From contig JABANN010000070.1 in NCBI GenBank assembly GCA_013115125.1, positions 1-64,000 on the forward strand: a stretch of DNA of 64,000 nucleotides. The letters are read 5' to 3'. Each line of letters begins with the position of its first letter. Within the stretch, counting starts at the first letter, position 1. Of this stretch, positions 1-64,000 are shown piece after piece. The DNA is from Perkinsus olseni. Its lineage: Eukaryota. The notes below the pieces were generated by a model. The model did not search any database. It worked only from the letters and a program-made list of their open reading frames with translations, and had not been told where the DNA came from. The position numbers were made by a program, and so were the translations under genes.

Positions 1-463
1 GACAGAGTAGCACCCATTGAGCCTGAAACTTCTTAAAGTCAGTCAAAGACGGCTGATTAGCAAGCCTTAATGAATTATAACGCTTCAGAACTCTCACACG
101 TCGGCATTGAGGGGAAAGTTCATAAGTAGCTTGAAGATATTCTTTGAGACCAGCGTAAGACGTTTTAACACCATTGACGTACGCATCAGCTATCTTTTTA
201 CCAGAGCCCTTAATACTTTGATGTAACAGCTCCAGCTTAGTGCCTTCATTAATATTACCAGCCAAACCAACAACACGCTCCCAGCCCTTGATGAAGAACT
301 GCCAGTCATCACCATCATCAGGGTTAAATGAGGGAAGCTGCAGACTGTCAGTAAGCTTAACACCAACGGATTGGGAACGAGTGGTAGCAAGTTGCTGTTG
401 AGCTGATAAAATGTCACGGAGACCATTTATCACACCTTCTAGCTCAGAAAACGCAATCGACAT
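1..463 (-). CDS. Gag of an LTR retrotransposon (Ty3/Gypsy- or BEL/Pao-type), 5' part; runs off the window edge
   Basis: Hand translation from ATG 463 is open to base 1 (absent from the ORF track because it has no stop): MSIAFSELEGVINGLRDILSAQQQLATTRSQSVGVKLTDSLQLPSFNPDDGDDWQFFIKGWERVVG...KLELLHQSIKG. The LPxF..W..F pattern is capsid-like, and a PBS and LTR end lie just upstream. Confidence 0.75.
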   Translation of the reverse strand, partial: MSIAFSELEGVINGLRDILSAQQQLATTRSQSVGVKLTDSLQLPSFNPDDGDDWQFFIKGWERVVGLAGNINEGTKLELLHQSIKGSGKKIADAYVNGVKTSYAGLKEYLQATYELSPQCRRVRVLKRYNSLRLANQPSLTDFKKFQAQWVLLC

Positions 464-512
464 TGTTCTTCACCAAAGGGAACGTTCACGGAGTTATCTG
501 CACTAAGAGGAG

Positions 513-530
513 TTCTCGGTTCCAGTACCA
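513..530 (-). promoter_or_regulatory. Primer-binding site (TGGTACTGGAACCGAGAA)
   Basis: Starts with TGG 3 nt after the LTR-like ...CTACA end. Its complement reads like a tRNA 3' end (CTCGG-TTCCAGT-A-CCA). Cognate tRNA not identified. Confidence 0.7.
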
Positions 531-533
531 ATT

Positions 534-747
534 TGTAGTGAATGTTGTTGATACCACTACAACTCAACTCACACAGAGTTGTTAAAGGCTTAACTTAACC
601 CTTACTTATGAAAGGACAGTAACTCAGACCAGTACTAGCTTGCGCTAAGATACTGGAGACAGAATACACAAGTAGACGTTAACACAATCTCATCACAAAG
701 AGGATTGACTAAGAATCCCACTTGGCAGCAGGTCTCTGCTTTGGTTG
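534..747 (-). repeat. PBS-proximal part of the 5' LTR
   Basis: Begins TGTAG at 534 on the + strand, next to the PBS; GT-rich (U5-like) on the minus strand. The inner boundary is inferred. Confidence 0.55.
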
Positions 748-874
748 GTGTCTGTAACGTCCCCTATGACCCAATTTGGATTGTTGCTACTGTCGGATTG
801 GTTAATCGGTAGCCGGAGCCGAGCTGCGATTGAAGGGTCATCTTACGAATAGTTCAACGATATCTGTTGTTTCC

Positions 875-1129
875 ATGGCCCAACAACTTCCTTCCAAGTA
901 CATCCAGAATGATCAAGACTCTTCTGGGGACGAGTGGTATGCTATGGGAAGCGAAGCAGACTGGAACCAGTCTGGAAGTGTTGCGAAGGAAGACCATGTT
1001 GACCAACTCAGCGTACTGGAAGAGATGCTCCGTGAGTTGGAGAAGGAGCGAGATGCTAAGAAGACTATTAGGAAGGCCGTAAGAAGTCGACCGCCTTCCA
1101 GAGATCCTCCGCGGAGACGCTTTGCATAA
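875..1129 (+). CDS. Small ORF0 of the YR element (84 aa; acidic, coiled-coil, basic tail)
   Basis: ATG 875 within track ORF 830..1129; LEEMLRELEKERDAKK heptads and an Arg/Pro-rich tail. No family recognised. Confidence 0.45.
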   Translation: MAQQLPSKYIQNDQDSSGDEWYAMGSEADWNQSGSVAKEDHVDQLSVLEEMLRELEKERDAKKTIRKAVRSRPPSRDPPRRRFA

Positions 1130-1561
1130 AGCACTGTCCATCTTATTTGTTTCTCTCGCTTTCATATTTGAACCGTAGTTTAGACTTTGAGTTTCTCAAA
1201 CCAGTTCGTCAATTGGCCTGGGCTTCTTGATAAGTCCCGCGCAATGTTCGTAGCAAAGCTTCTTGCTTGAAAGTCTTGTTTGGGATCCGCTTTCGCTCGA
1301 TACGCGGTGATAGGGTACAATTACTACTTAACAGCGCTTGGTGATTGAAGGGCGCTTCACATTACTGCACCCGTTCCCCTTCCTTTCACATGCCCAAGAG
1401 TTTCAAGCTCGCTCACTAGTTTTCACTATCCCCGGTGTTTCCTGTCGTTCAGACCCTTGGTCGGAATATCACTCCCGATTCAGCACTTGCGCGTGGAATA
1501 ATTCGAGTAGTTCCGTCGAAGTGTCGAGCCGGACTAATTTCGGTTATTTGATGTTTGAAGG

Positions 1562-1636
1562 CGGTATGTGGCGTAGCAGTCATGCTACTCACCCTGCAAT
1601 CCGAAGGTTGCGGGTTCAATCCCCGGTAGGGCCACC
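1562..1636 (+). other. tRNA-derived (A-box/B-box) element inside the retroelement leader; not a functional tRNA
   Basis: A-box-like TGGCGTAGCAG (1569) and B-box GTTCAATCC (1614) at canonical 45-nt spacing; T-arm GCGGG-TTCAATC-CCCGG; the acceptor and anticodon stems do not pair. Confidence 0.55.
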
Positions 1637-1930
1637 GAAGTCACATCGGGACTCCCTCAGGGAGGAAGGTACGAAGTTGCTTGAAACACATGCTCGAGAA
1701 TCACGTACGGCGCGAGCGCAGACTCCTGTCGATGACAGTGGCAATCTGGGGTCGCCCGATAGGGCCTCCTGGTACGTGTAGGGCGAAACGTGAAACAGTG
1801 ACGAAAGATGCCAACCGCAAAATGCTGAGGTGCTGAATCGAGGGTTCGAAATTCTGATGATGCACTCAGGGCTTGGGGATCCACAAACTGCTTCTTTTAG
1901 TAGTGAGCTTTCACTTTCATTTGCTTCGCC

Positions 1931-2956
1931 ATGCCCGCGGTCCAAGATATCATACAACTTACCATTCAAGGCCAGCAGGATGCCGATGTATGGGGCCCCA
2001 AGATAGTCACTTCATTGGAGGCGTACGGTATTGTGTCCGCTCTACTACTGTCCTCTATCAGCGAGGATACTATTGCTGCCGTAACCTCCAACGCTTGCGA
2101 GGGCACAGCGGCTGATGAAATCGACCAGAAGAAGCACAATGTGAAGACCGTCATTAAGGGAGCAGCTACGGAAGCGGCTAACCAGTTACGTTTACTACAC
2201 GAACGGTCTCTAACAGAGGAGCGGGGTAGAGCCAAGAAGTTGGCGGTGGATCTTCCTGCCCTTTGTAGGACCGCCCATGAGGCAGGAACTAAGATTAGTT
2301 TCCTTCCCAATATGCTTCCCCCTCTCCCAGCTATGAAGAAGGTTCACGACAACCCACTGTTGTACGTTGATCTGTCCGACTTCCGGTTCCCAAAACACGT
2401 TTATGACAACGAGGTCGAAACTGTGACTACTATCACTGGGGAAGTTGTGCAGCATCGTCGTTCGGATGGTAAGAACTCTAACATCGTGTCGATCGGGCAG
2501 TGGAATGAGTGCTTCTTCCGATATGCCACCGCGCTACAGTTATGTGAGGCTGGTAGGGAACAAGTCGACCTGGGCCATCTTATATCGTATGCTATTCATA
2601 TTGCGGACTTGTTTGTTGCTGTGAGGTCCGTCCGAGCAGTTATTGACGCCGAGGCGAGCTATCGCAAGTCCGGCGCGATGGCAGTCGCTAGCGGGGCTAT
2701 ATCCATGAAAGACATGTTCGGTGATGAAGCTTACATTCGACCCAAGTTGGATATGGAAGTTGCTAGAGCCCTGTTGCAACAAACTGACAGGTGGTCTGAT
2801 CAATCTCCTTCTTACGGTAAAGGAAAGGGGTTCAAAGGAAAGGGTTCCAAAGGGAAAGGCGGTAAAGGGAAAGCCAAGGGGTCTCAGAGATCGGCCCCAT
2901 ACTCCTCTCCCGCCGAGCCTGCACCTACCCCTCAAGTGAACCCCAAGTCAGCATAG
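1931..2956 (+). CDS. Gag-like ORF1 of the YR retroelement
   Basis: 341 aa ORF upstream of RT; SIGQWNECFFRYATAL segment and a basic GKGKG-repeat tail; no CCHC knuckle seen. Confidence 0.7.
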   Translation: MPAVQDIIQLTIQGQQDADVWGPKIVTSLEAYGIVSALLLSSISEDTIAAVTSNACEGTAADEIDQKKHNVKTVIKGAATEAANQLRLLHERSLTEERGRAKKLAVDLPALCRTAHEAGTKISFLPNMLPPLPAMKKVHDNPLLYVDLSDFRFPKHVYDNEVETVTTITGEVVQHRRSDGKNSNIVSIGQWNECFFRYATALQLCEAGREQVDLGHLISYAIHIADLFVAVRSVRAVIDAEASYRKSGAMAVASGAISMKDMFGDEAYIRPKLDMEVARALLQQTDRWSDQSPSYGKGKGFKGKGSKGKGGKGKAKGSQRSAPYSSPAEPAPTPQVNPKSA

Positions 2957-3072
2957 TCGTCGCTGGAACCAGCCCGAATCTAGTGGTTTTTTCTCATTTT
3001 ACAAACACGTTGTGTTGAAGTTGAGGCCTGGAAGGTAGCATAGTCATTTATCTTCTCAGTTTATTCTATTCA

Positions 3073-5319
3073 ATGCCTAAGAGAACGCGTTCTGCTGAAG
3101 CCAAGGCAAGAAGAAATCAACGTCGCCGGGAGCGGCGCGACTCGACGATGGATAATCGTGATCGAGCGGAGGCCTTTTTATTCGACGTCGGTGATAAGGT
3201 TGGTGAACAGCAAGCTCATTTGCAGTTCTACAACACTACAGCCTACAACTCTAAGGGTAACTGGAAGGATGAGGTATTAGAGAGGCTCACTGACGGTTCC
3301 TCTAGACCGGAGTACTGCACGTGGTTTAAGAATCGTTCATCCGACACCCCTGGAGTCCTCCAGCAGTTACAGGCAGCTCTCGAAGATGCGGTCACGCGTG
3401 CTCTAACGCCACCCGTTTCGGAGCAACTTTCTGCCTGGAGTGAACTCCCACGATCTTCGCAAGGTGAAAACTGCCCATTCAAGAAACCAACTCTATCGGC
3501 TGATCTTGACAAGAGTGCTGAAGGATTGGCTGTTTCTTTTGCGTCGGTCCTTGGAAGTTCCACTGCAAAATCTCCACAGTGCAACATTCGAGCTCGGCTT
3601 ACTCGTGACCTCTTGCTGGCTATTTCTCAACCTGGTGTACCAGAAGACTTAGACATATGCAACGAGGTTCAACGTGGCTGTCACGTTGGGTATGGCCGTC
3701 CTGTCCGTGCGACCGGTTTATGGCCGAAGGACAGAGGCCCGAAGCACTCTGGTTTTGGTCTCTCCTACGAAGACGGCCAAGTCTGGAAAAACTATAGGTC
3801 TGCTGATGACGTAGCAGACCTGGTTCAGGCAACGCTGGATGACGAAGTTGCAAAAGGTCATATGGCCAAGTTGCCCGCAGCTCCGGAAGGTGCGGTTATA
3901 ACCAAACTGGCGTGCGTTCCCAAGCCGAATGGTAAGGTTCGCTTGATTGATGATCTTCGCCGTTCCGGAGTTAACGAGAAGATTCACTGTGAGGAAACCA
4001 TATGCCTTCCTGGCCTAGCGTCGGCGGCCTTCCTGGTCCAACAGCAGAAGAAAAGATCCCCTGAGGAGGAGCTGGTGTGGATCGAAGCTGACATAGCCTC
4101 GGCGTTTCGCCATATCCCGGTCCATGTCGATGACCAGAAGCTCTTACTGAACCATGTTGGTCAGTGGTACTTCAGACACTTGCGTCTCCCCTTTGGACTA
4201 CGGAGCTCTCCTCTGCTGTGGTGCCGATATTTTGCATGCGTACACCGCATATTGAAAAAGTTGGTCCCGTCCGACACCGATATTGGTTCGGGTATGATCT
4301 ACGTTGATGATCTTGGTTGGATCACAACAAGAAGGGAGTCTTTGAGGATGCTTCTTCGTATTCTTCTGGTATATAAGGCGTTGGGGCTTGACGTTGCTTA
4401 TGATAAGCTCCGGATCACTTCATCGCCACATAGCCTTGGTTTCGAATGGGACCTTGCATCCCAAACAGTCCGAGTGCCAGAACCGAAACGACTGTCTCTA
4501 GTGGAGGAGACGCAACTCGTGGTGGATTCCTTCAAGTTCTGCTCTGTACCTATCTCTCTTATTGAACGAGTCACGGGACGTCTCAGCTGGTTATGCCAAG
4601 TGACTCCGAGGCTGCGACATCTACTTCAACCTTGGTATGCCCTCAAGAAAGCAGCTAATTCTCGACACCTCCGAGTAGTCCGGGTTGGCGAGAAGTTGGT
4701 GGACTCCGCACGATCGTTTCTGGAGGTTCTACGTTCGCCGAGTCTAACTCATACCACTGCCTCGCAAGTGCTCGGATGGGAAGATTCCGGAGGAATTCCG
4801 GAAACAGTGGTAGTCGCCGACTCTTCACTTTCGGCGATGGGGGGTGTGCTTTTCCAAATGGGAGAAAACCCCATGAGAACTGAATGGTTTCATTGGTCCT
4901 TCTCTGACGAGCTGGCGCGGCTGCCTCTGGTCAACAGTTCTGTCGTCACCAGCTCAGACATCTGCCCATTAGAATTGATTGCGGTCGGCGTTGGCATCTC
5001 ACGAGCGTTTGCGAGAGGCAGCCGGGTGGTACATGTCCTAACAGACAACAAAGCTACGATGTCAGCTATCAACAAGAACTACTCTTCATCCCCTCGGATG
5101 AGCCAAGTACTCTACGCCTTGCGGGAGTTGTGGCCGAAGGTGGGATATATGGTTACAGCCCACCACTTGAGTGGACCTTCGAATGTTCTAGCAGACTTCT
5201 TGTCCCGATCGGAGCTGGATGTCATCCGCAAGTCCATGGTTGACGTGGCTGAGGAAGGAGATATCTCAGGTATCTTAGATGGCCTACTGAAGTCGGTATC
5301 CGCATATTCACGAGCGTGA
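3073..5319 (+). CDS. Reverse transcriptase + DIRS-type RNase H
   Basis: VPKPNGKVRLIDDLR, DIASAFRHIPV, LPFGLRSSP, YVDD; RNase H motifs ADSS, LELIAV, LTDN, NVLADFLSR. No C-terminal methyltransferase. Confidence 0.95.
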   Translation: MPKRTRSAEAKARRNQRRRERRDSTMDNRDRAEAFLFDVGDKVGEQQAHLQFYNTTAYNSKGNWKDEVLERLTDGSSRPEYCTWFKNRSSDTPGVLQQLQAALEDAVTRALTPPVSEQLSAWSELPRSSQGENCPFKKPTLSADLDKSAEGLAVSFASVLGSSTAKSPQCNIRARLTRDLLLAISQPGVPEDLDICNEVQRGCHVGYGRPVRATGLWPKDRGPKHSGFGLSYEDGQVWKNYRSADDVADLVQATLDDEVAKGHMAKLPAAPEGAVITKLACVPKPNGKVRLIDDLRRSGVNEKIHCEETICLPGLASAAFLVQQQKKRSPEEELVWIEADIASAFRHIPVHVDDQKLLLNHVGQWYFRHLRLPFGLRSSPLLWCRYFACVHRILKKLVPSDTDIGSGMIYVDDLGWITTRRESLRMLLRILLVYKALGLDVAYDKLRITSSPHSLGFEWDLASQTVRVPEPKRLSLVEETQLVVDSFKFCSVPISLIERVTGRLSWLCQVTPRLRHLLQPWYALKKAANSRHLRVVRVGEKLVDSARSFLEVLRSPSLTHTTASQVLGWEDSGGIPETVVVADSSLSAMGGVLFQMGENPMRTEWFHWSFSDELARLPLVNSSVVTSSDICPLELIAVGVGISRAFARGSRVVHVLTDNKATMSAINKNYSSSPRMSQVLYALRELWPKVGYMVTAHHLSGPSNVLADFLSRSELDVIRKSMVDVAEEGDISGILDGLLKSVSAYSRA

Positions 5320-5485
5320 GTGAATGAGACGGAGTTGGCCGGAGCCTACTTTGGGTGACTGACATTTCGATAGATAGTCTTACTGTATCGTCAACTTGCG
5401 GTCTGTTGCGTTAATTACGGGGCGAGGAATCGAGTGCCTCTGTGAAAACTCACTCGTTACAGCCGTTTCCTAGCCCTTCTTTCAT

Positions 5486-6607
5486 ATGTCCAACAAGGCA
5501 GTCTTACCGTCGGTCGAAGAAGAGTATCGACTCAGAAGGGGCAGTCTTCGCAAGGAGACCAACACCGTGTCGGGAGGCCACACCCCCCAGATGATGGAAG
5601 CGAGGGCGCCTCGACAGAAGAGAAGCCGAGCTATGCCTGAGGTGTCGAGTTCCGACATCGACAACCACATGCAAGCAGCAAGAGCCGCCTCTACCATGCG
5701 CTCTCGCGACTCTACTTTGAAAGGCTACAAGGAGGTTTGCGACAAGCATGGGTTCACACACTTCCCTATCACAGCTGACTCGATGGTGTGTTACATCGTG
5801 TCACTCACTATCAAAGGTCTCATGTGGGAGACGGTGCAGAACTATACTGGAAAGGTGAAGGTGGAGTCAAGGCTGCATGAGACGGCTCCTCTGTCCAACG
5901 CTGACCAGGAGAAGATCCGGTTGGCACTGCATGCGGCGAAACGGCTCCTCAGGAACAGAAAGAAGAAACGGACGGTGACACTGACGGTTAAGCAGTTACG
6001 GCAATTGCTGCAATTGGTCCCTCCGTCAGGCAAGGTAGAGAATGTCCTCGCCTACCTGACAGGCGTGATGGCACTTCTTCGTCTAAAGGAAGTTGTAGCT
6101 CTCCGTAATGAGGACCTCACCTTCAACGAGTCTGATCGGTCACTTCATATACATATACGTCAGTCTAAGACTGATCAGAGCGGTACCGGAGAGACGGTAG
6201 TGGTTGGCTGTGTCAATGGCCTCGAGTCCTCTACCTCGTGCGCCAGCCCATTCTGCATCTATCACCGACTTTGGGTCAAGAAACAGCAGGAGGAAGAGAG
6301 CTCTAGCGATACTTCTAAACTGTTCGAAACCTCTTATACTCAACTCTCTAAGGATATCAAATTCCTTGTTGAAGCTGTTATGGCTGGTTCTGAGGTTGGT
6401 CAGGAGGAGGTTGGCCGGAAGACGTCGCATAGCATGCGACGAACGGGTGTCTTCTTGATGAGCCAAGCTGGCATATCTCTGGAGGCAATCGCCGAGTATG
6501 GCCGTTGGAGTGATACCAGTACCGTGGCGAATCACTATATGCGAGATCACTCTGGGAGAGAAGCACGTGAGAAGCTTTACTCTCAGAGAATGACTGGAGT
6601 TGAGTAG
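5486..6607 (+). CDS. Tyrosine recombinase (retroelement type)
   Basis: Catalytic set intact: LLRLKE (R), SKTDQ (K), HSMRR (HxxR), GRWS (W), HY (Y). Confidence 0.93.
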   Translation: MSNKAVLPSVEEEYRLRRGSLRKETNTVSGGHTPQMMEARAPRQKRSRAMPEVSSSDIDNHMQAARAASTMRSRDSTLKGYKEVCDKHGFTHFPITADSMVCYIVSLTIKGLMWETVQNYTGKVKVESRLHETAPLSNADQEKIRLALHAAKRLLRNRKKKRTVTLTVKQLRQLLQLVPPSGKVENVLAYLTGVMALLRLKEVVALRNEDLTFNESDRSLHIHIRQSKTDQSGTGETVVVGCVNGLESSTSCASPFCIYHRLWVKKQQEEESSSDTSKLFETSYTQLSKDIKFLVEAVMAGSEVGQEEVGRKTSHSMRRTGVFLMSQAGISLEAIAEYGRWSDTSTVANHYMRDHSGREAREKLYSQRMTGVE

Positions 6608-6772
6608 ATCCGTGTGTTGGATATCTGTGAGCTTTGATATCTTAAGAGGTTGGCGTTTGTTGAGTTTGTCAATGAGGATGAGACGGAAGGGAGGTAGGAC
6701 TAGAGTTTGTCTTCATCGATATCCCGAGGTAAGTCCGCAGAGAGGCTTGGGATTGTATTCGTTGATAGACAC

Positions 6773-6996
6773 TCTCAGTCCTAATAGATGACCGCTGACT
6801 GGAGTGTGGTGAGTCACAGCCTGTGGGTCTTTCCACAGCGACCACCGCCTTGTGGTTCCATCTGTCTGGCAGCTCACCGTGAGTTGCTCTCATGTTTGCT
6901 GGCTGTTCTGAACAGTCTGTGACATATGGACCACACCAGTTCTGCTGTGTGCAACGCAATTCGCATTGCCCTAGCTACCTTGGCCAGTCAGCTACA
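6773..6996 (-). repeat. Probable distal part of the interrupted LTR
   Basis: Ends in CTACA at 6996, the inverted match to TGTAG at 534; non-coding. The assignment is inference. Confidence 0.4.
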
Positions 6997-7289
6997 TCTA
7001 TCCGTCCCATCCTCTACGTCACTGGGAATTTCACGCTGTAAGTGCGTTTTTCGTGGGTGGTAGGTAGCGTCGTACGAGGGATTGGGAGTAGATAAATTAC
7101 CAGCAGCCGTTCGAAGCCTGCCTGCGTTGTACGATATAGATAGTAGCGGGTAGATACATGGGAGGTCGAGTGGCCGCGGCTCTCGTTAACTTTGGCCAAG
7201 GCAGTTTCTGAATAGTATAGCGAGTAACGCCTTTTTCAGTCAGAAAGCTCCAATGAGTTGAGCAGCTGGTGCTACCATAATGTGTTTGA

Positions 7290-7371
7290 GACACTTTGGC
7301 CGAGTGGTTAAGGCGGCGGCCTGCTAAGCCGTTGGGCTATGCCCGCGAGGGTTCGAATCTCTCACGTGTCG
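7290..7371 (+). tRNA. tRNA-Ser(GCT)
   Basis: Full cloverleaf; anticodon loop CTGCTAA; long variable arm GGGC-TAT-GCCC; T-loop TTCGAAT; one T-C mismatch in the acceptor stem. Confidence 0.93.
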
Positions 7372-7416
7372 TCATGGTTTCGAAAGTTATCGCAATATCG
7401 GCCACAGCTGAAAGCC

Positions 7417-7490
7417 TGCCCGATGCAGGATTCGAACCTACGACCATCTGCTCCGTAGGCAGTCATTCTATCCAGCTGAACTAATCGGGC
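7417..7490 (-). tRNA. tRNA-Arg(ACG)
   Basis: Acceptor stem GCCCGAT/ATCGGGC, anticodon loop CTACGGA, T-loop TTCGAAT. Confidence 0.95.
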
Positions 7491-7995
7491 ATCCAGGAGC
7501 AGTTCGTGAACCTCCTCGATTGCCGGGACATTTTCGTCGTTGGGAGCTGAGAAATCAATCACTCGTTAACTGGTTAATTGATTCATTGATCCGCAACTGA
7601 TCTAAAAAGCAAAAAACTGTTTTTTACATCACCTGATCGATTGACCAATTGACCACTCTGAAGAAAAGTGGAAAAGAGAAAAAAATAAAGCCTAAACGCG
7701 AAAGAGCAGAGTATAGCAGCGAGATGGGCCATGACGGGCAATAACAAGGAAAGCCTGAGAACCTGGAGATCTTCGCTCGGCGCAACAAAACACAGAGGTG
7801 ACGCGTCAGTACGATATCATGCAGTTGTCTTCATTATAATGTAGACTGCGAACGGTGATGTGCCGGAGAAACCTGAAGAGCAGAATCCATCGGGCATCCT
7901 AGATTAGTTCGTGAACCCCCTCGATTGCCTGGACGTTTTCGTCATTAGGAGGTGAGAAATCAATCACCCGTGAACTAGTTGATTGATCTATTGAT
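7484..7995. repeat. Diverged ~107-bp direct repeat (7484-7590 and 7889-7995) of the tRNA-Arg 5' end and upstream flank
   Basis: Both copies read atcgggcatcc..agttcgtgaacc.cctcgattgcc.ggac.ttttcgtc.tt.ggag.tgagaaatcaatcac.cgt.aact.gtt.attgat. Confidence 0.9.
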
Positions 7996-8865
7996 TCTTG
8001 CGCACTGAGTAGTGAGGCACACACATCAGCCAGCAATGACCGGTGTCACGAAGGGGCGAGAGCCGACGAGAATAGTTGTTAACCCACGAAATCCGCGACC
8101 ATAATGATGTCGCGCAACACCGCCGAAGGCACGACGGCAAAGTTTACCTTTCTGCGCTGAACTCAATATGCCAGAATACTTGGAATGTTACCAACATGTT
8201 TGAGACGAGTATCCAAGCCGATCTCGGCTGCCGAGACTCGGCAGCTATTGGGATGATTGATCCATGGCGCTGAGTGTGACGGTTTTACTTAGTGGAGCAC
8301 GCGTGCCGCGAAGCCTCTAGCGTTCAATCGTTCCGCTAGAAACAGTCGACTGCCCCACGCTGCTCGTATCAACGGGGCCTCGACCATTCGATTTCAGTGC
8401 ATCGCAGAGATAGAAAGTGATGGAAATTCTCCGCCACGCCGACGGTTCCGTCGAAATCAGCAACTTTACAAACACCCTACGCAAACGTCCCCGAATCTCA
8501 GACGCAATGTATGCAAGTTTCGTCCGTTACAGTATATGCGCTCCCTATATACTTCTCCTTCACATTCTTTTGTATATGAGGCGGGACGGGGGTTGCACAG
8601 TTTGCAGGAGACGCTGGATGTCTACTCCTTTCACCGTGGAAGCACCACGAACGAACTCGATCGGCCATCTCGTGTGAGATATGCCAGGGGTTCATACGTT
8701 GTTATGCCGCATCCTCTGCAATGTTCAGACTCGACACACGAGAGCTTGGTAGACTCAGCCTCTATCTCCCTCATTATACTGTAGCCAACGCAGCACCCAT
8801 CAGATCACCAGTCGCGGTTCACAACAACGATACGGAGATGACAGTCTTGCGCTCATGATGTACAT

Positions 8866-11629
8866 TCATTGTTTCTTCGTGCCTTTTTTGGCCAGAATAG
8901 AGTTCCTCTTTCCCGGAGCAACGTAGGCAATGTTTCGAGGAGGATGTGATCCGAACAGTTTAGCAATGGCCTGAAGCATCGGGCCTAGGCAGATCGTAAG
9001 AGTCCTCTTACCTCCGCGTGCTCTTCTGCAGCCATGTCAGCCACTTCCTCAACTTCCTTCCTAGACGGTGCAGAGCGGAACATGAGCTGTTTTCCACACT
9101 TTTTGAAGATCTGAGAGGCTACTCCCCTACCGCTGATGCAACAGCATACTACCGGGGCTTGACTGCGGAGCAGAGAATTTCTCAATCGCTCCTCGTTTTT
9201 CTCATTCTGAGCCTGGATCTTTTCCTCCCTAACTCTGTCTCGCCTCTCTCGCTCTTTCTCGCGCTCCATTCTTGCAACAACCTCTGCCAAACTGCCTCCA
9301 GTGGCCTCCGCATCTGAGCTCTCGAACATATTCGGGTGAGCGCGGCGTGCGTGCGGCCACGAACGCGACCCACCTGTGAGTATCTCTAGCCATTCTTCGA
9401 GCTTGGCTTCAGCGCTGCTGAGCATCATCAGGGGCTCTGCATCACGATCTGTGTCGTAGCCACATGTTGCGAACATGCTGGCCATTGCGTCAGCCAATTC
9501 CTGAATGAAGCCGCTCTTCAACGACTGATCTCAGCCTGGATACCTTCAAAAGGCCCTTGATGCCACCACTGTCGCTTCTGCTTGTCACTCGAGCTTCAAG
9601 TTTATCGCAGTCCCGCTGTTTAGTGCCAATCCGCCCCGCAATTTCCCTGAGCTACATTATTCCGTGTGAGCGGCTAGAAGGACCAGCTGACCAGTTCTCT
9701 CTCTCTAGCTGCCTCGCCTTGACTCCCAGTGTACCATGAGTTTCTTGTAGCCGCATCTCCATGTCCTCCAGTTGTTGTTGAGTTTCCTGTTCCACGTGCA
9801 GTGACCATTGACGAAATGAGCACCTACTTGACCGTTCTGGATGAGGAAAAGGTTCTGCTCTTCCAGTGTGGAGAAGAGATCCAGCAATTGCTTCGGCTTC
9901 TTGAAGTACCTCGATAGCGGCTTCACTGGAGCGTGGTCACCCGAAAGCCCCAACCAACATTGGTAAATCTTCATCACTCGACTCGGCGACTTCTCGATCA
10001 TAGTAAGTTGCAATTTGCTCCTCGTCTGGGTGCTGAGCCCGGTGACGCCTCCGCCGTATCTTGGCAACGACCATTATAGATAGTGGTTCAGAGTAGTACT
10101 GCCAACCTCCATCTCCTTCTCTTTCATCGCTATGATATCCTCTTCTGTAAGGTCGTTTCGTCTACTGCCACGATGTCTGTTCAAGGGAATGGCATTGGGG
10201 AGTGATACGGCTATAATGTACTATCGAAGCTTCCACTCATAATACCTGCGCCCCTTCGATTTGCTTTTCTCCTCAATTTCTCTATCAACCTGAGACAGGT
10301 CTCCTCCATGTGCGTATTTGTCGTATGATCATCATAACATACTGGGCGGAGTGGTAAACAATTCAGCAACCATTGAAAGAGATGGAATGCCAAGAGAGTA
10401 CTTCTTGCTCCTCCTCTGCGAGAGCTTCTTCAACGGACTGATCGATTTCACCGCGGCGCTTCTGGATGTAAGCCTGAATCGATGACCACCGTTATTTTGG
10501 CGATCATAGCTTCGAGGGCCCCGGCTATCGCTATGTCACGCACGGTCGCCTCAAATAACAAGCAACCATCCAAATCCATGGCCATGTCATCGATACCTTC
10601 CTTCTTTGGCGTTTCCTCAATCGCTTGGCCTCCTCCTGTTGTGCAGTCCATTCGGCTGGGGTTAGTTTCTCTAGAAAAGTCTTGTACCTGCTAATAATCT
10701 CCTCGAAACCCAGCGCGACCCCCCGACAGTCGCCCACTTGAGACAGTCCTCCATCTGTTCCTGTAGTTTGGTTATTTCACTCTGGATGACTAAAAGCTGA
10801 CCAACAGCCATTCCGATCACTCATGAGCTCTCGAATGTGCACGTCCCCACTTGAGCCTTCAACTGCTTCAACTTCACCGTTCTCTCCTGTTTCTTCTTGC
10901 TCAAATTATCTGCCGTTTTCATCGCTTTATGGGCCAAAGCATCGTTGGCCTGCAGGAACTTGTCGAACCTGCGATTGTGCCACTCATGTCAGACTCCACA
11001 GGCTTTCGTCCGACCTCGCTATATCCTCCTCTAACACCTGCTTGCTCTTCTCGAGAGCCTCACCCTTCATTTTCGCTTTCTCCTCGAGTTTTCGAATTTC
11101 GTTTCGTTTCACGTCCAGAGACATCTGGACCTGCACAGCCACCTCCGCATGTCGCCGGCATATGAACGGAGATGATCCCACCAAAAACATATCTCGCTTC
11201 TTGGACAGGAAATCAGATACGTTCTCGCGTTCCCTCCTCGGAGGCTCGCCTGACGAAATGCGTACACACGATACGTCGAGCGAATACTACTATCAGCCCT
11301 GTTTGCTTCTATTCGACGTCGTATGCTATTAGCTCGGGCCAACTCGGACATGATAGGCTTCTCCACTCTACCCATTCGGGATGAAGCTGTAGTCTTCTGC
11401 CATACCTTCACAGTCGAGCACAGCCGTGAGCATTCTGTCCATCGGGTATGATTCTGACCTTCATTCGCTTGGTTTTCTCTCGCTCTCGTTGCCTAACCCG
11501 CCGCTCGTGGTCCCGCATGAGGAAAATCTCATCATCTGGAGGGATGAGGAAGGGATTCGCTGGGTCTGGCAGCGCGGGGTCGACATCAAGACCCGGGAAG
11601 ATATCGTCGGATGCTGGTTGCGAGGTCAT
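8866..11629 (-). CDS. CFAP100: Cilia/flagella coiled-coil protein, CFAP100 (CCDC37/38)-like; multi-exon
   Basis: NPFLIPPDDEIFLMRD, KVWQKTT, EMFL-VQMSLDVKRNEIRKLEE, YFKKPKQLLDLFSTLEEQNLFLIQN match the family pattern. Confidence 0.75.
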
Positions 11630-11985
11630 CGAGAGACAAGAAGCAACGATAATCTGTTATGCACGGAGAGTCGCGCCAGGCCCAGCATGAATAGACGAGA
11701 TAGAACTAATTGACGAAAGCGACGCCGTATGGGTGAAAATAAGAACGAAACTAGCTTATAACAACATCTGCAGTTGCCATACTGATATCAGTGGCAAAAA
11801 ACGAACAAATACAGTCTGCGTAGGGTGTGCTAGCCCCTACGCCGTGAAGGAAGAGGCTGGCTCCTTCAAGATCGAGGCCGCCAACCCGTTCAACCACTGT
11901 ACAAAATCCGAAATCAATACTAATTCTACAGCCGACTTGCACACCCTGGTCACTGCACTGCCCGCTCTCATTGCACTAGGTAGCT

Positions 11986-13978
11986 TCATCGAAGCATCTT
12001 TTCTTGTGCCCCTGACGGATCGACCTTAGGCTTGAGCAGGTCGAGGGAGGTCGAAGAGACTGGAGTCACGATGATGATCGGATCTCCCACATTCCGTGGG
12101 TACTGTAATGCCATGCTACTGGGCTCACCGCTAGGCCGCTGAATCGGGCTGGAGACGCTGAGAGCGCTGACATTCAACGCTGGTGCCGTGAGACGACGTC
12201 GGGGCGGAGGAAGAGGCGATGGGTCATCAGCTTCAGAGGAGGCCGCTCGCAACCGGTAGCTTGTCTCGTCATCACTCCCTTGCAGCCTCGCCAAGTTGCT
12301 CTCTGTGGTGGCATCATCGTCTTCAGGGAAGCCTGAGAGCCACGGATGCTCGAGTGCGTCTCGAGCAGTCAGCCTGAAATCACGGAAGTAATGTCAGCGA
12401 CCGCCAGAGGCAGGTCATGTACCTGCTGCCCGGGTAGAGTGAAAGCAGTCGATTGCGAAGGTCTCTGGCCTCTTTCGATACTGTACTGCCGAGGCCTTCG
12501 AGATCCATCGTACTGATCCGCTTCATTATTGACTTGTTGTCAGAGGCTGCCGCTGGAGGCACCGAGGGGCGTAGGAGCAGATGGAGAACAACACCAGCAG
12601 CCCACATATCAGAAGCATAGGAATACCTGAGCGGAAGAGAGACGCATGATAGCTGCCCTGACCGTACTCCAGTGAGGCGTCGTTGACGGACAATGCAGTT
12701 GCCTGCATGTTTCTGGTTATAGATTCCTCGGCGCCCGACAAGTACCTCCCCTTCCTGATGCACTCCGGTGCTAGATAATGTACTGAGCCGACAATCTGTT
12801 TATCCACAACCCCGTGTTTCCCTCTGGACCTCAAGGCGAGGCCGAAGTCTATCAATCGGGCCACCTCTTCACCATCGTCATCCTCGTCAATGACGATGTT
12901 TTCCAGCTTGACGTCACGATGTATGACACCACAAGTGTGGCACCTGAGGCGATGTGTGAAGGCACAGCTCACAAGGAGAATTGAATTATCTCCTACTGTT
13001 CCAAAGCCCGGAATAGATCCCGGACGAACTTCTTAGCGTCACTCTCTTCCATAGGGGTAGCCTTTACTCTCTCCGAAGCCATCGGAGAGGTGTTAGAGTT
13101 CGAGGACGATAATAGTCGCAAGGCTAAGCTCAAGGGTGACTTGGAGCTGCTCCTGCTCCTGCTGCTAGGGGTTACTGTAGGGGATACTGGACGAGCGTCT
13201 CTGACTAACATGCAGGTCCTCTCGCACGCATACACAACGAATCGATCTCTGTCCTACTCGAAGGAGGTATTGAGCCATCCAGACCACCAGAGGGCGGTAG
13301 GAGCGTATTCCCAAAACTAGACGACCTCCTAGCTGGATGGAACGCTGGGGAGGTATGGCGGTGCTCCAACGGGGTTGTTACCTTAGGGAATTCGTCCAGT
13401 CCCATAGTAATGACGCAAGACCTACCTGCAGGACTCTCGACAACAACGTCCCCGCCTCACAATAGTCCATCACTAATCTCACAGTCGCGTTCTCGAGATA
13501 AACCGCCTTGACTGAGCATATATTGGGATGTGGGCCAACCCTCCTGAGCATCCTAACTTCAGTACGCCACTCTGCCCGACTCTTGTCCATAGTTTTCACC
13601 GCAACCTGATAATGCAGTTCGACGACCCAACAAGCGCCCGTCCACTTCTACCAATGAGCCGTCCTTGAGGCACTTCCAAAGCTCTACAGTGGAACAACCT
13701 CCACCTCTGCCTAGTATGGGCTGTTCCGTGCACTTCTGATAATGGACGTGGATGCTACACCCACTGACGGTAACGTCGCCATCTAGACTCAGCTGGCCGG
13801 AACTCCGATTCGAGGTCGTATCCAAATTCTCAGATACATAGCAGTCCGACGGGCCGTCTCGTGAGGGAGATTGCGTCCTCGATGAGCCATCAGCCTGACT
13901 CGAATGCTCCAGCCTTGACTCTGGTCGCCCCTTTCGATTAAGGCAGAGACCACCCAAGCAGCTCCCCGGCATCCGCAT
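11986..13978 (-). CDS. Ser/Thr protein kinase (CAMK-like); multi-exon
   Basis: LGRGG, HPNI, LVMDYC, IHRDVKLEN, LIDFGLA, GSVHYLAPE, DMWAAG. Confidence 0.9.
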
Positions 13979-14150
13979 TGGTGAAGCCAACGAACTATGC
14001 GAGCTTGTCCACTACCCCAGCGATTGGATTGAATTTATACCAACTCGACAGATCAGACAAAACTATATGAATGCTCATAACAACAATAACTCTTATTAGG
14101 GACTTGACCCGTGCGAACACTCTCAGTGGGTCGGCACTCAACTGCCGCCT

Positions 14151-14235
14151 TCGAGGACATCGACGGACTCATCAGGCTCGACGGATTGTAGAATTTGCCG
14201 TAGCACCTTCATTCGTTAATTGCCGACCACCTCGA
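14151..14235 (-). promoter_or_regulatory. SECIS element in the 3' UTR of the GPx-Grx gene
   Basis: AUGA (14212-14209), 12 nt, AAA apical motif, AUU/AAU mini-stem, helix GGUGCUACGG/CCGUCGAGCC, closing UGAU (14174-14171), plus a long lower helix. Confidence 0.88.
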
Positions 14236-14258
14236 GGTCATACGGTACAAGTTTCCAC

Positions 14259-15511
14259 TTAGAGTTCCTGGTGCATCATATCTTTGATTTCACCATCAGA
14301 AATAAGCTCTTGGAGGTCACTGTTGCCGCCAATGAACTTGCCCTTGATGAACACTTGAGGGAAGGTCTTCTGACCGGTCACAGTCTTCACTGCTTCCTTG
14401 ACAGCGGCGCCATTCTCCATCGTGTCAACTTCAACGATCTCCAAAGAACTAGTCAACTGACAAAACGAAGCTAGATTCAGAATCATACGTCCGCACAACG
14501 AACCCTACCTTCTTGAGACTAGCAATAGAAGCCTTGCAGTGAGGACAATACGACAAAGTGAAGTCCACGGCGGTGCTTGGGCCATTGATCTTATCCTCAA
14601 CAAACTTCTTAGCCTGACAAGACAGATGGGCCAGCGCAAGTATTTAGAGCCGCGATTACCTCTTCCGGTGACATAGTAGACTTCTTCTCCTCTGCATCCT
14701 CCTCAGTTGCGAACTTCTTACCCTCAAGCCTGCCCTCTATGCAGGCCTCAATGTCGTCCGCAATGGACGACTCCTTTGGACTCCAGAAGCAGACCACTTC
14801 GCCACTGAGATAACAATCGATCAATGCAGAACACAAAACGTGTGAAGGTCGCTGACGTACTTCTTGTCCACTAAGAACTTGCCGAAGTTCCATGGAATTG
14901 GCTTGGACGTCCCTGACTTGGGATCGTAAAGTCCAGAGTGATACTTCAGGAATCTGAAAGAGCAACAATTACTCACATAAGTCATGCCGATGGGAGACGT
15001 ACTCAAAGACGGGCGACGCCTTGTCACCGTTAACATCACATGGTTCGGCCAATAAGAAGACCTTGTCCTTAACACCAGGGTAAGGCTTAAGGATGTCTGT
15101 GACGAAGTCATCGATATCCTGGCTCGTCTTCATCTCCTGGTTGAGGAATTGTCTACGTAGAAAGAGGACATAAGACCCTATCAATAGTTAATGAGACAAC
15201 TTACCGGCTGGGGAAACCGACGATTTTGAAACCCCTGTCCCCGAATTTTTGGCCCAGCTCCCCGAAGAGCTTGTATTGGGCCTGCGTTAAGCCTCATTTG
15301 GATGCGACATTCGCCACAAGCACGACATCACCTACCGAAGGTAATGATAACCATGACACAGGTCCATGCAAAAGCATATAAGCTTACCACGAAACTCCTC
15401 GAAGTTCAGAACCTTGCCGTTGATAAGCGGGGCTGAGAGCTTGTAGAAGTTGTCGACAGTGACGCGGGGCTTGGTGGCACCAAAGCCGAGCGCACTCTGC
15501 ATTCCTCCCAT
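14259..15511 (-). CDS. Selenocysteine glutathione peroxidase fused to a C-terminal dithiol glutaredoxin; multi-exon
   Basis: MGGMQS...VLVANVASK-TGA-GLTQAQY...GFPSRQFLNQE...PWNFGKFLVD, linker, then YCPHC...TFPQVFIKGKFIGG. In-frame TGA at 15296-15294; exons join in phase through GT-AG introns. Confidence 0.92.
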
Positions 15512-16156
15512 GACTGATTACTTTCTTTTTCCGAGTTGAAAATAAGAATAAACTCTACTGAAATTAATATTAACATCAAAGTCCAGCCACATAGCACATC
15601 AGAAAACTAGTTACAAGGCCAAAAGTGCTACTAGCCCAAGCACAAAATGGGACAGTTGTGTTGGCGGGATGCCGGGAATTGTATCCTGGATGGACTCGCC
15701 TGCGTCTCGACATGCTCCCAGCACTATCTCTATTCAACCTCAGTATAATCCTTGACGATGGTGCTGGTCAGCACTCGAACGTCGCAGTAACTTGCTCGCA
15801 CTCCTCTCCAGCTTAGCACAGTCACCTGGCTGCAATTTTTGCCTAGAGGGCCATGTTATCCATGCTGTGTCGAATACCCACACTAGTGGACGTCTTCGCA
15901 GGGCACGAAGCATGCCCAGCTTCATATCCGCACTCTAATAGTAAAAAGACGAGAAAGGTGATGCCAAAAAGGAGACAACACGGCCGAGTAACGTGTGAAA
16001 TCTCCATGATCGCCGCTAGTGTTGCTACAAGGAGGGGGAATGATTCCGGGAATGCCCAACAGTAATAGCTCAGAGTAATCCTATTTCTGTGGTACATGAG
16101 TACCATGACCATCACCAAGGCACGCGTTAGGAGTGAACTGAGCTCGTAAGCGCTCC

Positions 16157-16517
16157 TTTGGACAACATCACCTTCCTGTCCATTCTACAAACGCCGACAC
16201 GTGTCCAAATCTAGCCCTAGGGGTGATCTTTCGACAACAATATACGAAAAGCGCGCGCCGCTCAATGTCTTCTTTGAACAACTGTTGGCGAAAGCCTCGC
16301 TTAGGGAGAGTATTGGACAGGTTTTTTGGACACTTTCCGCGTGTCGACTTGTCCAAAGGGCCTCCTCCGCGTCAATTGGACAGAAAACCGAAAAAAGATG
16401 CCCGGTGACGTTTGGACAAGCATCGGGACCCAATATTGCAATAATCTTGTCCAAAAGCCTACTTTGGCGATTCTCGACAAGTTGTCGACGACAACTACCT
16501 GCCAAGTTGTCCAAAAA
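16157..16517. repeat. Array of TTGGACA/TGTCCAA motifs, MITE/subterminal-repeat-like
   Basis: Nine exact copies in both orientations within ~360 bp plus variants; bounded by TTTGGACAAC / GTTGTCCAAA. Confidence 0.65.
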
Positions 16518-16810
16518 CCCTTGTTGTTCGTCGTCAGCTGCCTTACCAAAAGCGTCGGTTTCTCGCATCACTTCTTTTTGACCGATAGTCTCTGATACTT
16601 CATTTGGCCCGTCGAAGCAGCGTCAACGAGGTTCTTACACCTTGGCCCTATAACTTAGGAGTCCTTCCTTGAGGCGTACCTTAAAGGAAGGAGTCCTTAA
16701 CGATCCTTCCTTAAGGGGCAACTCCTTATAACTTTTCAATTTTAAGGATCGTAAGGAATTCCTTCCTTTAAGGTACACCCCAAGGAGCAGATCTATATCA
16801 TTTTTCTAAG

Positions 16811-16878
16811 GAAAAGTGCAAAGTCTCCTTAGAAAAGTGCAAAGTCTCCTTAGAAAAGTGCAAAGTCTCCTTAGAAAA
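16811..16878 (+). repeat. Tandem repeat, 3 x 21 bp (GAAAAGTGCAAAGTCTCCTTA)
   Basis: Three exact head-to-tail copies plus a partial fourth. Confidence 0.97.
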
Positions 16879-16917
16879 ATGTCAAGGGCGAGCGAGATTT
16901 CTTCCTTAGGAAAATAA

Positions 16918-17035
16918 CCGCGTGTTCAATAGATCTCTCCTGAGTTTCAAGAACGCTCCCAGGATCGTATTTTACACGTTAAATTCAATCCTGGGAGCGC
17001 TCCTGAAACTCAGGAGAGGTCTATTGAACACCCCC
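16918..17035. mobile_element. PIF/Harbinger (Tourist-like) MITE
   Basis: ~44-bp inverted arms; right end reads GGGGGTGTTC inward; TAA on both sides (16915-16917, 17036-17038). Confidence 0.65.
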
Positions 17036-17215
17036 TAACATTCTCCTTAGGAAAATGATTTTAATCATCGGCTGGGCTGATTGGCCGTTGAGGAATTGCA
17101 AGGAGTCCTAAGTTTTGCAAGATTCACCGGCAAGCCGCAGCATCAAAATTCTAGCACAGGACTGTTTGAATATTATCACCGTCGAGGCCTACTAGACCGC
17201 TTCTCTGTTCAGTTC

Positions 17216-20200
17216 ATGCACCAAATGCCTACCGTTAAACTGAGAGTCTCGATAAAAACTATCACCACTGGGGACTTCATCTCGCTCCATCCTGATGACA
17301 GTCAAATGCTCTTCCTGGGAGTGCCTCCGAGCGACCATTTCTGTCGGGTCCTTCGAACTAGCACTCCTGGCCAGTACGTAGGCTGGGCCGGCCACTCAGC
17401 TTCGAGTAAAGGTACTGTGGAGGTGTCGAGGCCCTTCGCGTCTGCCTTAGGATGGACAGAAGGGCAGCCCGTTGAGCTCACTCCTGTCCCTGTGGAGAGC
17501 ATACCCCGCAACGCGGACCCCATTGTGATACGACCATCCAGCAGCGATGATTGGGAAGTAGTAGAGTTGCAGGCAGAATACCTTGAGTCGGCCTTATTGT
17601 CTCAAATAGCGGTGCTCTTTCCGGGGCTCAAGTTTCCCTTATGGCCGGAAGGTGGCGGGAAACCTATTTTGATGGAGGCTGTCTGGGACGGTGTCGATGA
17701 TAAGCAGGAAACGGTGAAGCCCAAGGTACCGTTCAGGTTGCTTCGTGAGTCTGACGAGTTGGCGATAGAAGCTAAGCCAAGGCAGCTGCTACTGCCCGAC
17801 GCCCGGAGTGAGGTCAAACGGCTGTGTCGGGTAGTCTGTGACGACGAGGTCTTCCCTGCTGAACTTTACGACAAATATGGAGTTACTTGTATCCTTCATA
17901 GTAGTGCTGGAGTCACCACTGGTATGGTTAGACTAGGGGATAAGATAGTAGCAGCTTCGATGGTCGACAACGATCTGGTCGATCCAGGGTACGTCCTGTT
18001 GCATCCCCTTCTAGCAGCCCATTATCCTGATGTGATCAGCGAGGCCGGGCCGGTACTGGTAAAGGCTTGCACGGATGAGCCCATCCTGCCCTCAGAAATT
18101 ATTCTTGTCACTGCTAAGTATTTGGGTGACGTTGGTCGGGAGTTTTCCGAGACTGCGCGCCGGCTCAAATGCCTGGTGATCCAAAATGACGGCTGGGTAC
18201 GACTTAGACGTCCCTCCGGGATGATTAACGGCAACGAGATGCGCCGAGAGGAGCCTTCCCAACCCCGGCCCGCTTGTCTTACAGTTTCACTGGATTGTGA
18301 CACAGCAGAGATCCAGTATGCTGATGAAGAGGGCCGGTCTGGGAAACCCGTCCCCAATACCGCACCTCCGCCGGATTGGGTTGACGTTAGGGTCACCTTT
18401 CCAGAGCAGTCATCTTCCGACGTCTGCGTGGTGCTACCGGAGATGCTGCCTAACGACACCGGGATCGTCGGACTCAATGGGACGACCGTGGGCGGTGGAA
18501 TACGCGTTGGTCTCAGCGCGAGGGTCGACGAGTCCATAGCGGTTACTTCGAAGCCTCGGAATCCGATACTCCCCTTCATCCCGTCTGAAGCGGCCGGGGT
18601 TGTACAGACCTACCGACACCGCCAGTTCGAGAAGCCTCCTCCTTCGCTGCACAATTCGGCTGTTGAGGTATCATCGTACATGGCTGCTGGGCTGTCAGGT
18701 AGGGTGCCCTCGTCCTTCCCGGTGCCTGGTGTGGTCGTAACGGGGCCGCCTGGGAGTGGGAAGACTACAGTGGCTCACTGTGCTTTAGAGGCTCTGGGGC
18801 GTACGGTAGTAGAGGTGGACTGCGCGCAGCTAGCCTCGGCTGAGAGGTTCAAGTTCGCAGTGGTCAAGAAGGCTCTCTTGGGTGCACTCAAGTTCGCCTG
18901 TACCTACGACCCACCAAGCGTGTTGTTGCTGGATGGTGTGGACGTTCTGTTGGGGCTGAGGCAGGGCATCAAGCGACAGGGCGGAGCGACGTCAGTATCG
19001 CAGAGTAGGAGCAAGGTGCTTGCCAGCATCTTCTGGGATATCCTACACTTTCATGTCCGCCCTACGCGGTCTCTCATCATCCTGGGCACCGCTGAGACCA
19101 TTGATGGACTGGAAGGCCTCTGCTCCTACGCTGTCGCCCTCCCAGCGACACTTAACGTGAAGGACCGCCTGTCTATACTAGGCACCGATCGGGGCGAGGG
19201 CTACACGCTGAAGGAAGTGTCAGTGCTGGCTAGGACGGGAGTAGATCTTCGCGATAGACGACGGGCTGAGGACGAGGCAGTGAATCGGTCCTCCCTCTAC
19301 AAGTTGGACCATCTGGGTGGCTCGAGTATAAGGCGCGCAACAGAGAGGCTCATGGATGCTATACAGCTGCCGTTGAAGTATCCTGCGCTGTGTGGTGGTG
19401 TACTCGTTCCTAAAGGAGCAATGCTTGTTGGACCACCTGGGTGTGGTAAGACAGCGTTGGCAATGAGTGTCGCTGAGGAGTGTGGGCTACCTGTGGTAGC
19501 GGTCCGTGGCCCGGAGCTATTGTCCAAGTACATTGGGGGTAGCGAGGCTCGAGTCAGAGAGACCTTTGCTAAGGCTCGTGCGAGGGCGCCGTGTGTCCTG
19601 TTCTTTGACGAAGTTGATGCCCTTTGCCCTGTTAGAGGGGCTGACTCGACGGGCGTCACGGATCGGGTGGTTAACCAAATGCTCACTTACCTTGATGGTG
19701 TGGAAGTCTCGGACAGCCCAGTATTTGTGGTAGCGGCAACGAGTCGACCTGATATGGTCGACCCGGCACTGTCGAGACCGGGGAGGCTGGACATCAGTCT
19801 ACTGTGCGATATGCCATCCGGAAGAGATGACCTCGTTGATGTTTTGGAGCATGCTATCGCTGCTTTCGAAGGGCTTCAGGATGTCATTGCTGACGCTCCG
19901 TCAGACTGGGCTACGCAGTTGATAGGACTGCTGTCCGCCGGGATTGGCTTCACGGGGGCTGACGTCAGGGCAGCTCTGGCGACGGCCCAGCTGAGTATAG
20001 ATGAGGAGGGGGAAGAGGGTTGGAGGGCTCTTAAGGATGCATGTAATAGGGTTCATCCGTTGACATATCCATAGTGGCTAGTGTCTACTTGCTCCTCAGT
20101 CGCTAAGAAGAGCCCCTCCGCCCCTCCAGAGGTGTTGAAACGGTACAACAGTCAGTTCGCCGCGTATCGGCGGGATGGCCGTCGTGACGAAGACCCCTAC

Positions 20201-20287
20201 CACCACCATCGAGGCTCGGCTTTTGATGAGGATCTCGTCAATGGAGTAGACCGGACCAAGCCCGGCAGTCGAGTGGCGTTGGCGTAG
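17216..20287 (+). CDS. PEX1: Peroxin 1, AAA+ ATPase
   Basis: DDWEVVELQAEYLE (PEX1-N), two Walker A motifs (GPPGSGKT, GPPGCGKT), FFDEVD, DSTGVTDRVVNQMLTYLDG; C-terminus PGSRVALA after one short intron. Confidence 0.92.
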
Positions 20288-20409
20288 TAGTAGTAGCACC
20301 GAGTGAACCTAATTTAACGTTTCCTTTTTGGCTCTACCGTCTGGTGTTGGGAGTCATGTGATAACCACTAGCTGGGACGGGTCGAGATACTCTCGCAGAG
20401 ACCTGGTTA

Positions 20410-21332
20410 ATGAGCAGTCGCGAGTCCCTAGTGGGAGATGATGCAACACAAAGTGACTATCCGACGGTTGGTAAGGAGCTGTTGATCGCTGGAACCTTTT
20501 CCTGACCTCTTTTTACAGGATCCTTCGCTGGCAGCGATGGCGCAGTGCCAGCCTCCTTTCGTGGAAGCCTTTCACGGTGATCTCAGCGGTGCTAGTAGTG
20601 AGCGTATCTTGGTGTCTGTTAGACACGCCCCGCATCACCACCATCGCCACCATCATCATGATAGAAATAGCAGTATATTCGTCCTTCCCGGAGGTGGAAG
20701 CTTTGGTATTTATGATACCCCGGCGGCGCAGATAGGGCGGCAACTGGGTGAGAATCAGGTGACATGTTCGTTGGGGAGGATGCATTCCATTGACCGGCCC
20801 TAGCGTGGGACGGCCAAGTGTGGACTGATCAGCCTACTGTCTCAGAGTCTGAGCGTTTTAGATAGGAGTGTCTGTGATGCCGCCACAACACTTGAGTAAC
20901 GACATACTAGGCCCGCCTCTGTCGATCAAGCACGCATCGATGATTCCCTCCGCCACCACTGAACCTTTTGTTACGAACGCTGCCGAGGTAGCATCGGTTG
21001 GGAGCTTACCTGGCACAATGAGGGTACGTGAAGTTGTGGTCCAGCTGCTGCAGTTTGTAGTTCTCCAGGGCTTGCTGGACTATCTCAGCCTGGGTAGCTC
21101 TTCCGGCTCGAAGCGGTCGTGTTCCTGGCTGTGGGGAGCACCCGGTGAGGGCGTCTGCTCGGACCTGCCGTATGGGAGAGGAACCGATGGTGAAGGAGCC
21201 GGTCAGACGGTAGGGTTGCTCGGAAGTTGCAGGAGATATTGCGAGGATTGGTGGGAATGGGCCCGGCATCGAGGGTCGGAGCTGGTAGAAGTCATAGAGG
21301 AGGTGGGGGAATTAGTGGAGATGATGGAATGA
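20410..21332 (+). CDS. Hypothetical protein with His-rich tract; multi-exon
   Basis: Exons can be joined through GT-AG introns (MSSRESLV...RHAPHHHHRHHHH...); no family recognised. Confidence 0.4.
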
Positions 21333-21473
21333 GTCATGTTGAGGGGAATCCATCGTCAGTTGCTCGTGTTGCGTTGCAGTGGTTGGCGGGAGTTCGCACA
21401 GTTGACCTGGGGCAAACCATGTCAGGGGGCCCGCCTATCGCGAACTTGACAGGGATCTTGATTTTGGTTGTAA

Positions 21474-24400
21474 ATGCTCCCTAAGAAGGGTCCTCCCATG
21501 CCCCCTGGTCGTCCCGTCATCGGCAGTGTCTCCAAGGGAAGGGATAGAGGCAGCAGCGGTGAATGGGCGGACTATAGTCAGGGAGGAGACACCGACGCTG
21601 AGGTCCCTTCTGCATCGGCCCCGGCTGACCGTAATTCAGAATCTGGCCTCTTCAAGAGGACCGGAGTAGACGATGATACCTTTGTGGATGCATCGAGTAG
21701 CAAGGGAGAAGGTACGACCTCACGCGGTTATGGCCTGCCGCCACGTCTGTCGGTCAGCTCCAACATCACCCCTACCACCACCACCGCTCCCGAAGAGACC
21801 CAGTGGCCCGCCGCCTTCCCATCAACCTGAGACTTCCCCGGTGAGGGATCGAGGAGGGGGCGGCCCTGCGGTCGACGACGATGACGACGACTACCTCACT
21901 TTCGCAACCTGCGACATGCCACCGTCACTGTTCAAGGAGTGGGGTGTCAAGGAAGGTGATCATTGGTATGAGGTTATGAAGAGCAATGAGATTGTAAGCT
22001 CTCCCCCCTTCGGCAGCGGCGGCGGAATCGATGCCTTTTGTAGGTCCTCTCTAATGGTGAGAACGTCCCAGGAGTGGATGATGTAGCGTAACATGGGTGG
22101 TTTTAGTGGGGCAGCGGTCGGCTCTCAGGATTGGATATACTGTTTGCTCTGCGACAAGAAGTTTTGCAGCTTCGACGCGTTGAAGATGCACTTGAAGTCG
22201 ACCCTTCACGGGAAGAGGATCACAGCTTTCCGAGGGGTTAGTCTCTCAGTACATTATACCGCTGATGGATCATTTCCTCAGGACATGTGGACTGGACCCA
22301 AACTGTCCCCAAGAACGCCCCGGAGGCGCCCTACCGAGGACGAGATCGCTGAGAAGGCCTCGTGTGAGCTGCCAGAATATGTTAACGTAAGGATCTCTCT
22401 CGAAGATCTCTCTCATAATATGGAAGAAGTGCTTTATGAAGGCTGCTCGGCTGTAGCTTGGCATTGTGTCGTGGTTTTTTCGGGGGTAGTGTGGGAATTG
22501 CGATCGTCTGTTCACCTGATGAGGTGCTATTGTAGCCCTCTCTTAGGCTGACTCTCATGGTTGGATCTGCACGGTATGCTGTGGACACCACCCTGGAGCA
22601 GTCTTACCAAGCTCAGCCCTCATGGAGATGCATCTCATGAGTGAGGATCGTAGACTGCCGGTCTAGCTCGAATCAGCCTTCTCATTGCCTTAGGTGACCA
22701 GCATAACGCAGAGTGTGTCGCGCTGGGCATCGATCCGTTCCGTGACTATGACGAAGAAGCTGCCACCTTAGTAGGCGAGAGGAATGCTGAGGTACGTCGA
22801 TGAGTCCGTGGGGGCCTTGTTAACTGTGTGATGTTAGGTTATGAGCGAGAACTGCATGGTCACCGTAAGATATAAGGATCACCCTTTGTGGGTGTATTGC
22901 GCTGCCTGTGACGCCCGCATGGAGGGGGTGGCTCCGCTCCACAGGCACGTTGATAGTGTTGAGCACAGGTGATCAGGCATCGACCAACTGATGTTCGATG
23001 GGTTATTGTTGCTAGGGATGGTATGGAGACTGCTCAATCACGTGATCGACGTACTGGGTGGTCCTGGGGAACGACAGCCATAATTGACGAGGATGGTACG
23101 GTGATAGGCAGAAGGAGATCCTCTGTTGCCAAGGGCGGCGGCAGCGGCGGGACGACTGTGAACTACAGGAATGATGCGGACTACGAAAGAGGTCGGTACC
23201 TCGCCGCGGCGCGTGAGGGTCTTATGGGGACGGGTCATCATTGGGTGGATCGGTCAGATCCGAATTGGCCAAAGTGCATCGAGGACGGCGAGTTCGGTTG
23301 GGAGTGCTCCTGGTGTGATGCTCAGCTCGCCAGCTCGTGGCACGTTACGAACCACCTTCAAGGTGAGCTCATACCGTTATCGGCTGGTTAGGGTTGTTCT
23401 TGTTAAGGCAAGAAGCATAAGAGAGCCGAGGCTTACCGCTCTTACGAAGAGGAGACCATCCCTCCTCCTCCGTCTCGTGACCCTGTCTTCTCCACACGGT
23501 CGGAGGAGCCCGCTCCCAAACTACCTGGTAAAGACACTACTGGGTGTCCACGTCTAAATCCGAGCTGCGCCCTCTGTTGCACCTTGTTGTCTCTGTGTGT
23601 TCGAGGAGGAGTTTTCAGTTAAGAAACCGGCGAAGCCTCTCAAACCCGCCTGCCCGCCACCTCGCCGTCCCTCGCACTCCCCGCCCAGGCCGACCTTCGA
23701 ACAGAGAGTCATGGATTTTGAGGGCCACCCGGTACGAGTTGAATCGCCCAGCTATGCGTCTTGGTCGTTCGCTGAATGAATCTTCACCTTCCGTGAACAC
23801 AATGAACTCGCTCGCCACGAAGGATACCTGCGCAGTGCGCACAGCAAAGATTTTCACATTAGCCCCTCACGACTGAGTGTTGTTCAGTCGTTGGTGAATC
23901 CACCGCCACCTCCCCCGCTTCCAGTGGAGGTTACTAGTTCGACGCGCTCATCGGTGAACCAGAGGCACGCCATGTCCCGAGAGAACAACTGGCAGGATTC
24001 GGCAGTCGACATTTCGGTAACCAGAGCTGGTGCTCTCTTAAGTGTCGTATGGTTTACTACAAATCAGGCTCATCCTTCCCGACCGGCCCACGCTGATCAC
24101 CGAGATGATTCTACCTACAGGATGCCTGCATCGTATTCTGGTACTCCCGAGCATCACTCTCGCCAACACGCCCCTCCTGAGCTCTACAACGAGAGGCCTT
24201 CCCCCACCCGGGCTTACTACGACTCCTACCACCATCGTGAGGATGCTGACTACGCTTATAGCAGCGGATATGAGCTAGATGTTCGAAGACCAGAGAGTAG
24301 AGAGAGGCGTAGGGAGCGTTATTCGGAGGCCTACACGCCTCTTGATCCTTGGGTAAGAGCAACAGCACACACCCTCGAGATGTTCCTGGGCGAGTCTTTC

Positions 24401-24600
24401 ATCTGAGCATCTCAGGGATCCAGTAACGAGGGTTGCCCGCCTAGAAGCTACGCAGCGAGACAGTTGGAGTTCGTCACTCAACAGTGCGTCAAAATCTATG
24501 GGGCCTTCCCACCTAAGTGAGTCTCGAGGCTTGTTTTCACTAACGCCCAGTTCCCAACCTCTCAGATTCATAACCAAGGACTGTGTATGCGAGACATGCA
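21474..24600 (+). CDS. Protein with several matrin/U1-type C2H2 zinc fingers; multi-exon, end approximate
   Basis: CLLCDKKFCSFDALKMHLKSTLH, CAACDARM...HVDSVEH, CSWCDAQL...HLQGKKH; Pro/Ser-rich linkers. Confidence 0.65.
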
Positions 24601-25520
24601 TGGTCGGTCCCGGAAGGGATTTGCCTCTGGACAGTCGTGAAGGTAGCTACACCGAGGCCGCCTCATGTTCCATGTACCTCCATCTCAGGACTGGCCTGGA
24701 CGGCTGAGCACGTGTATGTACACCTGAAGACTCGAGTAACCGTACTCGAGATGGGAACCTGTCATCCCGTCAGGAAAGTAACCCCGCGTGGCCGTGTGGA
24801 CTTTACGAGACGTTGATTGTTCCTGGACGAGCCACTTTGGAACGTCTTGCTTTTGGACTGTTTGAAATGAAGCATACTTTCATCCTCGTCGTGGGCTTTA
24901 TGTTCACCCCGTCAATAGTCAGGACAGCAACAATAGCTCATGTTGTTTCTTTCAGTGAGGCTGAGTGGCATGGCGACAGGAATGATCTATCAGCTTCGAA
25001 AAAAGGTCTTGAAGGTGTCTTTGGTGATTTTGTTTCTTTTCGGAATGGTGTCAAGTTGACTAAGTGAGTTTGCCGGAACTTGGGTAGCAGCTCAAGCACA
25101 CAGCGGCAGTGAGCGTCAATTTGCATGCCATTCTACCGTGACATCTACTTCCCCGTCTTAACAGTTGTTTACAAGAGCTGTCTACGTCGTTCACACACTG
25201 TCATGCGAGGAAACTTCGAAGTTATCAGAATATATCTTCGCACAACCTACGGGATTACCGCCGTAGTGCTTCGTTATAACCCGTACTACCCGCACTGAGC
25301 AACTGGGATTAACCAGCCCAGCATCATGTGTAGAGATATTCTACGGGAAACTTTTCGTTTGAAATTCCCTCGCTACAATTTCCTTCTTAATGATACGACG
25401 TGTGATGCATCATTAATCATGCAAACACAGGAACAACTCGGGCAATTACAGGGACAACATCGTTGCTATCATCATGGGTTGCAGTATGGGTGTTACTCAT
25501 CGCTCTGTCGACACTGTACT

Positions 25521-27093
25521 TCATGCACCAGCATTAGCGTCATCGGGCGCGGAGGTCTCGTCATGTACGACCTCATCGCGAGGCTGCAAGAAGTAATACT
25601 AATTCCACACCCACAACCAACGTCGAAAGACGACGCCAGAGATCGAATGGTTGGTCACTCACCTGCTGTTGACCCTCACGTTCAACCTTCGTTGGGGTTT
25701 TCTTGTGTTGGCAGCTGTTGAGGTCTAAGCTCATTATACCAAGCTGGAGAGTGCGTTGTCGTACCGCCTCCGTCCTCGGTGATTCGGGTTTCTAGCAAGG
25801 CTGTCCTGAACTCTGAACCCTACTGGTAGCTCTACCTGGATCAGCTCCGTCATGGCTCTTGAGACGTTGGGATTCTTCCAGGTTTCGGATATTCGCTGCG
25901 GGACTTGCTCCGAATGCTCCGATGAATCTTATCATGCACACCATGATATCGATTGCTCGTGAAGCCGACGATTTTTACCCGTTTTCTCGCAGGAGTCGGC
26001 GGCGTTCATTGCCTGGGCAAGGGTTGGCAAGGGGTTCGTGGAAGCTTCTCGAGTTGGCCACTGCCGAGCATCTTTCTGTGCCTCCACGACCAGGCTGGTG
26101 CTGAACTTCGCCTGATCAGCCCAACTCCAAAAGACGCATCGCCAAGTTCGTGTCACCTTGAGATCGCCTTCGAGTATTTGCACACGGCAGAATTTGAAGT
26201 CCAGGTCCATATTGTAATCTCGTGAGCTGAGATTCTGGACTCCTTTGAACAGTGCCTTCACGCCGTCAACCACCACTTGAGTCTTCAAAAAGAGACCTTG
26301 AAAGGCAGAGGTGCAGCAAGATGTAGGGACAGCTGAAGCTTAACTTACCAGCAGCGATGGGGACTTTATTGAGGTACATCATATTGATGCCCTGTTGGTA
26401 GATGGACCCTTCACGCACCGGGGTCTCCTCTTTCCCAGCGTACCTACGCAAAGCCTCTGCCAGTACGATCAACCTCCTGCGAATCCCGCACCTGCGCAAG
26501 GTGGCTTTGAAATGATCATCAGGAACGAAGCATGGCCTCAATCGTAGTGCGGATGACCGAAAGTTCTTCGGGTTACCGTACCTGCAGTAGAACACTAAGT
26601 GTCATGTTCAACCCCACGGAGAAGTGTCCTACGGCGCAACGAGAGGCTCGAACGTGAAGGCGCCGAAATGCTCGATCCTCACACCCTTTCCCGATTCAAG
26701 TATCTGAGAAATCAAAAGTTGAGCACAAATCACACCTGCAAGCGGGCTCTGAGCTCACCTCCTGAATGTACGCGGACATGGCATGCCAAATGGCTTCTAG
26801 TTGCCTCTGAGGGTCCAAGCTCTGCAGTCCTGACAAGGCCGTGATGGTTAGGCACGGTAGCCCTACTCGAAGCTACATCGATGTTAACAGTTCACGGAAG
26901 ATCGCAACGGCAAGAGAAAGCGTGGGTAGAGCTTTAGGTTACCTTTAGAGGTCCGAGGCTGCGACGCATTGTGAAGACCGGGGAAGAACTTGGGATTCGA
27001 TAGCACGAATTCAATCAGCTGGGGTACTGACCAGGAGACGAGGTCATCGGCCCGATCTGTCCATGTCAGTTTACCTTGTATGACAACAGTCAT
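25521..27093 (-). CDS. CCDC81-like (HU-domain) protein; multi-exon, end approximate
   Basis: LRPCFVPDDHF, YLNKVPIAAG and VKALFKGV...LDFKFCRVQILEGDLK resemble CCDC81 HU domains. Confidence 0.5.
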
Positions 27094-27238
27094 TTTGCGC
27101 TGATGTTGTGGGTGAAATGTCGCCAAGAATTTCAACCAAACGTTTTGAGCGGAAATTTTCGCTCTGCGAGTCGCGCGCGCCCAAGAAACTGGACGCATCG
27201 CGCAAGTTCGCTCTGTCCGTGCTCCTAGTTGCTCTACT

Positions 27239-29653
27239 ATGGGTCCTCCGACTAAGATGATGCAGCGGGCTCGAGTGGCCACGCTTCTCGATGGGTTTGC
27301 TGCATCATCTCCGGGAGATTCGATCAGCAAGATGGCCCCGTGGACTCTAACCAGGTAACGTTGACGAACGGGCGAGCGGGGAACTCTCATGAACTCTGTG
27401 AGGTACGCTCTGCGAAACTTACGAGAAAGTCGAAAGGACGCCAAAGTCTGGAAGGCGATAGCTGAGCGGGCGAAACAAATCGTACGGATGTCACCTGCCC
27501 TTCCGTAGAGGTGCACAGGGCCTTTCTAGGTGCCGATGATGCAGCCTTCGGACATGAGCGTCATCTGCTTCTCTTTGGCACGGCTTCGGTTGCGAGATCG
27601 AGAGTTGCTATCTAGAGTAGCTCAGGAGTACCCCACCCAAATGGGGAGGTTTTCCCCCGCGGATCTGGCGTAGGTTAGCCAATGCTGGGAAGTGAGATGA
27701 GAAGGCGCTGTGAAGGTATCTTCTCTCATCCTACGCCCGACTGGAGATGCGCCACGATTTGCTCTTCAACATAGCGGCCCGAGAAGCGGCACGGCTGATG
27801 CATCGGTGCAATTCCAGACAAGTACGACTGGTCGCGAACGCTGTACCTAGGGCTGCCTCTGCAGGTTAGTGATATCATGTTCGCGTTCGCTAGCCTGCAG
27901 TACGTCCATCCTCGGCTATTCAACGTTATTCGTAGACGAGTCGTCGAAGTGGCTCCTAACATGGAGGGATGGCATCTTGCTCTCGTGAGTGGAGCGGTCT
28001 CACCATCGCTGTTGACGTTGATGGACTCGTGTTATCTTTTCGTGATTCTTCCTGCCGCGATGCACACCTCAGACATGTTCGGCTTTCGCCAAGCTACAAC
28101 TTGCGGATACTAAGTTGTTCGCAGTACTGGCGGGTGAAATCTGCAAGAGGATCAGCGACCTCCCTCCAAAGTCGCTTGCACTCGTGGCAAACAGCTATGG
28201 TGAGGAGAGAGTAGCGCTTCTCGTGCTAACGACGTGTTTCAGCCCGGCTTAATGTTCACAATCGATTCCTTCTTGAGGTGCTAATGGATGAATCATTCAG
28301 ACATCGCGGCAAGTAGCAAGAGTTTATGATGGCCGTACGTGCTCAGTCGCTTCTGCGTGGCAGGTTCTCACCCCAGGGTGTTGCTCTGATGCTCAACTCG
28401 TATGCAAAACTTAAGCATCCAAATCCACTTCTTTTTGATTACTTCGCGAAGGTAGAGTAGGCCACTTCGAAGCAGCTTAAATCGACTCTGGCTCAGGAGA
28501 TCCCCAAGCACATCAAGAAGTATACGTTACAGTCGGTGATGTTGGTGGCGTCATCATACGCACGTGCTGGTCATAAGTCCCCGGCTCTATTCGCGGCCCT
28601 CGGTGATCAGGTGGGAGAGTCCCGCCTCGTTGGTAGGGTACGCTACATCAGGTATCTCGCGAAGCAGAGAACATGACGCCGAGGATAGCTGCATCGCTTG
28701 TGCATTCGTTTAGCGTAGCTGATGTCCGCAATGGCCCCCTGCTGTATCACACACCAGAGCTCATCGAGAAAAAGTGAGGAAGCTGACCACCTGGCAACCC
28801 TCCCGGTCCTCACGTATTTTCAGCATCACTACTGTCACGCTGGCGGAGATTTTCATGGTGCTTCGTGCTTACGCTAAACTCAACATTAATAACCTCGAGC
28901 TCATTGACACGACACTTGCCCGTATACCCCATCTCATTGCTATTCAAGACTCGATACCGCGCGAAGGCGGGGTAGGCGATGGGCTCTCATTGCCGGGGAG
29001 TCCCTCTTGCGTGTCCTTGTCACGCAGATGGATGAAACGCCTTCAGCGCTCGACGACTACTCGGTGTCCGTGGCCGATGAGGTAGATCCGACTAGAGACC
29101 GCTGCGAGATGCTGCCCCTGTTGGGTATAATTCATGCAATGAGCATGCTGCATGTCAGTCCAAAAGGGAATGATGTCTACAGTAGGGAAAGCGATGATAT
29201 TGGGCACTAGCGGAACCAGTTGGCTTCTCAGAGGCGGCAGTCGATTCCATTTGTGAGCATGCGAGCTCGAGGGATGATGAAGAGTTCACTCCGGTCGAGG
29301 TGGCATCCGCGCTGGAAGCGATGTCCAACCTACACTATCGCCACAACGGACTTCTCGGAAAGGTAGGACTCGTGCTGTGGAAGTGCTCGTGATGTGAGTG
29401 GTGCATGCTCCATCAGTTACGACATCTGCTCTCTAGAGAATCATTCGTGGCCGCAGCAAACGACGAGGACGCCCAGAAGATTATGGAATCGTTACGGGCG
29501 ATGGGATGGCAAGATCGTGATGCGACAACGCTTTCGGCAGGAGATGATCACAGCGAAGACCATGAGCATGTCGTTACTGAGTTCCCTATGTATAGCGAAG
29601 ATAACTCACATAGAGGTCCAACTGAACAGGATGTTTCCGAGAACGGTTTCTGA
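27239..29653 (+). CDS. Helical-repeat (HPR/OPR/FASTK-like) RNA-binding protein; multi-exon
   Basis: Recurring ~37-aa units such as PSDMSVICFSLARLRLRDRELL, DIMFAFASLQYVHPRLF, PQGVALMLNSYAKLKHPNPLLF. Confidence 0.7.
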
Positions 29654-30444
29654 TTATCAATCCAGTTGTGTTGCGTAGTTGGCGACTCCACCAGAAAGAA
29701 TGACATCGAGAAACTCATAACGAGCAACTAAGTCTGTTCACTCCATAACACTGCGGTGTTATGCGTGCCAAGCCGATTGACGAATTACGTAAAGACTGTA
29801 AGGTCGCACCATTCGTGTCACGATACTAGACGAGCATCACAGGAGTCTGATCGGACCACACGAGGGAGCCACAATACATGCCGGTCATGACCATCAAGCT
29901 GGTTCCCACCGGGCTACACATCTTTTATACATCTGTAACCTCCACGCAACGCCATCACCCCTCCAACTCGCGTAATCGGATCGCCTGTGGCGCGCGACAT
30001 TGTTTCTGACTTATCCCTGGATGACTTCTGCCTCTGCCATCTGTGACTCTCGCCCAGAGCCATCAATTCTTGAGAGAACTTATACGCCTCGTGAGACTGC
30101 CCTCAGAGCACCTCCTGCGTGACCTGGGCGTCATGGTCCCTCCGTTTAGTGGGTGTACATTGAGTGATGCGTGACGTGCACGTGCGTGCTAAAACGACTT
30201 TCAAAAGAATGTTTGCACAGAAGCATCAAAACTCCTCCCCTGACTCGCTTGCGCTGGTTTGCACAGGAAAGTCTCGATAATTCATACTTTGACGACTGGA
30301 AATGCTACCAGTGATGGCCCCACCCCTAGCGTGAGGTCTAGCGTGAGGCTTCCTCTTAGCTCGATCGCTTTCTGGGTGGAACATTCCCGTAAAATGACGA
30401 CCATCTGCGCTCAGCGAATTGTGCTTGAATGGTAATTGATTGTT

Positions 30445-30497
30445 GACGCATTGTTAATCCGGATCGTCTAGTAGACGATCCGGATTAACAATGCGTC
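30445..30497. repeat. Perfect palindrome (26-bp arms, 1-nt spacer)
   Basis: GACGCATTGTTAATCCGGATCGTCTA-G-TAGACGATCCGGATTAACAATGCGTC. Confidence 0.98.
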
Positions 30498-30531
30498 GGT
30501 AGACGACGTCTACTCAGTGTTCCGTGCTCGG

Positions 30532-32508
30532 ATGTCGCTCGAATCTGCATCCAGCCCGGCGCGTGCAAGTTCCAGCGCTTACAACGATAGGCTCAGTCCT
30601 TATCCAAATAAGGGGCTGTGCGGGGATCCTGAGTACGAGGAGGACTCCGAGTCCGATGACTATTCTGAGAAATTACGACAGTTGTCGGGGTGGGTGAAGG
30701 AGGCTAAGGTGAGTCCGACTGGCTTGCTTTCCCTCGCTGAGCATCTTGTGGAGCCCAACTTTGGTGGATCGCGTTCTGATTGCTCCTACTTTTGCACGGG
30801 GTCAGGGGGACTCGACACGCTTTGCGAAGTATGCAGAACGGATCGGAAGTCGTTCAGTGAAGAGAAGAAAATGCTTCAGGGAGCGTCGAGAGATCTACGA
30901 GCTGTAGACTGCAGCCCTAATCGTTTGTCTGGCCCGATTGTTGGGTAGAGGTGTATGGATTGTGACTGTTCGTTATTAAGTGACGAGTCTCTGTTGGTCA
31001 GCTCCTCGCGTCGCTCCGGAAGGGTCCGACTCGCGATTACTACTCTTCTTCAGCACCTCGTTTTCTTTACTGGGGCGGGTATATCCACAGCCTGCGGGAT
31101 ACCGGATTTTCGTGGTCCTAATGGTATCTGGACGCGCGAAAAGACGAGCAGTGAATCGAGAACAAGGGATACTCCACTGACGCCCTCCATCACGGAGGGA
31201 ACGGACGCTGTGTGTAGGTCTGACGGATACCGTGACAAGCTCCCACCACGGCAACCGGGCAGAGGACTGTTTCATACTCACTGCTTGTGCGTCAGCTTTC
31301 TCGGAGGCGATTCCGAGCTACTCTCATTTAGCCATTGCCGAGCTCATCAGTCGAGGAAAGGCGAAAGCAGTCGTGACTCAAGTACGCCTCGCAGCAGTGG
31401 TCGATCGAACTCGGCGCCTTCAGAACGTCGACGGGCTGCATTGGAAGTCCGGTATTCCGCGATCTCTATTGTCGGAGATTCATGGCTGCCTCCTCGCCTC
31501 CTACTGTGACAGCTGTCAGACTGAGTGAGTTGCTCTCTTCGCCGTAGAACCCAACCGCAGCTGTACGTTTACTCCAAGCGAAATCACCAGCATAGACATT
31601 CCTCAAGAAGCTGTGTGGTGTGGGTGTACGATGTGTTTGAGTGACTTGTCGTGTGAGAGGACGAATGATCTGCGGTTCAGTCGTGGGAGTCGGCGAGATC
31701 CGTCCGTAGGTTCCGCCACCTTGACGACGTCGGAGGCTGCGGCCAGAGACCGCTGCCAGGAGGGCTACTGTGCCCCAAGTGTGAACGGAGCAATACGAGT
31801 ATGTTATCTAACCCGATAACGAAATCCCTCGAGCTGAGTTCATTCGTTGTGCAGAGACCGCTCTACATCGACCTGTGCGAATGGTTAGACGAGAGGGTCA
31901 TCGTCGTGACTGCGTGCTGCATGACTGTGTACTGGATTGGAACGAGGAGCTTCCCGAGCCCGACAGGAGCCGAGCTATCCGTCATTGCAAACTAGCTGAC
32001 CTCTGCATTGTTATCGGTAAGGCTCATTCACACACTTCTTCTCTCATACTGAGGCATCTCATGTGACGCCCATAGTACGATGCTCTCTCGTGCGGCGAGT
32101 CATACTCGCAGTGCTAGGTTCTTCTCTACGTATCGAGCCAGCGAGCTCATTCCCTTTCTACGCCCAGTGGATCAACAAACGCATGGAGAAGCTCGAGCGA
32201 GGCCGAGTGGTCATCATCAACCTTCAGAAGACAGAGTATGATGAACGATGTGGTACGTTCCGTTGCATGACGTTCCGTGAAGTGCCTGCGGGAATGTCAT
32301 GTCTGCTGTAGATCTGCGATTTTTCACTCGTTCCGACCGAGTCTTCCGAGACCTCTTCGAGCAACTCGGCATCACCATTGAAGGGCGTCCTCTGATCAAG
32401 CCAGACTTGCTCACGGACCCAGCGCTTTACGAATCGTATCATCGAGTTCGCGGTAGCAGCAACACCCGCAGCGGTGATCCGACTGTTAAACGAATACGAA
32501 ACATTTGA
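30532..32508 (+). CDS. Class IV sirtuin (SIRT6/7-like); multi-exon
   Basis: [59 protein letters not shown]. Confidence 0.92.
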
Positions 32509-32589
32509 TAAGACAAGACCAGTGTTAGTCAATTGCCGGCCGGTCGCACACGCGTGCTCACAGCGGTAGTTCATGTATCAACTCAGCCG

Positions 32590-33054
32590 ATGATGGGCAC
32601 GCCGGAGTTACTGCACGGCAGCTACGCTGGTACACCCTGGGGTTATGACTCGGCAATAGACGAACTCCGTAGTACCGCCACCACAGAGGCTCTGTCGACA
32701 ACAAAGTCCTCGCCTAGGTCACTTGAAAGTTGCGATGGCAACAATGATGGTGATACTCTCGGGGATCATCGTGAGCTCGTGGGGTATCGACTAAGGACTG
32801 CGCACGATGTTGCACAGATCTTTCTGTTCCTTGTGGCGTCGATCGACGCGGGGCCCAGGAAGCCGCTCGGTACAAAAACGGCGCGGCAGCCGAGCCAACA
32901 AGAAAGAATCACACACATCGAAATGGACGACGCCGTGGCTCGAAGGAGAGAGTTTGAAGCCGAGCTGGACAGTGAAGAGCTAGCCTGCATTGTGAAAGCT
33001 AACTTCCCGACGGCTGAATCAGGGAAGGAGAGGTACGAGTTGGCTCACATTTGA
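32590..33054 (+). CDS. Hypothetical small protein
   Basis: Open frame only (track ORF 32533..33054). Confidence 0.3.
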   Translation: MMGTPELLHGSYAGTPWGYDSAIDELRSTATTEALSTTKSSPRSLESCDGNNDGDTLGDHRELVGYRLRTAHDVAQIFLFLVASIDAGPRKPLGTKTARQPSQQERITHIEMDDAVARRREFEAELDSEELACIVKANFPTAESGKERYELAHI

Positions 33055-33425
33055 TCGTTTGCCGACGTGGCATCGGACTCCTCCGCTGTGATGGGTGTAG
33101 ATACCGATCATCGAGCGAGGATATTCGCCTGCCGTCCATCAACTATATGCGGAAGTACCCGCCTTTCCGGCGGAAACACAAACCGCTGCCATCCTTGAAT
33201 GTTGAATAGCCCCCGCATGAGATATTTCCGTAGCCAACGGTGTTCAGTTCTGAGTGTGTGGGACGAGTATTACAGCTTTCTCATGCTACACGTACATATA
33301 CACGTACGTGTAAGCGATCTCAGCCTATCGACGGCTCATGTAACATCCTTTCTTACGTATCCCCGTTGACTACCCACGCGAACGCGACTCCAAAACCGTA
33401 TGGAAGAGAAACGTAGTTAGGCTCA

Positions 33426-36229
33426 TCACTCCGAGCCAGCTGCCTTATTCACTACGGCAAGCCATTTTGTCTCGGTCTCAGGCTGCTGATCATCCACAGG
33501 CCGGGTGATAGGTACCTGAGACACATCACATGCTCAATCAACGGGTTCATGGGGCTCTATGAGACCGGGTTTTACATGACAGTAGCGTCCCTGACGTTGA
33601 ATTCTCGTGGAATAGACCGACGGCATCTCGAACGAGTACCTGCGGATGAGTAGTTGCGTTCCCGGTAACACACAACTGCGCTGCGGGAGGCTGGCCTACT
33701 CTTTCTTATCCACGTCCTCTTCTGGGAACGTAATCCTTACTCGGCAAACATGCCTCTCTCGCCATCGGAGGAAAGATTGCGGAACCTGCAGAGGACGCGT
33801 CGCGTCCTCACGAGCACGAGGCGAGAGAGCACGTTTCTCACCATCATCCGCCAGAAGTGGTCTCGCATCAGATCGTTCGAGATCACAAACACTTTTTCAG
33901 CTGCCCGTCCTTCTTTCTCTGCTAGTGCACGGGCTTGCTCCTCACAGCGGATTGCTGCATACATCCAGAACCAATCATCATTGGCACGAGGAGGAACCTG
34001 CCCGGGGACCAGTGAATAACAATCTGGCCAGAACGAGGACCTACTCTGTAAAGCTGGAAGAGGCTAGCCTTATCATCATTTTGCTTTGTCCACTTATCAT
34101 CGTACCTGTTGTGCAGGGGCTGTCACGATCAAAGCTCGGCCATGGTCGGAATGATGGCCAGGACTTGACTTACTTCTTGATGAGCTCATCGAACTTGGTC
34201 CTCTTCTCATCGCTTAGTTCCTCAATGTCGTCTTCGTCGCTGGTGTGAGAACTCTGAGGCTTGGAAGAAGCCGATTCGTCAGCACTGTCAGGGATGGACC
34301 CATTGGCTGGTGCGGACGACGATGTCAGCTCGGGGTCCAGCTCAGGGGCGAAGCTACCTGGATCGACGCAGCAGTTTGATACACCAGAACCCTAGTGGCT
34401 CGGACACGGGCCGAAAACGGAACCGAATAATCCTCGACCGACCGCGTTGACGTGTGGTGGAACTTCAGAATTTCACCGACAGTCTGGCCGAGTGGTCTAA
34501 GGCGGTGGCTTTAGGCGCCATTCCGAAAGGGCGTGGGTTCGAACCCCACGGCTGTCACTTCTTCTTGCGATCTTTTTCCGACAGACAGCGACAGAGTAGT
34601 CGAGATACCATGTTGATCATCCCCGCTTCAGAGCCCACCATCAAGCCTAGCGAGCTTCTGCTTCTGCTTGCTTGCAATTTTCCGTCTTTTCTTGGCAAGG
34701 GGGCCCGTACCGACAGTCAAGTCGAGGCCCTGCTCCAGCCATTTGCTGTGCAAGATAACCAGAACCTTGTAAGGGTTGATGATACGAACATGATACGAAC
34801 AAAGCGCGTATCAAAAGGCTTGGCAGCTCCACCTTCTTTCCTTCATTTGTGAAATGCTCCACAACATCATCTATCTGCGAGTGCTGGAAAAAACCATCCG
34901 TGTAATTCTGGTTCATGTGCCCAATATTAGCTGCATCAACGATGATGGTTGCGGGTGTCGACTGCGAATCTAACGGTCGGGACGAGCATTTAGTTCGCCT
35001 GAATAACTAGCCGCTCCGAAATGAAGCCGACCTAAGTAATCCTTCAAGTCGAGGAATTTCTGTTGCTGTTCTTCTGATAAGTCTTGCGTCGCCAGTCTCT
35101 CAGTTAGGTCCGAAAGCTCGTGCAGCTCCTCGTCTGTGATATCAATCGACCGCAGCTTGATGCCAGTCGCGGAGCATGCTCCCTCTGCGGAGATCTCCGT
35201 GGGGAGAACTTCTACGCCCGAATCCCGCTGGCCCATGGTTTTAATAGCATCCGTCAATCTCGAATCTGTGACGGCATCTATGGTGTTAGCAACTTTATCG
35301 GCGAGGAAGTCGAAACCTACAAGCAGCGATGTATGACCGACGGACGTGTTATCTCGCCGCGGTTACTTTCGCCCGCAGGACAACACCGAAGGAGGTAGGA
35401 CAACTCTGCTTCACCGAGAGTGAATCCTCGGCTCTCTAGGTCTGCGACCAGCTTCATAGCCGCCTGAGCAGGCGAGGTGGACAGCAGATACTTATGGACC
35501 GAATCCAATCTCACATCGAAATCCTGGTACTGTGGTGAGGAATACAACTGCATGAGAGGAGCATAACTTCTTAACCGAGGTTGGAAGTTGCTCAGGCCTA
35601 ATAGAGCGGATAAGGATGGCAGACAGATGAACACTCACATTCCTTGTGGTACTGGAGGGCCAGATCGATCTCCCCAGCTGCGACGGCCAACTTCACCATG
35701 CCAGTGAGGATGTTCTCTTGCCGCTGCGAGCCTGCGGATAGACAGTAGCCAGGCGCTGCTGTAAGAAGGTGCCCTTACACTTATCCAGGACCTGCTGTGC
35801 AAGTTTGAGGATCTTTCGGGCTGTTTCGATGTCCTTGGCGGGGCATCCTGCCTCCAGATTAACATCACTAGCAGCAACGGTGAGGATACGGGCATGCATC
35901 TGAAGGAACGCACTACTACGACTAGATCTCCCGTCAGCGGCACGGATGTGAGCCACATGCGGGTGGCCAGCGGCGGAACCATCCTCCAGTTCGTGGTTGT
36001 CCTCACCCCCTTGGTCAGGCCTGCCTCCACAAAATCTTCATTTGAGATGATCTCCTCGTAAGTCTTGAATGCCCCCAAGATATCATGCCCCCGAGCTGAC
36101 GTGTACCTGCAGATGATCGGCGGGTGGTGGTGGACACTCGCCGCTGCTGCTGACGACGCACATTTTGGTTTGAATGGCCTTCAACTGCTTCTTTAAGGCG
36201 ACCTCCTTGGTGTTCTTCTGATGGGGCAT
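33426..36229 (-). CDS. PRORP: Protein-only RNase P (helical repeats + NYN nuclease); multi-exon, start uncertain
   Basis: IIVDAANIGHMNQN, VLVILHSKW, ANDDWFWMYAA, VISNDLMRDHFW, FLRWRERH, YSTRIQ, C-terminal WLAV. Basic AKKRRK insertion resembles an NLS. Confidence 0.88.
34478..34557 (+). tRNA. tRNA-Leu(TAG)
   Basis: Acceptor GACAGTC/GGCTGTC, anticodon loop TTTAGGC, variable arm, T-loop TTCGAAC, downstream T5 run. Confidence 0.96.
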
Positions 36230-36410
36230 TGGGGAGGGCAGGGCTACTTGAAACAACTGCAGATTCCTGCCGCTGCTCATCACAACCAAACTCAACATGC
36301 CACACTCGACAGCGGCGGAAAACACTGACCCAAGGTCAGCAGGTTGGAGATTCCCAACGCTCCTTCCACAGCCACGTGGGTGCCGTGATGGCGCCTGTAG
36401 ATGAGAACGG

Positions 36411-37522
36411 CTACACCCTTGGTGGCGACGTGGCATCCAGGAGACACTCCGTCCCAACTTCTGCACTCTTCTTTACATCAACAACCTTGCTGAAGTACTG
36501 AGTCCCCAGTAGACTGTCCTGAACACAAATGGATGATAACGAGGAGTAGTCGAGGGCACCACCACCACCACCTCGCCGCTCGTAAGGTAAACGTTATTGG
36601 CACTCCGAAAAAAGGCTATGTGGTCTGCAGCGGCCTTCCTAGCATCGATGTATACCTAATGTTGATCCATGACCGATACAGAATCGCCATGGCATCTACA
36701 TAGATCTCCGCGGACTTCCTCAGCCCACTGACGATGCCTGTGAGAGTAGCCGAGGCGTCCACCAAATGGATGTGCTGTCGCTGAGAGGAAGCAAGCACTG
36801 GCGAGACACAAATCCGGCCCTTCTCATCCGCGAAGACCGAGACAAGCCGGCCGAGGCTGCAGCGCCGCTGATCTAGGAGGACCGCCAGACCCGTGATGAG
36901 GCTAACACCGACCTTGTTGTACCGCTATTCTACTGTTAGCTTACGTTCATTGGCCTGAGGCCTTCACTAGCGAGGATGGCTTTCCAGTGGTTGAAGTATG
37001 TACCATGGACAAGCATTGGGGGGAGGGAAGGTGCATCCACGGGGGTCCTGTTAGAGAGCATGACGCCTAGCCGATAAGGCCAAGGTGGTACATGATGAGG
37101 GTGGGGTCTACGACAGTCGGGGGGAAGGAGTGCCCCTGTGTTGCCCGAATGAGGAGGTCACCATTGGGGGCCGTCGTCAGGGCAAAACTGATGGTCCGAG
37201 GAGTTTTGGGGAGGGAGCCATCGGGGCCATGTACCGTTGTTTAGCGTTGCTTGCAACACATTCCTTAATATCATCCTGAGTTGCCCTGAGGCTTTTGAAC
37301 CGTGGATGGGCTAGGAGGTCCTGTACTCTAACATAACCAGCCTTGTCGATGCTGATGCCCATGTCCACAGCCTTGTGACGCAGTACCTGAGCAAAGGTTG
37401 GGAGAAGTTGAGGGGCGGAATGAGGTGAAGACCTTAGACAGTAACCGTGATATGGCCTCGCTGGAACTCATCTCTCGTCGTTGTTGTCGTCTGCGGTGGT
37501 CGGGTGTCCGAGTGGAGCTCAT
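36411..37522 (-). CDS. TPT1: tRNA 2'-phosphotransferase (Tpt1/KptA); multi-exon
   Basis: SRLLSK-VLRH, SNAKQR, IRATQGHS, LVHGTY, RQHIHL, SGLRKS, YIDA, FFRSANNVYLT. Confidence 0.92.
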
Positions 37523-37605
37523 GGCCGCCGAAGAAGCCCCTACTTGGGGAAGAGCACTCGGACCACGACCCATCAACTCAACAGCTCACATCAATGGAGG
37601 AACAT

Positions 37606-38705
37606 TCACGAGGTTTTCTGCCTGTCTCCAGCGACCTTCCTCTCGGTGGTCGTCACCCCGGCAGCCCTCATCTGCTGCCTCCGCTGAGCTATCATGTACT
37701 CGTAGAGGGCCGTGTTGTCCCGCTCGATGTTGGACACGGACTGGAGGAGCCCCGCAGCGCACGCTAGGATGGCACCGTACCTGTAGCAGCAGGCAGGACG
37801 TGGCGGGAGGGACGGCCATCAAGGAACAGCGAGGAGCGGTGATTTAGAAGGATGAATAGCAGGGTTTGAAGCAGAGGACTTACGGCAGGAGGGGGATGAG
37901 TTCTAGTTGGAACCACGCTGCAACGAAGAGGTAGCTGACGGAGGCCAGGGCTATGATACAGGCAATCTTCGATATGGGGTAAAGCCATACCGGAGGGCCT
38001 ACAGGGCCTGCCCTCTCACGGATGTAGGGCTCCACCTGAGGGGGCATGTGGGGAAGAAGGGGGGGATGCGTGGTACTCACAATAAGCATGAAGCCGAAGA
38101 GAGCTCCCATTGATGTGGCGATGCTTCGGTTGAAGAACGACCAATCGGCTACTATACCCCAGTACCGATACAGATGGTTGATCTTGGAATCTAGTAGAGG
38201 GGAGCAGGACAGCATCGAGATCGGTAGATGGCACCACCTGAGGACAATCCATCAACTATCATCACGCATGTACTATTGTAGTCAGCGAACAACTTCTTGG
38301 ACGCTACGACTCCCGAGCTCTACTCCAAGGCCACATCCTATGTCGAGGAAACCTGCAGCCTAAGGCAGGCAGCGTCGGACTACAGTCACCACAACAACAA
38401 CCATCATCATGCATCACGAGAGAACGTAGGAAAACAAGCGAACAGATCTGTTCTCTATTCCAATGCTTTCCATCTCGTGGAAGATGTTGACTAGAAAATA
38501 CGGTAAGTCACCTGTTGCCCGCTGCCTCCTCTCGGTGGCCCATGACCTCCACTATCTCAGTCAGGAGGCACCAGAGTAGCCCACAGCCGGCCATGAGGGT
38601 CTGCCTCCTACGGTCAGTGCATCTACTCCTAGGGCCAGTAAAGCACCAAAGGAGGACTGCCACTTGGATGGCAGCCAAGCTGATGTAGACGAGGAGGTGT
38701 AGCAT
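37606..38705 (-). CDS. Hypothetical multi-pass membrane protein; ends approximate
   Basis: Several hydrophobic exons (MLHLLVYISLAAIQVAVLLW, IACIIALASVSYLFVAAWF). Confidence 0.4.
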
Positions 38706-38936
38706 TACCGCAACGGCTGAACACTGATTACAACCATCATCATGATAACGATGAGAAGGTGACGCCGGCCTAGCAGGCCTTTCCTAATGTCACACCAACG
38801 CAGAGGTTATCACCCTTAACACGGGCCTCCAGTACGCTCGTTCGGAATCACCATCCCACTGCTCAACGCAACCCAAAGAGGGCCCCTCCTGGAGGGGTAC
38901 GAAACACATGGCGTAGAAACATAACACATCCTCATC

Positions 38937-40855
38937 ATCACGGCAGCACTGATGGCTTCTGTTCTGTTGTCCTCCCTTTCTCTACACTACTGCTCACGTC
39001 CTGATCCTCGTAGTAGACACCCTGATAAGGCACAGTAGTCGTTAGACCCTACGGCGCTCCATACCCACCCCGGTAGGCTGCTGCTCCCCTTCCGTGCCAC
39101 CACCAGCGCTATCAGCCTCATCGGCCAGGCCCCCTTGGAAGGACTCTGCCTCTTCACACAGTAGACTACCCCGTGCATGGAGTGTATCCAGCTGGTCGGC
39201 TATGACAGCAGGGACCTAAGTACAACCAAAGGGCCTTCGATGATGGTACAGGGCTCAAGCACTGACCTCCTCATGCATGGCCAGGCCTCCCGGTATCTCC
39301 TTATAAAACAGGTCTTCCCTTTTAGCACTCATGATAGCCTCTCTAACGTCATCAACAGTCGCCCTGTCGGCTGGGGTGAGGGCTATGGTGGGGAGGAGGT
39401 AAGTCAGTGGAGGGCAATGCATCATAGCTGTGGAGGCAGCAGTATTCCATCGCTCATCCGCAGCCTCTGCAGAAGACCCCGTCTATAGGTCCGTAGCTAG
39501 AGACACTCACTGTCCTCTTCCTCCAGCTTCTTGCTCCACTTTGGCACCTTCATACTCAACAGCATATCGTCCTCGTCATCAGTATCCGCCAGGGCAGCCT
39601 CCGCGGCACCTGAAGGGGGCGTAGAAGCGGCGTGCCCCCACCCTCCTTACGCATCTCTTGGCTTTCCTTGTGGACCTCGCCAACTGACCCTTCCCACTGC
39701 AGCCGAGTGCCCTGCATAATCTCCCTCATAAACATGACAGTGTCCTTAACAGGGTCAGTCCTGCCCACTATCATTGCCGTATCCAGCTGGTAAGGCCTAT
39801 GCCTTCGTAGTATCACCTACCAGTACCACGATGGTCTATCACAACATCCCTGACTACTACCCTCTTCTGGAATATGAGTTGGGGCGTGAGGGAGTTGGGA
39901 TCCATCTGCCTCTTCATGATCCTCTTCACCATCCCCTTCCCACTATAAACCCTCGATAAACGGAACCACGTGGCGAGCATTTCAGGCAATCTGTTCTCTA
40001 TGTACTGCTGCCGCCGCGCCAGAGCCTTTGGCTTGCCCTCCCCGATCCATCTGCAGTGAACCTCTCCGCCATGAGCATGCTTGCACGGAAGATACTACCT
40101 GCGCAAATATGCAAGCCAAGTTGGCGACGTCGCCACCACGTGCGCTATCCTTTGTTTCCTCTCATCCTCCAACTCCCTCAAAGCCCGCAATACATAGACC
40201 GTAGCCTGTCCTCCAGCTACGACCAAATAGAACGGCCGAGGACGCGCGCTAAAGTGATCAAGAACCTGCTACTCAGGTGTGGCACTCCTGGGCATCATCT
40301 CCAACCTGGTAGGCATAGTGAGTGTAGGTGCTAACGAGCGTGCCTTGGAAGACGTCCTCGAGCATGGCCCAGTTGGCAAAACCATCCTTCAATGCAAAGC
40401 CTGGCCAGTCCACGATGGCCGAAGTATGGCCTGAATCGATCAACAGGATACACGACGGGGAGAGGCCCTAGACACACGGTACCCAGCTCCGCCAAATGCT
40501 TAGCTACTGTACGCCACTCCTCGCGGCTGCTCACCAACGAGAATGATGGGAAGAAGACAAACCGTGGCTGAGGGGCCGACCTGACAGCCATGGTAACAGC
40601 TGAGGGGTCGTCCTACCACCCTACTACCTCCGGGACTTGAAGCCGACATGGTCGTCTGTCGGTGTGACGAGGGCATACTCGTACCTGAGGGGCAGAACAT
40701 TTCCATAGCGACGAGTACTGAGGTAGTGACCTATTAAAATCCTGGGTCTTGTGGTGCCAGCGCATGACGCCTGTAGTGAAGGAAGGACCCGAGGATGAGG
40801 AGGAGGAGGAGGAGAACCCTCGCCGTGCACTAGTCATCACGCGTGTGGGGAACAT
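38937..40855 (-). CDS. Alpha/beta-hydrolase-fold protein with possible mitochondrial presequence; end approximate
   Basis: FVFFPSFSLVSSREEWRTVA and IVDWPGF motifs; Arg/Ser-rich N-terminus. Confidence 0.5.
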
Positions 40856-41039
40856 GAGTGGCGGCAGGCGGCGGCAGATGCAAGGGGGAGTCATGACAAG
40901 AAAATCCTGGAGAAGAAGAGGACCCGATGATTCCTCTGCCCCTTGGGCTGCATACATGTATCAACACGGGCAGTCCTTGGACAGTTTGTGTTCTACCGTG
41001 GACCTCCTCCGGAGCCTCAACACTCAACAGCACCTACGG

Positions 41040-42447
41040 CTAGAGAAACATCTTCTTAAGCCGGGGTCGGGGAGGGCATCCCCCCTGTGATGGCTTATTA
41101 CGTACATCAGGACCAAAGACAGTGACCCGATGCCCATGACCGCCCTCTGATGATGGCGATCCAACTCTGAGTTCAAATGTACACACTGACTTTGGCAGAA
41201 GCCGATATCTGAGCAACAGCAGGATGGTGTTGACGAAGAGAATAGCAAGCCCGCCGTGCACCGTCACTGCGCCACGAAATTGGGGAGAGCTACAATACTG
41301 CGGAGTCTTAGTACCTCCCATCATCATGGTCCATAACCACAAGGCTGTTCTGATTCTCCATTACAACCGTACCAGCCAGTCCTATCATGTACTTGTCCGT
41401 GCAGTCGATCACCTCCACTACAGCTCCCAGCCAGGATGCTTGCCGCAGCTGCCTCATGTCAAGACGCCCTCCTTCCATGACGCAAGTCTTGTTAATATAC
41501 GCTAACCAAAGCTCCCTCAGGTCAGAGGCCGCCGACAAGCGACGCTGCCTCTCCTTGTCGTCTGAGGAAGCAAACCGTGCAACACCGGCGTGGTCACGTG
41601 GCCCCTTGCGGGCGAAATATTCCTCCCGTAGAACAACATTACCAAATCCCAACCAGCTGAGCCATAAGCGCGGGAAATTTCTCACTGAGTGAGTTTCTCG
41701 AGGCACTCCAGCTTCGAAAAGTGGAGGGGATGCCGAAATCGCGTGCAAGCCCTTACTTGCAGGCTTCCCTCCGTGTTTTCTATCATCGATACCCCTCAGC
41801 TTGGTGGCCCTCCTGCTAAGCATTGGCCCAATATCTTCTTGTCTGGGTCGAGGGACCTTAGCCATACCAGCATCTAATGGTACTGGCTTCGTGGCTATCT
41901 GCCGGTTATACCTTCCCACGACAAATACCACACCACGCCCAACTCAGCAACAACAGCCTCACTGATCTCGAATCTTGGTGAAGGCCGTATCCTCATCCTT
42001 CAACCCGGCATAGACCCCCGCCCACTTCATTATCCTCGGAACTGCTACCTCTGGGTTGAAGTCTGCCAAGAAAGGCATGGACTTCTTCTCCTGCTCCGGC
42101 CCTCCCCTCACCCATTAGCCTATCACCATCCACTGTAGAATAGATGAGGTCCTGCGCCGGTGGGCCGTCTTGGAGGGATGCTCGATCCTCCGGCCGCACC
42201 GACGACGTTGAAGGCGAACTCGCTGCTGCAGAGGAGGTTTTCCTGACCCACACCGTTCCCTCTCACCCACGGCATTCCGTGCTGCTAAGCTACGACCAGT
42301 ACGCTACCTTGCATTCGCCCCACCCTTGCGCTTCTTCCCCTTGGCTTTGTTGGCTCTCTTCGGCTGAACCTTCCTACCACCACCACCGCCGCCCCCGCCG
42401 AAGACTGAGTCCAGGAAGGACTCGACAGCCGCTGAACGACCGGACAT
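41040..42447 (-). CDS. POP4: RNase P/MRP subunit p29; multi-exon
   Basis: ELWLAY, ASWLGAVVEV...IGLAGTVVMENQNSL, LLPKSVCTF, VTVFG. Confidence 0.75.
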
Positions 42448-42581
42448 GGACAGCACCAAAGGGACTACTGAAAGGAAATGATCGAGGCCCAGCAACCAAA
42501 TCTTCTGGATAGATCATAAAATAGTCGGCACCGAAGCCTACTGCTGTTGTTTTATTAGAAAGCTAGTGCAATCATGGACAA

Positions 42582-45042
42582 TCAAGGCTGCTGCTGCTGA
42601 TGACGCTGGACGAGCCTACCAACCACGGGTAGTTCATGCTCCCTATCATACGTGTCGAGGAACCAGCGTAGGATACCACGATAAGAGGGCCTCAGCAGAT
42701 GGTGATGCTCGTGCCCCTGCTGCTGCTCGATGTCCGCAGCGGCAGCAGCAGTAGAGACCCTCGACGCCTCAGCCTCACTACTATCCCCATAGTCGGATTG
42801 GTATTCCTCTGATGACAACTCTGACTCAGAGTACAGGGATGCCGAGCTAGGCGGCAAGTCCCGAGGTAGGCAGGGAGGCCGTAGAGAACTCTTGATCGGA
42901 GGTATCGGAGCTGCAGGCAGCCTACTCAGAACAGCGAGTCTCAATACTGCCGACAAGCGGTCATTGTGCGGTCTTCTTACACGTTGTTCTGGCATGCTGT
43001 TGTGCGTGTCTCCTCAGCATCGAAGGCATAGGTAAGGGTTCCAACACCGCATGCCGCCAGTACTAACAAAACCCTCCGTAGGGCCGGCCCGATGGTCAGC
43101 CTTTGTAACACTATATGAAGGGCATGCGACAGGACGAACATCGCTATCTCGCGCCTGACAACAAGTGCCTGGAGTGCGGGCCGCCCAGGCCCGCGTACCT
43201 CCGCTGTGGCTTTTCTAATAAGATGGCTGGTCCAGCGAGCATACCACCTATCAATGGGCCGTGCTTCGAGTTGAGTGCCTCTGGGGAGATCAGGTTGGAG
43301 CCCGCGCAAACGATGAGGTGCAGTAGGCCGACTTGCCTACAACAGGAGACCTAGCTACAGCAGCAGTCTGGGTAGTTGCTGCTACGCTGTCATGAAGAGG
43401 GAAGACTGGCCGACGTTCATGACGAAGCGTCTGGCGGCTTTGGGCAGATTGCGCTCGCCTTTGATGAGGGCGATGATCAGGGTTGCTAGGTAGAGTTTGG
43501 CGTAGAGTGGTACGTTGAGCCTCGTGAAGGAGTTAATGGAGAAGTGCAGGAGGCTCGGGACGCCTATCAACAAGATCGGGCATCACAGCAAGCATCACAG
43601 GCAAGCCCTACAGCCCTCAACTCCACTGTAATGATGCAACCCACAGAGAGGGACATTATCATAACGAGCCTTCACTCGAGGAGGGAGCTCTCCCGGGCCA
43701 CCGAGTCTGAGGTTTGAGGAACTACAGGGGGCGGGGGGGATGTCAGGGATGTCGCCTCTCCTGAACTACAGGCGCGCTCTCAAGGTGGGATTAGAGGTGC
43801 AGAAGACGATCCCGAGTGCGAAACTCAGGAGAGGCAGCAGGGTATTGAGCAGCCGGTGCGGACTGGTACTAACCTGGTGAAGAATGCCTCTAGCCTGTCC
43901 CTCTCCACCATAGTCTGGATGCCGGCGAACCTCCTGTATTTGGGGTCCATAGTCTGTGGATGGCGGATGCAGGCATCCACCACAATACCATCACCAACCA
44001 TCATCGCCGCCAACTAAGAGCCGCATGACCTCTGATGACGGTATCAAAAGCGAGCCTCCGCTACTACCGAAGCTGCCGCCGCTGGACTGCCCAGACAAAT
44101 CCTATCAACAACGGCCTGCAGCCTAGGAGGCAGGTTGGCATACCCCAGCACAGTGAGGACCTCACAGGCTCGGCAAATGACGAATAGAGCAACGGAATAG
44201 CGACCGCTGCGTTCGGCCAGGGGTAAGGCGCACATGGTGGATACGAAACCTCGGAAGAATGGTGACGATAGAGGAGGGGAGCCGGAAACACTCCCTGATG
44301 GAGAAGGGCGGGCTCGAGCTACCATGCCATTGTACAGTGCCTGATACCGACAGTGCCAACACTGCGAGTAGCTGGAATTGTGGTATAGCAGAGGGTTGGA
44401 AATGACGAAAACTGATACGGGGTTTGTTTCCGTCGTGGCGGGGTCGAACCCCCGCCCTACACTGCCCTCCACCCTATTACCATGAAGACTCCCACTGCCA
44501 GAGCATTCCGAGCATGGGCTGGTAATGTCCGTAGAATCTGAGTCAGCCTGACGACCTTCCTCTTCTTCCTCCCCATTAACAAGGACATCATGGATATGAT
44601 AGCAAGGCCCGTAGTAGTAAGACAGACTGTGCCTTCCAAGAAGCTCCTCAGGGCGACTACTGTCGGCTTGCCCCGAGAGGCCCTGCAACAAAAGGTACGT
44701 CATGAGGTACGGCATCAGCTGTTAGACTAACCAAGCCCATAACGTCCCCGACGGACCTCCTTATGCAGCGAGGACTACAGACCAACGGGCGCGACCGCCA
44801 GTAGGATTGAGGGGAGGACAACAACCGTACGAGATCTCATAGTCGTGCGACATAAAGCCGGACGAAGCTAACACCCCACACTACCTATGGACGTCTTTCA
44901 ACCTATGCTCCTCCTCCTTTTCTCTGTCCACATGCTTACGATGAAGGTAGAGTGCTGACTGTATTCTCGATAGCACCTGTAGATCCGCCCCTACCACCTG
45001 GCCGAGAGGCGTGAGCTCCGATGATGACAGGAGAGTATCCAT
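42582..45042 (-). CDS. TMEM135-like membrane protein; multi-exon, start approximate
   Basis: RYSVALFVICRA, SFTRLNVPLYAKLYL, SSLFMT, EIAMFVLSHAL patterns. Confidence 0.6.
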
Positions 45043-45515
45043 TCCCGACCCCAACTGCTGCCATCACAACATCGGCCGTATTAGGGCGATTTCACCCATC
45101 TCCCGTAACCCCACCCCAACGCAACCTTTCCGTCCAGTCTCATACTAAATCACCGTCACTTTCAAGACAACGCCGGAAGGGAATAATCGTTCGCAAAAAT
45201 AAGTGTAGACAGTCTGCCCCGGCAATTCCACAGAATCGTGCTGGGTCCTTTGCCAACGGCAGGGAGCAATCAAACGCCAGGGCATGTGTGCCCAGCGGCC
45301 GGTTTTCGGCCTCCTCGACACGGGCAAGTTCCCCTAAGATGGGCCTTCTCCTCGCCGTCCACTGGGCAGCATTTCGATCGCAGTGTGGATATAAAGGCTC
45401 GTATGAGGGTAAAATTCTCAGACCCTTCTGTGAGGTTGAGTAGAACCTTTGATGGGCTCGGTATCTGAGCATCCGGGGTTGAATAGGGTCGTATCCAAGA
45501 TACGCTCGGGGGACC

Positions 45516-47147
45516 TCACAATACTACCTCTGTAGCTGTGGACTGGCACTCTGACGACGTACCACTCTTCCCGTTGTTGATCATCAAAAGCTCATCAGGC
45601 AAGCAGAAGTAGACTGCAACCCAGACGGCTGCAATGGCCTTATCATCCATCCAGTCCGCCCTGTCCCTAGACGGCCCAAACATGGGAGGGACGCGTCCAG
45701 CCACTGGCGGGTGTGAACTCTCATCACCGAAGGCACGTAGTAATGTGGCCACGATCGATGCCTTGTCGCCATCCTCATTATCCCCCTGAGGGCTCCAATA
45801 AGCATTGATAGTATCGACCAGCCGCCTTTGCTCAGCTACTGCGAAGAAGACACCACGCATGATGGGCGAGTCCAACTTGGCCACTGCCCGCAGGAAGCAT
45901 CGGAAGAGCTCCTCTAGGTACGTCTCACGCGACAAAGTGGGCTGCCTCGAGGACAGCTTGACCTCGGCCGACTGCCGCTGTATTTCCTTTTGGAACGCAG
46001 TGGTCAGAGCCATGGTAGCCGAGGTAGGTATTGATGCCAAGGCGAGCAGCTTGGGACCAGCCTCAGGTGGTAATGAACCAGGCTGAAGGGAGAAGATATC
46101 GTTTGTCGGTGATGCTAAGTATTACCCTCTGCCTCCCCAACACTATATAACCTCTAGAATTGCCTGTAGCATTATCAATAGGATACATTGCCTTTACTAG
46201 CCTAGGGAGCTTTATCCAGTGCGGTGGGTACTTGAACCTAGGATACCCATCTCAAGATGCCTGGACTGATTCCAGCGCCCATACCTCGCCACATCCAAAA
46301 CTAAGACCGAGTCCGAGGCAGCATGATAGGCCCCAATCGGGGAGAAGTGCCCGCTGCCAGCTTGACCTACTGCTGCTCTGTCGTAGGACACTACCAATAC
46401 CTGAAGTACAGCTGCTGCTACCCCGTGAAACTCGCCTTTCTCCGACCACCTTGTCGAGGCCACCGCAGCTTTCAAGCAGCCTCCCATCAGACGTCCAGGA
46501 CTCAACAGTATCCCGGAAGCCCTGTAGGAACTGAGCATCCAGGTTGGGTTCCGCAGTGGACTCAGTAGCCGTCGTAGAGCATTCTGATGGTTCCTCGAGC
46601 TGATAAGGGATCGCTGGGGCGAGGATCATCACATCCACCTACCGAAGGCCTGCGCACTTGTACTCCGAGACCATTGCACCGGGCTAAACAGGCGAAGGTG
46701 TCTATAGAGATGCCCTCTGAAGCAACCTCCTCCAAGTTAATACAGCACGCTCCTAGATGGTTCTCATCATACCTGAGACCCTCCATGTTCTGCTGTCAAG
46801 ACGGACACTAGGGACCGCTAACGACCACCAGGTACTACCATCGCCATACTCCCCTCCAGGTCCTCCATGGGTCGATGCCCAACGTGTTAAGAGTCATAAT
46901 GAGCGTGGTGAGGCCGCAGTACGCGGGTTGGTCCTGAAGTGGTGGAATGGGAAGCGATAGGTTATACAAGAACCCGTACTTGTGTTTTAAATTGGCACAT
47001 AAGTGGTAGGAAAGGGTAAGCATGCCCATCGGCCATGGCTTCACTCAGTCGTCGACGGCCCTCTTTACTACATACAGTAGGCTCATCATCTGGTAGAGTC
47101 TTTTGGTAAAATACCCCTTGGGGCACTGCCCTTGGCGAGCTAGGCAT
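45516..47147 (-). CDS. PCS: Phytochelatin synthase; multi-exon
   Basis: QDQPAYCGL (Cys), [33 protein letters not shown] (His), LVLDVAR (Asp), YPPHW. Confidence 0.93.
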
Positions 47148-47207
47148 GGTATAATATTGTGAAGATAAACTGAAATACTGAAGAGTCAATTTACAACACT
47201 GAAGGAG

Positions 47208-50200
47208 ATGGAAAGAAGATTTCCCCCCCTCTACCCCAGACTGCCTGTGGCCGTGTGGGTGGGTCTACGACGGTTGTTGAACTCTCTGCCACTTCCACGA
47301 GCACCTCAAGGCTCTAATACGCGCGATTTTAGCACTGTAAGTTTGAAAGTGATCTGTTCGCTCGCTCGCCCCGGGCACTGGACGGCCGTGAGCTCTCCTT
47401 ATCCGCAGGAGGTGTGCTTGTTCGTAGGCTCCCAGCCCTACCCTACCCGATCATCAACCAGGTGTACCACCTATTACACTGTATAGGTAGTAAGACGCAG
47501 TCATCAAAGCTTGGGCGCACGTTATTGCAACACTTCCGTGAGCTAAGTGAAGTGCATGCTCTGATACGGGCAGCATAATCCCTGCGACGATCTCTGAGTA
47601 TTATGGCCTTCTGTGGCCTGGGATTCAGCTGCATTCGGATCCTTTAAAGCTGGGTCCCCTCGAGCTTAACCATCCGATAGGCCTTCACCTGAACCCTATT
47701 TCAGTGATATCCGGGAGATGATGACGTTAATGTACTGCACAATGGTAGAACGCGTGGTGGTACTGGACGGCAGTCTCGTTGTCGGCGTTCGTTATTCAGA
47801 AGCCCTTTCGAAGATAGAAAACTCCATCCACAACCTGCTGGACTTGCGATAGTGATGGACAGGTACTATGGCTGTGTGAAGCCATGGGCCCGCTAACGGC
47901 CGAGTTCGGGTCGAGGCGCATTACATGCTCAGCAGTTTCCGACGATGTCTTCTTCGGTCCCTGTGGGCTCACTGGACTCCCACAATGCCTTCTCGCGGGT
48001 TGCCAGATCGAAGCGATTGAAGTTAGAATCGAGCAGGTGTAGCATTGGGTCGGGATGTGGCAGTTGCATGGATCTCACGGTCCCTCCTTGGATGCCCTAC
48101 TCCACTCGGTCTGCATGAAGTGCGGTAGTTCCTATGGAATGGACTGCTCTCCTCCGCCATCGGGATCAACCCAATCTGCCTGAGCTCGGTTCATCACTTG
48201 ACACGATTGTGCCCCCTGGGGCAGACCGAATGTCACCTTCATACCATCAGCATGGGCTGAGTCGATTGGCATTGACTGGCCGGACCATGAGTTCAGACCT
48301 TCTAATAGCATCCTAGCGTCTCTAATGTCCCGGGACCTAGCCGTTCGAGGGTCCTCACGTGGTGAGAGGAGAGTGTCGATCGTCTTTACTGATTCACAGT
48401 CCGAAAACCCCTGAGTAGTGTTGTTGCTGCTTGTTACGGAGGCAACCCACGCCATGCTCACGGCTGGGCCCCCCGCACTACTGGCGCCGGCCCTGGGCTG
48501 TCATCGCTACGATGCTATCGAGTCAAGGCTCTCTTCACCTTACTTGTACTTGAGTTCTTCTTCAGTATCATAATGGTGGTCTCATAGCCCTGGTCGCTCC
48601 GGGCAGAGCATGCCGTACTCGCGTGTTCTTTCAGTACTGGTGTGTTTACGTTTTTTTGACGACGAGCTTAAGCTCGAATGATATCTTCCACTGGCCGTAT
48701 GTTGGTACATCCAGAAGACCCTAACCTAGTTTTGGAGCTCACGGCAGATAGCGGGTCTGTCAGCGTCTTCGACCTACTGGCCAGTCCCAAGGCCGACACT
48801 GCTGCTGGGCAGATCGACGGCGGCGTTAAGGATGCTTGCTGGCTCCCTGCCAGCTGCGGGGAAGCTGTCTTCATCACTGTCACTGACAAGGGGTCCATTA
48901 GAGCCTATTCAGCCCTAGTGTGTCTGTTGGCGCCGCCGCCTAAACCCCGACCGGATCCCTTGGAGATCCGCCCTTTGCCGGAGCTAGCATTGACCGGAAT
49001 GATCACAGGCTTGTGTGCTACTACCTGTAATGTCATCGGATTCACCTTCGCCGATGGTACGGCAAGGTTGTTCAAGCCCCGCGTGAGGGACGGAAGTGGG
49101 CTGCAGCGCCACGACAGCGTACTAGGGTTGGATCTTCTCAGTACCCTCGACTGCCGTCCTGGCAACCCGGTGGCGGTTTGCGGTCCAACGGCCTATGCCT
49201 ACTGCCATGCCCAGCGGGATTCCGTCGTCTTGGAGGGGTTCGGTGCGCGGAGATCACCGAAGCAATGTGAGATCGATTACCCCAAGGGAGCTGTGGGTGT
49301 CATCAGCTTAGCAGCTACGACGGACGTGGTCGCCGCGATCTACGACCTCGGTGGTACTGGCAAGTGTCAGCTCTGCGTTTACTCGACGTACGAGGTGCCG
49401 CCCAGCCTGGTGCATTCTGAGGTGTTCGACGTGGCGGAGGTCAAGGGCCCACTGCAGATCAACAGCATTAGAGACACCAACGCAGTGGTCATGGTCGTGA
49501 GCTCATCAAGGATCGTCGTCCGGTCACGAACGTATGCCGATGGCGAGCGGTGGCTGACTCGAGGGATCTCCAACCCTCCCAAATGCTGTGCCTTGATACC
49601 TGAGACGGATGGTATGGGTTGGGACCGTTGTCTTGTCGCAGGGAAGGCCGTCGAAGATCTGCCCGAGGCCACCACGAGACTCTTCTCTAGGTCCAGCTTG
49701 CCTCTGGAGGATTCCAACCCGGTCGTTGCCTTGCACAGGGCTCTCAATGCGGCATTTGCACGCTCGGAGTACTTGCCCAGTTGGTGTCTCGAGTTTGCTG
49801 CTGAAGGAGAGGTCGAACGACTGGTGACAGACGGGCCCTCTCGGCGGTTCTACGTTAAGCTCGCATTTGTTCTATCGCCTGACCACAGGCGAGAGTGCAG
49901 GGACTTGGGCATAGCTGTGAATACTGAGGATTGCTTCTTGGCATCAATTGGCGAGTCCCAGGACTTCCTGCTCCAGTTAGCCACTCGGGCTGCACCAACA
50001 CACGACAGTGACGCTGAGCTTTGGAGTACATATTTCCGTCGACTAGGAGTCGGCTTCTGGGCCAACTCCCTCACCCAACTACGGTCTACCGTTCTGGACT
50101 TGCTATTGAAGCGGTCTCTGGCGAAGTATCGAAGGACCAAGGAGTTGTCGGTCATCGAGGGCGAGAGCGCCTTGTGGTTGGCGCTCCTTGGACGCCAGAA

Positions 50201-53078
50201 GGTTTTGGCGTCCCTCTACAAGCAGCATGCGCGGCTCTTCCGCGACCCGAAGGCCATGCGTGTGTCCAGATTCCTGGCCATGGACTTCACCACACCTGAG
50301 AATAAGCGTATTGGCGCTAAGAACGCTTTCGAGTTGGTCCGCCAAAAACGGCATGCAATGGCAGCGGCGGTGTTCCTGCTCATCGGTGATGTCCAGTCGG
50401 CTATCAACGTGGCCACGCGGTACCTTGAGGATGTCCAACTGGCCATCCTCTTCGCCCGATGTGCTATCACTGACGGTGTGATCAGCAAAGAGGCTGCTAA
50501 TGATATGCTAGCTACCGAGCTCTCGTTGTTCGATGCTTGGGTTGACTTTTGGCGCCTCTGGTCATCTCACAACTACGCCCAACTCGCTCGGAAATTGGCC
50601 GCGGTCGGATCTGAGGACCTCTCGGTCGCCGGGTCCACTGAGCTTGAGGCTTCGCTAGGCGTCCTGCCTACTCCAGCCCATCTCAGCACCTGCTCTAGGA
50701 GCGATATCTTTGAGTATCTTTGCAGTGCGGTACCTGCATTCGGAGCTCAAGCTGAAGGGCTTGTTGTGGAAGATACTCCTAGCAGTGTGGTTACCACCCG
50801 CCTGCTTGGTCGAGGGTTGGCTGCTCTGCTCCCACCTGTCGCGGAGGATTCAGACTTCACAAGCCCCGTCAACTGGGCGAGGAGGGCCTCCATCATATTC
50901 GATGAAGCCCTCACTCCGCGGAAGGCTTCGAAGATGCCGCCCTTCATCCCCGGTAACCCCACAGACGCTCCTCTTGGCAGCGACCTTCAGAGCTACTGGA
51001 TACGCAGAGTTCGAGGGGCGTTGCTAGATCCAAGATTGAACCCTATGCCCCCGGCCCCCGAGCTGTGGTCGATACTGTCAAGGCTGGTCCATACCTCTAA
51101 TGGAGGCATGCTGCCAAGCTGGGCTGCCGAGCTGACATCCATGGTGCTGGCGGGTATTGGGGACTGGTCGACCAGCGTACCCGAGGTGCAGGAGGCTGCC
51201 GCGGCTGTGGTCCTGAGCGAACTTGAGAGGCTCCTACTGGAGCACGAGGCCGCTGCGAACGACACGGCTGAGAAGAAGCAGGCTGACGATGCTCGACTTG
51301 CTCTAGCTGAGCATTACACCGGCGTTTTATACCAACTTTTACAACCAGACACTTCGCCTCTGGTGGCAGTGGACGCCGAAGCCCCGCCTTTGCCTTGCCT
51401 GACAGGACCACCCGGCTCCCACACTATGCGGCTGCGGTCGCTTGTGGTCTGCTCTCTGGTCTTGGAACGTGTCCTGAGCCCACCTAAAGGCTCTCCTAAA
51501 CTGACTGTCTATGAACGGCAGTATCAGCTGTTGGTGAGGTGGCACTTGAAGACACACGTCTATGAAGCCATGCTGGAGCCCGATGTCGTGCAGGAGGAAG
51601 GGGCGGTCGACATCGACCAGGAGCATCCCTTGGAAACGACACTGGCAGCACCCAGGCGTCTCAAGCTCCTTCAAAGTACATGCCCGGTGTATCGTTGCAC
51701 GCCCGAGCAAGACCGGGAGTACCTGCCGAAGTCGTTGCCTCTACTGGGAATTAGAAGGCAGCTCGAGTGGCACTCTATCACTGGTCTATGTTTGGATAGA
51801 TCTCCTGGGGCATGCCTAAGACTGGCCGTGTCGGCACGCCACGAAGACGGCCTTGTGAAGGTTATTGACCTCCCACAGCTCATTCGATCTTCGGTTGGGT
51901 GTCGTGACGCCGTGACGCCGGAGGAGTACTATCATGATGATTCTCGATGGCAGATGGAGATCGAGAAGTCGGTCATCAATTCCAACACCAACTTGCCTAC
52001 TGGTACCAAGATAGTCCCAAGCGAGAGGACTAGATTTCTCATCGGTGAGTCCTCTGCGGCCAACCACCTCGGCTCGGGCTTACCCCTACGCCCTGACTGC
52101 CGCCTGTACGCTAAGGATGTGATGCTTCTCTCCTTGGGCATTGACTGGCCCATCGGCAATAACATCACAGGTCTGTTCGACCGCATCAACCACGATACTG
52201 TCTCTGATGATGATAATGAACCATTACCTGTTTCCAATTCGCTCACTGCTCATCCCACAGCCAGTGTCTTTGCCTCGGCGACTAACAGCGGCGTTCGGGT
52301 ATGGTCTTTCGGATGTCCAGCCCTTGACGAGCCCGCTCGCCCATTGTGCTTGTTTGAGTCGCCAAAGCGGCCGTCGTTCCGCGATACCCTCCGGGTCGCG
52401 TCATGGTCGGATGATGGCGGGATGCTTGCAGGGATTAGCAAGAAGGGCCGCATGTCTGTCTGGTCCTCTTGCCGGCCAGGCAAGCCCATCATCTCCTTCA
52501 ACTCCCCCTTCATTCGAGGGAACGACGTGAAGGCGTTGACGCCCTCGGGCTCCCTGATGCTGATTTGTGGACGACAAAGCCCTAGTGGTTCTGGCGGTGC
52601 TGCTATGATTGACTGCAGGAGCCCGGAGTTGGTCGTCCAGAAGTGGAACGCTGGGCCGGGCCTGGAGTATACGTGCGCGTCTGGACTGTCCCAGCCGCAA
52701 CAGCTGCAGCTTGGCACCTGTGATGGCCGAGTGGTTGATCTGGACACCCGAGCGGGTGGCCGCAGCAGAACGGTTATGTTGTACGGTGATGATCACGACA
52801 GAAGTCCGGCTATTCACAGCTTGTTACGGTACGGTCCCGACCAAGACGGCATAGTAGCGGTGACACATGGGAGCGCCGTGGGAGTCCTTCAAGCTGGGAA
52901 GGATGCTGGATCCTTCGACTCCGAATACACTTTGCACAAGGGCGGTATGAAGTCGGCCGTAAAGGCTGCCTTCAGCAAGATAGGCCCAAAGCTGGTAGCG
53001 GCCGCTGACGCCTGTGGTACGGTAGCCATCACTGCTGGGGCCTCGGACGAACAACTACTATTGCATAGACTGCCTTGA
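47208..53078 (+). CDS. Rav1/DmX-like (Rabconnectin-3 alpha) protein; 5' exons approximate
   Basis: Rav1_C-like block RRLGVGFW...FLAMDFT...AKNAFELVRQKRH..AAAVFLL.G...DVQLAILFAR; WD-like ends. Confidence 0.8.
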
Positions 53079-53870
53079 CTGTTGATACAATTATACAATT
53101 CTTCTTTATAATAGTGTTCCTTCGCTTCCGCATGATCTTGAGTTCGGTAATTCACCTGCACCCTTTAGGGTTCCCGGTGTTTTCACGAGTCCACTCTCAA
53201 GACTTATTCCACTAGGCCTTCGTAACGAAAAAAGCGGAGCTCGGCAGTCTCGGGTTCGAACCCTAGCCCGGGCTTTTTTCTGTATTTTTCCGGGTTCATC
53301 TACAACGGTCCACGCTGGTTTTGGTTGGTAGAACGGGGATGGGCGCGATTTCGTATTTTTTATAGAATATATGAATCGAGACCTTTCGATTGGTATGCGT
53401 CCCATGAGTTCATTCAGCATAGTCGTGGAGAAATAATTTGAACGAACGGACGAACGCACAAAAAGCGCATAAGTTGTGAGGGTTTCAACACAACAACGCT
53501 TGTTATCCGATATACGTTAACAGATAATAGTCCAGGGTTGAGCCAAACCAACGCCACCAGAATACCCAAAGTCCAAGTGGTACGATACCAGTGGTATCAT
53601 ACCACAGAAGAGAAGAGAGAAAGGCTACTCTCAACGTCTGTCTATCTGGCCTCAGCCACGCAAGGCGCCTCACGCTATGCGCATGCGTGTAGACGGAAAG
53701 AGACTATAGAGACTCAGTCTGATAATTATAGAGATGGTAGAACTGGCCCTGGCGTGCGCGCAATACACCAAGGGAGTGACTGCCATCACAAAGTGACAGT
53801 ATATGCTCCGCTCGCTTCGCTCGCTCCGCAACTGTTCTCCTGTTGTTACCCAGTCCTTTCGGTCCACCTA

Positions 53871-54851
53871 ATGGATCCCGTCGAGACTTGGAAATTGGTA
53901 TCAATATTTGCCACTTTTGCTGTGGCAAGCCTAGGTATGTGGATGTCATTCTATTTTCGCAAGTCTAAGATGTTCTCTCTCGGGTGTGCTCTGGCCTGTG
54001 GTGTCCTACTCGCCGCTGGCTTCACGCACAGCCTCCCTGACGGTGTCGAACGCTTGGAGGCATGGTCACAGGATAACCTCAACGGCTACCCATTTGCCTA
54101 CCTCCTCTGTGGTATAGCAATATCTTTCCTTGCCTTATTCGAAGAGGGAGTCCAGCTATGTTTTCGACCCAAACTGCGTCCACCACCTGAGGAATCGTCG
54201 TCTAAAAACGTGCAAGCTGACGAGCAAACTCTGAATCACCATGCCCACCCTGGCAACCTGACGAAGACGTCAGCCCTGTTCGTATTTCTGGCCCTCTCGC
54301 TGCATTCCATCCTCGAAGGAATGGCTACGGGTGTCGCCACTGGAGTAAGCAATCTGTACGGAACTGTGATCGCCATCCTGGCCCATAAAGGCCTGGCAGC
54401 CTTCGCTCTTGGTGCTAGTATGGTGGAGGCTAACGTAGCCTCCCGCACAGTCTTGCTGTATGGAACCATTTTCGCCGTTGTTACACCTGTTGGCATCATG
54501 GTCGGTTGGCTCGGCGGTCTTGCCGAAGACAGTTCTGGTAAGTTCGGAGGGGGGTTCGGGACACTTATTCGGGCAGCACTCCCGGAGTTGAATTCAACGC
54601 GCCAGAAGAGATTCTGGGGACACTCATGATCTTCAGGTATTTTCGGTGGTGTAGCTTATGCTCTGGTCGCTGGTACGTTCATCTACGTCAGCATCGTTGA
54701 ATTTATGCCCATAGTGTTTGGGCTCAATGGCGTTAACTTCTTAATGAAGGCAACTGTGGCTCCTAGTGGTGTCGTCAATACAGTCTCCTTTCAGGTTATC
54801 ATGTTCTTAGCTGGGTTTTCTGCAATGGCCGTACTCGCAATTTTTGTTTAA
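53871..54851 (+). CDS. ZIP-family (SLC39) metal transporter
   Basis: FTHSLPD, His loop HHAH, ALSLHSILEG, AILAHKGL, TPVGI, AGTFIYV. Confidence 0.92.
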
Positions 54852-55967
54852 GCTCCTCCATTAAGCTTTTATGAACGATGGTGGAATCGTTGTCCTAGAC
54901 TCTCGATTCTCTCCGCCTTATCAAATTCTCATTTTTTGACCTGCTAGGTCGTTTATATCAGTAGATATTGAGTTTCATGACCTTATAGTCCCTGTCTAGT
55001 TTAGCTGTACATGGGACGTCTCGCCGCTTGGGTTCGAGCACTTGAAGAAGTCCGGATATATCACTGTTGCCGGTTGGTAGAGCTTGTGGTCTCTCTCGGT
55101 TGACGGTGGCTGCAACAGATTCTTCCTCCATCCTCGATATTTGACCTACCGGGGCTTTTCGATGATGCGGTGGCAACGGAGAAGGTCCACTCTACATTCA
55201 CTCGTCTCACCGTCACCCACCTTCCCGTCATCCGGACAATGTCAACAACCATCGACGCACTTCCCGCAGCTCGGCTCAGGAGCAGCTCCTCCCGTACTGC
55301 TCTACTCTCCTCCGCTGTGATGAAGCAGGCCCTCACACTCATCAGTGATGTCCTCATCTTCAGTTCGCGAAGTTTTCACTATGCTCCTTTTTCTCGACGG
55401 CCTGACCCACGGGCTGATGACGACCCAACTTGGAAAATAATCCTCGCGGGTATCACGCATAAGCCGTCCCCATCGCATCAACGACTAGCACTAAACTGTC
55501 TCCCATAATCAATAATGCTCCAGGCCTCCTACCAGCTCACATTCGTGGCGTAGAACAGTACTATGGAGTTGACGAACCGCTACAAGGGCAGGTCCTCTCC
55601 GGCCGTCACCCCCAATAGCTAGGTACAACTCTGTCAGGGTCTGCCGTAGAGCCCAACTGTGAATTACCAACACGACAGGGTAGAGCCGAGAATGTACGTT
55701 TGTGTGTAGTAGCCAATAGTAAATGACGATGCTTCTAATATTGTTGTTGTTCTTGATGATGGACGATTCACCTCTGGATAAATCAACTACTACTACTATT
55801 CGGAAGAACAAGATAAGGAAATAGAGAAGACGACAGTAGTAACTGGTTAAGACAGCGGCTGCGGAAGGAAACTACACCTCTCTTCATCACTATCATTATT
55901 TCTCTTAGACGACGATAATCGATAATACAGTCAACTTAGTTTATCACCATCATGGCCGGTGATGCTA

Positions 55968-58900
55968 TTACATGCTCTTAGCATCATTGAGGATCCTCAT
56001 AACACCCTTCTTAGACTTCTCATTCAGTGACCCTTGAAGGCCTCCGATAGTGGCTTCACCCAAGCCAGCAAGGATCTCGCAAATGGCCCGATCGATGAGG
56101 GCGTTACTGTAGTCCTTCTTGTATACCAATGCCAATACATGTACTATCGCACCCAAGTTGCCGTTGTTGGCACCAAGGACCTGTCAAAGGGCAACTAATA
56201 AGCAAAACCCCAGAGACCAGTAATGCTCACCCCCGGCCGCTGCTCCTTGACAAGACGGACCAACTGGGTGTGTGTCTTCTTCCCCTCATCTTCATCCTGC
56301 TTCAATGGCAAGTTCTTGATCCAAGCAGCCCAGTAGTTGCCAGCATCATTGCCAAGCCTCTGCTCGAACTTCTCGCACACATTTCCGAGTGCGGCCACCG
56401 CGTTCTCATGCGCGGCGATGTTGTCCTTGTTCCGGGCATCAGGTCTCTGCATCGCCCTGTAGAGCTGCATGGCCGCAGCAGTGGCAGCGATGTCGCCGAA
56501 CTGAGGGATGTTGCATGCCACATTAGCGCCGTAGGCAGCAGCCTGTCGAAGTGACGGGTTGTTGTCGGTAATAGCAGCGATCATGGGCTCCATGAAGATA
56601 CCCCAAGCCTGGACTGAGTCGGCGCCGAGGCACTCGAGGAAGTCACAGGCGATGTAAAGGGCCAAGCACCTTGAAGAGGGAAAATAGGGAGAGGACTATC
56701 AAGAATGGACGGTACCTATCCTGGGCCATGCATCGAGTGTCGATCAGCTTCTGCACCAACTCGATGGACTTCTGTAGGCCACCAGTAGAGACGAACAGCT
56801 GCTTGTGTTCCCGCATGAGGGCACCGCCAATCTCGGTGATAGCAATACGAACGCACTCGTCCATCTCCTTGATGTTGCGAATCTCGTCAACCTGAACTCG
56901 ACCGGCCCTCGTTGGCGTTGGTACGGCAGGAGAGCCCGCAGTACCTCATCTTCATCACACTCGCCACTCTCCTCCTCAGCAGTGGCATCAGCACGACGAT
57001 TGAAGGACTCCTTAAGGAGGTTAAAGCAGACCTCCACGATGTGCGATACCTGCCGGGCAACACGAAGATGGGCTAAGGCGAGAATATCCCTGCGACTGCT
57101 TCCTACAGTCTGCTCAGAGAGGGTTCCAGGGCCAGCGTTCTTGATGCAGTTGGCAATTCCGCGGGACTCGGCTTCGAGGAGCTAGAAGGAGGAAACTGCA
57201 TGAAGTCTATTGAGCATGCGTGACCAACCTCAAGCTCATCCTCTTGGGACATGGCCTTCAACATCGACTCAATGAAGGAGTTCAACAGGTCCTGAGAAAA
57301 GCACATGTGGCGCCAGTGTGAACCTGTCGATGAGGCTGTGAATACCTTGACAGTGGCAGTATCATTAGCCTTCCTCGCGCAGGAGATTAGCTCAGACCAG
57401 ACGTTAACGGCCAATGATTTAACCTCATCATCGAACTGGAAGTCGAGTAGAGGACGGAGCTTCAACGCGGTATCTTTGACGTATCTTGAAATGAGTAGAG
57501 AGTAACCTTAAGATACCCCCAACTCATACATACGGGTTGTAGACAGCAGGGCCGCAGTTCTCAACGAAGCAGCTGATGGTCTGCAAGGCTGATGCCAAGT
57601 CCTCAATAGCGCTGGTCTTGAGGCCAACACACTTGCCCTGAAGAGAGAGTGCATCATCGAGAAAACAATACCCCTAGTGATGACAGCAGTACTACCTCAG
57701 CAAGCATTATCATCGTCATATCCTGCTCCTCATTAGCATCATCAACCTACAACAGTACGCCATAGACCGCAGCACAGGATTTACCAGACCACAGTCCTTT
57801 ACCTCCGCAGCAGTGAGGGAGAACTGGTTGAGGATGAGAGGGAGTAGGGCTGGCAAGAACTGGCCGAAGTCGGGGCCGAGGGTCTGAGGGAGAGAAGGAC
57901 AGTCAACTGTCCGTGCTGCTGCTGATCGGGTTGTCCTCACCTTAGAGATCCTCTGGAGACTCTCCAGGACAAATCCCTTGAGAGGGTCGTCATCCTCGAA
58001 GTGCTTCTCAGGCTCCCGCAGCATCGACACGATAGCCTGCATGGCTTCAACAGCGTCATTGGCGAAGACCTCCTTGCCAACAGCCAAACCCAGAAGGGAG
58101 AGGCACTCGAAGGCCTTCCCTCTAAGGGTCCTCTCCTCCTTCGACGAGGCTTGCTGGACAGTTTGCTGAGCATCATAAGACCATCAGGAAAAGGCAACAG
58201 AGCGGCGAGGAAACCCACCTTAAGAAGGGGCATGATGTGAGAGTAGTAGCTCACGAAGTGAGACTCCGACACACCAGCGATGACGGCGATGGCAGTGATG
58301 GCCTGTTCCCGGATCTGATGGCCGAGGGGGGTGGGGTGAGGAGGGCTGGGGTGTAATGATGTTACCTGTCGTGGCTGGTCCATCTGTAGTTTACGATAAA
58401 GCTTCTCCATAAGGGTCTTCACATGGGGTATGAGAGCCTCTTGCTCGACCTAACATCAGCATAGTGGTGAGACCAGTGGCGAGGAGAAAGACAGTACATC
58501 CTCTGCGTAGTTGACGAAGGCCGCGCAGGCATGAGAGGCTACGCGCGGTATCGGGTCATCCATGGCCTTCTCCAAAGCAGTCAGGACCTGACGAAGAGCA
58601 GGCATGCGGCAGAGTTGACGAGGGCAAAGGAGCCCTACCTCCTGAGACCAGGCCTCCTGGACGTAAGGGGTGCAGTCAGTAGCAGTCTGGCCCATAGCAT
58701 GGAGGGCTGCGTAGCGGACGCGGGGATGCTGGTCACCCATATGCTCTGATGAGATGATAGTAGGAGGGGGTGGGATGACGAAGCATGCTTACGGAGCAAG
58801 AGCTTGACAATCTCGTCCATCTGAGTTTCCTCCTCGACGACCTCAGCCACTTGACTCAGCGTCATTATGGCAGCCACCTTATGTTTCCACGTACCAATCC

Positions 58901-60434
58901 TTACGAACTCAGCCACGGCTTGGAAGACAACAGGGAGGGTCTTCTCAGCACCGAGGGCCTGTTAGAGTGCACGACAAAATACAATAACCAACGCCACCAC
59001 TGAACCGACTACCTGGGCAAAACGATCGATATTCTCCTCACCAACCTCATAGTTGGTGACATCCTCATCGTCATCCTGGTCAGCAAACCTGTGGAGGGGA
59101 CCGCTTCGATAGACTTCGCTGCAGAGTAGTGTAGTACCTCTTGCACCAGGCCTCAGTGTCATCACCATCACCATCTATCTCCAACATGAAGATGAGGCAG
59201 GTCTTGACAGCGTCAGTAATGAAGTTGGGAACCTGATGATAGAGAGCGATGGCAACGACGAAAGACGGCATCGGCATGACCTTCATGCACATCTTAGCCT
59301 TCTTCTCAGCAAGGGATGTGATCATCTCGAAGGCCAACTGCCTCGGCCCATCCTCGATGGCATCCTTGGCTTGTGCGATGCCAAAACCAGTTCCTGACAG
59401 TAAGGATAGCACCCTGTATCGGATATGGCAAGGACATACTGCAAAGCTCCGCTAGATAGGGTCGGAAGTAGGCTGGCTCTTCATCGGCCACTCCAATGAG
59501 ACTCTCAAGGCAGTCATTAACCTGAAAACAACTGGAGGCAGGAAGCAATAGCTGGGACTAATACTACCTCATCATCCATAGTACCAGTACAAAGGGACTG
59601 TACAGTACTTAGGACCATAGGGCAGAGAGGCTGTACGGGCTTCCAGTGACGAGTAGGGAGGCTCTCCACGATGGAACAGATGACCTAACCCAAATGACCT
59701 TGGCCCTTGGCCTACACCCACCCCGTGGACACCCCTACCTTAACGGCTTGAACCTTGACTTGGATGTCACTGTGCTCCATAGAGCCCTTCAATAATACAG
59801 CAACAACAACATCATTGGACGAATTCTGCATTAACATGCTGCCAACGGCAGGGATGAGGTCGACGAGGATCTAAACGCATCTTAGGTCGAAGCCTGCAGA
59901 TCACACAATAACCTACTCTCAGGCCAGACTCCTTCGGCGCTGCTTCACTGGAAGCAATCATTTGCAGTAGAGTAGGCAAGAGCTGAGGAGAGGGCAACAC
60001 AGTACTCGTCCAGTCGGCCACCCTAGCCCGCCTACCTCAGGCCACTGATTGTTGCTGTTGTCAGCACAGAGGTAGCCACCAAGTTCCCCGATGCAGTCAC
60101 AGATCTTGTGCCGCATGTTCTTATTACCCTCACTGGCGATCAAGGAAAGCAATGACGACTTCACAGCCTGCTTGGTCTGCTCAGACAGCTTGGGCCATAC
60201 AAAGTCCTTCTCTCGGAGAACCCTCATGTTCTGCCGCAACAAGATGCTGGCCTGCTGTCTCAAGGTGAGATCCCCTTGGGAAGTGACCACAGCAAGCAGG
60301 GCTTGAGTGACCTGGTCGGGGTTCTGGGCCTTAGTGTTCTGATACTGCTGCTCAGCAGGCTTCCGAACTTCATTGTTCGGCGACATGAGGCCCTTCAAGA
60401 GCTCGCAGAACTGGCTGAGTTGGGCTTGGTCCAT
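55968..60434 (-). CDS. IPO5: Importin-5 / karyopherin beta-3; multi-exon
   Basis: LMSPNNEVRKPAE, HPRVRYAALHAMGQ, RVASHACAAFVN, LRGKAFEC, RQAAAYG, ENAVAALG, LPLKQDEDE. Confidence 0.9.
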
Positions 60435-61072
60435 TGGGGTAGTAAGTACGTTGGGGATATATAACAGAGGAGGGGGGCGGTCAACGCTAAGAAGGAGGAG
60501 TAAGCAGCGGAGGCAGTTGTTGATGATGTACTGTACACAACACAAACCAGGAAGATGGATGAGACTTCAAGGCAGACAAGGTATGCATGGCAAGAGTAGC
60601 GCTAGGGGCAAAACATACATGGCCGGGGACGCGTTGAGGAAATGCAAGATTTTGCAAGACGGTCCAAGATTGATTCTGGATGATCTTTGTAAGTTAATAG
60701 TGAGCGGCTCGCTGTGACTCACAGTCTGTGAGCCCATTGTCCACCACCCTGGTATTTTGCTTGTTGGATCCGTTAGCAGCCTTGCTGCTGCACCCGTCAC
60801 CTTTGCCGTCGGTCCCGCCGCCGGCGGCCCATCGTTCAGTTTTCGCAGGCCTAGTCGGCGTGTAAACTCCTCGTCACGTCCCCGCTGACCTAGTTGGCTC
60901 CGATATTAACGCAAAAATTACGATGTCGATTAGCTCAGGTCGACGAGGGCGTTGCGCATCCTCCCTTCGACTGCCCATCCATGCCCCCTTGGGTGGGTGT
61001 TTCAACAGCTACTGTACTTCAACGCGACCTACGACCACACCCTCTCGCAATCAGCTCTTACCTCTCCCTATC

Positions 61073-63814
61073 ATGTCCACATCGGTCTACATCCGTCGAG
61101 ATGGTGTTGCCGTCCTCACTCTGCGCAACCCCCCTGTGAACTCCCTCAGCCAGGCCCACTGCAAGAGCCTAGTCCAAAACATGAAGATCCTACAGTCCAA
61201 CCCTACTGTCAAGGGCATCGTTATCACTGGTGAAGGCAAGTTCTTCTCGGGTGGCGCTGAGATCATGGAGTTCGAGTACCACATACGTCGAGGCGCCAAG
61301 ATGGACATGGCGTCGGGCATCCACGTTGTCATGAACACCATCGACAGCACCAACAAGCCCGTCGTGGCCGCCATCAATGGTATGGCCCTTGGTGGTGGCT
61401 TCGAGGTGGCCTTGGCGAGCCACTATCGTGTAGCCGTCCCTACTGCTAAGGTTGGTCTGCCTGAGGTTAACCTAGGCCTCCTACCGGGCGGTCAGGGCAC
61501 GCAGAGGCTGCCGAGGTTGGCTGGCGTCCAAGTTGCTCTGCAGACCATGCTGGCTGGTCAGCCCATCCCTGCACCTCTGGCAAAACGCCAGAAGATGATC
61601 GATGAGATCGTTCCTGCCGATAAGCTCATCGACGCGGCTGCTACTATCGCTCTCACCAAGCCGGTAAGGAGGACCAGTGAGATGACCTGCACTACAGCGG
61701 ACAGGGTTATGGTCGTCGGTGGTGCTGTGGAGATGGGCCTCAACCAGATAGACCGATTCCGCAAGCATCAGATCGCCCCCGACGCCATCGGTCGATGTGT
61801 TAAGGCGGCGGTCGAGAGCGGCGGCGACTTCCAGAAGGGCTGCCGGGTCGAGCAGCAGGAGTTCGACAAGTTGCTCTACTCGAAGGAATCCGGGGCGTTG
61901 CGGCATTTGTTTTTCGCCGAGAGATTGGCTAACAAAGTCTCCGGTGTGAGGGCCAAGCCTTTGCCGATTAGGAAGGTCGGTGTGGTCGGAGCTGGCCTGA
62001 TGGGTGGTGGCATCGCCATGTGCTTCGTTGCCAAGGTAGGGTCATCATGCGAACCCTTTTCCTCCTGCTTGTACTCCTACTTTTTAGGGCATCCCCGTGG
62101 TGTTGTTGGACGCCAAGCAGGAGTTCTTGTCGAAGGGTATGGGCCTCATCAGGAAGAACTACGAGACCAGTGTCGCCAGGAAGAGTATCAAACCCGAAGT
62201 GGCCGTCAAGCGGCTGGGGCTCATCAAACCTTCGCTGGACTATGCTGACTTCGCCGACTGTGACATCGTCATCGAGGCCGTTTTCGAGAATCTCAAGTTG
62301 AAGCAAGATATATTCAAGCAGCTTGATAAGGTATGCCTCTCCCCTGTACAGCCTGCCGCCCATGTTCGCTTTCAGGTGGCCAAGCCGGACGCCCTGCTTT
62401 GCAGCAACACCTCGAGCCTGGACATCGACGCCATAGCATCAGCTGTCCCTAGAAGGGCTAAGAACGTCGTTGGAACGTGAGTGCTCACAGTTGGCTATCA
62501 CAACCACTCGCGGATCGGAGTTGCAGGCACTTCTTTTCTCCGGCCAATGTTATGAAGCTCCTCGAGAACGTCCGCACTAAGGAGGCATCGGACACCACTA
62601 TAGCGACAGTGATGGCGATGGGAAAGCTCATAAACAAGGTGAGCTCGCAGGTATCCTGGACAAGTCGGCGAGGCGCTTCGTGTAGGTGGCTGTGCTGGTG
62701 GGCAACTGTGATGGGTTCGTCGGAAACCGCATGCTCGGGCCGTACGGCGCTGAGGTGCGGCAGATGGTGGAGGAAGGTAGTTGAGACTAGTCAAGTTGAC
62801 TGAGGAGAGGGGAGCGCCTCGGCTCAGGTGGCGATCTGGCCAAGTTCGACGCTGTCGCTACGGACTTCGGCATGGCTATGGGCCCTCTGTCTATGTCCGA
62901 TCTTGTCGGCCAAGATCTTTTCTGGAGAGCCAGGTATGTGCATGCGTGCTAATATCACCCCATACGCTCCTCTTGTGGTTGTTAGGAAAATGGCGGGTGA
63001 CATGAAGCTTGAAACTGCAGTCGCCATAGGTCCGCATGACCTCACCGACTGGCTGTGCGAAAAGGGCCGATTCGGTCAGAAAGCTGGCAAGGGTGAGTTG
63101 TCTAAGCGCTGGCCTCGTTGGTGGGCTCACTGCTAAGTAGGTATCTATGTCTACGGCAAGGGCAGAGGCGACAAGAAGCTCGACAAGGAGGTATTGGATG
63201 GAGTAAAGGAGATTCAGAAGCGGAAGGGTCGGTGTGACGATAGCAGCCCGATGGTGGACTGAGGTACTCTCAGGTGTCATCACTCCCAGAGAGATTGATG
63301 AGAAGGAAATGCTGGAGAGGATGCTCTTCCCCTTGGTCAATGAAGGATTCAAGGTGAGCGAAGGTCCCGGGATCGATCCTCACAGAGGTCGTTTTTACTG
63401 CAGATCCTCGAGGAAGGTATGGCTCAGCGACCGAGTGATATCGATATCGTGTGGATATACGGCTACGGCTTCCCACCGGTGAAGGTGTGATGAAGATGAG
63501 TTGATGACTCAGGGGAGCATTCTCATGTTAGGGCGGTCCGATGCACTGGGCTGACAACTACATCGGCCTCAACTACCTTCTTGAGCGTCTACGTTTTTAC
63601 GACAATCAGGCAGCGGAGCGATGCGCCAGAAATAAGAATTACAGGAAACCCAAGTAGGTCATCCGAGTGCTTCTCCCGGCCGGCTTGATTCCCTGTCAGG
63701 TACTTCGTTCCGAGTCGCCTTCTTGAGGACTGTGTGAAATCCAATATGAAATTGGCCGACTACTGGATGAAGAAGGAGAGGGAAGCAAGACGCCAGTCCT
63801 CCTCCAAGTTGTGA
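61073..63814 (+). CDS. Peroxisomal multifunctional enzyme (enoyl-CoA hydratase / 3-hydroxyacyl-CoA dehydrogenase)
   Basis: [51 protein letters not shown]; ends ...SSSKL-TGA (PTS1). Confidence 0.93.
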
Positions 63815-64000
63815 TCATCCGCCCCCAGTGACCGGGCGAAGTCGAAGCAGAGACTTGTCCGTAGTTAATTTTTTAAATAGACTGCTACGATTTGTTTCTA
63901 GTGTTACCGCAGTATCAAAAACGCTTTCATGTTACGCCCACTGCTGCTGTTGAGTTATCGAGAGTAAACTCGTGGAGGTTCGAAATGGCGCGTGCTAGCG

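Follow-up and report, generated by a model that had tools for sequence, protein, structure and literature searches.

The question raised by this locus of Perkinsus olseni is whether a glutathione peroxidase (GPx) domain with a TGA triplet at its catalytic position and the glutaredoxin (Grx) domain behind it are made as a single selenoprotein, and how such an enzyme would be recycled. The gene is located on the minus strand of the window, i.e. the whole stretch of 64,000 nucleotides that was analysed (contig JABANN010000070.1). Seven exons, separated by six introns of 46-56 nt that are all of the GT-AG type, join into a coding sequence of 942 nt for a GPx-linker-Grx fusion of 313 amino acids. 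The TGA at 15296-15294, codon 54 in the context NVASK-U-GLT, is the sole internal stop of this frame. According to Pfam, the N-terminal part of the protein holds a GSHPx domain and the C-terminal part a Glutaredoxin domain, the CPHC, TFP and GG motifs of the latter lying at residues 236-239, 279-281 and 291-292. The coding features are the following.

15388..15511, minus strand: exon 1, with the start codon, the MGxxxS motif (15511-15494) and the onset of the GPx domain; predicted frame and RNA contigs
15205..15331, minus strand: exon 2, with the catalytic loop and the FPS motif; PF00255 at 42.7 bits (cut-off 27) and RNA contigs
15294..15296, minus strand: in-frame UGA, codon 54, at the peroxidatic position; putatively selenocysteine (Sec), aligned with the Cys of homologues
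15003..15152, minus strand: exon 3, with the catalytic Q89 (15139-15137) and a helix without resolving Cys (V101); RNA contigs
14861..14953, minus strand: exon 4, with the catalytic W155 and N156 (14892-14887); RNA contigs
14660..14804, minus strand: exon 5, with the end of the GPx domain and the charged linker (about residues 191-210, 14728-14669); RNA contigs
14509..14613, minus strand: exon 6, with the Grx active site CPHC (14547-14536), Leu233 replacing the usual Lys; RNA contigs
14259..14456, minus strand: coding part of exon 7, with K268, TFP, the GG motif and the TAA stop (14261-14259); PF00462 at 33.6 bits (cut-off 22.9)

Four of 24 listed sequencing runs (X1, X2, X3 and X21) were examined for transcripts. 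Three studies supplied runs X1, X2 and X3, of which X2 is recorded as RNA, while X1 and X3 were guessed to be RNA. Each of these three yielded one contig of 1124-1185 nt that contains all six predicted joints, the UGA and the SECIS region, with zero letter differences from the window. For run X21 raw reads were used, and 0 reads matched the fusion gene in the ~4% that was read; this blank is uninformative. A single transcript carries GPx, linker, Grx and the 3' element. The initial annotation had proposed one protein by ordinary GT-AG splicing, to be verified by RNA spanning the GPx and Grx exons, and the spliced contigs bear this out in X1, X2 and X3. It had named transcripts that skip the TGA exon as the observation that would count against it; these are absent from all three covered runs, in which exon 2 is whole. 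Because the contigs contain all joints and no variant letters, the TGA cannot stem from an assembly error and is not removed by splicing. Contigs drop rare variants and this result concerns the main form of the transcript.

The mRNA also has defined ends. Loose 5' ends of the contigs at 15559 together with a genomic AG complete the sequence CTCAAG, named as the end of the spliced leader in the available part of PMC6394959, which indicates that the mRNA is trans-spliced with a spliced leader. A pyrimidine-rich stretch is found upstream of this AG. The flanking features are the following.

15558..15559, minus strand: trans-splice acceptor AG; loose contig 5' ends at 15559 (X1, X2) complete the CTCAAG leader end
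15512..15557, minus strand: 5' UTR of 46 nt with no upstream ATG; RNA contigs
14073..14258, minus strand: 3' UTR, with the SECIS region included; RNA contig limits at 14073, 14074 and 14097 (overall reach 14073-14146)

The downstream neighbour is a kinase gene, for which a separate leader site (13996) and separate RNA contigs were found. The GPx-Grx-kinase triple protein of a P. chesapeaki database model was therefore rejected for P. olseni. An origin of the introns from the tRNAs of the window found no support either: comparison of the 6 introns with the 3 tRNAs of the window gave no resemblance beyond chance (best 31/500 shuffles).

Three distinct treatments of the fusion gene are present in GenBank, and all of them avoid the UGA codon. 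In P0162 (KAF4652740.1 and KAF4672655.1, P. olseni) exon 2 is skipped, while 42 residues at the N-terminus and 230 at the C-terminus are identical to the 313-aa model. The P. olseni models KAF4680960.1 and KAF4723145.1 begin behind the UGA at Met91 (the 224-aa GenBank model); P0002, an entry of this kind, is identical at 218/223 positions and P0163 starts likewise. The P. chesapeaki model P0001 (KAF4657887.1) is identical at 260/301 positions, lacks exactly 12 residues around the UGA and continues into the kinase. The 36 nt around the UGA (15317-15282) start with GT and end with AG in the P. olseni window and are retained in RNA; these ends explain how a gene finder could have invented the P. 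chesapeaki intron. From this gap of 12 residues we infer that the UGA is present in P. chesapeaki too. The expectation that standard pipelines would misannotate the gene has thus come true, by skipping the UGA exon, starting after it or dropping 12 residues around it. Removal of the UGA by splicing, either of the 36-nt stretch or of the whole of exon 2, would give a protein without the catalytic residue. Two GenBank models use such skips, the 36-nt stretch has the ends of an intron and rare variants are lost from contigs. No such joint is found in any of the three covered runs, which refutes it as the main form, and we regard this explanation as extremely improbable.

If the UGA is translated, the next question is how it is read. 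Translation as Trp was rejected: in the seven ORFs of at least 250 codons in the window Trp is encoded by TGG at 61 places and TGA terminates 4/7, which implies that UGA is no general sense codon. Codon 54 aligns with a Cys of P0014, the nearest full-length relative (46% identical), and through P0014 with the Cys of yeast Hyr1. The claim of the initial annotation that the TGA occupies the peroxidatic position of the GPx is hereby substantiated. It had further reported a SECIS core about 50 nt beyond the stop codon, and a type I SECIS-like element is indeed present at this place.

14147..14237, minus strand: SECIS-like element, type I, with ATGA at 14212-14209, AAA at 14196-14194 and GA at 14173-14172; own pattern and constrained fold

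The ATGA at 14212 is located 46 nt past the stop, the AAA follows 12 nt on and the GA (14173) is found 21 nt after the AA. Helix II contains 9/11 pairs at -6.8 kcal/mol, and outer helices extending to 14237 and 14147 close the element. The site was missed by the initial scan because its helix II, at -6.8, fell short of the cut-off of -7 kcal/mol; it passes our own pattern test with helix at relaxed thresholds, which were chosen after the site had been seen. The helix-demanding pattern is passed by 3-9 of 3000 shuffles of the UTR and by 3 sites in 128 kb (both strands). Relaxed to 8 pairs, these numbers become 22/3000 and 6 sites in 128 kb. The bare pattern is unselective, with 54 matches in the window vs 40 expected. 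The minimum-energy fold of the region is not the SECIS fold (z 0.14), and the SECIS-constrained fold lies 1.1 kcal/mol above it. A search of 13900-14400 against Rfam yielded no SECIS at E up to 10, and none of the window's 3 tRNAs (Rfam) is a tRNA-Sec.

It could be argued from the modest stability of this element and the missing Rfam match that translation really stops at UGA54. In that case the GPx half would be dead, or translation would restart at Met91, where KAF4680960.1 and KAF4723145.1 begin, and yield a GPx stub with the Grx. However, the triplet falls exactly on the catalytic codon, the preceding region shows good conservation in P. chesapeaki and a patterned SECIS is found in the UTR. 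In addition, an SPS of P. marinus carries the label selenocysteine in PMC4561486 (supplement file 11), as far as this source was available. A true stop is considered very improbable. The alignment of the UGA with the Cys of homologues, its flanks conserved in P. chesapeaki, the SECIS pattern and the Sec-type SPS of P. marinus all argue that UGA54 is very probably recoded as Sec via the 3' SECIS.

The GPx domain belongs to PF00255: exon 2 alone scores 42.7 bits and the P. chesapeaki orthologue 57.1, at a cut-off of 27. It follows from the family that this domain is expected to reduce hydroperoxides. The catalytic tetrad of GPxs consists of Sec or Cys, Gln, Trp and Asn (PMC7763103, available part) and is complete as U54, Q89, W155 and N156, the Q and WN residues having been reported already in the initial annotation. 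Also as reported there, the FPCNQF motif reads FPSRQF and its Cys is absent, the position being taken by Ser83. This Cys presumably differs from the resolving Cys of two-Cys GPxs, which in Hyr1 we take to be the Cys in the next helix. The equivalent residue here is Val101: no resolving Cys was found in the helix after the QE motif, and zero Cys residues are present between residues 54 and 122. That the resolving position is non-Cys as well helps the case for self-recycling made in the initial annotation. The unfused near relatives P0014, P0021, P0027 and P0083 have a Cys in the resolving helix. Unfused relatives without it are known from both GPx clades described below (P0080, P0063, P0194, P0193 and P0308) and the foraminiferan-type fusion P0071 has one, so that absence of the resolving Cys is not specific for the fusions.

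The structure was studied with an AlphaFold model of the P. chesapeaki orthologue, which is devoid of 12 residues around the active site (the catalytic loop). This model (pLDDT 86.7, pTM 0.66) consists of two folded domains and a low-confidence linker. In fold it comes closest to GPX4 and poplar GPx5 (E 2e-12, TM ~0.8 of target), and the fold search listed no chain covering both domains. The rmsd is 5.2-5.9 to GPx1, 2 and 5 vs mostly 2.4-4.0 to GPx4-type chains. The long loop of tetrameric GPxs serves oligomerisation; judged by this rmsd pattern, the loop of the tetrameric vertebrate enzymes (GPx1, 2, 3, 5 and 6) is absent. The N-terminus starts with MGxxxS, which we take to fit the N-myristoylation consensus. 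Such a start was found in 10 of the 166 GPx proteins with an intact start, seven of which are from Perkinsus (4) or its nearest relatives (3); in two nearest relatives, P0014/P0166, the motif is found at an internal Met.

The Grx domain was described initially as a complete dithiol Grx behind a charged linker. CPHC, TFP, GG and the linker are present; the active site however is not quite canonical, since Leu233 replaces a conserved Lys. The features of a class I Grx (CPHC, TFP, GGNSD and no class II loop insertion) were found, and the best solved matches are Glutaredoxin-2 chains, e.g. 3CTF, which have the motifs GQKT-P and GGNSDL in common with it. Three residues ahead of the active Cys, where a Lys is conserved, the domain has Leu233, and Lys268 occupies the site in helix 3 that is usually a Gln. 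Among 120 Cys-bearing domains of 131 aligned, two Perkinsus rows included, K or R is present at this Gln site in 12/17 of the Lys-less Grx domains vs 16/103 of the Lys-bearing ones (Fisher p 8e-6, kinship ignored). The L233/K268 pattern fits a relocated charge. The Lys equivalent to the lost one binds the glycine carboxylate of glutathione in yeast Grx7 (PMC7138851, available part), and the kinetics with GSH may consequently be poor. The domain is class I-like and predicted to be a GSH-dependent oxidoreductase, with a possibly lower GSH activity.

Relatives were collected by phmmer with residues 1-299 of P0001 against 1.84 billion representatives, which gave 3658 matches at E up to 0.001. The best 150 of these matches were examined, and of the 161 proteins collected by that stage 4 had both domains. 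On entries such as P0001 both Pfam domains are already visible in the database. After a profile search, of which the best 120 of 199 matches were taken, at least 14 of 314 proteins had both domains, namely five Perkinsus entries and nine others. Two of these nine carry names, Ammonia sp. (P0301) and Rosalina sp. (P0191), both foraminifera. The foraminiferan group of fusions comprises P0301, P0191, P0061, P0071, P0184-P0186 and P0313, and Bolivina, Nonionella and Reticulomyxa have unfused kin in the same GPx clade. A Cys is found at the catalytic site of P0061, P0071 and P0184, while P0185, P0186 and P0191 begin behind this site. In an AlphaFold model of the Ammonia protein (pTM 0.58) a disordered linker joins two folded domains.

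In GPx trees (43 rows picked from 113, LG+G4) the Perkinsus proteins group with the unfused P0027, P0014 and P0083, and a separate branch (support 97-98) holds the foraminiferan group. Forcing the Perkinsus and foraminiferan fusions together was rejected at p-AU 0.034, the tested group having been named after the first tree. A clade of all fusions was neither found nor rejected in the Grx tree (p-AU 0.44), which has too few columns. The Perkinsus and foraminiferan fusions thus likely arose separately, as judged from these alignments. Searches of the ESM Atlas with P0162 and P0071 gave plain GPx clusters only (<0.9), none of those listed having both domains; a blank here is uninformative. A scan of metagenomes and viruses with the clade alignment listed 80 and 17 loci, respectively, all of a generic GPx kind, with GPx in 97/97 and Grx in 0/97; it did not reach the Perkinsus clade. 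TGA is present at the catalytic site in 3 of these 97 listed GPx loci.

Several known systems resemble the Perkinsus protein in part. The Prx5-Grx hybrid of Haemophilus influenzae (PGdx, 1NM3) also combines an N-terminal thiol peroxidase with a C-terminal CxxC Grx (PMC8113037, available part). It is a bacterial Prx with Cys, whereas the Perkinsus protein is a eukaryotic GPx with a putative Sec; P0001, P0002 and P0162 match PF00255 and no Redoxin or AhpC-TSA match, as for a Prx5-type domain, was found in them. Recycling of PGdx is driven by GSH and takes place between subunits. Monomeric Sec-GPxs of the GPx4 type (human GPX4, Schistosoma GPx) share U/Q/W/N, the lack of a resolving Cys, the fold and UGA with a 3' SECIS, but they are only 27-30% identical to the Perkinsus GPx and a Grx domain is absent from GPx4. 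Thioredoxin-dependent two-Cys GPxs (yeast Hyr1/Gpx3, poplar GPx5) are alike in fold and short loop, Hyr1 being the best solved sequence match of P0014. They are unfused and have a catalytic and a resolving Cys, in contrast to the fused Perkinsus enzyme with its predicted Sec and no resolving Cys. The foraminiferan Cys-GPx-Grx proteins are closest in architecture, with the same domain order, an acidic linker and a dithiol Grx; they are database proteins for which no description in print was found. They differ by the Cys, by CPFC or CPYC with the Lys kept, by their GPx clade and by a distance from WNF to CxxC of 106-170 aa vs 81 in Perkinsus. TGR is another redox selenoprotein fusion and its Grx domain matches the Perkinsus Grx by sequence; the flavin disulfide reductase domain with C-terminal Sec is absent and the Perkinsus protein ends after the Grx. 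The algal selenoproteome contains GST-MsrA and SelM fusions (PMC7539508, available part), and the GST-MsrA selenoprotein of Emiliania is a redox fusion too, but neither GST nor MsrA is found in the Perkinsus protein. The latter belongs to the GPx family and would, most likely, work like a Prx-Grx hybrid without being one.

The following cycle can be proposed for it. From the trans- and cis-spliced mRNA, the SECIS 826 nt downstream would, with high probability, recode UGA54 as Sec. Sec54, held by Q89, W155 and N156, would reduce a hydroperoxide and become a selenenic acid, with which GSH, no resolving Cys being present, would form an Se-SG adduct. Removal of this adduct would fall to the tethered Grx (Cys236), either in the same chain or in an adjacent one; a second GSH would release GSSG, and glutathione reductase with NADPH would close the cycle. 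By analogy, recycling of the Sec-GPx by GSH via its own Grx, along the lines of the bacterial Prx-Grx hybrids but with the Prx exchanged for a GPx, is somewhat favoured as the reading of this protein. That the MGxxxS start is myristoylated and directs the protein to membranes, where the GPx4-like monomer fold could reduce lipid hydroperoxides, is judged slightly to be preferred. The fullest version, a myristoylated and membrane-bound selenoperoxidase that recharges itself, acts against lipid peroxidation and is the eukaryotic GPx counterpart of the Prx-Grx hybrids, invented at least twice, is tentative and rather doubtful.

The two halves may instead act independently. The GPx would be reduced by GSH (or thioredoxin), the Grx would deglutathionylate other proteins, and the fusion would provide co-location, co-regulation and selenium-dependent synthesis of the Grx. 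In GPx1, GPx4 and other Sec-GPxs, reduction by thiols takes place with no Grx fused to the enzyme (PMC7763103, available part), and the Grx may accordingly be dispensable. Furthermore, the nearest GPx relatives are single-domain proteins, the linker is of low confidence in both predicted models and the resolving Cys is commonly absent from unfused relatives. On the other hand, the recurrence of this domain order in a second GPx clade, separate from the first, is suggestive of functional coupling, and the Prx-Grx hybrids are a precedent for coupling of donor and acceptor (PMC8113037, available part). Independent halves are considered unlikely. Another reading makes the protein a peroxide sensor and relay instead of a scavenger. 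In such a relay the GPx would take up H2O2 and the Grx would pass the oxidation to target proteins as disulfides or glutathionylation, as yeast Gpx3/Hyr1 does to Yap1. Relays based on GPx are known (PMC7763103, available part), the GSH site of the Grx is altered (L233, K268) and in extracts of P. marinus the removal of H2O2 has been ascribed to ascorbate peroxidase (PMC6642578, available part). However, the sequence gives no pointer to targets, and the yeast system uses a two-Cys GPx while the Perkinsus GPx has no resolving Cys. A relay is deemed quite improbable.

P. marinus lives in haemocytes, has no catalase and removes H2O2 by ascorbate peroxidase, and the antioxidant kit of Perkinsus so far consists of SODs and ascorbate peroxidase, without catalase, glutathione peroxidase being named only generally (PMC6642578, available part). 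In view of the life in haemocytes and the lack of catalase, a role of the fusion in antioxidant defence is plausible; beside its known ascorbate peroxidase route, this intracellular parasite would have one driven by GSH. The relevance to the oxidative burst of the host, brought up in the initial annotation, holds insofar as Perkinsus is a catalase-less parasite of mollusc haemocytes, but such a fusion can be explained without the burst, since free-living foraminifera carry the Cys form. The initial annotation knew of no description of the fusion, and no report of a GPx-Grx fusion or of a Perkinsus selenoproteome was found in the open-access literature. The pairing itself is not unique, given the Cys form in foraminifera. 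The fusion is not mentioned in the available parts of PMC7435645, PMC3281104 and PMC3329448, and Perkinsus is not named in the supplements of PMC5330540. The term 'peroxidase-glutaredoxin' leads to papers on Vibrio and Haemophilus, as far as these were available.

The catalytic residue is missing from all four full or partial GenBank models seen, and expression and knock-out studies relying on them would misjudge the gene. The Grx lies behind the UGA, so that its synthesis would depend on selenium. With this protein a hidden selenoenzyme would be added to the antioxidant kit of Perkinsus. Known routes for the recycling of GPxs are reduction by GSH directly or by thioredoxin through the resolving Cys. 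Tethering of a GPx to a glutaredoxin suggests a third one, which the Sec and Cys lineages allow to be tested side by side.

The gene for the probable selenocysteine GPx-glutaredoxin fusion shares the 64-kb window with the following neighbours, listed in order of position:

7290-7371: tRNA-Ser gene
7416-7491: tRNA-Arg gene
13996 downward, minus strand: Ser/Thr kinase gene with its own spliced-leader site
15581 to at least 15900, minus strand: 1014-nt contig of sequencing run X1 (presumed RNA), ending 22 nt upstream of the fusion leader site
16657-17057: repeat cluster with a 54-nt-arm hairpin (89%), a 43-nt-arm hairpin (86%) and 21-nt tandem units
17081-20074, plus strand: open frame of 997 codons without interruption, with two Walker A motifs
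34478-34558: tRNA-Leu gene

RNA contigs place the leader site of the downstream kinase only approximately 77 nt past the point where the longest fusion contig stops. In P. chesapeaki, the fusion and the kinase are joined in one gene model (KAF4657887.1), which shows that the two genes lie in identical order in that species. On the upstream side, no ATG-initiated ORF longer than 127 amino acids was found overlapping 15560-17100, and the repeat cluster may be a mobile-element remnant. Judged by eye, the 997-codon frame beyond it looks like a candidate PEX1-type AAA ATPase. The three tRNA genes of the window do not include a tRNA-Sec.

Foraminiferan GPxs (P0061, P0184, P0187-P0189, P0193 and P0194) carry a CxC motif at the active site, with the second Cys located two residues before the peroxidatic Cys, and this motif is present in fused as well as in unfused forms. 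Many of the nearest GPx relatives start with a Met directly past the catalytic site, and some others have a W at this site; P0029, P0047, P0049, P0063, P0080 and P0090 are among the proteins with one or the other pattern. Both patterns, seen in protein sequences, suggest uncalled Sec-GPxs. A TGA at the catalytic codon was observed in the metagenome GPx genes L010, L034 and L078. In another candidate fusion, P0142 of Nowakowskiella sp. (KAJ1534540.1), a GPx domain precedes Rieske and pyridine nucleotide-disulfide reductase domains; either the fusion is genuine or the gene model has merged separate genes.

Six glutaredoxins (P0064, P0116, P0122, P0130, P0141 and P0152) combine a CPHC active site with loss of the active-site Lys and with a Lys at the helix-3 Gln site, as in the Perkinsus Grx. 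CPHC glutaredoxins with these features possibly constitute an undescribed subtype.

What the first reader, a model, noticed from the sequence alone, without database searches (positions are those of the whole stretch)
34358..34638. tRNA-Leu gene nested antisense inside an intron of the RNase P (PRORP) gene
Seen: the PRORP NYN domain is split by a 281-nt phase-1 intron (GTGGGC at 34638 to CCAG at 34358; ...LARLD-G-SFAPE...), about five times the local intron size. An intact tRNA-Leu(TAG) lies within it on the opposite strand. The enzyme that matures tRNA 5' ends therefore hosts a substrate gene. Inference: Pol III occupancy or antisense pairing could couple PRORP output to tRNA synthesis; it may also be chance in a compact genome.
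Basis: partly seen in the sequence, partly recalled or inferred. Interest (0 to 1): 0.7.

Follow-up and report, generated by a model that had tools for sequence, protein, structure and literature searches.

The report
tRNA gene inside RNase P intron
A leucine tRNA gene really does sit, backwards, inside an intron of the gene for the protein enzyme that trims tRNAs in a Perkinsus shellfish parasite, but it is most likely an ordinary accident of a crowded, tRNA-rich genome and not a control circuit.

Summary
ARAGORN and Rfam (54.5 bits) both call tRNA-Leu(TAG) at 34478-34558 (+). It has A and B boxes and a T5 run 15 nt downstream. It lies wholly inside a 281-nt GT..AG phase-1 intron (34358-34638) of a minus-strand PRORP gene.

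Contigs from three RNA-type runs in three studies skip exactly these 281 bases; two have at least 31 letters on both sides and one has 27. The DNA run has no such joint. The gene's other 13 RNA-supported introns are 41-107 nt (median 56).

The spliced protein is 86.6% identical to Perkinsus marinus PRORP and 96.5% identical to a partial P. olseni model.

The proposed coupling between PRORP and tRNA synthesis has no evidence here. Perkinsus carries hundreds of tRNA genes and the locus is very compact. In C. elegans, 44% of tRNA genes are intronic, which is the chance level. None of six distant PRORP loci holds a tRNA. The antisense strand is not tRNA-like.

Whether congeners share the nesting could not be tested, because no genome DNA was available. 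A published precedent for the mechanism exists (an antisense Pol III unit in Polr3e).

The next gene upstream encodes Tpt1, another tRNA-maturation enzyme. Earlier findings of this scan held nothing similar.

The parts
34478..34558 (+). tRNA-Leu, anticodon TAG (reads CUA/CUG); type II tRNA with a short variable arm; the base after the acceptor stem is A at 34557
   Evidence: ARAGORN. Rfam RF00005 at 54.5 bits, E 5.8e-09, full-length, and again.
34485..34495 (+). A-box-like internal Pol III promoter element (TGGCCGAGTGG, tRNA positions 8-18)
   Evidence: Position found. The consensus it is compared with is recalled, not taken from a call.
34536..34546 (+). B-box-like internal Pol III promoter element (GGTTCGAACCC, tRNA positions 59-69)
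   Evidence: Position found. The consensus is recalled.
34573..34577 (+). TTTTT run 15 nt after the tRNA 3' end, the expected Pol III terminator. It is the only run of four or more T between the tRNA and the intron end.
34358..34638 (-). Host intron: intron 9 of 14 in the PRORP gene, 281 nt, GTGGGC...CCAG, phase 1. If it is retained, a stop follows after 3 codons (...LARLDGGL*).
   Evidence: Joint that skips 281 bases in contigs of X8, X7 and X19 and in none of X2. Boundaries. Read-through translation.
34639..34765 (-). PRORP exon 9 (VLVILHSKW...KLARLD + G)
   Evidence: RNA contig pieces 34637-34763 in X8, X7 and X19. Translation.
34174..34357 (-). PRORP exon 10 (SFAPELDPEL...DELIKK). It encodes the acidic, low-complexity part of a lineage-specific insertion in the NYN domain.
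   Evidence: RNA contig pieces 34171-34355. Translation. The stretch has no counterpart in A. thaliana PRORP1 in the alignment.
33426..36229 (-). PRORP coding region from ATG (MPHQKN...) to TGA: 15 exons and 14 introns, 583 aa from this ATG (606 aa from an upstream ATG at 36298 that is probably 5' of the mRNA end)
   Evidence: Model built from the joints. Identity is 86.6% to P0001 (P. marinus) and 82.9% to P0002 (P. chesapeaki), colinear with 0-7 gaps, and 96.5% to P0014 (P. olseni, partial). P0001 and P0002 score above the Pfam cut-offs for PF16953 and PF17177.

Best explanation
This is an ordinary, probably functional copy of the nuclear tRNA-Leu(UAG) gene. It is a self-contained Pol III unit with internal A and B boxes and an oligo-T terminator, and it happens to lie inside intron 9 of the PRORP gene of a Perkinsus species (P. 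olseni or a very close relative). Pol II transcribes the host gene through it on the other strand, and the 281-nt intron is spliced out efficiently. The nesting most likely arose neutrally. The genome has very short intergenic spacers, many introns and hundreds of dispersed tRNA genes, so some tRNA genes will land in introns, and now and then in a gene of tRNA biology. No dedicated regulatory link between the two genes is needed.

Shown: the tRNA gene, the intron, its splicing, and the identity of the host gene.
Inferred: that the tRNA copy is transcribed, that this PRORP is the enzyme that processes it, and that the arrangement is neutral.
For: The tRNA is called by two methods at normal scores. 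The other two tRNAs in the window score 59.8 and 53.2 bits against 54.5 here. The promoter boxes and the T5 run are in place.

The whole Pol III unit lies 80-120 nt away from both splice sites. The spliced form dominates in RNA-type contigs. In X7, the joined contig has depth 476.3 and one unspliced 338-nt contig has depth 5.5.

The nested copy is not unique. In DNA run X2, a 49-nt unitig of the D-arm-to-variable region (34485-34533, 0 differences) has depth 276.8, and unitigs of the 3' half have about 4100-4300, against about 90 for the flanking single-copy contigs. The assembly graph breaks inside the tRNA (table 8; this is only a rough proxy for copy number).

P. marinus scaffolds hold 349 tRNA-Leu-CTT, 116 Gly, 46+9 Ile and 23 Tyr genes (PMC3706591, passages).

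The locus is very compact. The Tpt1 gene stops at about 36413 and PRORP mRNA contigs start at 36258.

In C. elegans, 44% of 609 tRNA genes are intronic, no different from chance, and 44% of those lie antisense to the host (PMC4999229, passages).

0 of 6 metagenome loci encoding PRORP relatives (26-46% identity) contain any tRNA. In L001-L003 the homologous region is uninterrupted coding sequence.

The antisense strand carried by the pre-mRNA gives no tRNA-like Rfam match even at E up to 10, so the host transcript does not carry a substrate-like element.

Mature tRNA-Leu(UAG) is detected in P. marinus and P. olseni tRNA sequencing, with 12, 8, 16 and 9 tRNAs detected in four libraries (PMC9550989, Suppl Table 2). 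This is not locus-specific.
Against: The decisive test, presence of the tRNA in the same intron of P. marinus, P. chesapeaki and other species, could not be run.

The orientation is antisense, and that is the orientation in which a Pol III unit was shown to impede Pol II in Polr3e (PMC5358760, abstract and section headings).

The immediate upstream neighbour is Tpt1, a second tRNA-maturation enzyme. Three tRNA-related features therefore sit within 4 kb, which is less likely by chance than the nesting alone, although I noticed it post hoc.

The non-tRNA part of the intron (200 nt) is itself longer than any of the other 13 introns (maximum 107).

My chance estimate rests on assumed numbers, not on a genome-wide count.
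Confidence: 0.75

Rival explanations
1. Transcriptional interference loop. Pol III and TFIIIB/C bound to the antisense tRNA-Leu gene act as a head-on roadblock for Pol II elongating through intron 9, so PRORP mRNA output falls when Pol III activity is high. [quoted passage not shown]
For: The architecture matches: a complete Pol III unit, antisense, wholly inside an intron of a Pol II gene whose product belongs to the same pathway. The precedent is PMC5358760, where an antisense but not a sense MIR lowered reporter output and its deletion raised Polr3e (abstract and section headings).
Against: Nothing here measures occupancy or elongation. Contig depths cannot rank parts of a gene (note).

Full-length spliced mRNA contigs are present in all three RNA-type runs.

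The logic is weaker than for Polr3e. More Pol III activity would give less of the enzyme needed to process its products.

0 of 6 distant PRORP loci have a nested tRNA. Conservation in congeners is unknown.
Confidence: 0.1
2. Control runs the other way. [quoted passage not shown]
For: PMC4999229 (passages) reports that the host promoter affects an intronic tRNA. Intronic tRNA genes there show lower Pol III occupancy, with less reduction for copies on the opposite strand, and specific tRNA-host pairs are conserved among Caenorhabditis species.
Against: There are no data on this locus. About three copies share the same anticodon region, and a large family shares the 3' half, so the contribution of one copy is probably small. 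A unicellular parasite has no tissues to distinguish.
Confidence: 0.08
3. The nested copy is a silent passenger. It is an intact-looking tRNA gene that is not transcribed, because Pol II passage or chromatin keeps Pol III factors off.
For: The copy is redundant, because other copies exist.
Against: There is no decay. It matches the model over its full length at 54.5 bits with no non-standard pairs flagged, and the boxes and terminator are intact.
Confidence: 0.05
4. Antisense pairing. The intron in the PRORP pre-mRNA, which is complementary to tRNA-Leu(UAG), pairs with the tRNA or its precursor and so links splicing or stability of the host transcript to tRNA level. Alternatively, the intron is itself cut by RNase P.
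For: 81 nt of perfect complementarity exist by construction.
Against: The minus strand gives no tRNA-like or other structured-RNA match at E up to 10; the only near-tRNA hits are on the + strand. Mature tRNAs are tightly folded and modified. The intron is removed efficiently.
Confidence: 0.02

Closest known systems
Intronic tRNA genes of Caenorhabditis elegans (Sagi et al. 2016, PMC4999229; passages read)
   Same: Independent Pol III tRNA genes lie inside spliced introns of Pol II protein-coding genes, on either strand.
   Different: In C. elegans this was counted genome-wide: 44% of 609 genes are intronic, at chance level, and 56% of those share the host's strand. Host-promoter effects and conservation of pairs were tested. 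Here there is one locus in a perkinsid, the host gene encodes a tRNA-processing enzyme, and there is no genome-wide count and no conservation test.
Antisense MIR (Pol III unit) in intron 1 of Polr3e (Yeganeh et al. 2017, PMC5358760; listing, abstract and section headings seen)
   Same: A Pol III-transcribed element sits antisense inside an intron of a gene whose product serves the Pol III/tRNA pathway.
   Different: That case has shown Pol III occupancy, conservation across mammals, and deletion and reporter experiments. It forms a coherent negative feedback on Pol III itself. Here the element is a true tRNA gene in the ninth intron, none of those properties is tested, and the feedback logic is not coherent.
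PRORP, protein-only RNase P (A. thaliana PRORP1, PDB 4g23; review PMC10941002, section 4 read)
   Same: The host gene has a PPR region plus a PRORP NYN metallonuclease. Orthologues pass the Pfam cut-offs and match 4g23 at E 4.4e-20. The DxxN, NDDW and NDxMRDH stretches are kept.
   Different: There is an insertion of roughly 90 residues in the NYN domain (query 339-449 against chain 372-393), and the tRNA-bearing intron lies within it. Two columns that hold Cys in 4g23 hold Thr and Ala here. Activity and location are untested.
Amplified tRNA gene families of Perkinsus marinus and their Dada transposons (Kojima and Jurka 2013, PMC3706591; passages read)
   Same: This is a multi-copy tRNA-Leu family in Perkinsus. 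It explains the roughly 46-fold depth of the tRNA 3' half in the DNA run and why tRNA genes are scattered widely.
   Different: The nested gene has anticodon TAG, not the amplified AAG type. It is intact, with no Dada insertion and no transposon-like ends. The intron flanks have no other copy in the window.

Membership tests
Nested (intronic) Pol III tRNA gene in a Pol II host gene | A bona fide tRNA gene (cloverleaf, score above a curated threshold) | tested here: met
   ARAGORN tRNA-Leu(tag). Rfam 54.5 bits against a gathering score of 29.
Nested (intronic) Pol III tRNA gene in a Pol II host gene | Own Pol III signals: internal A and B boxes and a downstream oligo-T | tested here: met
   Boxes at 34485-34495 and 34536-34546, and T5 at 34573-34577. 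The consensus sequences are recalled.
Nested (intronic) Pol III tRNA gene in a Pol II host gene | Lies wholly inside an intron that is actually spliced out of the host mRNA | tested here: met
   The joint skipping 34358-34638 is seen in contigs of 3 RNA-type runs from 3 studies (shorter sides 127, 127 and 27 letters) and in 0 contigs of DNA run X2.
Nested (intronic) Pol III tRNA gene in a Pol II host gene | The nested copy is itself transcribed by Pol III | not testable with these tools
   Only contigs were available and the tRNA is multi-copy. The isoacceptor is detected in published tRNA sequencing, but that is not locus-specific.
PRORP (protein-only RNase P) | N-terminal PPR region of the PRORP type (PF17177) | tested here: met
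   P0001 scores 55.7 bits and P0002 52.8 bits against a cut-off of 27. The window model is 86.6% and 82.9% identical to them. A single window exon alone scores 20.8 bits, below the cut-off.
PRORP (protein-only RNase P) | C-terminal NYN metallonuclease of the PRORP type (PF16953) with the conserved acidic motifs | tested here: met
   P0001 scores 86.2 bits and P0002 89.6 bits against a cut-off of 39.1. Window exons match profile positions 1-35, 60-99 and 138-169 in order. The VDAAN, NDDWFW and SNDLMRDH stretches align to 4g23.
PRORP (protein-only RNase P) | Split zinc-binding module joining the two domains | tested here: inconclusive
   In the phmmer alignment to 4g23, CkcC aligns to Csat and WLC aligns to WLa. 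The window model reads CSAT, has CH before VP, and ends WLA. Which residues are the ligands is recalled, not taken from a call.
PRORP (protein-only RNase P) | Cleaves pre-tRNA 5' leaders | not testable with these tools
   No assay was possible. The inference rests only on family membership and on the absence of organelle-encoded tRNAs.
Polr3e/MIR-type Pol III-on-Pol II transcriptional interference | Active Pol III unit in antisense orientation inside an intron of the affected gene | tested here: inconclusive
   Antisense position inside the intron is met. Activity of the unit is not shown.
Polr3e/MIR-type Pol III-on-Pol II transcriptional interference | Arrangement conserved among related species | not tested
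   No Perkinsus genome DNA was available. 0 of 6 distant PRORP loci hold a tRNA, but they are too distant to decide.
Polr3e/MIR-type Pol III-on-Pol II transcriptional interference | Removing or silencing the Pol III unit raises host gene expression | not testable with these tools
   This is experimental only.

The most novel reading that the evidence does not exclude
The antisense tRNA-Leu gene is a Pol III roadblock that makes PRORP output depend on Pol III activity. Together with the Tpt1 gene immediately upstream on the same strand, it forms a small co-regulated tRNA-maturation neighbourhood in perkinsids. That would be a protist counterpart of the Polr3e/MIR circuit, built from a genuine tRNA gene.
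Probability: 0.07. Interest if true: 0.6.

Novelty: new member of a known kind. Interest (0 to 1): 0.3.

Why it matters
If the arrangement is only a coincidence, its main value is practical. It gives a fully RNA-supported 15-exon model for the Perkinsus PRORP gene. It also shows that the public P. marinus model has a wrong penultimate exon and a misleading name, and that a P. olseni model fuses three genes.

If the nesting proved conserved and active, it would be a second, independent example of a Pol III unit throttling a gene of its own pathway from inside an intron. It would also be the first such example involving RNase P. That would make cross-talk between Pol II and Pol III testable in a culturable alveolate.

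Tried and rejected
**Whole genome.** None is held for this window. A genome-wide count of intronic tRNA genes and a search for RNase P RNA were therefore impossible.

**Conservation by protein search.** I translated the + strand ORF 34451-34849, which spans the tRNA and the antisense of exon 9, and searched it in the hope of finding called ORFs from other Perkinsus assemblies. It returned 9 hits. I read 6 of the 9, and all 6 share only the peptide encoded by a tRNA-Leu sequence. None covers the exon-antisense part, so this says nothing about congeners.

**Metagenome scan with a PRORP alignment.** This gave 6 loci at 26-46% identity. None has a tRNA or a Tpt1 match better than E 5. They are too distant to say anything about Perkinsus.

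**P. olseni model P0014.** It ends 25 residues before the junction, so it does not show whether that assembly has the nested tRNA.

**Self-substrate idea.** The intron RNA as a tRNA-like RNase P target is rejected, because there is no minus-strand match at E up to 10.

**Mobile-element origin.** The only flanking direct repeat is 12 nt at 83% identity (34471-34482 and 34573-34584), which is at chance level. The intron's flanks have no other copy in the window.

**Depth upstream versus downstream of the tRNA as a sign of a roadblock.** The runs are contigs, so depth cannot rank parts of a gene.

**The supplement table of PMC9550989.** At first it looked like gene counts. Its header shows that it lists tRNAs detected by sequencing, not genes, so I did not use it for copy numbers.

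**Earlier findings of this scan.** Nothing on this genome and nothing similar.

**Paper searches that gave nothing useful:**. Searches found no report of a tRNA gene nested in a PRORP or RNase P protein gene. The library is limited to open-access papers and preprints.

Full report
**What is there.** ARAGORN finds three tRNA genes in the window. One is tRNA-Leu (anticodon tag) at 34478-34558 on the + strand. Rfam's tRNA model matches 34478-34557 over its full length at 54.5 bits (gathering score 29, E 5.8e-09). That is in line with the other two tRNAs, at 59.8 and 53.2 bits. The gene carries an A-box-like element at 34485-34495 and a B-box-like element at 34536-34546. The first T run downstream is TTTTT at 34573-34577. 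The consensus sequences I compared these with are recalled.

**The host gene.** Reading the minus strand gives a multi-exon gene. Its exon translations hit, in order, the PRORP-type PPR region and positions 1-35, 60-99 and 138-169 of the PRORP nuclease model. Each hit is weak, as expected for single exons.

A search with the 52-residue exon at 33842-33997 found three longer proteins:
- Perkinsus marinus, 576 aa, 90% identity
- P. chesapeaki, 581 aa, 88% identity
- an unnamed 522-aa relative

Scanned whole, the two Perkinsus proteins pass the Pfam cut-offs for PF16953 (86.2 and 89.6 bits against 39.1) and PF17177 (55.7 and 52.8 bits against 27). The P. marinus protein matches Arabidopsis PRORP1 (PDB 4g23) at E 4.4e-20.

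**Splicing evidence.** Twenty public runs hold part of the gene. I laid four of them on 33300-36350:
- X8, guessed to be RNA
- X7, kind unknown
- X19, on record as RNA
- X2, DNA, which may be the source of the window

Fourteen joints with GT..AG ends on the minus strand appear in the three RNA-type runs and in none of X2's contigs. One joint skips exactly 281 bases, 34358-34638. X8 and X19 bridge it with 127 letters on the shorter side. X7 has only 27, below the tool's 31-letter rule, so I count two firm runs and one weak one, from three studies.

X2's contigs run unbroken through the intron up to the tRNA. One X7 contig (338 nt, depth 5.5, against 476.3 for the joined contig) runs unspliced from 34329 to 34666. 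It could be pre-mRNA, intron retention or DNA carry-over.

The joints corrected my hand-built model at two places and added three introns. The resulting open frame is 606 aa, or 583 aa from the second ATG at 36229. It is colinear with the P. marinus protein (86.6% identity), the P. chesapeaki protein (82.9%) and a partial P. olseni model (96.5% over 345 aa). The window therefore comes from P. olseni or a very close relative.

The other 13 introns are 41-107 nt with a median of 56, so the host intron is 5.0 times the median. It is phase 1. If it is retained, a stop follows after three codons.

**Where the intron sits in the protein.** In the alignment to 4g23, about 110 Perkinsus residues (339-449) face about 21 Arabidopsis residues (372-393). 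This is a lineage-specific, partly acidic insertion in the NYN domain. The junction ...KLARLD-G|S/TFAPE... lies inside it. The P. marinus and P. chesapeaki models have the same residues across the junction. That is compatible with a shared intron but does not show one.

**Is it more than coincidence?**

*Several results point to chance.*
- The nested copy is one of several. In X2, a unitig of 34485-34533 with no differences has depth 276.8, and unitigs of the 3' half have about 4100-4300. The flanking contigs have about 90, and the assembly graph breaks inside the tRNA (table 8). This is only a rough proxy for copy number.
- This fits Kojima and Jurka 2013, who counted 349 tRNA-Leu-CTT, 116 tRNA-Gly, 55 tRNA-Ile and 23 tRNA-Tyr genes in the P. 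marinus scaffolds, with about 1.5-fold redundancy (PMC3706591, passages).
- The locus is very compact. The upstream gene stops at about 36413, and PRORP mRNA contigs of two runs begin at 36258.
- In C. elegans, 44% of 609 tRNA genes lie in introns, no more than the intron share predicts, and 44% of those are antisense (PMC4999229, passages).
- A rough estimate uses my own assumed figures, not figures from a call. Suppose 10-30% of about 350 or more tRNA genes are intronic, among about 20,000 genes of which 100-150 concern tRNA biology. Then 0.2-0.8 hosts that look meaningful are expected per genome.

*Distant relatives do not share the feature.* A metagenome scan gave six PRORP loci at 26-46% identity. 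None of the six has any tRNA. In three of them the homologous region is continuous coding sequence.

*The pre-mRNA does not carry a substrate mimic.* The minus strand of 34300-34700 gives no tRNA-like match at E up to 10.

**What speaks for a link.**
- The orientation is antisense, as in the one well-studied case. There, a Pol III-transcribed MIR inside intron 1 of Polr3e impedes Pol II and lowers expression of a Pol III subunit (PMC5358760, abstract and headings).
- Perkinsus mtDNAs encode no tRNAs and all detected tRNAs are nuclear (PMC9550989, passages). If this PRORP is an RNase P, its pre-tRNA substrates are nuclear transcripts, including this tRNA.
- Mature tRNA-Leu(UAG) is detected in P. 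marinus and P. olseni (Suppl Table 2 of the same paper).
[quoted passage not shown] Which form serves the Perkinsus nucleus is not known to me.
- The gene directly upstream on the same strand encodes a Tpt1/KptA RNA 2'-phosphotransferase (PF01885, 62.9 bits against 26). By recall, this is the last enzyme of fungal- and plant-type tRNA splicing. A P. olseni gene model (P0014, 880 aa) fuses Tpt1 and PRORP on one 4.7-kb contig, so the tandem exists there too.

Three tRNA-related features within 4 kb are less likely by chance than one. However, I noticed this post hoc and could not test its conservation beyond P. olseni.

**Verdict.** The most likely explanation is neutral nesting of one copy of a multi-copy tRNA gene in an intron of a compact, intron-rich, tRNA-rich genome (confidence 0.75). 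A Polr3e-like interference loop is possible but untested, and its logic is weak (about 0.1).

The arrangement is a new instance of a known kind. In four literature searches I found no report of a tRNA gene inside a PRORP gene. The decisive tests are computational and simple once Perkinsus genomes are at hand: conservation of the nested tRNA in the orthologous intron, and the genome-wide share of intronic tRNA genes.

Noticed in passing
window 36413-37560 (-): The gene immediately upstream of PRORP on the same strand encodes a Tpt1/KptA RNA 2'-phosphotransferase (PF01885, 62.9 bits on the ORF 37180-37467). Two tRNA-maturation enzymes therefore sit in tandem less than 200 nt apart. A P. olseni model (P0014, 880 aa) fuses a membrane protein, Tpt1 and PRORP on one contig. 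0 of 6 distant PRORP loci have Tpt1 nearby.
   Followed up: partly
window 36229-36350 (-): RNA contigs of X7 and X19 end at 36258, right after a CAG, while an X8 contig reads on past 36350 toward Tpt1. This may be an mRNA 5' end or a trans-splice acceptor. The upstream ATG at 36298 then lies outside the mRNA, and the start is MPHQKN at 36229, as in the P. marinus and P. chesapeaki models.
   Followed up: no
window 34513-34557 (+): In DNA run X2, unitigs of the tRNA 3' half (1-2 differences) have depth of about 4100-4300 against about 90 for the flanks, and the assembly graph breaks inside the tRNA. This fits the amplified tRNA-Leu family reported for P. marinus (PMC3706591). Loose ends at 34560 in the RNA-type runs X8 and X7 show other tRNA-Leu copies lying in transcribed or carried-over sequence.
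   Followed up: partly
window 33576-33785 (-); protein P0001: The public P. marinus PRORP model has a different, probably mispredicted stretch (...EYVFCSVTESASGDR...) where the RNA-supported window model and P. chesapeaki read ...EY(S/T)FEMPS.YSTR.Q.QG.YCH.... Its source name, 'multidrug resistance pump, putative', does not fit its Pfam content.
   Followed up: partly
PRORP protein (window exons 35032-35316 and 33426-33515, -): Two columns that hold Cys in Arabidopsis PRORP1 (CkcC and WLC in the alignment to 4g23) hold Thr and Ala in Perkinsus (Csat, WLA). The zinc site may be remodelled. There is also an insertion of roughly 90 residues in the NYN domain.
   Followed up: no
window 3025-6607 (+): A retroelement with a reverse transcriptase ORF (RVT_1, 37 bits) followed by a tyrosine-recombinase ORF (Phage_integrase, 36.3 bits). 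This is a DIRS-like layout.
   Followed up: partly
window 7290-7491 and about 7492-8045: tRNA-Ser(GCT, +) and tRNA-Arg(ACG, -) converge 44 nt apart in a stretch of about 2 kb without long ORFs, next to the retroelement. The sequence just upstream of tRNA-Arg appears again near 7899-8045, seen as similar ORF translations. Whether these two tRNAs are intronic was not tested.
   Followed up: no
window 30949-32300 (+): A Sir2-family (sirtuin-like) gene lies downstream of PRORP on the other strand (PF02146, 28.5 bits on one ORF).
   Followed up: no

What the first reader, a model, noticed from the sequence alone, without database searches (positions are those of the whole stretch)
33426..37522. Tpt1 abuts PRORP and can be spliced into an in-frame Tpt1-PRORP fusion
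Seen: the Tpt1 stop (36413-36411) is only ~110-180 nt from the candidate PRORP starts (36298, 36229) on the same strand. A 64-nt GT-AG intron (GTTGGG 36458 to CTACAG 36395) would remove that stop and enter, in phase 0, a frame that stays open into PRORP. Established: Tpt1 removes the 2'-phosphate after tRNA splicing and PRORP cuts 5' leaders. Inference: either a bifunctional tRNA-maturation protein or a co-transcribed pair resolved by trans-splicing. An acceptor-like TTTCAAGTAG before 36229 supports the second option.
Basis: partly seen in the sequence, partly recalled or inferred. Interest (0 to 1): 0.72.

Follow-up and report, generated by a model that had tools for sequence, protein, structure and literature searches.

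The report
Adjacent Tpt1 and PRORP genes, unfused
In this Perkinsus olseni stretch two tRNA-processing genes lie head to tail about 150 bases apart, but RNA data show each makes its own spliced-leader-capped message, so the proposed fusion protein (also found in public gene models) is most likely an annotation artefact.

Summary
The sequence facts are right: the Tpt1 stop (36413-36411), ATGs at 36298 and 36229, a 64-nt GT..AG span (36458-36395) in phase 0, and an open frame into PRORP. They are not beyond chance. 86 GT..AG pairs would give an in-frame fusion, and the frame is open in 841 of 5000 shuffles.

The window is Perkinsus olseni. Spliced RNA contigs from four runs confirm 7 Tpt1 and 15 PRORP exons. 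All four run unbroken through the proposed intron. They carry the end of the Perkinsus spliced leader (CTTGGCTCA+AG) at AG 37541-40 before Tpt1 (1 run) and at AG 36258-57 before PRORP (2 runs), 27 nt upstream of ATG 36229. Complete 829/828-nt Tpt1 contigs end at 36315.

So there are two separate mRNAs, about 56 nt apart. One contig bridges the two genes, which fits a common precursor but does not prove one.

Three deposited P. olseni models fuse the genes, each through a different invented intron. P. chesapeaki annotates them apart. None of the 40 long PRORP relatives scanned carries a Tpt1 domain.

Side observations: a tRNA-Leu gene inside PRORP intron 9, a Pop4/Rpp29 gene 3.5 kb upstream, and a 9-mer shared by both spacers.

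Verdict: an ordinary SL-resolved tandem pair; the fusion is not supported.

The parts
36411..37522 (-). Tpt1 (tRNA 2'-phosphotransferase) coding region: 7 exons, 237 aa. Introns at 37387-37432, 37188-37234, 37048-37091, 36781-36944, 36656-36699 and 36519-36571.
   Evidence: Four introns are seen as joints in RNA contigs and are GT..AG on the - strand. The other two were fixed by open frame and the NRQHIHL motif, and they agree with P0037 and P0006. PF01885 scores 183 bits on the identical public model. The best solved relative is 7yw3_A, E 1.9e-36.
37540..37541 (-). AG acceptor where the spliced leader joins the Tpt1 mRNA, 17 nt before ATG 37522.
   Evidence: table 7: the X1 contig has loose letters TGAGCCAAG (+ strand) at 37541, followed by Illumina adapter. 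On the - strand this reads CTTGGCTCA followed by the genomic AG.
36315..36317 (-). Place where the Tpt1 RNA contigs stop; probable 3' end of the Tpt1 mRNA (3' UTR about 96 nt).
   Evidence: table 8: X4 record 8 (829 nt) and X6 record 11 (828 nt) begin at 36315; X2 record 6 begins at 36317. The span 37541..36315 minus the six introns is 829 nt. No poly(A) letters were seen, so this is only a hint.
36259..36314 (-). 56-nt spacer between the Tpt1 contig end and the PRORP spliced-leader acceptor.
   Evidence: It is crossed only by X1 record 3, which runs 36160-36517 unbroken.
36289..36297 (-). TGTTGAGTT, a 9-mer shared with the spacer in front of Tpt1 (37575-37583).
   Evidence: 6 exact copies in the window against 0.45 expected; 0 of 100 shuffles reach 6.
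36257..36258 (-). AG acceptor where the spliced leader joins the PRORP mRNA, 27 nt before ATG 36229.
   Evidence: table 7: X4 and X2 contigs have loose letters TGAGCCAAG at 36258. The published P. marinus leader ends ...CTTGGCTCAAG (PMC9399869, passage seen).
33426..36229 (-). PRORP (protein-only RNase P) coding region: 15 exons, 583 aa.
   Evidence: Eleven introns are seen as joints. The last three were chosen from 57 open combinations by identity to P0037 and P0003. PF17177 and PF16953 are found. Solved relatives are 4g23_A and 5diz_A (A. thaliana PRORP1 and PRORP2), E 2.8e-22 and 3.4e-21.
36395..36458 (-). It is present as sequence but retained in every contig that covers it.
   Evidence: table 8: unbroken pieces 36160-36517 (X1), 36315-36517 (X4, X6) and 36317-36517 (X2). 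It is one of 86 possible stop-skipping pairs.
34478..34558 (+). tRNA-Leu (anticodon TAG) gene, antisense, inside PRORP intron 9 (34358-34638). At 281 nt this is by far the longest intron of the gene.
   Evidence: ARAGORN; Rfam RF00005, 54.5 bits; the intron is seen as a joint in 4 runs.
37575..37583 (-). Second copy of TGTTGAGTT, in the 57-nt spacer between the upstream gene's contig end (37599) and the Tpt1 acceptor.
   Evidence: X4 record 9 ends at 37599.
37606..37777 (-). Last exon and stop (TGA 37608-37606) of the upstream same-strand membrane-protein gene.
   Evidence: ORF; joint 37777/38078, GT..AG on the - strand. X2 record 6 runs unbroken 37431-37777, so it bridges this gene and Tpt1.

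Best explanation
Tpt1 and PRORP of Perkinsus olseni are two separate genes in tandem on the minus strand. Each is cis-spliced (6 and 14 short GT-AG introns). Each yields its own mature mRNA, whose 5' end is the Perkinsus spliced leader, added at an AG 17 nt (Tpt1) or 27 nt (PRORP) before the start codon.

The Tpt1 message keeps its TAG stop and ends about 96 nt later, near 36315, roughly 56 nt before the PRORP acceptor. PRORP is translated from ATG 36229, the first ATG after the leader. ATG 36298 lies upstream of the acceptor and is removed from the mature mRNA.

What is shown: the exon structure, the leader junctions, the retained stop, and the separate contigs. What is inferred: the two genes (and the gene upstream of Tpt1) are read as one precursor, which 3'-end formation and trans-splicing then cut into single messages. 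The fused proteins in the public records are products of gene finders, which bridged very short gaps in a frame that happens to be open.
For: Spliced leader:
- table 7 shows the same 9 loose letters (CTTGGCTCA on the - strand, followed by genomic AG) at 36258 in X4 and X2, and at 37541 in X1.
- PMC9399869 gives the 22-nt P. marinus leader as ending CTTGGCTCAAG (passage).

Separate messages:
- X4 record 8 (829 nt) equals 37541..36315 minus the six introns. X6 has an 828-nt contig.
- X4, X2 and X6 have PRORP contigs of 1815, 1810 and 1809 nt, separate from the Tpt1 contigs.

Stop retained: every contig covering 36395-36458 is unbroken there (4 of 4 runs).

Comparison with relatives:
- P. marinus and P. 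chesapeaki PRORP models start at the same MPHQKN/MVHQKN.
- Their Tpt1 models stop within a few residues of the P. olseni stop, with E-x-L-L conserved inside the proposed intron.
- A P. marinus-like translation upstream of the ATG (P0104) shows no likeness to the P. olseni upstream frame.
- P. chesapeaki files the two genes as consecutive separate proteins, KAF4664703.1 and KAF4664704.1, on a contig of the same length.

Artefact reading of the fused models: P0037, P0039 and P0002 each join the genes at a different point and also swallow the upstream gene. 86 alternative joins exist.

Common precursor:
- X1 record 3 runs 36160-36517 unbroken and is spliced on both sides. X2 record 6 does the same across the upstream gene and Tpt1.
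- PMC4858233 states that Perkinsus trans-splicing converts polycistronic transcripts to monocistronic mRNAs (passage).
Against: - All RNA evidence comes from assembled contigs. Contigs drop rare isoforms and cannot show molecule ends.
- 11 of the 26 joints found were not displayed, so a minor fused isoform is not excluded.
- No poly(A) letters were seen at 36315.
- Only X4 and X6 are on record as RNA; X1 and X2 are guessed to be RNA.
- A bridging contig can be chained from read-through or from traces of DNA, and does not prove one precursor molecule.
- The leader letters stop after 9 in all three runs, so only 11 of the 22 leader positions were matched.
- In P. marinus the annotated Tpt1 fragment and PRORP sit on contigs of different length (1,432,500 and 695,714), so adjacency may not hold there.
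Confidence: 0.88

Rival explanations
1. A real bifunctional Tpt1-PRORP protein is made by cis-splicing that removes the Tpt1 stop. The intron could be the reader's 64-nt one, one of those in the deposited models, or a splice from a Tpt1 donor to the spliced-leader acceptor at 36257. It could be the main isoform or a minor one.
For: - The frame is open from 36472 to the PRORP ATG.
- Donors in this genome are degenerate (GTGGGC, GTCGGC, GTCTTC and others), so GTTGGG is not implausible.
- Three public models are fused: KAF4663820.1, KAF4672660.1 and KAF4698452.1.
- 11 joints were not displayed.
- Several of the 86 in-frame pairs end at the real acceptor, 36257.
Against: - Contigs of 4 of 4 runs are unbroken through the stop.
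- The leader is added at 36258 in 2 runs.
- The three public fusions disagree with each other on the junction.
- P. chesapeaki and P. marinus models are unfused.
- The C-terminal residues that would be deleted are conserved.
- From the phmmer search with P. marinus PRORP, I scanned the 40 hits of 650 aa or more among the 150 best. None of the 40 carries PF01885. The extra domains seen were La (1) and R3H (2).
- The open frame occurs in 17% of shuffles.
Confidence: 0.05
2. The two genes are transcribed independently. PRORP would have its own start site in or just upstream of the 56-nt spacer, perhaps at the shared TGTTGAGTT element, and a very short outron that is replaced by the leader. The bridging contigs would be read-through or DNA traces.
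For: - TGTTGAGTT lies 31-34 nt before both acceptors and is enriched in the window (6 copies against 0.45 expected).
- Its distance to the next ATG is fairly constant (52, 59 and about 63 nt at three junctions), while its distance from the preceding stop varies (22, 113 and 10 nt).
- In X4 and X6 the messages are assembled separately.
Against: - Bridging contigs exist at both same-strand junctions (X1 record 3, X2 record 6).
- 56 nt leaves little room for a promoter.
- The literature describes Perkinsus trans-splicing as resolving polycistrons (PMC4858233, passage).
- The motif also sits 16-18 nt after both upstream contig ends, as a downstream element of 3'-end formation would.
Confidence: 0.3
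3. The adjacency has a function. On this reading Pop4/Rpp29, Tpt1, PRORP and the nested tRNA-Leu form a co-regulated tRNA-maturation cluster rather than chance neighbours.
For: - Three of five consecutive same-strand genes act on tRNA or RNase P/MRP substrates: Pop4 (PF01868, 30.1 bits, at 41308-41943), Tpt1 and PRORP.
- A tRNA gene lies in a PRORP intron.
- Tpt1 and PRORP are also consecutive in P. chesapeaki.
Against: - Two unrelated genes lie between Pop4 and Tpt1.
- Synteny between congeners is expected anyway.
- In P. marinus the two annotated proteins lie on contigs of different length.
- No genome of a relative could be searched here.
- The grouping was defined after seeing the genes.
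Confidence: 0.2

Closest known systems
Spliced-leader trans-splicing of Perkinsus and dinoflagellate mRNAs (22-nt leader ACCGTAGCCATCTTGGCTCAAG in P. marinus; PMC9399869 passage, PMC3101222 abstract)
   Same: The last 11 leader letters are found joined to a genomic AG just before the start codon of both genes.
   Different: Only 11 of the 22 positions were seen. The species is P. olseni, whose leader I did not find in the passages I read.
Caenorhabditis elegans operons, with downstream genes resolved by SL2 about 100 nt after the upstream poly(A) site (recalled; PMC9399869 mentions the SL1/SL2 division)
   Same: Same-strand genes, a very short spacer (about 56-57 nt here), a leader added to the downstream gene, and a possible U/GU-rich element in the spacer.
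   Different: A single leader type was seen here for both the upstream and the downstream gene. A single precursor and a single promoter are not shown.
Polycistronic transcription units of kinetoplastids (recalled)
   Same: Trans-splicing of the downstream gene and 3'-end formation of the upstream gene occur within a short spacer.
   Different: Perkinsus genes are full of cis-introns, and the unit here is bounded by a convergent gene after only a few genes.
Over-merged gene models from automatic annotation of compact genomes
   Same: Public models KAF4663820.1 (1011 aa), KAF4672660.1 (1043 aa) and KAF4698452.1 (880 aa) merge the upstream gene, Tpt1 and PRORP through three different stop-skipping introns.
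   Different: Nothing differs; this is the ordinary case.
PRORP proteins with extra N-terminal RNA-binding domains
   Same: Among the 40 long PRORP relatives scanned, 1 carries a La domain and 2 an R3H domain, so PRORP does take part in real fusions.
   Different: None carries Tpt1.

Membership tests
Tpt1/KptA RNA 2'-phosphotransferase (PF01885) | Full-length match to the family profile | tested here: met
   PF01885 scores 183.1 bits over profile positions 12-177 of 177 on P0037, whose exons are 100% identical to the window. Exon ORFs of the window score 62.9, 28.5 and 16.1 bits.
Tpt1/KptA RNA 2'-phosphotransferase (PF01885) | Conserved LRH, R-x-x-QGHS and R-x-HIHL motifs. Their role as the catalytic Arg-His-Arg-Arg tetrad is recalled, not tested. 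| tested here: met
   In the alignment to solved Tpt1 chains 7yw3_A, 7yw2_A and 7yw4_A, lrh pairs with lrh, iratqghs with iranqghs, and rqhihl with rthihl.
Tpt1/KptA RNA 2'-phosphotransferase (PF01885) | NAD-dependent removal of the 2'-phosphate | not testable with these tools
   This needs an enzyme assay.
PRORP (protein-only RNase P) | PPR domain followed by a NYN metallonuclease domain | tested here: met
   PF17177 scores 55.1 bits and PF16953 88.4 bits on P0037; P0004 gives the same. PDB relatives 4g23_A and 5diz_A have E 2.8e-22 and 3.4e-21.
PRORP (protein-only RNase P) | Metal-binding aspartates of the NYN site | not tested
   The stretches DAANIGH, NDDWFWMY and SNDLMRDH are present in the model, but no residue-by-residue alignment to a solved PRORP was printed.
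Spliced-leader trans-spliced mRNA | Leader sequence that is not in the genome, joined at an AG at the mRNA 5' end | tested here: met
   Loose letters at 36258 (X4, X2) and at 37541 (X1) equal the end of the published leader.
Operon-like polycistronic unit | Same strand and a spacer of about 100 nt or less between the upstream 3' end and the downstream acceptor | tested here: inconclusive
   The same strand is shown. The spacers are 56 and 57 nt only if the contig ends at 36315 and 37599 are true 3' ends, and no poly(A) was seen.
Operon-like polycistronic unit | One RNA molecule carrying both genes | tested here: inconclusive
   There are bridging contigs, X1 record 3 and X2 record 6. Contigs are not molecules.
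Natural fusion (bifunctional) protein | A transcript that joins both frames without the stop | tested here: not met
   4 of 4 runs keep the stop, and no such joint is among the 15 shown; 11 were not shown.
Natural fusion (bifunctional) protein | Fused orthologues in other taxa | tested here: not met
   0 of 40 long PRORP relatives carry PF01885. P. chesapeaki and P. marinus models are separate. Only the 150 best of 700 hits were listed, and of these only the 40 of 650 aa or more were scanned.

The most novel reading that the evidence does not exclude
The minus-strand run Pop4/Rpp29 ... membrane gene - Tpt1 - PRORP, with tRNA-Leu nested in a PRORP intron, would be a conserved operon-like tRNA-maturation unit. 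Its messages would be cut apart within spacers of about 56 nt. A shared element (TGTTGAGTT, 16-18 nt after the upstream 3' end and 31-34 nt before the acceptor) would couple 3'-end formation to spliced-leader addition, as the intercistronic element does in nematode operons. Occasional cis-splicing from a Tpt1 donor to the same acceptor could then give a rare in-frame Tpt1-PRORP protein.
Probability: 0.12. Interest if true: 0.6.

Novelty: new member of a known kind. Interest (0 to 1): 0.27.

Why it matters
It corrects the public record. At least three deposited P. olseni proteins present Tpt1 and PRORP (plus an unrelated membrane protein) as one polypeptide, and UniRef names the result 'tRNA 2'-phosphotransferase 1'. 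Domain-architecture surveys would read that as a Rosetta-stone link between two tRNA-maturation steps.

The locus also gives a small, well-defined example of how tightly Perkinsus packs same-strand genes. The leader acceptor of one gene lies about 56 nt after the apparent end of the previous message. A candidate spacer motif found here could be tested genome-wide.

For biology at large, the result is ordinary.

Tried and rejected
- Whole-genome search: no genome is held for this window. So I could not test synteny in P. marinus, other perkinsids or dinoflagellates at the DNA level.
- Earlier notes of the scan: none for this genome.
- Uncovered spacer: in X2, X4 and X6 no contig piece listed lies on 36259-36314. 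This is a part without cover, so I do not use it as evidence. Shares of 0.36-0.51 in the 20 runs I did not lay are likewise not used.
- Splice-site strength: the confirmed donors are too degenerate to score the proposed GTTGGG against them, so I built no weight matrix.
- Motif followed by an ORF: for the six exact TGTTGAGTT sites the longest ORF from an ATG within 100 nt was 5-81 codons. Random positions reach 30 codons or more in 46% of cases, so this test says nothing.
- The 164-nt Tpt1 intron 4 as a host of a small RNA: there is no Rfam match, and its fold is no better than shuffles (z = +1.08).
- Literature:
  - 'Perkinsus' + 'PRORP' found 1 paper, a review of dinoflagellate RNA-binding proteins seen only in the listing.
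  - 'Perkinsus' + 'polycistronic' found 38 papers, of which I read passages of one.
  - The 9-mer occurs in 319 papers; the 10 listed are unrelated, mostly primer contexts.
  - A search for P. olseni gene-model papers returned nothing useful.
  - PMC3101222 holds none of 'polycistron', 'acceptor', 'intergenic' or 'olseni'.
  - Within these searches I found no description of a Tpt1-PRORP pair or of the motif.
- The junction between the two genes upstream of Tpt1 (stop about 38937, next ATG 38705) has no copy of the motif. So the motif is present at 3 of the 4 same-strand junctions I looked at, one of them with a mismatch.
Full report
**1. What is in the sequence**

On the minus strand of 33426-37522 lie two intron-rich genes.
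- Exon ORFs match Pfam PF01885 (Tpt1/KptA) between 36616 and 37467.
- Exon ORFs match PPR_long and PRORP between 33737 and 35634.

**2. Which organism**

- A PRORP exon (94 aa) is 98% and 96% identical to Perkinsus olseni proteins, 87% to P. marinus and 76% to P. chesapeaki.
- A Tpt1 exon is 94-98% identical to P. olseni proteins.
- The public models P0037 and P0039 match the window's exons at 100%.
- No whole genome is held for the window.

**3. RNA evidence**

A search with 33300-37700 found 24 runs holding 36-51% of the sampled words, about what the exons alone would give. Two of the runs are on record as RNA.

I laid the contigs of X1, X4, X6 and X2 on 32500-38500. All are spliced.
- The 15 joints shown become GT..AG introns on the minus strand once the allowed shift of the cut is applied.
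- Together with open-frame and homology arguments they give two models:
  - Tpt1: 7 exons, 237 aa.
  - PRORP: 15 exons, 583 aa.

Three observations decide the question.

*(a) Spliced leader on both genes.*
- Contigs of X4 and X2 end at 36258 with nine letters that are not in the genome. On the minus strand these read CTTGGCTCA, followed by genomic AG and TTGTTTCAAG....
- A contig of X1 has the same nine letters at 37541, followed by genomic AG and GGGCTTC..., 17 nt before the Tpt1 ATG.
- The P. marinus spliced leader is ACCGTAGCCATCTTGGCTCAAG (PMC9399869, passage seen).
- So both mRNAs carry the leader. PRORP receives it at AG 36258-36257, 27 nt before ATG 36229.
- ATG 36298 lies upstream of the acceptor and is not in the mature message.

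*(b) Complete, separate Tpt1 contigs.*
- The Tpt1 contigs of X4 (829 nt) and X6 (828 nt) begin at 36315. The X2 contig begins at 36317.
- 37541..36315 minus the six introns is exactly 829 nt.
- These contigs are therefore complete Tpt1 messages, from the leader acceptor to a 3' end about 96 nt after the stop.
- No poly(A) letters were seen, so the 3' end is a hint and not a mapped site.

*(c) The proposed intron is retained.*
- Every contig that covers 36395-36458 is unbroken there: 36160-36517 in X1, 36315-36517 in X4 and X6, and 36317-36517 in X2.
- The proposed intron is therefore not removed in the assembled form of any of the four runs.
- Limits: contigs drop rare variants, and 11 of the joints found were not displayed.

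**4. Is the open frame meaningful?**

No.
- 86 GT..AG pairs of 30-300 nt would remove the stop and join the frames without a new stop.
- The PRORP frame between the stop and the ATG is stop-free in 841 of 5000 dinucleotide shuffles.

**5. The public fused models**

Three P. olseni records fuse the genes:

| Model | Accession | Length | Junction |
|---|---|---|---|
| P0037 | KAF4663820.1 | 1011 aa | ...SPPRV/NLQLFQ... |
| P0039 | KAF4672660.1 | 1043 aa | ...SPPRV/SVGNLQ... |
| P0002 | KAF4698452.1 | 880 aa | ...SPP/EKNTKEV... |

- All three models also absorb the upstream membrane-protein gene, and P0037 and P0039 skip the true Tpt1 N-terminus.
- Another strain's model of the upstream gene (P0035) ends at that gene's own stop.
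- Such disagreement is what over-merging by a gene finder looks like.

**6. Relatives**

- P. chesapeaki files Tpt1 (KAF4664703.1, 233 aa) and PRORP (KAF4664704.1, 581 aa) as consecutive, separate proteins on a contig of the same length, 43,686.
- P. marinus PRORP (576 aa) is unfused and starts at MPHQKN. The only annotated P. marinus Tpt1 piece (151 aa) lies on a contig of a different length. Adjacency is therefore unconfirmed, and perhaps absent, there.
- The three Tpt1 C-termini align through the region the proposed intron would delete (E-x-L-L invariant) and stop within a few residues of each other.
- A translation that reads upstream of the P. marinus-like ATG (P0104) bears no likeness to the P. 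olseni upstream frame.
- A phmmer search of 1.84 billion representatives with P. marinus PRORP gave 700 hits at E 0.001 or better.
  - Of the 150 best, I scanned the 40 of 650 aa or more against Pfam.
  - None of the 40 has PF01885. One has a La domain and two have R3H.

**7. Mechanism**

*Shown:* there are two messages, each with a leader, and the stop is kept.

*Inferred:* the genes may share a precursor.
- X1 record 3 (1090 nt) runs unbroken from PRORP exon 1 through the spacer into the last Tpt1 exon and is spliced on both sides.
- X2 record 6 (1527 nt) does the same across the upstream gene and Tpt1.
- A paper states, as general background, that Perkinsus trans-splicing converts polycistronic transcripts into monocistronic mRNAs (PMC4858233, passage).
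- Contigs are not molecules, so I put co-transcription at roughly even odds to 60%.
- The unit is short: the next gene downstream of PRORP is on the plus strand (intron 33033-33100 is GT..AG on +), and its transcript overlaps the PRORP 3' end (X1 record 1).

**8. The spacers**

- From the contig end of the upstream gene (37599) to the Tpt1 acceptor is 57 nt. From 36315 to the PRORP acceptor is 56 nt.
- Both spacers hold TGTTGAGTT, 16-18 nt after the contig end and 31-34 nt before the acceptor.
- The 9-mer occurs 6 times in the window against 0.45 expected (0 of 100 shuffles reach 6). With one mismatch it occurs 26 times against 13 expected.
- A one-mismatch copy lies 10 nt after the stop of the Pop4 gene and about 63 nt before the next ATG.
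- A fourth same-strand junction has no copy.
- With this material I cannot tell whether it is a 3'-end element, an outron or trans-splicing element, or a start-site element.

**9. Neighbourhood**

- A tRNA-Leu(TAG) gene lies antisense in PRORP intron 9, which at 281 nt is the longest intron of the gene.
- An RNase P/MRP p29 (Pop4) domain is encoded at 41308-41943 on the same strand (PF01868, 30.1 bits against a cutoff of 27). Two unrelated genes lie between it and Tpt1.
- This is suggestive of functional clustering, but the grouping was defined after the fact and is untested in other genomes.

**10. Verdict**

- The fusion reading is not supported.
- The locus is an ordinary member of a known kind (spliced-leader-resolved tandem genes in Perkinsus).
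- Its practical value is to correct the fused public models. It also provides a candidate spacer motif worth a genome-wide look.

Noticed in passing
window 34478-34558 (+), inside PRORP intron 34358-34638: A tRNA-Leu(TAG) gene lies antisense within intron 9 of the gene for the enzyme that trims tRNA 5' leaders. This intron is 281 nt, while the other 13 are 41-107 nt. An X1 contig shares the tRNA and then diverges at 34560, which suggests another copy elsewhere.
   Followed up: partly
window 41040-41943 (-): An RNase P/MRP subunit p29 (Pop4/Rpp29) gene lies on the same strand, about 3.5 kb upstream of Tpt1 (PF01868, 30.1 bits on exon ORF 41308-41943). A likely last exon ends at TAG 41042-41040. 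The public model P0035 merges it with at least three neighbouring genes into a 1612-aa protein.
   Followed up: partly
window 6658, 9776, 28877, 36289, 37575, 63948 (exact copies); 41021 (one mismatch): TGTTGAGTT is enriched about 13-fold in the window (6 copies against 0.45 expected). It sits in the short spacers before Tpt1, PRORP and the gene after Pop4, 52-63 nt before the next ATG. Its function is unknown. I found no paper on it in the searches made.
   Followed up: partly
window 36258 and 37541 (loose ends of RNA contigs): In three runs the spliced-leader letters stop after exactly 9 (11 counting the shared AG). In X1 they are followed directly by Illumina adapter. This could reflect leader variants that diverge at that point, or a block to reverse transcription inside the leader.
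   Followed up: no
window 32512-33400 (+) against the PRORP 3' end near 33401 (-): A plus-strand gene (intron 33033-33100) converges on PRORP. One X1 contig runs unbroken 33099-33512, so the 3' parts of the two transcripts seem to overlap. The PRORP 3' UTR appears to be only about 25 nt.
   Followed up: partly
public record of P. marinus PRORP (P0003, XP_002776791.1): The P. marinus orthologue of this PRORP is named 'multidrug resistance pump, putative' in NCBI. Pfam finds only the PRORP domains in its close relatives, so the name looks wrong.
   Followed up: no
window 37606-46188 (-): At least five consecutive genes share the minus strand. Public gene models merge them in different ways in different P. 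olseni strains (P0035, P0005, P0037, P0039, P0002). Over-merging is probably common in this annotation.
   Followed up: partly
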